A stretch of 44,339 nt of DNA from Candidatus Hodarchaeota archaeon (GCA_016839815.1 JAEOTM010000088.1:1-44339); one strand, 5' to 3'; shown: positions 1-44,339, numbered from the stretch's first letter. A program made the numbers and translations. The notes: generated by a model from the sequence alone, not told the origin.

Positions 1-357
1 AAGAAAATGTTATTGTATCCCACATCAGTCCTACAGGATCAAACGAATCTATATGAGTTCGGAGCTTCCTTGATAACAAAAATATCTAATAATCATGACT
101 ATTTTCATATCTCAATCGATCTAGATGTCCTTGACCCGAGTTTTGCGCCTGGTGTAGGCAATCCAGTGTCATGTGGACTCTCTAGTAGGGATTTAGTCTC
201 ATTAGTCTCTGGTATATTTAGCGGTCTTTCTTTAAAGAAAAAATTCAGTTGGGATATTGTGGAATATAATCCTTTGTATGATATCGCTGATATTACGGCA
301 TTTTTTATCATAAAGCTCCTAATTGAATCATTAGGAGAACAAATTCATTTCCTTTAG
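1..357 (+). CDS. Agmatinase/arginase-family ureohydrolase, C-terminal part (5'-truncated by the window edge)
   Basis: HISIDLDVLDPSFAPGVGNP..GLSSRDL and DIVEYNPLYD ureohydrolase motifs; frame open from base 1. Confidence 0.85.
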   Translation, partial: KKMLLYPTSVLQDQTNLYEFGASLITKISNNHDYFHISIDLDVLDPSFAPGVGNPVSCGLSSRDLVSLVSGIFSGLSLKKKFSWDIVEYNPLYDIADITAFFIIKLLIESLGEQIHFL

Positions 358-513
358 GTTTATTATTTGTTCATTTTCACATTTTACAGAATCAGTAAAC
401 ACAGACTTTGTTGTTATCCCTTTTCCTCTGAAGATTGCTTTATCTTTAAGTAATCAGCTGAGAAAAATAAAAAAGGAATGCATTATTTCTCCCGGAATAA
501 TTGGTGAAAATCT

Positions 514-1725
514 ATGACACGAGATCCAAGTAGCTTTTTTGTCACTGAAATGGAAGAAATTCGATCTGCAGGTAGAGAATGGGTTCATCGAACTTTGCAA
601 GGAGCTTCTGATACTGTATGTAATGTTGAGGGTAAAGAGGTCATTATGTTATGTTCAAATAACTACCTAGGACTAAGTAATCACCCTAAAATGAAGGAAG
701 CAGCTATCCAAGCTATCAAAACACATGGAGTCGGATCAGGATCTGTTAGAGCAATCGCAGGCAATATGGATTTACATGTACAACTAGAAGAACGACTAGC
801 TAAATTCAAAGAACAAGAAGCAGGCTTTGTTACCTCAGCTGGTTTTACAGCGAATGAAGGAATCATTCCTCAGCTTGCTCCTGACAAAGAGGATATTATT
901 CTGTCAGACGAGCTTAACCATGGATCAATAATTGATGGAGTACGTTTATCGAAAGCGAAGCGCGCTGTTTACAAACACAATGATATGAGCGACTTAGAAA
1001 AAGTATTAGCTGAGTTAGACAAACAAAATCCAAGAAGAATTCTTCTAATTACGGATGGAGTATTTTCTATGGACGGTGATGCCGCAAAAATAGATGAAAT
1101 TTACAAGATTGCTTCTCCTTATGGTGCAATGATATATGTTGATGATGCACATGGAGACGGAGTACTTGGGCGTAATCATTCAGGAAGAGGGCTTGTTGAT
1201 CATTACAACTTACAAGGTAAAGTAGATATAGAAATGGGAACCTTTTCAAAAGCCTTTGGTACGATGGGCGGATCGGTTGTCGGTTCGAAGGAATTAGTTA
1301 CTTGGTGTAGAAATAAAACTCGATCGTACTTGCTTTCTGGAAGTCACCCACCTGCAACTGCCGCAGCTTCAATTAAGGCGTTGGATCTTATTGAATATGA
1401 GGAGCCAGATTTGGTACCTCGTTTGTGGGAAAATATTAATTATTTTAAAAATGGGATTATTGAAATGGGGTATAATCATGAGATTACTAGTGCCTCCACT
1501 ACCGCTATTATCCCAATTATTTGTGGAGATCCATTAAAAGCAAAAGAAATCTCTGATTCGCTTTATTTCGATTACGGTATTTTTGCTCTTCCAATAGTTT
1601 TTCCAATGGTACCTAGAGGGTTAGATAGAATTCGTGTACAAGCGAATGCTGCTCTTACAAGGAATCAATTAGACGAGGGACTCCGTGCCTTTGAGGAACT
1701 TGGGAATAAATTAAAAATTCTCTAA
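514..1725 (+). CDS. kbl: Glycine C-acetyltransferase / 8-amino-7-oxononanoate synthase family PLP enzyme
   Basis: CSNNYLGL, SDELNHGSIIDG, TDGVFSMDGD, DDAHG, GTFSKAFG (PLP lysine); GGTGA RBS upstream. Confidence 0.88.
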   Translation: MTRDPSSFFVTEMEEIRSAGREWVHRTLQGASDTVCNVEGKEVIMLCSNNYLGLSNHPKMKEAAIQAIKTHGVGSGSVRAIAGNMDLHVQLEERLAKFKEQEAGFVTSAGFTANEGIIPQLAPDKEDIILSDELNHGSIIDGVRLSKAKRAVYKHNDMSDLEKVLAELDKQNPRRILLITDGVFSMDGDAAKIDEIYKIASPYGAMIYVDDAHGDGVLGRNHSGRGLVDHYNLQGKVDIEMGTFSKAFGTMGGSVVGSKELVTWCRNKTRSYLLSGSHPPATAAASIKALDLIEYEEPDLVPRLWENINYFKNGIIEMGYNHEITSASTTAIIPIICGDPLKAKEISDSLYFDYGIFALPIVFPMVPRGLDRIRVQANAALTRNQLDEGLRAFEELGNKLKIL

Positions 1726-1735
1726 TTTTTCCTTT

Positions 1736-2161
1736 CTATTCTTCCTCATGTTCGGTATGAATTACTCTACGATTATTTTTTACCATTACTTTCCCAGAAT
1801 ATCTGAATACTTGGGAACAATCGGGACAGTACCAATATTTTCTTGAGGCTTCATCCCCGCTTGAGAACTGATAGAAACCCTGAAATATAGCATTAGGGTG
1901 TCGACAACGTTTAGATTTTCGTTGCTTAAATGTTTGGGTCATTAATTTTGGAATGGGTGGGGGTTCATCTTCCAAAATCCGTGTCTTGTCTTTTTCTGTA
2001 TGATCTATTATTGTTGTTTCTTGAAATGCTTCAATATTGACCTTTTTACCTTCTGAAATTGCTTTTTTACACATTGGACACCAATAAATCAATTTCCTCT
2101 CTGATCCAATCCTTTTTGTTGTAATGAGCGTACCACAGATTTCACAAAATGGACTGGTCAT
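1736..2161 (-). CDS. TFS/RPB9-like two-zinc-ribbon transcription factor paralogue
   Basis: N-terminal FCEICG..CPMC ribbon; C-terminal QFSSGDE..YWYCPDC resembles the QxRSADE..CxxC ribbon of TFS. Confidence 0.7.
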   Translation of the reverse strand: MTSPFCEICGTLITTKRIGSERKLIYWCPMCKKAISEGKKVNIEAFQETTIIDHTEKDKTRILEDEPPPIPKLMTQTFKQRKSKRCRHPNAIFQGFYQFSSGDEASRKYWYCPDCSQVFRYSGKVMVKNNRRVIHTEHEEE

Positions 2162-2370
2162 TATAATATACCCCGTTTCAATTTTGATTGGTATATTTCA
2201 GAAATTATTTCTTTTTTCTCACGCACTTCCCTTCTACTAAATTTATCTGTAATCCTTGAATTTGCTTTAAACACAAGTAAATAGGTATAAACTGCTTATA
2301 TTTTGAAAAATCTATTTTGTATGTAAGTAATTCCATAGTGAGAAGTTGAAATCAAGATTAACAATTTATA

Positions 2371-4341
2371 GTGGAGATTTTTGTGAAAATTCCTTTTTTG
2401 GGTAAGGTACGGCTTCATTGGTGTAATAACTGCCAGGTTCCTTTGATTCGAAAAAATTGTAGTGTATGTGGTAACTCTGGAGAAAAGCTTCAGATCACTC
2501 CACCCGGTGATATTCGGCCTGCCTTTGAAGGGGATATTAAGCGATTAATAGAGTTAATAAAAAGGCAGTACGGAGAAGAATCGGCAATTAAATTTGAAAT
2601 TATGATTCAAAATCATATCCTCCTTCTTAACAAAGTACCTTATATTGATCGAATGGATGAGATTTATTTTCTTGGGAGAGTAATCGGATTACTAAGATTC
2701 AACCCTCTCAAGGACGACTTTGAACTTGTCCCCAAACTCTCTCTTGCGGAAAAATTGTGGAGTATGAATGCTTCAGGTTGGGTTGAGGTCGATATTGGGG
2801 CAAAAGAGCCAATAAAGAAGGGTGCTTCTGTTTTAACTCCTGGTATCCTAGAAGTTCATGGAAAAATCAATTTAAATGATCCAGTTATAATAGTATGTCA
2901 ACAAGAGGTAATTGCTGTCGGTTTAGCAAAGATGACGGATCAAACTATGCTTACTACCCCTCGTGGTGTGGCTATAAAAACAAAATATCGAAAAAAAACG
3001 CAATTAAACGACTCGTTTTCTCCTTCATCTTGGGAGAAAATTATTGAAGCCAATCATCAATCCCTAGCTTATATCGAGGATGAAGCAATTCGATTTATCG
3101 AAAAAACTGCTGAAAACTTCAGAAGTGTTGTGGTAGCATATTCTGGGGGAAAGGACTCCCTAGTTACTCTGAACCTCGTAGCTCAATCTGATGTTCCTTA
3201 TGATATTATTTTTGCTGATACAGGATTAGAGTATCCAGAAACCATTGAAAACATCGAATTAATTGCAAAGACATTCGGTCGGAGAATTCTATCGGATGAA
3301 AATGAGACATGGGATTTTTGGGATCGTTTTGAGCATTTTGGTCCTCCAACTAGAAATTCACGTTGGTGTTGCAAATCAGCGAAACTTGCACCTGTAAATA
3401 CGATATTAGAAAAAAACTTCCCAAACGAAGATCAAGTATTAACTTTTTTGGGAAAACGTCGTTATGAATCCTTTGGCCGCTCCCAAGAACCACGTATATC
3501 CAAAAATCCTTGGATTCCCAAACAAATCTCTGCTTCTCCAATAAATAATTGGAGTGCATTTGAAGTATATTTATATATTAAATCTAGAGATCTAATGAGC
3601 CTACTTAACCCACTGTACTCTCAAGGTTTCATTCGAATCGGTTGCTGGGTATGTCCAGCCTCCTCCTTAGCAGATTTCTCAATTATGAAGGAGACTCATC
3701 CTAATCTTCTTGAGCAACTCACTCAAAAACTATCAAACATTAGATCTCATCGTGATTATCCAATTCAATACTTGACATGGGGCCTCTGGCGATGGAAAAT
3801 TCTTCCGTCAAAGGTTTTGAAAATATTAAAGAGAATGAATATCACGTATAAAATTCAAGGTTCCCCATCGGACTATGATACACAGCTACAATTTCATGTT
3901 ACCCGTTCTCCTTCTCCGTGTGTTTTAGGAGGCTATTCTAGTTATCTTTCTGCGAACCAAATGTTAGAATTAGAATTAATTAACAATTTACTGCCCATTA
4001 TGGGCAAAACACAATTTAATGACGAATTAGATATTTTAATCTCCATTGATGTCAATGAGAGTCGAACAGATATTTTTAGGGATGGATCAGTGATAGTTAG
4101 AGATGTTTCACAAGAAAAACTGAAGATCACAAATGTAGAATTTGTTAAAACTATCTTTCGGATTACTTATTGTGATGGATGTGGTGTCTGTACCTTTAAT
4201 TGCGAAGAAGAGGCCTTATTACTTTCTGACGGAAAAGTTAAAGTCGATCTCGAAAAGTGTATCCACTGTAAAAGATGTAATAGTTTTTGTCCTTTGTTAC
4301 GATATCGTAGTGATTCTAGCTTTTTTATTGAAAGAGACTAG
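2371..4341 (+). CDS. PAPS-reductase-family (PP-loop) protein with Zn ribbon, PUA domain and C-terminal 2x[4Fe-4S] domain
   Basis: WCNNC..CSVC; PUA-like GASVLTPGI; AYSGGKDS PP-loop; RWCCK; RIGCWVCP; CDGCGVC and CIHCKRCNSFCP. Confidence 0.85.
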   Translation: MEIFVKIPFLGKVRLHWCNNCQVPLIRKNCSVCGNSGEKLQITPPGDIRPAFEGDIKRLIELIKRQYGEESAIKFEIMIQNHILLLNKVPYIDRMDEIYFLGRVIGLLRFNPLKDDFELVPKLSLAEKLWSMNASGWVEVDIGAKEPIKKGASVLTPGILEVHGKINLNDPVIIVCQQEVIAVGLAKMTDQTMLTTPRGVAIKTKYRKKTQLNDSFSPSSWEKIIEANHQSLAYIEDEAIRFIEKTAENFRSVVVAYSGGKDSLVTLNLVAQSDVPYDIIFADTGLEYPETIENIELIAKTFGRRILSDENETWDFWDRFEHFGPPTRNSRWCCKSAKLAPVNTILEKNFPNEDQVLTFLGKRRYESFGRSQEPRISKNPWIPKQISASPINNWSAFEVYLYIKSRDLMSLLNPLYSQGFIRIGCWVCPASSLADFSIMKETHPNLLEQLTQKLSNIRSHRDYPIQYLTWGLWRWKILPSKVLKILKRMNITYKIQGSPSDYDTQLQFHVTRSPSPCVLGGYSSYLSANQMLELELINNLLPIMGKTQFNDELDILISIDVNESRTDIFRDGSVIVRDVSQEKLKITNVEFVKTIFRITYCDGCGVCTFNCEEEALLLSDGKVKVDLEKCIHCKRCNSFCPLLRYRSDSSFFIERD

Positions 4342-4441
4342 CTTAATTTTTTGTAAAAATAGACTTGAGTTAGAAGAGTAGAAAAGCAAAAAACCCTGCC
4401 CTAAAAGTTCCCCTTGAATTGTTTTTAGAGGTTTAACACTT

Positions 4442-4984
4442 TTGACCGGACGTAAAGATCGAGTTATTGATGGTGCAAAGTCCATTCTGTTAACCAGAGG
4501 CTTTGAAGTAACTTCTGAAGTTGAAAATGAAGAGTGTCACGATATTTTTGGCAAAAATCCTGAAGGACAGACTATCATCGTACGGATTCCTGAAAAAGAA
4601 GTTGTTGGTGTTAGTGAACTAAGAGATTACAAAGAGGAAATTGAAGAAAAAGGGTATGATTTTGCCCTACTCCTTGCATTAAACAAATACACTCACTACG
4701 CTAAAAGAGAGGCAAAAGCAGCCAATATTGAGACTTTTTCAATTAAATTTCCGTTTTTTAATTTATTTAAACATTATCTCGTTCCAGTCCACGAATTTGC
4801 TACTGAATCGGAAATTAAAGAATTAGAGGAAAAATATTCAATTTTCACCTATCAACTTCCGAAAATTTCAGCTGAAGATCCAGCAGTTCAACTTTTAGGA
4901 GCAAAAGTTGGAGATGTTTTGAAAATTAAACGAGATAGTCCAACTGCTGGTGAATTCTTAGTCTATCGAACAGTGGTTCCATAA
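4442..4984 (+). CDS. rpoH: RNA polymerase subunit Rpo5 (H) with an N-terminal extra domain (RPB5-like length)
   Basis: C-terminal HYLVPVHE..LPKISAEDPAV..GDVLKIKRDSPTAGE..YRTVV is Rpo5; about 105 aa additional N-terminal domain; TTG start. Confidence 0.9.
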   Translation: MTGRKDRVIDGAKSILLTRGFEVTSEVENEECHDIFGKNPEGQTIIVRIPEKEVVGVSELRDYKEEIEEKGYDFALLLALNKYTHYAKREAKAANIETFSIKFPFFNLFKHYLVPVHEFATESEIKELEEKYSIFTYQLPKISAEDPAVQLLGAKVGDVLKIKRDSPTAGEFLVYRTVVP

Positions 4985-5163
4985 TTTAACCCTGAATTTC
5001 CCTCAAGATGTAATATAATTTTATAACCAATGACATAAAAAAGTCAATGAAGGGGGTTCAAAGTGACCTCAAACGTCTCCAGATTCGCTCTAAAAACATT
5101 ATCACAGACAAGAGATACGTTGACTTAGTGAAATTGAATAATCCATCATAAGAGGAATAAATA

Positions 5164-6459
5164 TTGAAAAAACTGAAGAAAACTTACGTCTTATTTCTGT
5201 TTGTCATTTTTCTAACTGCGGTCGCAATAAATGATAACCATTCAGCCTCAATGATTGTCAAAGGTGCAGTATCCCCCACTCTCGAATCAGATATTGTGAT
5301 TGGTATAGATATGGTTCATGATAATAATATTTCTGAAAGTCAACTTAGCAATCTAACTACATTACTAAACCAAATATTTAGCCCAGATGAAGATGTAAAG
5401 TTTCTTAGCGATAATTTAAACGAGGACACTCTTGGATCAATAGACGTTCTCCTTGTTTTAGCTCCTACCACTTCCTATACCGATTCAGAAGTTCAAAATA
5501 TTGAGGAGTTCGTAAAAGATGGGAATTCAATGCTTGTAGCTGCAGGGTACATGAATCAAACAACCGAGAATGCCAATGAGATTCTTGATGTATTTGGCCT
5601 TTCATTTAACCTCTCCAGTTCACTAATACCTTCTGAAGTAAGAGAGAATAACGAAACAGTTCAACAATACGAGTATCTTGCTCGTGATTTTACTACTCCC
5701 ATTACTCCTATAACAGAGAATATCTCTCAGATCCAATTGCCTAATGCTTTGGGAATTTCATTCAATGAATCAAAGTTAGATACTTATGTCTCTCCTGCGA
5801 TTACCTATTTTAATCCATTACTACTTAAGGATTCAACAAACAATGCAACAGAAAATAATACCTTAGCATCTACTTTGGAATTTGAAAATGGTGCACGTAT
5901 TTTAACAATAGGCTCTTCTGATATGTTTAATGACTCATATATTGAACCATTAGATAATACAACAAATGTTTTCATTGATAACTCTGATTTTATCATCAAC
6001 TCTATTAGATGGCTTGGTCGAAATACAGGAATTATGAGTTTTTATAACCCTTGGACTGATCATGAAGGTCAATCTGTTAAACTAGGGGTGATTATCAATG
6101 GCAATGTTACCTTAGTAAACTCTCAAAATGAGAGTCTGTCTCAAACTCAAATATTCATTGCACTGGAGCGATCAGGATCGATTTTAACTCAACGAATTAT
6201 GAATGTTGATCCTTCAAATTCATCCAGATTCTTTGGAAGTGTGGATACAGATGGATTGAGTGGTGGTAGCTGTGATATTATCTTCATTGCGAATCGAATT
6301 GGGTATCTCCCGATTCAAGTGTTTGCAGGTAGAATTTATTTAGAAAGTCCTTTTCCCTCTCCTAAATTACCGAATTTTGCTCTATTTGGGCTTTTAATTG
6401 CTGTCTTAATCTTATTTATCTCATCGGCGTTTCTCGTCCGATTAAACTTAAAAGAATGA
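5164..6459 (+). CDS. OST48/Wbp1 (DDOST)-like oligosaccharyltransferase subunit (GldG/IFT52-type domain)
   Basis: Signal peptide, single C-terminal TM, 431 aa; IEEFVKDGNSMLVAA, ARILTIGSSDMFND..N..IRWL..G and NRIGY resemble conserved OST48 blocks as recalled (FIDGGGSVLVAA, ARVVFSGSLDFFSD, NRLGY). Confidence 0.7.
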   Translation: MKKLKKTYVLFLFVIFLTAVAINDNHSASMIVKGAVSPTLESDIVIGIDMVHDNNISESQLSNLTTLLNQIFSPDEDVKFLSDNLNEDTLGSIDVLLVLAPTTSYTDSEVQNIEEFVKDGNSMLVAAGYMNQTTENANEILDVFGLSFNLSSSLIPSEVRENNETVQQYEYLARDFTTPITPITENISQIQLPNALGISFNESKLDTYVSPAITYFNPLLLKDSTNNATENNTLASTLEFENGARILTIGSSDMFNDSYIEPLDNTTNVFIDNSDFIINSIRWLGRNTGIMSFYNPWTDHEGQSVKLGVIINGNVTLVNSQNESLSQTQIFIALERSGSILTQRIMNVDPSNSSRFFGSVDTDGLSGGSCDIIFIANRIGYLPIQVFAGRIYLESPFPSPKLPNFALFGLLIAVLILFISSAFLVRLNLKE

Positions 6460-6481
6460 AGATTTTTTCCAATCTTTCATT

Positions 6482-6811
6482 TTAATCTATTAAGGGCTCA
6501 GCAGAAATCTCAAACGCTTCAGGAAGCAGCAATAAATAATCTAGGTTTCCTAAGTTTAGTATTTCAAAATCATATTGCCTTATAAGAGCATTTAGTGACT
6601 GGAGGAATCGTTTAGCTTCAAGTGATCTGGTGATACGAAAATCTCGGAAAAAAAGGACCAAAACATTTTGTTTCATCATCTCTAATTCGATTTCATCACT
6701 ATCTCGGATATCCTGAATAGAAATACATCTCACTCTTTGAGATTTCCCTTTAAATTGACGGTGGAGATTATTCCGTATTGTAGATATGAAAGTGCTCATG
6801 TTTTTTCCCAA
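6482..6811 (-). CDS. sepF: SepF-like cell-division protein (divergent)
   Basis: Size and pattern RCISIQDIRD..NVLVLFF..KRFLQSL..LGNLDYLLLLP fit the archaeal SepF core; start may be the internal ATG (MSTF). Confidence 0.55.
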   Translation of the reverse strand: MGKNMSTFISTIRNNLHRQFKGKSQRVRCISIQDIRDSDEIELEMMKQNVLVLFFRDFRITRSLEAKRFLQSLNALIRQYDFEILNLGNLDYLLLLPEAFEISAEPLID

Positions 6812-7042
6812 TGGTATAGGTTCAGGATAAGGGATGAGGAGAACTTGCAGGAGCTATAATATCGTGTTCTTATTGAGAAATACCAACAAGTAATAAAACT
6901 CATCATATTATCCAGCTCATATATTTCGTACGGATCGTTTCTTTCAGTCGTAAATTGATATTCCTTCCAGCTAAAACCTGAAAATCAATAATACAGATGG
7001 AAATGGATTTTGAATGGGTATTACTTCAGAAAGTGGGGAAAA

Positions 7043-7188
7043 CGGGCCCGATGAGATTCGAACTCATGACCCCTGCGTATCTTCAAGACAAAAATCAAAT
7101 TGTCTTTCCGCAGCGCAGTACTCTGTCTGGTAATGCTACGTTCATAACGAAAGATTTAGCATTTTTATCCAGGCTAAGCCACGGGCCC
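7043..7188 (-). tRNA. tRNA-Arg(GCG) with two introns (D-loop 20a/21, 42 nt, 7125-7166; canonical 37/38, 29 nt, 7079-7107)
   Basis: Acceptor GGGCCCG/CGGGCCC, T arm ATGAG-TTCGAAT-CTCAT, anticodon stem CTGCG/CGCAG, anticodon GCG at 7111-7109; removing both inserts gives a 75-nt cloverleaf; CCA not encoded. Confidence 0.9.
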
Positions 7189-7507
7189 TTCATATGTACA
7201 TTTTAGTAAATCTAGGGTTCTAATTAAGCAAAATATTAGAATTTGAAATAGCTTTTGGATCTCAACCCTTTGGATGTTTAATACTCATTTCAGCTATACG
7301 ATTCAGTTTTCTCTGATTTCCTTAAGAATTTAAAGCATTATTTCAATTAAAGAAGATTTTTTATGGCTTACGGATATTTCATATCTATAAAATGTATTTG
7401 AATCCTATGCAAAGAAGTTTTGGTAACGAAACAAAAACAAATAAAAGATGATAATATCTTCAAATTTTGGTAAGGAAATTTCTTTCTAGTTGGTAAGGTG
7501 AATTGGT

Positions 7508-7885
7508 ATGAAAACTCCAACATTATTAGGTACAATTGTTTTTGGATTCAGTATTCTGATTACTGCAATTGCTGTATTTCGATTAGACTTCATTTTGACA
7601 AGTGAACCCAGAGATGAGTATTTTGAATTGTCATTCATTTGGATTGCAGGTATTATTGGTGGTTTTGGGATGGGATATGGAAGTCGTGAGAGTTTTGGCT
7701 ATAATGAAGGAAATAATGCTACAATTATTGGAGGTATGGGCTTTATTGTTAGTGTAATTCTCGCGATATGGATGATGATAAATGAGACACCTCCCCTCAT
7801 GGGGATTGCAATTGCATTTGTAGGTTCAATATTAGCCCTCATTGGTCTGTATATAGTCATAGTTTCAACACAAGAATCTTATTAA
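7508..7885 (+). CDS. Small 4-TM membrane protein, unknown function (weak OSTC/Ost3-TM resemblance)
   Basis: Four hydrophobic segments; GGTGA RBS upstream. Confidence 0.6.
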   Translation: MKTPTLLGTIVFGFSILITAIAVFRLDFILTSEPRDEYFELSFIWIAGIIGGFGMGYGSRESFGYNEGNNATIIGGMGFIVSVILAIWMMINETPPLMGIAIAFVGSILALIGLYIVIVSTQESY

Positions 7886-7977
7886 TCTTCTACCTCCTAG
7901 AACCCGTGAACTATTGTTTCTTAAGCGTGATAATACATTAAATTATGAAGTAGGGAAAGATTCCTTCTTCCATTTTT

Positions 7978-9321
7978 TTACTTTCTTTTCAAGACATCAA
8001 TAATAATTTCTTCTAAGGATGGCTTACCAAGCTCTTCCAAATTATATGTAACTCTAACTGATGGCTTTTTTATGGTTAACAATCTCGCTAAATTGATTGG
8101 TGTACCAATAATAACTGTATCGCAATCAACTGCATTAATAGTTTCCTCAAGTTCCTTCATCTGTTTCTCACCATATCCCATAGCAGGTAAAACATCTGAA
8201 AGATGGCTATACTTTTGATACGTGTCTCGAATACTCCCAATCGCATAGGGCCGAGGATCAATGATTTCCTTGGCATTATACTGTGTCGCTGCAATATGAC
8301 CTGCTCCATATTTCATTTCCCCATGGGTTAAAGTTGGACCATCTTCAACAACAAGCACTTTCATATTTTTAATCAGTTCTGGATCTTCCGCTGTAATCGG
8401 TGAATTTGCGATTAAAATTCTAGCCTTTGGATTCAACTCTTCAATACTCTTCTTAAGCTTATCAACGTTTTCAGAAGGTGCAGTTGCTGCTTTATTGATA
8501 ATAACGACATCAGCACTACGAGCATTTACTTCCCCTGGAAAATATGATCTTTCATGACCAAGTCGATGTGGGTCAGCTATAGTAATCGTGAGGTCTGCTT
8601 CATAGAAACTCCAATCATTATTACCTCCATCAAAAAGAATTACGTCTGCTTCCTTTTCTGCAGCTCGGAGAATTTCTTCAAAATCTACCCCAGCAAAAAC
8701 CAGGTTTCCTTCAATAATATGAGGTTCGTATTCCTCCATCTCCTCAATTGTACACTCATGCTTTTTTAAGTCTTCATACGTCTCAAATCTTTGACACCGT
8801 TGTTTTTCCAAATCCCCATAAGGCATGGGGTGGCGAATAACGGCAACTCTTTTTCCCTGCTTGCGTAAAATCTTTCCAATCTTTCGTGTAGTTTGACTCT
8901 TACCCGATCCAGTTCTTACTGCAAGTACTGATATTACAGGTAGTGAAGATTTAATCATTGTATGTTTTGGACCAAGAATTCGGAAATCTGCCCCGTTAGC
9001 TAGTACTAATGATGCTAAGTTCATTACATACTCATAAGATAAGTCTGAATAGGCTAGTATAACTTGCTCAACATTATTTGCTTTAATAAGATCAGCTATC
9101 TCATCTTCTGGATGTATGGGTATCCCTTCAGGATAAAGGTTTCCTGATAACGCAGAAGGATAACTTCTGTCTGATATATCGGGGATTTGTGTTGCTGTGA
9201 AAGCGACGATTTCGTAATTTTCATTATTTCGAAAGTAAGTATTGAAGTTATGGAAATCCCTTCCAGCAGCTCCCAGTATTAGTGCTTTTATCCTTTTCAT
9301 GGTATACCTCTCTTTAATCAT
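7978..9321 (-). CDS. Cyclic 2,3-diphosphoglycerate synthetase-like P-loop protein
   Basis: GAAGRDFHNFN, AVRTGSGKS, RHPMPYGDL, DGGNND, VEDGPTLTHG, LPAMGYG. Confidence 0.85.
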   Translation of the reverse strand: MIKERYTMKRIKALILGAAGRDFHNFNTYFRNNENYEIVAFTATQIPDISDRSYPSALSGNLYPEGIPIHPEDEIADLIKANNVEQVILAYSDLSYEYVMNLASLVLANGADFRILGPKHTMIKSSLPVISVLAVRTGSGKSQTTRKIGKILRKQGKRVAVIRHPMPYGDLEKQRCQRFETYEDLKKHECTIEEMEEYEPHIIEGNLVFAGVDFEEILRAAEKEADVILFDGGNNDWSFYEADLTITIADPHRLGHERSYFPGEVNARSADVVIINKAATAPSENVDKLKKSIEELNPKARILIANSPITAEDPELIKNMKVLVVEDGPTLTHGEMKYGAGHIAATQYNAKEIIDPRPYAIGSIRDTYQKYSHLSDVLPAMGYGEKQMKELEETINAVDCDTVIIGTPINLARLLTIKKPSVRVTYNLEELGKPSLEEIIIDVLKRK

Positions 9322-9666
9322 GTTTGATAGGTAATTTTCTATTTAGATTTTTAAAATATTCTCTCATCGAAGATTTGACAATAATATATCACCAAAGAAG
9401 AAATTTAAGAGTCCTCATTAAACCTGTCTAACCATTGAGTCAATCCAGTAATTTTAAATCAGAAAAGGTTCCCTTTTTATCCCAATAACTGAGAGGTCTG
9501 ATAGCATTCGGTTATTTATCTTTTTTTCGGAAGAGTAGCTGGTATTCTAGGCTTTTTTTGACTACCCCTCACCTGATATTCATTAACTTACGTATTTTTC
9601 CATTCCATCGAAAATTCTAAATAACTCATGAAAAAACGTCTTTCTGCTTAGTTTGGTGAACATACG

Positions 9667-9984
9667 ATGAGTTCTGATTTTAAAGGATGGTCTAATCTTC
9701 CTAAATCCGTTAAACTGTTAGATATTTCAATGATTGGTTACGGAATATTATTTATTATTGCGTTCGCCCTATATTATTTCATTCTAGATCGAACTGTTCA
9801 AAATCTTATGCCAATATTCCTTGTAGCTATACTACTCATATTTACATGGAATTATCGTTCCAAACTGCTTTCACTTTCTAAGCAAGAAGTCCAAAAGAGA
9901 TATTTCCGTGAATGGTTTATTCTTTCTACAATCATTATAATTCTAATCGTATTACTTATTTTTACTTATCCAGTAACTTATTAG
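9667..9984 (+). CDS. DAD1/Ost2-like oligosaccharyltransferase subunit
   Basis: 105 aa, 3 TM; LPKSVKLLD and KRYFREWFILSTII parallel DAD1 as recalled (TPQRLKLLD, ERAFADFLFASTIL); GGTGA RBS. Confidence 0.6.
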   Translation: MSSDFKGWSNLPKSVKLLDISMIGYGILFIIAFALYYFILDRTVQNLMPIFLVAILLIFTWNYRSKLLSLSKQEVQKRYFREWFILSTIIIILIVLLIFTYPVTY

Positions 9985-10049
9985 TAAATCCTTATTTCCA
10001 ATAAATCAAACATAAGTCTCGTAAATGAATTCTCTGGTTGAGAATTTTT

Positions 10050-10122
10050 TCACTTATGATGAAGTTATCCCCGAATGAGTTGTTTATGCAACGATGAACT
10101 CATGAAGAGCCGTCTGAGGTGA
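10050..10122 (+). ncRNA. Box C/D sRNA (dual 2'-O-methylation guide, predicted large-subunit rRNA targets)
   Basis: Terminal stem TCACT/GGTGA; C box ATGATGA 10056-10062; D' ATGA 10075-10078; C' ACGATGA 10091-10097; D box CTGA 10114-10117; guides complementary to conserved LSU motifs GGGGAUAAC and CGGCUCUUC. Confidence 0.82.
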
Positions 10123-10166
10123 TTATCAATATATTTACTAATTTTATTGAAGGTGTATGACCTATC

Positions 10167-10457
10167 ATGAAAATAGATTTAATGGAAATACTGGCTTGCC
10201 CGATCTGTAAAAATGAAAATCTTAAACTTATTGTAATAAAAAAAACGGATGAAGAAGTTGAAATAGGGCTCATTACCTGTACGGAATGTTCTAGATTTTA
10301 TCCAATAAAGAAAACTATTCCCATCATGCTTCCTGACGATTTACGGGATTTGGAAGCAGATAAACGTTTCTTACAGAAAAATAAAGACTCAATTCCCGAA
10401 TATATCTTAAAAGATGGAAAACCAATATCCCTCGTACAGAAAAATGATGAAGAATAA
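10167..10457 (+). CDS. trm112: Trm112-like methyltransferase activator
   Basis: LMEILACPICK..GLITCTECSRFYPI..IPIMLP. Confidence 0.85.
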   Translation: MKIDLMEILACPICKNENLKLIVIKKTDEEVEIGLITCTECSRFYPIKKTIPIMLPDDLRDLEADKRFLQKNKDSIPEYILKDGKPISLVQKNDEE

Positions 10458-10458
10458 A

Positions 10459-10677
10459 TTATTCCTCTCCAGAAGCAAAAACTCTAATTGCTTGAACTGG
10501 ACATACAATTTCACATGCACGGCATTCGAAACATTTTTCTGGAGTTATGATTTCTAAAGACCGTTTAGGTGATTTTTCTGATTTTGGAGTAGAAATAAGG
10601 ATTTCTGCTGGACAGCTTTTACTACACTTCCAGCAAAAAATACAAAGATCTTCGTCTAAATCGATCTTTGGGGGAAT
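10459..10677 (-). CDS. 2x[4Fe-4S] ferredoxin, 72 aa, apparent ATT start (not in the ORF track)
   Basis: Hand translation: (I/M)PPKIDLDEDLCIFCWKCSKSCPAEIL..EKCFECRACEIVCPVQAIRVFASGEE*; two intact CxxCxxCxxxCP motifs. Confidence 0.85.
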   Translation of the reverse strand: MPPKIDLDEDLCIFCWKCSKSCPAEILISTPKSEKSPKRSLEIITPEKCFECRACEIVCPVQAIRVFASGEE

Positions 10678-10685
10678 TCTTTTCT

Positions 10686-10692
10686 ACCTCAC
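10686..10692 (-). promoter_or_regulatory. Shine-Dalgarno-like GTGAGGT 8 nt upstream of the ferredoxin ATT codon, overlapping the ribophorin I stop codon
   Basis: Similar GGTGA/GAGG motifs precede the ATG starts at 514, 9667 and 44176. Confidence 0.55.
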
Positions 10693-12752
10693 TTTGTTAG
10701 TAGGTTTCTTAACTCAATTAAGACCTTATCAATTTCGTTATTTGCCTTTCTAAGTTTATTATCATAGTCGATCTTTAGTTTAGCATAAGCTTCTTTACCA
10801 ATACGACCTTGAGTCTTCTTCTTTTCGAGGGATTCAATATTTAATAAATAATCCTCTCTACTTGCTTCCGCAACTTCAATCGATCTCATTGATAATCTTA
10901 TACGTGGATTATCCTCTGCGAGTTTCCTTGAAACTGAGACAATTGTTCGATCGTTCTGTTGTTGCTGGTTTCGTAAAATAATCTTGGTTTGTTCATATTC
11001 TCTAGCGCTAATATTTTTAGATTTTCGCTTTCGATCCAACCTAAGTATTTGCTCTCGAATTGCAGTCTTCTCTTCATATGACTTGACAAAACTTTTGATC
11101 AAATCTAATGGAATTTCATCAAGTGCTAATTTAGAGGGCTTATATCCAAACGATAGGTTTCTAATAAGAGCATACGCAAGACCAATTAATAAAAAGAAAA
11201 TTGAAAAGGAAAGTGGAGTATAGAGCTGGTTTAATGGGCTCAGTCCGTATTCAATTTTCAGCTGATTATTACTAAGTGGGGTGAGTTCTTCAAAAGTGAA
11301 TCGGTATCCTCTACTATTAAATATTCCTAAGAATTGAGTTTTCTGGATAGATACCACTGAAACAGGATTACGTAAAGAGCTTTCATAAGCTGCTTCACTA
11401 ATTTTGTCTTTGTTTAAGGAAGAACCAAATGGGAATAATATCTCAAGCTCATAATTCTGTACTGTACAATTAAAGCTCACGGATAGGTCTGTTCGCAGCT
11501 GAACTTTTCCCCCACCAAGATTATTAAGCACCTTAGTTGAGGGTTGTATATAAGTTAGTAAGATATGATACTCAGCACCCTGTTCTATTTGAATTCGGGG
11601 TTTAAACTCAATAGTTTTCTTCTGAGTTACTGTATCTTCGTTAACTAGTGGAGTAATATTTCCATAGTTATCGGTAATTCCAATTTTACGTGCTGAATTT
11701 GGAGCATTAAATGTTAATGTTGGAAAAGTAATACCTCCAAGAGCAGTTGATAAAATGGGACCAGATTGTAAACCTATATTTTTTAACGTGATAGCTTGCT
11801 TAGTGTATACAGTTCCCCATTCTGATACCTCAATAGTGGTCACTAATGAAGTAAATGTCATAAATGTCCCACCAACTTGATAATAATCAAATATTAAAAT
11901 GTCTGTCATGTTTTCTGCAATATTCTGTCTGTAAGCAGGAATGAAATTTCGGTTTGAAAGTGCAGTAAGGTTATAACTACCAAATTCAGATCGGTTTAGT
12001 AGTTCACGGTTAATTGAAGTTAATTCTTGAATATCTTCATATTTTAAAACAGTAGATTCTAGTTCAACCGCACCCGTAAAGTTAGCTTTTGTGGGACTTA
12101 AAGTATCATTATTTATTTTCATAGAAACATCCGCACCCACTCTCCAATCTAGATTGAATGAAGTAATGGGAATGGTTATTAAAGGAAGAAAACTTAAATT
12201 AAAGTGATAGGGATATTCACCTTCCAGGAGTTCTTCTTTTTCATCATAAGTTATGGCATTAGGATGATCCATTTCCATAATTAGGGTGACTTGCTCTTCA
12301 AAACCCACGGTTGGAAACTGTATTACAAACTCTGTTGTCTCATTCCCCATGTAGAAATCATAAGTTGTATTCTCTATCTCTGTATCATTTTTTGAATAAA
12401 GTCTGAAATATTTTGATTCATTATACTCTAATGTTGGTAGAGTATAATTTAAAGCGTTAATTTCACTTGTACCATTGCTTGATATCTGTATCTCTGTTTT
12501 TGATGAAGTATATCCATATTGGTTTGCTGTTATGGTTCTATCCACGTTGATAAGGTGACTGGTGTTCGTAAATTCAGTGATATTAAAATACATTAAATTT
12601 GTGACATCGAGATTAATGATATCACTGTTCACTGAATCGGTGGTAGAATTCGCTTCCCCAGTATCTGCTTGGGTTTCAGCGATTAAGAATGTCGATGTAA
12701 TAACTAATGCGAGTAGCAAAAAACGCAAACCGTTTCCTAGGATTTTCTTCAT
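10689..12752 (-). CDS. Ribophorin I (Ost1/RPN1)-like oligosaccharyltransferase subunit
   Basis: Signal peptide; VDRTIT..YG and LVTTIEVSEWGTV..ITLKNIG (RPN1 IEVSHWG-type motif); one TM; cytosolic helical tail; many NxS/T sequons. Confidence 0.78.
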   Translation of the reverse strand: MKKILGNGLRFLLLALVITSTFLIAETQADTGEANSTTDSVNSDIINLDVTNLMYFNITEFTNTSHLINVDRTITANQYGYTSSKTEIQISSNGTSEINALNYTLPTLEYNESKYFRLYSKNDTEIENTTYDFYMGNETTEFVIQFPTVGFEEQVTLIMEMDHPNAITYDEKEELLEGEYPYHFNLSFLPLITIPITSFNLDWRVGADVSMKINNDTLSPTKANFTGAVELESTVLKYEDIQELTSINRELLNRSEFGSYNLTALSNRNFIPAYRQNIAENMTDILIFDYYQVGGTFMTFTSLVTTIEVSEWGTVYTKQAITLKNIGLQSGPILSTALGGITFPTLTFNAPNSARKIGITDNYGNITPLVNEDTVTQKKTIEFKPRIQIEQGAEYHILLTYIQPSTKVLNNLGGGKVQLRTDLSVSFNCTVQNYELEILFPFGSSLNKDKISEAAYESSLRNPVSVVSIQKTQFLGIFNSRGYRFTFEELTPLSNNQLKIEYGLSPLNQLYTPLSFSIFFLLIGLAYALIRNLSFGYKPSKLALDEIPLDLIKSFVKSYEEKTAIREQILRLDRKRKSKNISAREYEQTKIILRNQQQQNDRTIVSVSRKLAEDNPRIRLSMRSIEVAEASREDYLLNIESLEKKKTQGRIGKEAYAKLKIDYDNKLRKANNEIDKVLIELRNLLTK

Positions 12753-13214
12753 TCATAAAAACTCCGTAATATTCGTACAATCAACTTTAGAATCCTTTAG
12801 ATTAAGCTTCTATGCAATCTTTAAGTTTACTCCTTAAATTTAAGGAATAATACTGAATGGTTCTCGTTTTTCAGAGTGTAATATATTTTGTTCTTATTTT
12901 ATTCTATGATTATTTGAGAATTCATTATGAATGACGGTGTTGATTCAAGTAAAAATTGAGTAACAGGTCATAATTGTGTATCTTGTCATTACTCGTACTC
13001 TTACAGAAATTACAGTAATCCACACAGCTTGGAATCCATTTTCTGATAATTATTTATTTTTTAAGAATGTTAATTGCCATAATTTAGTTCTAAAGATGAA
13101 AATAACAAAACATTGCCAATACCTTGAAATTTAACTGTTATAGCAATAGAAAAAAAATAAATGAATTGCATTTTTCCCTTTAAATAAGGTTAAAATCAAG
13201 GATATTCAGATTTA

Positions 13215-13234
13215 GAATTGAATTGAATTGAATT
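13215..13234 (+). repeat. Perfect (GAATT)x4 tandem repeat upstream of secY
   Basis: Read directly from the sequence. Confidence 0.8.
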
Positions 13235-13257
13235 CCACCTCTGAGTGAACTTGATAT

Positions 13258-14805
13258 ATGGACTTAACCTTCGAGGTTTTCATAATGACATCTAGATTTC
13301 TACAAGCTGTTCGACCCTTCATGTCAATTACACCTGAGGTTGTAAAACCTACTCGTGAGGTTCATTTCAATGAAAAAATGATCTGGACTTTTGCTGCTCT
13401 TGTAATATACTTTGTTATGACTTCTACACCCATTATTGGTGCAGATTTAGGACAAGGTGATCCTTTCGCATTTATGAGGACAATCACTGCATCAACTCAG
13501 GGATCACTTGCAGAATTAGGGATAGGGCCAATAGTGACTGCTGGATTAATTATGCAAATCTTGGTGGGATCAAAGATTATTAATGTCAATATGGGAGACC
13601 CAGAGGAAAGATCGCTGTATACTGGTGCTCAAAAAGTCATGTCTGTGTTAATGACTATCATAGAAGCAGGAGCATTCCTTATAGGTGGGACCTACGGTAC
13701 AGACCTGTCTGCTAGTGCACAGTTAGGAATTATATCACAATTATTAGCTGCTGGAATAATCATTATTTTACTAGATGAGATGGTCCAAAAAGGATGGGGT
13801 TTAGGATCTGGAATATCGTTGTTTATTGCCGGTGGAGTCGCACTACAAATCTTTCAAGGATTATTTGCACCAAACAATATCTTGGAAGGCCCAGGTCCAA
13901 CTGAAGATAAAGTTACTTCCGCACGTGGGATTGTACTGGCCTTTATCTATTGGTTACAACAAAAAGGACCATTAGCAGCAATAGGAAACCTATTCTTCAG
14001 ATATAATACTAATCCTGCTCACAGCCTTAATTTACCATCGTTATCGATCCTCTCTGTAATTGCTACAATTGTTGTATTTATTATCGTGATCTATTTCGAA
14101 TCTATGCGAGTCGAAATACCGATTTCTTATGCACAATATAAAGGAATAAGATCCACATATCCAATAAAATTGCTTTACGTGTCAAATATTCCGGTAATTT
14201 TAACATCAGCTGTTTTTGCTGATGTATATTTTATCGCCCAGATGGTATGGAATAGTTCAGGAAAAGAGAATTCGACTAGCCTTTTAACTCAAATTTTGGG
14301 TACATTTCGATTAGACCAACAAGCCGAACAATACGTACCAACAGGAGGCCTAGTCTACTTTTTAACCCCTCCGCGCTCATTAATTGGAGATCAAGGTGTT
14401 CTCAACTTTGCAGATCCTCTGAGTTCTATCACACGAGCATTTATTTATGCTATTATCCTGATTCTTCTCTCAGTGGTCTTTTCAATGATGTGGCTAGAAA
14501 CTGCTGGTATGGGCCCAAGAGATGTAGCGAGTCAATTTCTCCAATCAGGTATGCAGATGCCTGGATGGAGACGGAGTAAAAAAATTGTTGAACGACGTCT
14601 AGAAATGTATATTCCCACTATTGCAGTCATTGGAGGACTTTTCATTGGAGTTCTTGCTGCATTTGCAGATTTTCTAGGAGCTATCGGTTCAGGTATGGGA
14701 ATTCTTCTTTCTGTAAGTATTATGAGGCAATACTTTGAGTTAATCAGTAAAGAACGAGTTGCAGAAATGAACCCAGCTTTACGTGGATTCCTTGGGATTA
14801 GCTAA
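13258..14805 (+). CDS. secY: Preprotein translocase SecY/Sec61alpha
   Basis: GSLAELGIGPIVTAGLIMQIL, LDEMVQKGWGLGSGISLFIA, YPIKLLYVSNIPVIL, GSGMGILL; true start may be ATG 13285 (GAGGT upstream). Confidence 0.96.
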   Translation: MDLTFEVFIMTSRFLQAVRPFMSITPEVVKPTREVHFNEKMIWTFAALVIYFVMTSTPIIGADLGQGDPFAFMRTITASTQGSLAELGIGPIVTAGLIMQILVGSKIINVNMGDPEERSLYTGAQKVMSVLMTIIEAGAFLIGGTYGTDLSASAQLGIISQLLAAGIIIILLDEMVQKGWGLGSGISLFIAGGVALQIFQGLFAPNNILEGPGPTEDKVTSARGIVLAFIYWLQQKGPLAAIGNLFFRYNTNPAHSLNLPSLSILSVIATIVVFIIVIYFESMRVEIPISYAQYKGIRSTYPIKLLYVSNIPVILTSAVFADVYFIAQMVWNSSGKENSTSLLTQILGTFRLDQQAEQYVPTGGLVYFLTPPRSLIGDQGVLNFADPLSSITRAFIYAIILILLSVVFSMMWLETAGMGPRDVASQFLQSGMQMPGWRRSKKIVERRLEMYIPTIAVIGGLFIGVLAAFADFLGAIGSGMGILLSVSIMRQYFELISKERVAEMNPALRGFLGIS

Positions 14806-14849
14806 AGTTATTGCGAATCCATTTCCTTATCTCTTTTTCCCTGTTCTCC

Positions 14850-16232
14850 TCATTGCATGGATACTGAGACTCCAAAAGATTTTTTTCCCACAGGTTCTTT
14901 AGCTTTTAATAATATTAAGATTCCAATGAGGGCGAGACTGAAAAGAAAGAGTAAAGATTCTAACAATCCAGTTACTTCCATAATTTGTCCAAGGATGCTG
15001 AATCCAAGTGTATAAATGATCAGAGTAATCGTATTCTGATAGGACTCCTGGGAACTTCGATATTTTGAAGTAGTTATATCGTAGTATAATTGCCAATAAA
15101 GACTGGAAGTCAAACCACTGACAATTAATCGAATTAAAAATAAAGAAATGATTATTATGATCTTCCAAGAGGAATTGATCTTTAAAAGCAGGATGAATAA
15201 AAAAGAAATCCAAGCAAATGGGAAATTTAGTGTGTAAAACACAACTAATCCCTTACGGGGGGATTTAATAAAAGACGTAAACCGTCCTGAAAACTTACTC
15301 GATACTCCATAGGCAAAATCTGTAATGGAATTGACTAGAGATAGAATCAAAATTGCAGCGGATGTAAAATCTATTCTAAAGTAGCTTCCATTTAGAACAG
15401 TTTCTGATGACATCAAATAATACACCAGCAATGGAAAAATAACTGTGGAGAACGATAATGAAGTAAAATTTAGAAGTCCAAAGCTAAGGAAAAAAGGGGA
15501 AATCTCAAAATATTTTCGATGTAAACTCTCACTAAGATTCCGAAGTGAGAAAGAACTAATAGTTTTTGTATTTGTTATTATAGATCTATCTTGTTGATAT
15601 CTCTGGGGATTAGAATTCACCATTATTGCGAATCCGAATATAAGTCCCAATGCTGCAATAATACCTTGAAAGAAAAATATCAACTGGGGAGGAAGATGAG
15701 CTTGGAATAATAAAAATCCCCCAATAATTGTAACAGAGGAAACAGAGATCATTTTAACAAAACGAACATTTCCCATCGTATTTCGGAAGAGATTATCATT
15801 TTTTTCGGTTTTTTCTACAAGAAAACCCCATGAATTTAGAAACCAAGCCATATATGAGCCTGAAAGAAGAGCAGAAAAAATACCAACTAAAATTTCGAGA
15901 CATAGAAGTTGTAATGAGTTTGTGGCGAAAATTAAACCTAAATAGTATATCGTTAAGCATCCTAAAGCACTACAAAATGCTCCTCTCTGACCAAACCTAT
16001 CAGTTAGAACTCCCAGAGGTAAGTCAAGGACAATACTGAATACTGTCCCAATAGCAACAATGCTTCCAAAAATCGCATATGACCCAAGAATTGAAATATA
16101 ATACAAAGAAATCCATGTATGACTAAGATAGATAACCGTAATAATGAGTTCGAGACAAAAAAACTTCAATATTAGGTTTTTCAACTCTTCAGGATAATTA
16201 TTAACTCCAAGTAGTGTGTCAACATACAACAC
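14850..16232 (-). CDS. MFS transporter
   Basis: About 12 TM; motif A GVLTDRFGQR; GTG start with GGTGA RBS. Confidence 0.85.
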   Translation of the reverse strand: MLYVDTLLGVNNYPEELKNLILKFFCLELIITVIYLSHTWISLYYISILGSYAIFGSIVAIGTVFSIVLDLPLGVLTDRFGQRGAFCSALGCLTIYYLGLIFATNSLQLLCLEILVGIFSALLSGSYMAWFLNSWGFLVEKTEKNDNLFRNTMGNVRFVKMISVSSVTIIGGFLLFQAHLPPQLIFFFQGIIAALGLIFGFAIMVNSNPQRYQQDRSIITNTKTISSFSLRNLSESLHRKYFEISPFFLSFGLLNFTSLSFSTVIFPLLVYYLMSSETVLNGSYFRIDFTSAAILILSLVNSITDFAYGVSSKFSGRFTSFIKSPRKGLVVFYTLNFPFAWISFLFILLLKINSSWKIIIIISLFLIRLIVSGLTSSLYWQLYYDITTSKYRSSQESYQNTITLIIYTLGFSILGQIMEVTGLLESLLFLFSLALIGILILLKAKEPVGKKSFGVSVSMQ

Positions 16233-16265
16233 GCACTAACTCACCTTTGAAGTCCATTATTCTCT

Positions 16266-17654
16266 TTAATATGCATGTGTAAGTTGCTGTGCAATCCCAG
16301 AAACCAAACTAAAGTTAATAATTGGATAAGATTGGGAATTAACCTCTCCACCTGATATGATGACGAGATATGGTATATTCCCCAATATCTTAGAATAATG
16401 AGCAAGATACTGCTGAAATCTGTCTCCCACAATCATCGCCCGATTACCACAATCAAAAAATAAACCAAATTTTGTATTAGTATCAATTAATGATGATAAG
16501 CTCTTATCTAGTAAGTTTTCAATGGTTACAGCACTCTGATTGCAAATGTATGATGAAACCTGGTCTTTTTGATTTGTAAAAAGCTTTTTAGCAACTTGAT
16601 TCGGCGCGGTAATTAAGGCGTGATTAAGATTCGGGTTTATTGAAAGACCATAAAGATTTTGACTCTTTTTATCATCTAATATACATAATGGCCTAAAGGG
16701 GTGATAATAAAAATACTTTTGAGTACATTCTTCAAGGATTTCTGGAGTTTTATCCATTTCATACAACCTCAAAAGAGATTTCGCTCCCCACTGACCATTT
16801 ATTCTAGGAATGAAACCACCGTCTAAATAACTGTCAAGAGAAAAGGATTTTGTGTAATCTACTTTTGCTCCAGTGTCAGTTTTACTCATAAACCTCAATT
16901 CAGGAGAACTTAATGAAATAAATGCCATTGAATCTTTGTATGCTTTAAAATTATGAAATTGGTATGATTTCTTCATCGTAATTGGATCTACACCAAATGT
17001 TCCCGTATAATGAATACCTCGTTCATATAATTCTTGAAATAATGGCCATGCTGATGAATAGGAAATTCCTATTCCACTTAAATTCATGAGAAAATTAACT
17101 AATTTCCCAAAGATGCGTGAAATAGCAGGAATATCTCTCCATATTCGATTATTCAAAGCAAAAAATGGATTAAAACCTTGAAGCTTATGATTCAATAAAT
17201 TTACCATAAGCTTTGGAAATCCCAGTCCAGGGGGAAAGAAAATAAAGGTTGTAGAGGAATTCTGCTCTAATTCTTTAGTTTCGATATCTATACATTCTTT
17301 TAACACTCGTTTTGTTTTTGCTCTATTTCTTATTCGAAAACGTCTCACAAGACTTGTTCTAATGGAAATACCTGAAAAAAGCATAATTGCTGCTCCTTTC
17401 AGGCCATAATCAGTTTTGCTAGCTATCCCAATTCCTGAACATCCGGCTAATGGAGTATTTGGATACTTCTTTTTAATGATCTTTAAGGATTGGTTATAGA
17501 CTTTCTTACCACCAAAATGAGTCCCTGTAAAGAACAGTATCCCAGTTGGTTTCGAGTTTAAATCGATTTCAGCTTGTTTAAGAGCAGATTCGGTCGCAAT
17601 TTTTAAATCGTGATTGATACACAAGCCAACAGAAGCTTTCATTCTATGAATCAC
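16266..17654 (-). CDS. FIST-domain sensory protein (divergent, with a hydrophobic insert)
   Basis: N-terminal PTGILFF..YPNTPLAGCSGIG (FIST_N pattern); C-terminal GLFFDCGNR..GGEV (FIST_C pattern). Confidence 0.72.
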   Translation of the reverse strand: MIHRMKASVGLCINHDLKIATESALKQAEIDLNSKPTGILFFTGTHFGGKKVYNQSLKIIKKKYPNTPLAGCSGIGIASKTDYGLKGAAIMLFSGISIRTSLVRRFRIRNRAKTKRVLKECIDIETKELEQNSSTTFIFFPPGLGFPKLMVNLLNHKLQGFNPFFALNNRIWRDIPAISRIFGKLVNFLMNLSGIGISYSSAWPLFQELYERGIHYTGTFGVDPITMKKSYQFHNFKAYKDSMAFISLSSPELRFMSKTDTGAKVDYTKSFSLDSYLDGGFIPRINGQWGAKSLLRLYEMDKTPEILEECTQKYFYYHPFRPLCILDDKKSQNLYGLSINPNLNHALITAPNQVAKKLFTNQKDQVSSYICNQSAVTIENLLDKSLSSLIDTNTKFGLFFDCGNRAMIVGDRFQQYLAHYSKILGNIPYLVIISGGEVNSQSYPIINFSLVSGIAQQLTHAY

Positions 17655-18093
17655 CTAAAGATTGTTTTCTGTCCATTACCAACCCTATACGTTTGGCTGT
17701 TCTGCTCATCTCAATTTCCATAAGTCCTGTGTTCGCTTTTGCATGTAAAATAGTAACTAAGATCCCAGAATTCCCAGTACGATAGAAATACACTGGAAGT
17801 GATTCATTGTGTTCGATATTTTTGTTGTACTTAATAGATTTTGCACCATGCTTAAGTTCCTCCTTTGTTTTGGAGATTATATCCTTTACCCATTTGATAA
17901 CAATTAACAGGGAACTAGAGGTTTTTGTTTCATAAAAAGATGAAAGAACTCTACCATCTAAGCGAAATAGAATCGTAGCTTTGACATCTTGGAATGTAAA
18001 AAGATGCTTGGCCTCTGTTTGAATAGATGCAATAGCTTTGGTTAAAGTTGAAGCTTGGACATCTATCTCAAGTTGTGGAAATGTCATATACAA
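17644..18093 (-). CDS. Roadblock/LC7 (MglB/LAMTOR2-like) domain protein
   Basis: VKATILFRLDGRVLSS and GILVTILHAKANTGLMEIEMSRTAKRI match roadblock N- and C-terminal patterns. Confidence 0.78.
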   Translation of the reverse strand: MYMTFPQLEIDVQASTLTKAIASIQTEAKHLFTFQDVKATILFRLDGRVLSSFYETKTSSSLLIVIKWVKDIISKTKEELKHGAKSIKYNKNIEHNESLPVYFYRTGNSGILVTILHAKANTGLMEIEMSRTAKRIGLVMDRKQSLGDS

Positions 18094-18817
18094 TGAGTCC
18101 TTTTTCTTTTTGAAAACCGATTGGTTGAGGAGTTTCGGAATGAGATGACCCTCTAAATTTTCTGATGCTTAAGGTACGGTTATATATTCCCCCTAAACCA
18201 ATGTGTTCTAGTTCTATAATGGAATCGGATAGAAAAAGAGGGATTCTTGCTAATACATCCCCAAACCCTTTTTCTAGTGTCACTACAGCTGTTCCGATTT
18301 CCCTAAGAGAAGAAAAAATTCGATTAATAGCATTTCGTTGTTGGTTTGGATCTGAGATTTCCAGAAGTAACGGGGTTAAAGGATCAATGGCTATTCTTAT
18401 TCCTCCAGTGTACTTTGAGGCTGTTTCCTTGATTACTTCAAGATACTTCGGAAGTTCATTCATAAAAAATCTGAGACCAATTTCTCCTGACGTTAGTTCC
18501 GAATCAACATTAAATGCAACCTGAAATTGCAGGCTCCCTTCTCTATATTTCTTATTAAAATTATTCAATCCAATATCGCTACAATCTCGCATTACTGACT
18601 TGATATTTTGTTCTAAAGATACATAAAGCGCTGGAGAATGGAGGTCATCTGAAACATATTGCCAACAGAACGTGGATTTCCCACAACCAGGATCTGCGAT
18701 AATTACATTTACCGAATGTTCTCGAAATCCTCCATTCACAAGACGATCAAAACCAAGTACTCCGCTAGGGATTCTTGAAGATTGTACATTTGTCGTTTTT
18801 CTCAATAATTTCTGCAT
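18068..18817 (-). CDS. Single-domain KaiC/RAD55-like ATPase
   Basis: RIPSGVLGFDRLVNGG, Walker A ADPGCGKS, YVSLEQ, Walker B RIAID, RTLSIRKFRGS. Confidence 0.88.
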   Translation of the reverse strand: MQKLLRKTTNVQSSRIPSGVLGFDRLVNGGFREHSVNVIIADPGCGKSTFCWQYVSDDLHSPALYVSLEQNIKSVMRDCSDIGLNNFNKKYREGSLQFQVAFNVDSELTSGEIGLRFFMNELPKYLEVIKETASKYTGGIRIAIDPLTPLLLEISDPNQQRNAINRIFSSLREIGTAVVTLEKGFGDVLARIPLFLSDSIIELEHIGLGGIYNRTLSIRKFRGSSHSETPQPIGFQKEKGLIVYDISTT

Positions 18818-18827
18818 TTATAATTCC

Positions 18828-19430
18828 TCATGATACTAAAAGTTTGTTTGATAAATGAGTGTTTGAATCTGAAGATATATTACCTACTTTGTTGTTTTTT
18901 CTTTCGATTGATAATAAAACATACTCAAAAATATTCATAACGGTTGGTAAATCCTTAGCTGAGCATTTAAATGATTTAATACAATTATATCTCTGAACAT
19001 AACGATCTAAATTAAAATCTCTTTCATCATGAGTTGCTAGATCAGATTTTGTACCAATTAGAAATCTGGGGATAAGGGGGGGAATGAACTCGATCCATTC
19101 AGCAAGATTAAACAAGGATGAAAGATCAGTAAGATCAAAACAGAGTAAAGCTGCATCTGCACCTTTACAGAAATCACCAAAGACTCCCATATGCTTGAAA
19201 TGCTCCTGACCACCAAGATCCCATAGCTGGAGTTTACTTACTTCATTCTCTGAACGTGAAATAATCTTTGAATGGAACTCAACAGCGATAGTCTGTTTTG
19301 ATTTTGTAAAAAAATAGTTATCAATGTATGATTTAGATATTGTAGTTTTTCCTACACCTCCTTCTCCCAAAAGTACAATTTTCAGTGGTTTTTTTTCTTT
19401 CGAAGGAATTAACCGCAAATAATACACCAA
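18828..19430 (-). CDS. Ras-superfamily (Rab-like) small GTPase
   Basis: G1 GEGGVGKT, G2 TIAVEF, G3 WDLGGQ, G4 TKSD, G5 CSAK; no C-terminal prenylation cysteines. Confidence 0.92.
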   Translation of the reverse strand: MVYYLRLIPSKEKKPLKIVLLGEGGVGKTTISKSYIDNYFFTKSKQTIAVEFHSKIISRSENEVSKLQLWDLGGQEHFKHMGVFGDFCKGADAALLCFDLTDLSSLFNLAEWIEFIPPLIPRFLIGTKSDLATHDERDFNLDRYVQRYNCIKSFKCSAKDLPTVMNIFEYVLLSIERKNNKVGNISSDSNTHLSNKLLVS

Positions 19431-19523
19431 TTTTATTAAATGCGGTGTCCCATTTAAAGTCCCAAAAATAATCGAAATTTAGGTTCTTAAAAATCGGATC
19501 TTAAATAAGCTCATGATGGAATC

Positions 19524-19736
19524 ATGAAGTATCATAGTAAACTGAAGGAATTTCGATCAAGAATTAAAAGAATGGATAGAAAAAGAAGAGGCTCACCTCT
19601 TGTAGAAGAGGGAATATTGATAGGTTTGAGTTTATTCGGATTCCTATTGATATTTTCTATCGTCACAGGAATTTTAGATTGGCTTCTGATTAATGCAGAT
19701 CAATTACTCCGAGAACTAGGCTCTCTCTTTGCTTGA
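19524..19736 (+). CDS. Flp-sized type IV prepilin (class III signal peptide)
   Basis: Basic leader ending RKRRG, followed by SPLVE (Glu at +5) and a long hydrophobic helix; 47-aa mature peptide. Confidence 0.65.
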   Translation: MKYHSKLKEFRSRIKRMDRKRRGSPLVEEGILIGLSLFGFLLIFSIVTGILDWLLINADQLLRELGSLFA

Positions 19737-19878
19737 ATTAAAATTCTATTATCTGAATGTGCCTTAAGCTGAATCTCATTTTATAAATTTGTTTTTTCTA
19801 TTGATTGGGAACCAATTCTATGCTTACAGCTTATAAGGAGAAGAGAAATCATGTAGAAATATGTATGTGTTTATGATA

Positions 19879-19953
19879 TGGACCGAGTGGGATTTGAACC
19901 CACGACCTCCTGGATGCAAACCAGGCGCTGCTACCAAGCTGAGCTATCGGCCC
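19879..19953 (-). tRNA. tRNA-Ala(UGC), intronless
   Basis: Acceptor GGGCCGA/TCGGTCC with G3:U70; anticodon arm CCTGG-TTTGCAT-CCAGG; T arm GTGGG-TTCAAAT-CCCAC. Confidence 0.95.
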
Positions 19954-19996
19954 AATGGATTAATTTTTGATTATTAAGGAATTTTTTAAAAAGCTT

Positions 19997-20563
19997 TCAA
20001 TTATCTTTAGACGGTGGATCTTTCCAAATTTTCATTGGATCTTGTTTCAATCTAAAGCGCTTTTGTTCTAAGAGTCTGTATACTGTTCCATGCTTCGAAC
20101 CTCGAATTAGCATCTCTATCGCTTCTTTTGCAGAACGTATTTCTTCAAGATCTCCAATTATCGAAATTTGTGAACCAAAAATTGAAATATAAGTATCGGT
20201 CCCTGATTCAATCATATTTCTTGCTTTCCCTTTTTCTCCTATCAACCGTGCTTTTAATCTCTTAATGTTATTTTTAGATCCTTCAAGCTGAATTGTTTCC
20301 AAATAAATGCTATCATCTATCAGATAGAATGCTTTGTCTGCGTTAAATCCCCTTCCTATTGCTTTTATGATGTCTCGTGCCTTCCAGACATAAGTAGGAT
20401 CAATTGTTTTATCAGAAGAGGTAATAATTATTGAACCATCTTCGCTGTCTACTTGGATATTTACTCCAGCAAGAGATTCGATTTCTGCCTTTGTTTCGCC
20501 TTTTCTACCTATCACTACCCCTATTCGACTTTTTGGAATTCTTACTCTACTAGAAATACTCAT
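19997..20563 (-). CDS. KH-domain rRNA processing protein Dim2/Pno1
   Basis: RIGVVIGRKGETK, KAIGRGF, RLIGEKG, GSKHGTVY; follows rio1. Confidence 0.9.
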   Translation of the reverse strand: MSISSRVRIPKSRIGVVIGRKGETKAEIESLAGVNIQVDSEDGSIIITSSDKTIDPTYVWKARDIIKAIGRGFNADKAFYLIDDSIYLETIQLEGSKNNIKRLKARLIGEKGKARNMIESGTDTYISIFGSQISIIGDLEEIRSAKEAIEMLIRGSKHGTVYRLLEQKRFRLKQDPMKIWKDPPSKDN

Positions 20564-21399
20564 AATATTATCTCCTTAACAGAATCTGGTGAATTATTAA
20601 CAATATTTTCAAAAATTATTTCTGTTTCTGGTGTGTCAACTCCCCGTTTAGAAAAATAAAACAATATATTATTTAAATCCCTTTCTAGAAATTCTTCTGC
20701 TCTTGGATGAGAAGATATAACACTCTGGCTCATATCTATTAAAAATGGAATGGATTCTTTTACTACAATATTATAGGGGGATAAATCTGCATGGATAAGA
20801 TCTGCTTTTTGGTATAATCTTCTAATCTGATCTAAAATTGTAATCATCATTATCTCGGTAGCTTCATCTGGAGTTATTCTTAACAAAGGACTTGGTATTC
20901 CATTAGTTCCAATCAACTCCATTAATAAAACGTTATTTTTAACTAAAATTGGTTTCGGGACATTAACACCAGCAAGAGTACTTCTACTTAGATTTCTATA
21001 CTCTTTCTCGACCCACAATTTAATTACATTCCTAGTCTTCTTACTATACTTTTTAAAACGAATATCGCCCGAAATATACTTCTCAATACTTCTAAAGTTT
21101 AATGTGCTTGTCCTAAAGACCTTGATGACAATTGGTGACTCTATAGAAAGATCTTCGCAAATCAGTTTTCCTTTAGGGCCAAGAGTTGCAAGAAAAACTC
21201 CAGATTCCTTCCCAGATGCTATTGTTCCAGTAATAGAATCAATTATTCCCTTACTTTGTAGATTTGATAATATTTTTGTGGTATTTGCATCAATAACTGC
21301 ATTAATTGTCTGGTAGTCTTCCTTTCCCTTCTTTTTTTTACGCCAACGATCATTAGAGTCAGTTAATTTTTCCCAGATCTTCTTATCATCGGGTTTCAT
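20560..21399 (-). CDS. rio1: RIO1 atypical protein kinase
   Basis: IASGKES, WVEKEYRNL, LIHADLSPYNI, IDMSQSV. Confidence 0.92.
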   Translation of the reverse strand: MKPDDKKIWEKLTDSNDRWRKKKKGKEDYQTINAVIDANTTKILSNLQSKGIIDSITGTIASGKESGVFLATLGPKGKLICEDLSIESPIVIKVFRTSTLNFRSIEKYISGDIRFKKYSKKTRNVIKLWVEKEYRNLSRSTLAGVNVPKPILVKNNVLLMELIGTNGIPSPLLRITPDEATEIMMITILDQIRRLYQKADLIHADLSPYNIVVKESIPFLIDMSQSVISSHPRAEEFLERDLNNILFYFSKRGVDTPETEIIFENIVNNSPDSVKEIIL

Positions 21400-22009
21400 C
21401 GCTCGGAGACCTCTTAAATGAGGTAACTAATTTCCCAAATGATTTTGCAGTTATACGGTCCTGAATAAGACCACAATTTGGACATTTTAGTGTATTCCGT
21501 CTAAAAAAATCTAAATCAGTTCCGCAATGATTACACTGAGCAATTACAACTCCCAGTCCATCACCTATAAGACTGATATATACAGGTTTCATTGTTCTTA
21601 CAATTTTAAATTTAAGCCAATCACCCGGACGTGTTACCTCATACATGTTTTTTACAAATCTTCTTGAGGCTTCAGATACATGTAAGATACTATTCACTGG
21701 TAATGAAACTTGAGTGTCATTAACTCGATGAATATCGACAGATGCTATCTGTTTTTTAACATATACAACCCTTCCAATACCCGTATCACCTTTCTTAAGC
21801 TCAAATAATCGTTTAAATGGTTTTACTGTGATTTTATGCTTTTTTTGATCAGGTATCACTTCACCTGTTGTCATAGATAATATGCTTCCGTCTTGTTCAA
21901 AGCACGTTTCATCAGGTAAAAATTCCTCTATTACTGCAATTTTGTCACCTGGTACAACCCGACTTTGAGTTGTATTTTCTACATGTTTTTTACTCATTTC
22001 CAATCCCAA
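21386..22009 (-). CDS. csl4: Exosome RNA-binding subunit Csl4
   Basis: VVPGDKIAVIEEF, S1 domain (LHVSE..RPGD), LGVVIAQCNHCG..CPNCG zinc ribbon. Confidence 0.88.
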   Translation of the reverse strand: MGLEMSKKHVENTTQSRVVPGDKIAVIEEFLPDETCFEQDGSILSMTTGEVIPDQKKHKITVKPFKRLFELKKGDTGIGRVVYVKKQIASVDIHRVNDTQVSLPVNSILHVSEASRRFVKNMYEVTRPGDWLKFKIVRTMKPVYISLIGDGLGVVIAQCNHCGTDLDFFRRNTLKCPNCGLIQDRITAKSFGKLVTSFKRSPSDETR

Positions 22010-22146
22010 TGGTAGGTAATGGGGAATAATTTTAATATTCTGCTAGAGATTACTCCATTTTCTCATCTAGAGAAAAAGCAAATATTCTTACAGAATCCAA
22101 CTACCCTTAATTTGATTTGATTTCCAGTCTTAATCAATAATAATTC

Positions 22147-22845
22147 TTATTCCAATGTCCCATGAGAAAAGCGAATTAGGTCTACCTTCACATTATGTTG
22201 ATTACGGGTATGAAATTTAAATGTTCGCTGTAAAGGAAATTCTACAGTTGCGAGTATTTCTGATCGTTTTCTATATGAAGATGCGATCCTTTTCCATAAG
22301 TTTCGTGACTTATCACTGGTTTTATGTAGTGAGAGAACCACTTCAGAATAAGTAAGTGCTTTTCTAAGGAACACTTGGTCAATCCCTTTTCTTTGAGTTC
22401 CAAAAGGAGGATTCATGATTGTTGTCTGGAATATCTTCTTCCAATTTGTGGCCTCGACAAATTCAATCGCTGAGGTCAGCAAATCAACATGTAGATGAAG
22501 TTTTTTCATATTAACTCGTAAATGTTCAATAGCTGAAAAATCATTATCAACCCCAATGACTCTCCCCTGAAAAAATTTCGATATAGGGAGCGTAAATCTT
22601 CCAGTACCACATCCTAAATCTGTAATATTCCTGTCTGTCAAATCTGTCTTAGATAAGACTAGGATAAATGAGATTAAATCACTAGGGAGAGAATACTGTT
22701 CTGAAAGTATTTTGGGAGATTTAAACGTTTCAATCTGTTCGACAAAGGTCTTAATTCTATTAAAGAACAAATAGTCGCGCTTCGAGAAAGACAGATTCTG
22801 GGGATAGATCAGTTTAAATTGTAGATTCTTAGGGAACACAGTCAT
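22147..22845 (-). CDS. METTL5-like N6-adenine RNA methyltransferase
   Basis: EQY, DLGCGTG, MNPPFG, SLHK, FKFH motifs. Confidence 0.85.
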   Translation of the reverse strand: MTVFPKNLQFKLIYPQNLSFSKRDYLFFNRIKTFVEQIETFKSPKILSEQYSLPSDLISFILVLSKTDLTDRNITDLGCGTGRFTLPISKFFQGRVIGVDNDFSAIEHLRVNMKKLHLHVDLLTSAIEFVEATNWKKIFQTTIMNPPFGTQRKGIDQVFLRKALTYSEVVLSLHKTSDKSRNLWKRIASSYRKRSEILATVEFPLQRTFKFHTRNQHNVKVDLIRFSHGTLE

Positions 22846-22925
22846 TTCACTAGTTTTCTACTTAGATATTATGAAAAAACTTCCCCCAAAATAACTGAAA
22901 AGAGAAGGAAAATTGGAAATGAGAA

Positions 22926-23369
22926 TTAACGCATAGGCTTTTCCTTTCTTCCCGAAAGCATTGCGCTGAGACTTACTCCATTAACATGAACTACTCGATA
23001 TCGTACTCCAGGTAGATCTCCAACTGCTCCACCCTTTCCACCGCCAATACCTTCTATCGAAACTTCATCATGCTCATCAATGAATAATAATCCTCCATCT
23101 CCAGGAACAAATGCTGTAACTTGTTTTCCATTCTTTATGAGCTGAACTCTCACACATTTCCTGATGGCTGAATTTGGTTGTTTTGATTCGATACCAACTT
23201 TTTCAATCACAATGCCGCGAGCTTGAGGAGATCCTTCAAGAGGGTCATATTTTTCCTTCAAACGGAGTACTTTTCTCTTGTATGTTGTGCTCTTCCATCG
23301 AAATTTTTTCCGTTTCCTAACCAGCTTGTTTGCCGCGAATTCGCCTCTTGGTGATTTCAATCCAGTCAT
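22926..23369 (-). CDS. rps12: Ribosomal protein uS12
   Basis: [32 protein letters not shown]. Confidence 0.98.
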
Positions 23370-23506
23370 ATTTTTTCGCCTAATGTTTGTAGATGGATGT
23401 AAGTCCTATATTCTCGCATTTTTATTAGTTAATATAACAGTAAACGCATTTAACATCTTTTTTAATTTGGTTTTTGAACAGTTTGGCAATTGCATCTTTA
23501 ATGAAA

Positions 23507-23947
23507 TTAATTCGGGCATTGAATAATTACATTATTCACCCCAAAATGCCTTTTTAAGAGTAATCGTGATCGTTGTATATTTCTACCATTTTTTCCAATA
23601 GCTTTTCCTTTTTCTCGTTGAATAACTGTCACGATTACTGTTTTCTTACCCGCTTTCTCAATAATTTCCACATTTTTAGTTTTTGCAGGTGCTAATGTGT
23701 TTGTAGTAAATTTTTCAATTTTTTCGGAGTATTCAACTACTTCAATATTCTTTCTGAAATGTTCACGGAGTCGCTGGATTGTAGTACCTCCCCTTCCAAT
23801 TACTTTCCCTGTATCATTTCTGCGAACAATGAAAATAACTCTATTGTCTTCTTTTTCCCAGATGCAATCGACAGCTAGAGCACCAGTTAAGCCCTCTAAT
23901 GTCGATATGAAGCTCAATTCCTCTTGAGACATTCGAATATTGGACAA
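23507..23947 (-). CDS. nusA: Archaeal NusA (two KH domains)
   Basis: GKVIGRGG and GKAIGKNGRNI; position between rpl30e and rps12. Confidence 0.93.
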   Translation of the reverse strand: MSNIRMSQEELSFISTLEGLTGALAVDCIWEKEDNRVIFIVRRNDTGKVIGRGGTTIQRLREHFRKNIEVVEYSEKIEKFTTNTLAPAKTKNVEIIEKAGKKTVIVTVIQREKGKAIGKNGRNIQRSRLLLKRHFGVNNVIIQCPN

Positions 23948-23958
23948 AAGTGTACTTC

Positions 23959-24261
23959 CTATTCTATATATTCAAGAATTTTTGAATTTCCTGGATCAAG
24001 GATAGCAATGGTTGAAACTTTGTGAGGGCGTCCACATACTGCTCCCAATTCTTTTCCACTCTTTTGGTAGTTTATAATTGGAATATTCGAAAGCTCACAA
24101 CTTCTCTTTAATTCTTCTGCGATGTTTAAAGGTAAATTGCTCGATACGATGGTAGCTTTTACTTTCCCATTTAATACACTCTTAATAACATCACTGTATC
24201 CCATTCTTACTTTTCCAGTACTCATTGCCATATTTATTGCTTTTTCAATGTCTGGTTTCAT
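23959..24261 (-). CDS. rpl30e: Ribosomal protein eL30
   Basis: TGKVRMG, ELGAVCGRPH..AILDPGNSKIL. Confidence 0.95.
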   Translation of the reverse strand: MKPDIEKAINMAMSTGKVRMGYSDVIKSVLNGKVKATIVSSNLPLNIAEELKRSCELSNIPIINYQKSGKELGAVCGRPHKVSTIAILDPGNSKILEYIE

Positions 24262-24263
24262 TT

Positions 24264-25469
<1,206 letters not shown>

Positions 25470-28157
25470 TTAATTCTCCTCGGATGAGATTTCTTCCTCA
25501 ATGATAGTATCAATATCTACAGGTCGTCCATGGTATGATTTCATTGGATCTACTCCATCTTCTCCATATTTCATTTGAACTACATCTCCTTCAGTTGTTC
25601 TTACGATAATATCATAGTTGACATGTAAATCCTGAAGAGCATTCACTAATCTTCTTTGAAGGTAACCACTTGTAGAGGTTCTTACTGCTGTATCTACAAG
25701 TCCCTCACGCCCACCCTGTGCATGGAAGAAGAATTCTGTTGGTGATAATCCTGATCTATAATTTGAACGCACAAAGCCTCTCGCAACCGGTCCTATGTCG
25801 TTCTTTTTAAAATGAGGCAGTGCACGTTTCCTATATCCCCTTAAGATTCTTTCTCCTCGGATTGATTGCTGACCTACACACGCAGCCATCTGAGCAATGT
25901 TCAATTGTGTTCCTTTCGCTCCAGTTGAAGCCATTACGACTGCTGAATTAGAAATACCCATGTAATCATTTGCGACACTTCCTGCACTGTCCCTAGCTTT
26001 GGCTAGGATACTCATAATCCTCATTTCAAGAGTTTCTTCCAGTGATTTACCAGGTAAAGGTTCTAATTCCCCTCTACGATAAGCTTCAATCATCTCATTC
26101 GCTGCATTCTCTTTTTCTTCTATTAACATATTGATTCTTTTCTTACCTTCATCTGGAAGATTTACATTTGAATACCCAAGGCTGAACCCTTCATGAGAGA
26201 GAAACTCAAGTAATAACTGGGTTAATGAATCCAGAAATTCACGAGCTCGGTCACTGCCATGATCTTTCACCACTACATGCAATACACTTTCAGATTCATC
26301 AGCTCCAATTGCACGTCGATCGATCACGCCCGAAAGCAACAAACCGTTGCGAATATAAACATAGCTATCAAATTCACATAGTTCTCCTTTACATAATTCG
26401 TGCTTTCGACAGGTTCTAGCTTTTGTTGTGACATTCACATCAGGAGGTAATAATAAACTAAAAACTTGTTTTCCAGTCCATAATTCCTCAGGATAAGCTA
26501 TTGCGGGTTTTGGAAGTTCTGCATCATAATTACCTGCTAGTAAAAGCTGCCAGACATCCTCTTTTGAAATCAGAGTCTTTTTTCTAGTTAGAAGAAAAGC
26601 AGCAGAAACGTAATCATGCAGTGCTCCAATGATAGGACCACCATATCTTGGAGACAATATTTGTTCTTGAACACGCATCAACACTCTAGTTTCAGCTCGT
26701 GCCTCTTCACTTTGAGGAACATGTAAATTCATTTCATCTCCATCAAAATCCGCATTATAAGGAGTACACACACAAAGATGGAGTCTGAATGTTTTATAGG
26801 GCATTACACGTACTTCGTGAGCCATTATAGACATACGATGGAGAGAAGGCTGTCTGTTGAAAAGTACCATATCTCCATCACGAAGATGTCGTTCTACAAT
26901 GAACCCTTGATCGATCATCTCTGCAGTTTTATTTAAGTCACCAACAAATCGTAAATCTATCCTTTTTCCATCTGGCCTAATGATATAGTTAGAACCTGAT
27001 TGTGAAACACCAGTTTTCTCATCAATGTCAGGGTTGGGGCCATTCATAACCAATTCTTTCATTTCTTCAATGTTCCATTCTGTTACACGTTCAGGAACTG
27101 TGAGAATTTTAGCTATTTGTTCTGGAACCCCTACTTCATTAATAGAGATATTAGGATCTGGTGAAACAACAGTTCGAGCAGAAAAATCCACTCTTTTTCC
27201 TGATAAATTACCACGAAAACGTCCCTCTTTCCCTCTTAATCGCTGAGTCAATGTACGAAGAGCTCTTCCAGATCGGTGACGTGCTGGGGGAATACCTGCG
27301 ACTTCATTATCCATAAACGTTGTAACATGATATTGAAGTAGTTCCCACAAATCTTCTACTATGAGTTGTGGTGCTCCAGCCTCAATATTTTCTCTTAGAC
27401 GCTGGTTTATTCTAATGATATCTACTAATTTGTGTGTTAAATCGTCTTCACTTCGTACTCCAGATTCTAACGTTATAGAAGCTCGGACAGATACCGGAGG
27501 TACTGGTAATACTGAAATAATCATCCATTCTGGTCTGGAATGGTGAGCATCAATTCCTAATAACCGTAAATCTAATGTAGGAATACCCTCAAATCGTTTC
27601 TGAATTTCCGAGGGTGTTATTCTTACTGATCCTTCTGGAGTTTCCTCGAAAAAGCTTGTAGGTTTTTCGTACTTAATTTTATACTGAGGTTGGCTACAAT
27701 GTGGACATTCAGCCTTCTTTTTGGCTTCCTTAATTATTTCTTTGATTAATTCGGAAACAGATTTGATGTCCTCCTTTTCTGCAAGCTCATCCATCTGTTT
27801 ATGGTAGTTCTTAATTGTTATAGAGTCAAGAATTATTCTTGAACATGCCCGACAACTAGATCGAAGGAGTTTGTAGATGATAGATTTCGCATATCCAACA
27901 TGAATAACAGGTCGAGCAAGCTCAATCATACCGAAATGGCCTGGACAATCTCCCACCTGATTGCCACATGTCTTACATCTCTGGCCAGGCTCAATTGTAC
28001 CAAGTCGCCTATCAATTAATCCCCCTTCGATAGGAGTACCATCTTCATTATATGTATCAGCCGTAATGATTTTTGTAACAGCCATTTTTCGAATTTCATC
28101 TGGTGATAAAATACCAAATTGGATTTGACTAATTTTTTTAAGTTCTGGTGTCCACAT
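25470..28157 (-). CDS. rpoA1: RNA polymerase subunit Rpo1N (A')
   Basis: YNADFDGDEMN, GKRVDFSAR, NRQPSLH, GGREGLVDTA. Confidence 0.98.
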   Translation of the reverse strand: MWTPELKKISQIQFGILSPDEIRKMAVTKIITADTYNEDGTPIEGGLIDRRLGTIEPGQRCKTCGNQVGDCPGHFGMIELARPVIHVGYAKSIIYKLLRSSCRACSRIILDSITIKNYHKQMDELAEKEDIKSVSELIKEIIKEAKKKAECPHCSQPQYKIKYEKPTSFFEETPEGSVRITPSEIQKRFEGIPTLDLRLLGIDAHHSRPEWMIISVLPVPPVSVRASITLESGVRSEDDLTHKLVDIIRINQRLRENIEAGAPQLIVEDLWELLQYHVTTFMDNEVAGIPPARHRSGRALRTLTQRLRGKEGRFRGNLSGKRVDFSARTVVSPDPNISINEVGVPEQIAKILTVPERVTEWNIEEMKELVMNGPNPDIDEKTGVSQSGSNYIIRPDGKRIDLRFVGDLNKTAEMIDQGFIVERHLRDGDMVLFNRQPSLHRMSIMAHEVRVMPYKTFRLHLCVCTPYNADFDGDEMNLHVPQSEEARAETRVLMRVQEQILSPRYGGPIIGALHDYVSAAFLLTRKKTLISKEDVWQLLLAGNYDAELPKPAIAYPEELWTGKQVFSLLLPPDVNVTTKARTCRKHELCKGELCEFDSYVYIRNGLLLSGVIDRRAIGADESESVLHVVVKDHGSDRAREFLDSLTQLLLEFLSHEGFSLGYSNVNLPDEGKKRINMLIEEKENAANEMIEAYRRGELEPLPGKSLEETLEMRIMSILAKARDSAGSVANDYMGISNSAVVMASTGAKGTQLNIAQMAACVGQQSIRGERILRGYRKRALPHFKKNDIGPVARGFVRSNYRSGLSPTEFFFHAQGGREGLVDTAVRTSTSGYLQRRLVNALQDLHVNYDIIVRTTEGDVVQMKYGEDGVDPMKSYHGRPVDIDTIIEEEISSEEN

Positions 28158-28514
28158 AGTGTTTTCTCCCAGTCATAGTATCAGCTGAGTAAGAATTATA
28201 TGTTTAGGAAGTAATTAGAAATTTTTTAATCGAGGAGTTTGCACGGAATTTGAGCATTTATCAACTAATGCAAAATTAAAAATGGTTTATGTAGTTTCAT
28301 AGAGAATTCGATATATGAAGGAATTTCGAAACTTTAAGTGAGTGTCTGAATAAGGAGTAATCTCTTCTTCAAGGAAACAAATTTCCTCGTAAATTCTTTC
28401 TTCTATTCGATGCTCTTAACTTGATTTAGATTTTTCTTCGGAGTTTAAAAAAGACAGGTGTTTTTTACATTTTAGTCTTATCCTAGTTTTTTAAGCAGTA
28501 CGAATCGAATTTAC

Positions 28515-28697
28515 CTATACAAGATATAAATTGAGAGTTAGGACAAACAAACCTAGGATTATTGAATATTTACCGATCTTTGAACCAGTAGGGACATAAA
28601 ATATTGCTCCTAAGGTAAGTGTGAATAAGCCAAAAGGTATAGAGATAAAAATCGTAATTATTTCAGTTAATATTTGAAGAATCATGATTTCTAGCAT
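28515..28697 (-). CDS. 60-aa two-helix membrane protein, VirB2/CedA1-shaped
   Basis: Hydrophobic helix - GAIFYVPTGSKIGK turn - hydrophobic helix; 4 nt downstream of the previous gene. Confidence 0.5.
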   Translation of the reverse strand: MLEIMILQILTEIITIFISIPFGLFTLTLGAIFYVPTGSKIGKYSIILGLFVLTLNLYLV

Positions 28698-28701
28698 AAT
28701 A

Positions 28702-29289
28702 TTACCACTTCCATTTAGGAAACTCAGGAAAATGATTACCTAGGGGTAGAATAACCAACAAAAGACAGAAAATACTTTTTTTTATATTTTTAACGGCTAT
28801 TTTTTCCTGATTAAGCAAATAAAGACCACAATTTCCAGTGAAATATATTAACGATAATGTAGCAAAAATGAACACAAGATACATACTTAGGAATGATGTA
28901 AAAGCTTCAAGCTGCGCATAATTCGTCGAATGTAAGCTATTCTTTAGAGATGTATCATTGAATATGAACATGAATAATCCAATCACACTCAATGCTCGAA
29001 TGATCATCCACTTTCCATTTTCTTCCTTTTCATCGAGTAAGTAAGTTAATCCTCCAATAATCAATGAGATATTTGAAATAACTACCGCTATTGCGTAAAG
29101 AAACGGAATTACATCTACAAATAAGCTTATTACTGAAGATGAAAATTCCTCATATCCATTAAAATTAAATAAATTTTCAAAAAGTACTTTTTTATCAATT
29201 AAAATTGTGAAAAAGAAGTACTGTGATAATAAAAGGTTTTTTTGAAACATATTCAAGAGAAGATGTCCACTCTGAATATAAGATCCCAA
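28702..29289 (-). CDS. Membrane protein with two tandem helical-hairpin (VirB2/TrbC-shaped) repeats
   Basis: GGLTYLLDEKEENGKWMIIRAL and NCGLYLLNQEKIAVKNIKKSI are internally similar units. Confidence 0.55.
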   Translation of the reverse strand: MGSYIQSGHLLLNMFQKNLLLSQYFFFTILIDKKVLFENLFNFNGYEEFSSSVISLFVDVIPFLYAIAVVISNISLIIGGLTYLLDEKEENGKWMIIRALSVIGLFMFIFNDTSLKNSLHSTNYAQLEAFTSFLSMYLVFIFATLSLIYFTGNCGLYLLNQEKIAVKNIKKSIFCLLLVILPLGNHFPEFPKWKW

Positions 29290-29345
29290 ATTCCTTAATA
29301 ATTTAAATTAGACTAATTTCCACCTAGTACGATTCAAAATGACAA

Positions 29346-39412: not shown

Positions 39413-40213
39413 CTAAAATTCTTCGACATAAACTTTAAATTCATCTGCCTTTCCATTTAATATTTTAAGAGCTTTCAGTAATATTCCTTTTGAACTAAGA
39501 GCTCCTGTACTTTCAATAGTAAAAATAAAGTCCGTTCCAGTTGTTGTAACAAAGACAGCATCACTTTCGCAAATATCCACACATTGATTGCAGAGACTGC
39601 AGTTAATTACATTTTGTGCAGAGATTTTTCCATTTTCAATTTTTATTATATCACGAGGACATACATTCACACATTCCTCGCAGTATGTACATTTTTTTTC
39701 GTTGAATTTGACAACTGGGTAATATTTGTATGATACTGTTGAAATAGGTTGCCATTTGGCATGATCTATTCCACGACCAAGACGTGCGATTGCCTCTAGG
39801 AAGATCTTTTGGTTTTTAGCCATCTTCAGAATTGGTATATTCGGAAACACAGGTGTAATTTTCGGATCTTGTGATAAGAGGCTATTAGAGTAAACAATCT
39901 CAATATCCTTCTCTCCAGATACCTCAAGAGTCAGGGATACTTCGCATGACGTGCAACCTTGTCCCCCACATTCACATTCTGTTGGTAGAACATAATTATC
40001 TAGATCAGTTTTAAGAGGCAACAAACCAAGACGATGTGCAACAATTTCATCATAAAGAGGGGTTGTATTTTCAATGATAATTACTTCATCGATCGCCATA
40101 GTCGGTACATCACTCATTATAAGCCGACGTAATGTATTTGCAAACGTAGGAGTAATACCAGATAGAACAAACTTCACAAAATTCTCACGCTGTTCTATTA
40201 TCTCTAGTTCCAT
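39413..40213 (-). CDS. rpoD: RNA polymerase subunit Rpo3 (D) with ferredoxin-like domain
   Basis: FANTLRR..VPTMAI, AHRLGLLPL, HAKWQP; two CxxCxxCxxxC motifs. Confidence 0.96.
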   Translation of the reverse strand: MELEIIEQRENFVKFVLSGITPTFANTLRRLIMSDVPTMAIDEVIIIENTTPLYDEIVAHRLGLLPLKTDLDNYVLPTECECGGQGCTSCEVSLTLEVSGEKDIEIVYSNSLLSQDPKITPVFPNIPILKMAKNQKIFLEAIARLGRGIDHAKWQPISTVSYKYYPVVKFNEKKCTYCEECVNVCPRDIIKIENGKISAQNVINCSLCNQCVDICESDAVFVTTTGTDFIFTIESTGALSSKGILLKALKILNGKADEFKVYVEEF

Positions 40214-40795
40214 TATTGTCCATCTGCTGTATGTTTTTTTTATCTAATCTGATCTATTTATGTTGAACGTAAAATTACAATAGGATTGATGTTCTTTATC
40301 CGTCCAGTGGATAAAATTCCGTTATTATGTCCAGTTTGGCAACACTTGAGTTATCTTTAAATGTTTTTTTCTGGATCTGGTTTCTTCTTGAGTGATTTTG
40401 TATAATACCCACTTAAATCAGATTAAAGTCAATTTAATGGATAATCTCACTGATTAATTAACTGTCTGAATTTCTCTATGATTGAACTTTAGAACCAGTT
40501 GCAAGATAATGAGATATTAGGCAAGTATGACTGGGTTGAGATTTTACAGATTGGACCAGTTCTTTAGTTGGAATTATTTATAAATACCTACAATCTCCAA
40601 AACCGAAGTAGAGAAAAAACTTGATTTGTTTTTGTTAACAAGATTAGAAGACTGGGATTAGTGAGGAACACACATTCTTAATTTAAGTAGAGAGGGATTA
40701 CTGAAGATAATCAACTTCAGATCCAATAAATCAAGGAATTTGGGAGATTATAAGTGAACCTAGGCTTGATAGAATGGTTACTCAAGGTGTGTTAG

Positions 40796-41074
40796 ATGCA
40801 TGTTTTTTATTTAAGCCAGTGGGACGATTATATACGGGGGTGGCAACTTCTAATTGAATCTGGAGATCAAATTTTATGGACTGTACTTGTATTTATTGCA
40901 TGGCTTGTCCGTGCAATCTCTCTGATAATGCTATTAATACGTCTGGGAGATAGAGTTGTAAGGAATAAAAAGGAAATTGAGTTAAATATAGTAATAACAG
41001 GAATAACATTCGTTATAGTTACAGTCCCGTTTTTTTTGGCCGATCTTCCTTTAATTTACCCATTCATCCCATGA
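40796..41074 (+). CDS. Small two-TM membrane protein, unknown function
   Basis: Two hydrophobic helices around a charged loop; AAGGTG upstream. Confidence 0.55.
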   Translation: MHVFYLSQWDDYIRGWQLLIESGDQILWTVLVFIAWLVRAISLIMLLIRLGDRVVRNKKEIELNIVITGITFVIVTVPFFLADLPLIYPFIP

Positions 41075-41963
41075 ACTCTCTAAGATTCTCTACATTAAAA
41101 TGATCATTCATCATTTGTCGGTAGTCTAAGTAAAATGATAAAATTTCATCTGGAGAAAGATGTATGGGTTGTTTTTGTGAGAATTGCAAGGAATCCAATT
41201 GTTTCCGATATCGTGATCTAACGCTTGATACTAACTTTTTCTGAAATACCATTAAATTATTTCTTGCCTTTTTATTTTTCCTACAGAAAAGGGATGTTAA
41301 AAATTCAAAAAATGATTTTTCTTTAACTATTGGTGGTGTATCAATTGAACTTCCTCGTACTAAGCAAGAAGAAACTTGGGGTTGAGGATAAAAGTAATCC
41401 GCAGAGAATTTTGAGATTATTTCAATATTATAAAAATATGACGAGTAAACGGATAATCTACTATAGTTTTTTGATCCTTCTTTTGCACAGAGATGTCTCG
41501 CAAACTCCTCCTGAAGTGTAAGTACTATTAGCTCGGGAGGATTTTTCATCCTCGAAATTGTCCATATTACAGGAGATGAAATGGAATAAGGAAGGTTTGA
41601 GACAATTTTACCAGTAGGAATTTCTTTTTCATTCAAAAAATCCCTTGCTATGACCTCTAACTGTTTATTATATTTATAAAATTCTTTTTTAATAACGGAA
41701 GCTAAATAGGGATCAATTTCATAAGAAACTACCTGTTTTGCTTGTCCTAATAAGAAGTAGGTTAGAGTACCAATACCTCCTCCAATCTCTATAATCGTTT
41801 CATCGTCTTCAATTTGTGCTGCAGACAGTATTTCATCAATTAAGCCTTTTTTAACTACAAAATTCTGACCGTGTCCCTTGTAGGGAGTAATAGCATAATC
41901 GACAATTATTGATTTGGTATAACTACTCAAATCACCTTCGTTCAGAAAATGGAAGTGGTTCAA
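41064..41963 (-). CDS. ksgA: 16S rRNA m6,2A dimethyltransferase KsgA/Dim1
   Basis: GQNF, EIGGGIGTLT, VSNLPYSISS, YSRLSV. Confidence 0.93.
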   Translation of the reverse strand: MNHFHFLNEGDLSSYTKSIIVDYAITPYKGHGQNFVVKKGLIDEILSAAQIEDDETIIEIGGGIGTLTYFLLGQAKQVVSYEIDPYLASVIKKEFYKYNKQLEVIARDFLNEKEIPTGKIVSNLPYSISSPVIWTISRMKNPPELIVLTLQEEFARHLCAKEGSKNYSRLSVYSSYFYNIEIISKFSADYFYPQPQVSSCLVRGSSIDTPPIVKEKSFFEFLTSLFCRKNKKARNNLMVFQKKLVSSVRSRYRKQLDSLQFSQKQPIHLSPDEILSFYLDYRQMMNDHFNVENLREFMG

Positions 41964-41972
41964 ACTTAATCA

Positions 41973-42572
41973 TTACTGTTTTTTAATAAAGAGTTGATAC
42001 TTTTCCCCGCCTTGAATTTCCTGTAAAATTCTATTTGAAAATAGTCCGATTGGGTCAGAAATTCCAGTTCTTTCTGCAAAATCATCGAAGTCTTTAAACT
42101 CTATTTTTCTGCGTGCATCCAGAATTTGCCATAGACGTTTATTGCCAATACCTGGTAATAATTGAAGTTGATGCATTTGAGTAGTTAAAGGACGAGAATT
42201 ATTTAGGAAATTTATGAACCGAGTTTCAGAGAGTGTAACGATTTTTTTAATTATTTCAGGGAGAGTTTCAACTGCAGAATCAGATAATTCATTGAATCCT
42301 ATTCTATTGATTTTAATTATTTTTGATTTTAATTCAGATACATTAAACAGCTGCCCAATTTGAATATCTTTACCTCTGTTCAGAATAATGTCATAAAATT
42401 TCATTTGATTAACAGAAATAACTACGGTTAATGGATTGAAATCTTCAGCAGATTTTCGGCTCAAAGATTTCCCCTGAGGATAATAATCTAAGACAAGAAC
42501 TTTGCCTATTCCCTGTTTGTGCTTGGGTGGATATTTTTTTCCTTTCTTTGACCCTTCCACTTGTTTTTTCAT
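41973..42572 (-). CDS. DUF655 family nucleic-acid-binding protein
   Basis: VLDYYPQG, HQLQLLPGIGNK helix-hairpin-helix, RILQEI; usual neighbour of ksgA. Confidence 0.85.
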   Translation of the reverse strand: MKKQVEGSKKGKKYPPKHKQGIGKVLVLDYYPQGKSLSRKSAEDFNPLTVVISVNQMKFYDIILNRGKDIQIGQLFNVSELKSKIIKINRIGFNELSDSAVETLPEIIKKIVTLSETRFINFLNNSRPLTTQMHQLQLLPGIGNKRLWQILDARRKIEFKDFDDFAERTGISDPIGLFSNRILQEIQGGEKYQLFIKKQ

Positions 42573-42810
42573 TAGTTTTATTCCTCTAACCGTATCACTT
42601 GCGGAATTAAATCATTTTGAGTTATTTTTTTTTAGGTACGTTTTGTCTTTTATATTTTGATTATAATGTCTATTCTATTTTTCACTCGAAGATGATAAGA
42701 CCATAAATAGTAGCTTCATAATCCTTTTTGGAAATTTAACAAGCCTCATTTTCGGCTAAGTCTCTCATTCTATACCTAGCTTAGATACTTCACCGACTCG
42801 TATTCTACCT

Positions 42811-43818
42811 GTGAATACGATGAAAAACAGATGTCTAGAATGTGGTGGAAGTTTAATACAAACGGATTCAGACATGGTATGTACAAATTGTGGGTTAATC
42901 GCTCAACAAATCTATGAAAATCCTTCTATACAATTGATAAGTTCAGAAGGGAGCTATGGAAGTCAATATGCCTCAATAAGTGAACAGCCAAGTAAACTAA
43001 AAACATTGGGAACATTTATCGGATCTTATCAGAAGAAAAACTTTGTGGATGCTACCGGAAATCAATTAGCGTTTCCTAAGAAGTTACAGTATCGAAGGTT
43101 AAAATCCTTAAACGATGTTTACCTTCATTTTAATGGTCGCCAAAGGGAGTATAGAGGATATAGCCTGCTTTCACGTGTCTGCAGTACACTTGAAGTGACT
43201 GATTCAACAAGAGCAGATGCTCTCTTTCTCTTCCAAAAAGTTCACCATCAGTTAAAAAAGAAAATGAAGCTTTCTTGTTTAATAATGGGAGCTTTATATT
43301 TAGCTGTACGAACACGTAAGGAAAATATTGAATTAAATAGATTAGTTAAAGCAGTACAAGTTAATGGGTTTTCAATTGCAGGAAAAGACATCATAAGATC
43401 AGCATCTCTAATTCGTCAATACGCAAAAATTAGAGTTCGTCACGTTAAATCGGAAGAATATCTTGATGCAATTATAGGGAGAATTCAAAAGGATTATACT
43501 CTTAGGAGCGCTATTCAAAAAAGAACTAACAACCGTGAAGAGTTTTTTCAACAGCTTAGAGTTGTTGCTAAACAATTACTTAATCAATTTCCGTTACCTA
43601 AGAGAGGTGGCCGCAATCCATTTATACTAGCTGCTGCAATGATAAATGCTGCTGATATTCTGTTGGCAAGGCACAAGATTTTTCCAGAATGTTATCTAAA
43701 ACAAAGTAGACGAGGAATATTAACACAAAAGAAGCTTTCAGAAATCCTTGATATTGCTGAATTTACATTGAGAGAGCATTATTTGCTATTAGCGAAACCA
43801 CTAGTACAATTATATTAA
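42811..43818 (+). CDS. Divergent TFB/TFIIB-family paralogue
   Basis: CLECGG..VCTNCGLI zinc ribbon; two cyclin-like repeats (GALYLAVR; GRNPFILAAA; TQKKLSEILDIAEFTLRE). Confidence 0.82.
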   Translation: MNTMKNRCLECGGSLIQTDSDMVCTNCGLIAQQIYENPSIQLISSEGSYGSQYASISEQPSKLKTLGTFIGSYQKKNFVDATGNQLAFPKKLQYRRLKSLNDVYLHFNGRQREYRGYSLLSRVCSTLEVTDSTRADALFLFQKVHHQLKKKMKLSCLIMGALYLAVRTRKENIELNRLVKAVQVNGFSIAGKDIIRSASLIRQYAKIRVRHVKSEEYLDAIIGRIQKDYTLRSAIQKRTNNREEFFQQLRVVAKQLLNQFPLPKRGGRNPFILAAAMINAADILLARHKIFPECYLKQSRRGILTQKKLSEILDIAEFTLREHYLLLAKPLVQLY

Positions 43819-44175
43819 TAGATGATTTCTAAGTTTCAATGAAGATGGAGACCCATTTTCCAATGAGAATAAAAAAGAAAAAGAAATGAGGGGTAAATAT
43901 TCTTAGTATAGTTTGAAATATTAAAAGCCTGGGGGGTGATCCTGTGGTGGGTTCATAATACTTGACCTCATCCCTCAAACATGCCACATCTTTATAGAAT
44001 CCTAAAAAGTGGAGAACTCATCCTTCTTCCTAGTTTTTATTCATGAACTAAGAAAGCAAAATGAGATAAACAGCTTCTTGTTTCGCTGTTTCTTAGGATT
44101 AAAACCAATTTTGAAGATAATTTGTGTTTAATTAATCCAATACACAAGAAATACATAATATTCTGGTGAATAATA

Positions 44176-44339
44176 ATGGCAGATCTCGAAAGAATGAATT
44201 TAGTGGTCACTGGACACGTTGATCACGGAAAATCTACTGGTCTTGGCCACATGTTGTTCTTACTAGGTCAGATACATGATCCTAAAAAGAAACGACAACC
44301 TTGGCGAATTGCTGAAAAATACTATAAGGATAGCAAAGC
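44176..44339 (+). CDS. EF-1alpha-family translational GTPase, N-terminal fragment (3'-truncated by the window edge)
   Basis: MADLERMNLVVTGHVDHGKST; GGTGA RBS upstream. Confidence 0.85.
   Translation, partial: MADLERMNLVVTGHVDHGKSTGLGHMLFLLGQIHDPKKKRQPWRIAEKYYKDSK

Follow-up and report, generated by a model that had tools for sequence, protein, structure and literature searches.

A candidate KaiC-roadblock-FIST signalling cassette with a Ras/Rab-like small GTPase and an MFS transporter in Hodarchaeales

Five neighbouring genes in a 44,339-nt stretch of DNA from a Candidatus Hodarchaeota archaeon (GCA_016839815.1, JAEOTM010000088.1:1-44339; here called the window) encode a small GTPase, a KaiC-like ATPase, a roadblock protein, a FIST protein and an MFS transporter. 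This locus raises the question of whether the five genes belong together, which of them form the core, and to what the GTPase may be connected. The preliminary description had proposed an operon in which a ligand sensor and a transporter feed a GTPase switch, in parallel to the transporter-Ragulator-Rag amino acid sensing of eukaryotes.

Between positions 14850 and 19430 five co-oriented ORFs are found on the minus strand when the longest ORFs are read (Table 1). Their spacing, a 10-nt gap, overlaps of 26 and 11 nt and a 33-nt gap, reproduces the preliminary description exactly, with overlap lengths that depend on the start codon picked. The roadblock protein likely starts at the ATG at 18087, which gives 147 amino acids and a KaiC/roadblock overlap of 20 nt. 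The likely start of the FIST protein is the ATG at 17642, which is preceded by AGGTGA at a distance of 8 nt, fits the N-termini of relatives and separates the roadblock and FIST genes by 1 nt. For the GTPase, translation may in fact begin at the TTG at 19418. KaiC (GAGGA, before an ATG), FIST and MFS (AGGTGA, before a GTG) each have an SD-like motif 8 nt ahead of the start codon. The first gene, encoding the GTPase, has no SD-like motif and is directly preceded by the TATA-like AT-rich boxes CTTTAAAT and TTTAATAAAA, which makes the divergent intergenic region a candidate promoter of the operon. Neither terminator-like sites nor promoter-like breaks were found in the gene junctions, and the median gaps across loci (GTPase/KaiC 10, KaiC/roadblock -4, roadblock/FIST 3, FIST/MFS 15) are tight everywhere. 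Judged by these signals, the single transcript that had been proposed is likely.

Table 1. Coordinates of the five genes and of the candidate promoter region in the window (lengths and spans refer to the longest ORFs).
Feature	Position	Strand	Length	Support
P0001, Ras/Rab-like small GTPase	18828..19430	-	200 aa	PF00071 2.7e-28, Roc 6.4e-21, TIGR00231
P0002, single-domain KaiC/RecA-like ATPase	18068..18817	-	249 aa	PF06745 1.6e-29 over residues 16-245
P0003, divergent roadblock/LC7-fold protein	17644..18093	-	149 aa	Profile and predicted fold
P0004, FIST_N + FIST_C protein	16266..17654	-	462 aa	PF08495 7.1e-10, PF10442 7.2e-5
P0005, MFS transporter, genus-specific fifth gene	14850..16232	-	460 aa	MFS_1 30.6 bits (cut-off 33.4)
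Candidate operon promoter, divergent intergenic region	19431..19523	.	93 nt	TATA-like AT-rich boxes

All five domain assignments of the preliminary description proved right, those of Ras, KaiC, FIST and MFS by HMM and that of the roadblock by profile and fold. Eleven KaiC orthologues of all types share an invariant Walker A motif GxGKS/T (G44, G46, K47 and T49), Glu69, the Walker B residue Asp145, Arg214, Lys220 and Arg222, and by its motifs the ATPase appears catalytically intact. In the FIST protein, FIST_N scores 39.5 bits (cut-off 23.2) and FIST_C 23.4 bits, which is below its cut-off of 28.5, while the orthologue in genome G397 reaches 39.4 bits for FIST_C. No transmembrane segments were found in P0004, and the best PDB fold matches of its AF2 model (pLDDT 78) are to FBXO22 (8ua3/8s7e). 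The transporter has about 12 hydrophobic segments and the motif A GVLTDRFGQR, of which GxLxDRxGxR is invariant among orthologues; MFS_1 matches 10 of 10 of these (best 4.2e-14). P0003 showed no match to Pfam and NCBIfam even at E<=10, including Robl_LC7 (PF03259), in a Pfam set that was searched without PF27410 ('AF0774'), the family precomputed for its relatives. Because Pfam gives no match, the roadblock call needed profile and fold. With full-length coverage, the profile matches PDB 7f8m at 4.3e-6, and the AF2 model (pLDDT 86.6) has the topology alpha-beta-beta-alpha-beta-beta-beta-alpha with 9jue, MglB and 7f8m (Asgard roadblock and MglB) as best Foldseek matches (E 5e-8 to 1e-6) and LAMTOR and Rag C-terminal domains at lower ranks. 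By profile and predicted fold, P0003 is assigned to the roadblock/LC7 superfamily. None of the five proteins matched a PADLOC anti-phage model at E<=0.001.

The window belongs to a Heimdallarchaeia genome of the Hodarchaeales type. Of the 21 species in the Hodarchaeales genus, about 20 keep all five genes in one order, as the operon proposal expected of relatives. A four-gene version, KaiC-roadblock-FIST-GTPase, is present in 28 of 31 Heimdallarchaeaceae-type genomes; there the GTPase gene lies on the 3' side and the flanking genes are unrelated. The arrangement exceeds chance: the same gene set was found again at 43 species-level loci, arranged in two ways and with flanking genes that are unrelated. 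The triad KaiC-roadblock-FIST is also found without the GTPase in another Asgard class, at L090 and L092 and in Altiarchaeota, and is the invariant core; in G397 no cassette-type GTPase was evident elsewhere in the genome. Since the triad occurs without the GTPase, the roadblock protein is not simply 'the GTPase regulator' and can do without a GTPase encoded next to it. At every cassette locus its gene is separated from the GTPase gene by KaiC or FIST.

The MFS gene is confined to the Hodarchaeales genus; the Heimdall type and the GTPase-first relative L091 lack it. In every one of the 15 Hod-type loci that contain the two genes, MFS lies next to FIST (gap -32 to 49, median 15), and in at least four species rearrangement breakpoints lie directly after the MFS gene, never between FIST and MFS. 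The MFS link is weakened by its absence from L091 and by the synteny of the whole neighbourhood in the genus, including genes for a RIO kinase, a KH protein and SecY. Non-orthologous transporters adjoin the triad in G397, L099 and L100, which together with the MFS genus gives four lineages with different transporter families in a post hoc, small count that has no formal null. As the MFS is genus-specific, yet transporters recur beside the triad, the earlier proposal that the transporter feeds the GTPase switch is kept as a plausible lead and not as a finding.

The GTPase keeps the motifs G1 (GEGGVGKT), G2 (Thr47), G3 (DLGGQ), G4 (TKSD) and G5 (SAK) in both cassette types, the catalytic Gln included. 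In a tree with 36 paralogues, the cassette GTPases of both architectures cluster together (UFboot/aLRT 93/94), on a branch which unites two long stems and is not among the starred ones. In Rag proteins a C-terminal roadblock domain comes after the G domain, and they act as a heterodimer on the multi-roadblock LAMTOR scaffold. P0001 is a G domain alone without a C-terminal roadblock domain, and its match to Gtr1_RagA (21.3 bits, below the cut-off of 22, residues 17-79 only; Ras reaches 99 bits) completes the grounds on which a Rag-type GTPase was ruled out. MglA has an Arg finger of its own, placed ahead of the G2 Thr. In the cassette GTPases this residue is Gln or Met and G3 is a canonical DxxGQ; the Gln or Met, together with a roadblock gene that never adjoins the GTPase gene, excludes the MglA type.

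In a three-chain structure prediction (KaiC and FIST, with the roadblock as partner) the roadblock docks on FIST with an ipSAE of 0.73 (0.82, 0.72 and 0.73 in the runs), compared with 0.12 for the best control. In the calibration, 58 of 80 solved complexes attained the ipSAE mark, as did 2 of 110 mismatched pairs; the present job differed from the calibration in using custom alignments and three chains. The roadblock score collapsed on replacing FIST, the runs had at least 86% of the roadblock-FIST contacts in common, and the pLDDT of the partner did not fall below 78. The predicted roadblock interface holds the invariant residues Asn119, Glu126 and Arg129, and conserved positions are over-represented in it (p about 0.01-0.04), while the FIST side shows no significant enrichment (p about 0.2). 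The model had been given the same alignments, so that this test is not an independent one. To our knowledge, there is no solved precedent for a roadblock-FIST pair.

The account that we favour, with about even confidence, is that the five genes are co-transcribed and encode a cytoplasmic signalling cassette. Its basis would be an archaeal triad of greater age, made up of a sensor-type FIST protein, a divergent roadblock as adaptor and a KaiC-like ATPase; Heimdallarchaeia would have added a Ras/Rab-like GTPase to this triad, and the Hodarchaeales genus an MFS transporter. For binding, ligand and output we infer the following course. FIST would bind a small ligand, as its family suggests, and would be held by the roadblock through a predicted contact in which the conserved helix at the roadblock C-terminus meets the likewise conserved CxNR...GD face of FIST_C. 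The KaiC-like ATPase may supply a state that depends on ATP or autophosphorylation, and the roadblock may be its 'second component', like KaiB for KaiC. The GTP/GDP state of the cassette GTPase would then be set by the roadblock platform in an MglB- or CvnB-like manner, and in the Hodarchaeales genus the co-transcribed MFS would be the likeliest local target or ligand source, as operon structure and recurrent transporter neighbours suggest. A further view, in which the triad itself is an ancient archaeal sensor unit with the FIST sensor docking directly on the roadblock adaptor, appears rather doubtful.

The output could also be a Tad-like type IV filament instead of transport, with the GTPase or the roadblock-FIST-KaiC core acting on a secretion ATPase via a small CxxC family, X, on the model of MglA/MglB steering type IV pili and of the KaiC-like ArlH acting on the archaellum ATPase. 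We regard this as unlikely, albeit with several observations in its favour. X (about 105 aa) is the co-oriented fifth gene in 24 of 24 Heimdall-type cassette loci, and its sole Hodarchaeales homologue is a 124-aa protein encoded in the window (30714-31088, minus strand; hhalign probability 94.8%, E 4.9e-8); the two are each other's only cross-family match, although the homology covers 59 aligned columns. This homologue lies about 11 kb from the cassette and 33 nt upstream of a co-oriented T2SSE ATPase gene (29346-30680; PF00437 5.2e-16), a pairing that holds genus-wide. In Heimdall-type genomes, however, 15-55 kb separate the cassette from the matching ATPase, and in the triad-only loci examined both X and a nearby pilus gene are missing. 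Head-to-head with the GTPase gene stands a 70-aa Flp-like prepilin-type ORF (RRG|SPLVEEG and a hydrophobic helix), but it is kept only within the genus, whose whole neighbourhood is syntenic. KaiC-family ATPases and roadblock/LC7 proteins do recur in archaeal T4P loci (PMC4858521). The same synteny, and the triad that stands alone elsewhere, could mean that GTPase and MFS are mere neighbours of the triad without a shared function. This is very improbable, given that a GTPase accompanies the triad in two architectures whose flanks differ, that the GTPases of these two cluster together in the tree, that the breakpoints spare the FIST/MFS junction, and that the internal starts are SD-led with junctions free of promoter- or terminator-like breaks.

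Read as a prokaryotic counterpart or forerunner of transporter-Ragulator-Rag amino acid sensing, the operon would have MFS and FIST feed nutrient status to a roadblock-scaffolded GTPase. The LAMTOR and Rag domains among the roadblock fold matches, the MFS in the same predicted transcript in the genus, the transporters beside the triad in other lineages and a host lineage within Hodarchaeales are consistent with it. Nevertheless, this is quite improbable: the GTPase is not of the Rag type, there is one roadblock gene and no LAMTOR-like set, MglB and Asgard roadblocks outrank LAMTOR among the structural matches, the MFS is missing from the Heimdall type and L091, the triad is older than the GTPase link and reaches Altiarchaeota, and the predicted roadblock partner is FIST. 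The parallel drawn in the preliminary description is only loosely supported. The triad might instead be a metabolic complex, in which FIST works as an enzyme resembling hydrolases or YjgF, and KaiC is its ATP-dependent partner. An enzymatic role is conceivable because the fold matches following FBXO22 are Toblerone-fold cyclic amide hydrolases and chorismatase, and some triad loci lie amid metabolic genes (aldehyde dehydrogenase, thiolase, LarA). However, the TM-scores are low (0.33-0.37), the metabolic flanks vary between lineages, and an association of GTPase and roadblock is typical of switches. The FIST family, moreover, is known from signalling contexts, as reportedly described by Borziak and Zhulin in 2007, and from NosP, and we consider the enzymatic reading hardly likely.

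The signalling cassette resembles several known systems. Archaeal KaiC-like ATPases are said to have been presented as 'signal transduction hubs' by Makarova, Galperin and Koonin in 2017. These hubs are described in PMC4858521 and PMC5847659, and signalling via a small second component has been proposed (PMC4858521). Like such hubs, the cassette has an intact single-domain KaiC-like ATPase beside a small 'second component' and a sensor-type protein, but the second component is a roadblock and not KaiB- or DEATH-like; no mention of FIST or small-GTPase partners of archaeal KaiC-like ATPases was found in the accessible literature. Actinobacterial conservons (CvnA-D) comprise a sensor-kinase-like ATP-binding protein, an MglB-type roadblock, a DUF742 protein and a small GTPase (PMC4316618), the interactions of which depend on ATPase/kinase and GTPase states according to PMC4316618 and PMC13343842. 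Both are four-part operons with an ATP-using signalling protein, a roadblock, a small GTPase and an accessory or sensor component, whereas the cassette has a KaiC/RecA-fold ATPase, a soluble FIST, a Ras/Rab-like GTPase and an archaeal host. Membership was rejected, as no HATPase, HisKA or DUF742 match was found in the five proteins and only the roadblock and GTPase parts correspond.

MglA/MglB of Myxococcus and Thermus share with the cassette the roadblock fold, MglB chains being among the best P0003 matches; the cassette differs in its canonical DxxGQ, in lacking an Arg before the G2 Thr and in a roadblock predicted to partner FIST. The mglB gene adjoins mglA, and a 2014 census found 0 of 121 Ras-like (Rup) GTPases coupled to MglB (PMC4316618). 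An Asgard operon of a LAMTOR1-like roadblock, a Rab-like GTPase and DENN (Liu et al., bioRxiv 10.1101/2020.10.19.343400) is, like the cassette, among the few conserved Asgard operons pairing a small GTPase with a roadblock-superfamily protein; its partner is DENN instead of KaiC and FIST, its roadblock family differs, and the present GTPase cassette is confined to part of Heimdallarchaeia. With eukaryotic Rag-Ragulator the cassette shares the logic of roadblock platform and GTPase switch, without a Rag-type GTPase, a multi-roadblock scaffold or a lysosomal context. A literature search for KaiC, roadblock, FIST, GTPase and transporter in combination found no description, in line with the earlier statement that it is undescribed.

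The host of this operon belongs to the group of archaea closest to eukaryotes, and the operon points to concrete candidate partners for an Asgard GTPase, many of which cannot otherwise be assigned. If the triad is the ancient sensor unit considered above, which appears rather doubtful, it would provide an Asgard GTPase for the first time with a set of regulators defined by an operon, and would represent a prokaryotic form of signalling from ligand sensor to roadblock platform to small GTPase that is older than Ragulator-Rag-type logic.

The cassette GTPase-KaiC-roadblock-FIST-MFS is a real, conserved operon. The ORF listing gave five minus-strand ORFs and agreed exactly with the preliminary description, which had five co-oriented genes with gaps of 10 and 33 nt and overlaps of 26 and 11 nt, and all five of its domain calls were right, four by Pfam and the roadblock by profile and fold. 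The GTPase was assigned by Pfam to the Ras/Roc type (2.7e-28), the KaiC-like ATPase comprises a single domain (1.6e-29) and the FIST gene product carries FIST_N and FIST_C domains. The MFS protein, the only one of the five with transmembrane segments, matches weakly in the window copy; MFS_1 was matched by 10 of 10 orthologues, and MFS motif A is invariant.

For the 149-aa protein, no Pfam or NCBIfam match was found at any threshold, so that profile and fold were needed for its identification. When 17 orthologues were combined into a profile, it matched 7f8m, a roadblock structure from Thorarchaeota, over the full length (4.3e-6); the AF2 model (pLDDT 86.6) has the canonical roadblock topology, and the best solved fold matches are Asgard roadblocks and MglB. 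The protein is thus a roadblock of a divergent branch. By precomputed annotation, its relatives carry the new Pfam family PF27410 'AF0774', a name for which no relevant paper was found in a literature search.

The motifs GAGGA or AGGTGA are located 8 nt ahead of the start of the KaiC, FIST (ATG at 17642) and MFS genes. No such motif was found ahead of the first gene, coding for the GTPase; the divergent spacer of 93 nt on that side contains AT-rich TATA-like boxes. A sequence scan identified no terminator-like sites within the gene junctions. Judged from these elements, the layout seems to be the one usual for archaeal operons whose first gene is leaderless or has a short leader. A sigma-70 promoter scan (26 sites vs 21.9 expected) is not informative for an archaeon.

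Conservation of the gene order in relatives, on which the preliminary description had made its reading depend, was found in about 20 of the 21 species of the Hodarchaeales genus of the window. The related loci are titled Candidatus Hodarchaeota/Hodarchaeales and B3_Heim. Since the flanks, comprising a RIO kinase, a KH protein, a 70-aa Flp-like ORF and SecY, are also conserved across the genus, synteny at this level alone does not discriminate, and the decisive evidence therefore comes from loci outside the genus. A second family includes Heimdallarchaeum aukensis, H. endolithica, AB_125 and their relatives; 28 of its 31 genomes have the order KaiC-roadblock-FIST-GTPase together with X, a small CxxC protein. 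These Heimdall-type cassettes have flanks entirely different from those of Hodarchaeales and overlaps of 4 nt; their KaiC has a length of about 310 aa and their roadblock of 119 aa. The cassette GTPases of both architectures cluster against 36 other paralogues (93/94), yet both stand on long stems, so that a single recruitment of the GTPase is likely but unproven.

In the window, an informational block that is syntenic throughout the genus lies upstream of the cassette. The Heimdall-type loci carry a gene divergent from the cassette, coding for a UFL1/DDRGK1-like protein with matches to E3_UFM1_ligase (5e-9), DDRGK and PCI winged-helix, which adjoins an OST3/OST6-like gene.

Coordinates of the cassette and of further features in the window and in related genomes
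Feature	Location	Strand	Remarks
Five-gene cassette	window 14850-19430	-	GTPase, KaiC, roadblock, FIST, MFS
Flp/class III prepilin-like ORF, 70 aa	window 19524-19736	+	basic leader, RRG|SPLVEEG, one hydrophobic helix
Informational block	window 19997-22009	-	KH/PNO1-like protein, RIO1 kinase, Csl4/Rrp4-like protein
T2SSE-family secretion ATPase	window 29346-30680	-	PF00437, 5.2e-16
X homologue, 124-aa CxxC protein	window 30714-31088	-	hhalign probability 94.8%, E 4.9e-8
UFL1/DDRGK1-like protein, 256 aa	Heimdall-type locus L048 3785-4555	-	equivalents at other Heimdall-type loci
Longin-like protein, 161 aa	L075 5353-5838 (G397)	-	weak Fuz_longin_1 and Sybindin matches
Second GTPase paralogue	G009:C1:1041044-1041610		equivalents L080-L082
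Tandem divergent small GTPase genes	G000 contig C11 50464-51568	-	

Profile searches with FIST and roadblock first returned Hodarchaeales and Heimdallarchaeum relatives only. An exhaustive profile search of representatives reached further and identified KaiC-roadblock-like-FIST on Altiarchaeota contigs, where the roadblock relationship has an hhalign probability of 95% and a Na+/H+ exchanger gene precedes the triad at one locus. In G397, a genome of another Asgard class, KaiC-roadblock-FIST is followed by a non-orthologous MFS gene; the locus contains no GTPase, and the rest of this genome shows no conspicuous GTPase of the cassette type. Furthermore, contigs L090 and L092 carry the triad followed by unrelated genes, and L091 carries GTPase-KaiC-roadblock-FIST without MFS. 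Across these loci, KaiC-roadblock-FIST is thus the invariant order, and GTPase, X and transporters are lineage-specific additions. The lower-scoring FIST relatives P0075, P0078, and P0083 occur singly, with neither KaiC nor roadblock beside them, and the contigs of P0068 and P0084 were too short for judging the neighborhood. A gene for a longin-like protein is located divergently from the KaiC-roadblock-FIST-MFS genes of G397.

The KaiC-like ATPase is probably active, because all types keep Walker A, Walker B and the catalytic Glu, as well as several basic residues that are invariant. Its non-Hodarchaeales forms possess a helical C-terminal extension of ~70 aa, which is absent from the Hodarchaeales form, and the Hodarchaeales roadblock has gained an N-terminal helix of ~25 aa. 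The cassette GTPase shows canonical G1-G5 motifs with the catalytic Gln; a Rag-type C-terminal domain, an MglA-type Arg finger and a lipidation motif were not found in its sequence. The genome of the window gave ~56 small GTPase hits. Many species of the genus have, unlinked to the cassette, a second paralogue that shares 55-60% identity with its GTPase, and none was found in the 89.5%-complete genome of the window. The tandem small GTPases of G000 are very divergent; in the tree they group, on long branches, with the clade of cassette GTPases. The FIST model (pLDDT 78) matches FBXO22 best, followed by Toblerone-fold hydrolases; a profile of the FIST proteins gave no meaningful match to PDB sequences.

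In the complex prediction, KaiC, FIST and roadblock chains were combined, and the partner that was scored was the roadblock. It obtained 0.73 (runs 0.82, 0.72, and 0.73) vs 0.12 for the best control. In the calibration, which was made without the custom alignments or three chains used here, 58 of 80 solved complexes attained this mark, as did 2 of 110 mismatched pairs. At least 86% of the contacts were common to the runs, and the partner pLDDT was at least 78. Replacement of FIST abolished the score, and the confident interface is thus that between roadblock and FIST. On the roadblock side it comprises the C-terminal helix including the invariant Asn119, Glu126, and Arg129, and conserved positions are enriched (p about 0.01-0.04); on the FIST side it lies around the invariant CxNR...GD motif, with no enrichment for conserved positions (p about 0.2). 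To our knowledge, no FIST-roadblock complex has been solved, so that the score is unlikely to reflect a memorized structure. The model supports, as a prediction, the binding of roadblock and FIST. Among the pairs which the preliminary description had put forward for complex prediction, roadblock-FIST thus received a confident interface; the three-chain prediction named no KaiC contacts and says nothing on KaiC binding.

KaiC-like ATPases have been described as signaling through a small second component (PMC4858521). In the cassette, FIST would be the sensor, held on the roadblock adaptor and working with the KaiC-like ATPase. By analogy with MglB-MglA and with CvnA-CvnB-CvnD of the conservons (PMC4316618), this assembly may control which state the dedicated GTPase is in.

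Two leads can be considered for the output. The first one is transport. Transporters non-orthologous to the window MFS flank the triad in G397 and at loci L099 and L100. By a post hoc count that lacks a proper null, a transporter stands beside the triad in about 4 of the 9 architectures. The second one is a type IV filament of the Tad-like kind. Only one homologue of X was found in Hodarchaeales; its gene opens an operon, 33 nt upstream of that for the secretion ATPase, about 11 kb from the cassette in the window. The homologue is single-copy and located ~11-14 kb from the cassette genus-wide. In addition, the Flp-like ORF is oriented head-to-head with the GTPase gene and nearly identical in at least 11 species of the genus; it was not seen at Heimdall-type loci. 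For the window, transport would rank above the filament because the MFS gene lies inside the operon. The Rag-like nutrient-sensing logic initially proposed is only loosely supported: the recurrent transporter neighbors are in its favor, and the GTPase without a Rag-type C-terminal domain is against it. An anti-phage defense reading was rejected, as PADLOC models gave no match at E<=0.001 for the five proteins.

In its working, the cassette most resembles a conservon or a G-protein module of the MglAB type joined to a KaiC hub, but tests for membership placed it in none of MglA/MglB, the conservons or Rag-Ragulator. It also differs from the roadblock-Rab-DENN operon of Liu et al. (bioRxiv 10.1101/2020.10.19.343400). 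In the library searched, to the exclusion of the key 2017 KaiC paper (Makarova), no paper was found that brings FIST together with KaiC, with roadblock or with Asgard GTPases. New here are the triad core reaching beyond Asgard, the recurrence of non-orthologous transporters beside it, and the connection, by way of the X family, with a secretion ATPase, as well as the predicted FIST-roadblock pairing.

Asgard archaea possess dozens of small GTPases and many roadblock and longin proteins. Their genes are rarely linked, so that genome layout cannot match regulators to GTPases, and in MK-D1 the GTPase genes generally lie outside operons with roadblock genes (Tran et al., PMC10933270). To this the cassette is an exception, conserved in the two lineages of Heimdallarchaeia that stand closest to eukaryotes. 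Its four soluble proteins lend themselves to joint expression and testing. The cassette predicts a pairing of a new kind, that of FIST with roadblock, and joins the proposed archaeal KaiC signaling hubs to G-protein switching. As FIST is the fold of the eukaryotic FBXO22, the cassette brings a second domain with a eukaryotic link into the set.
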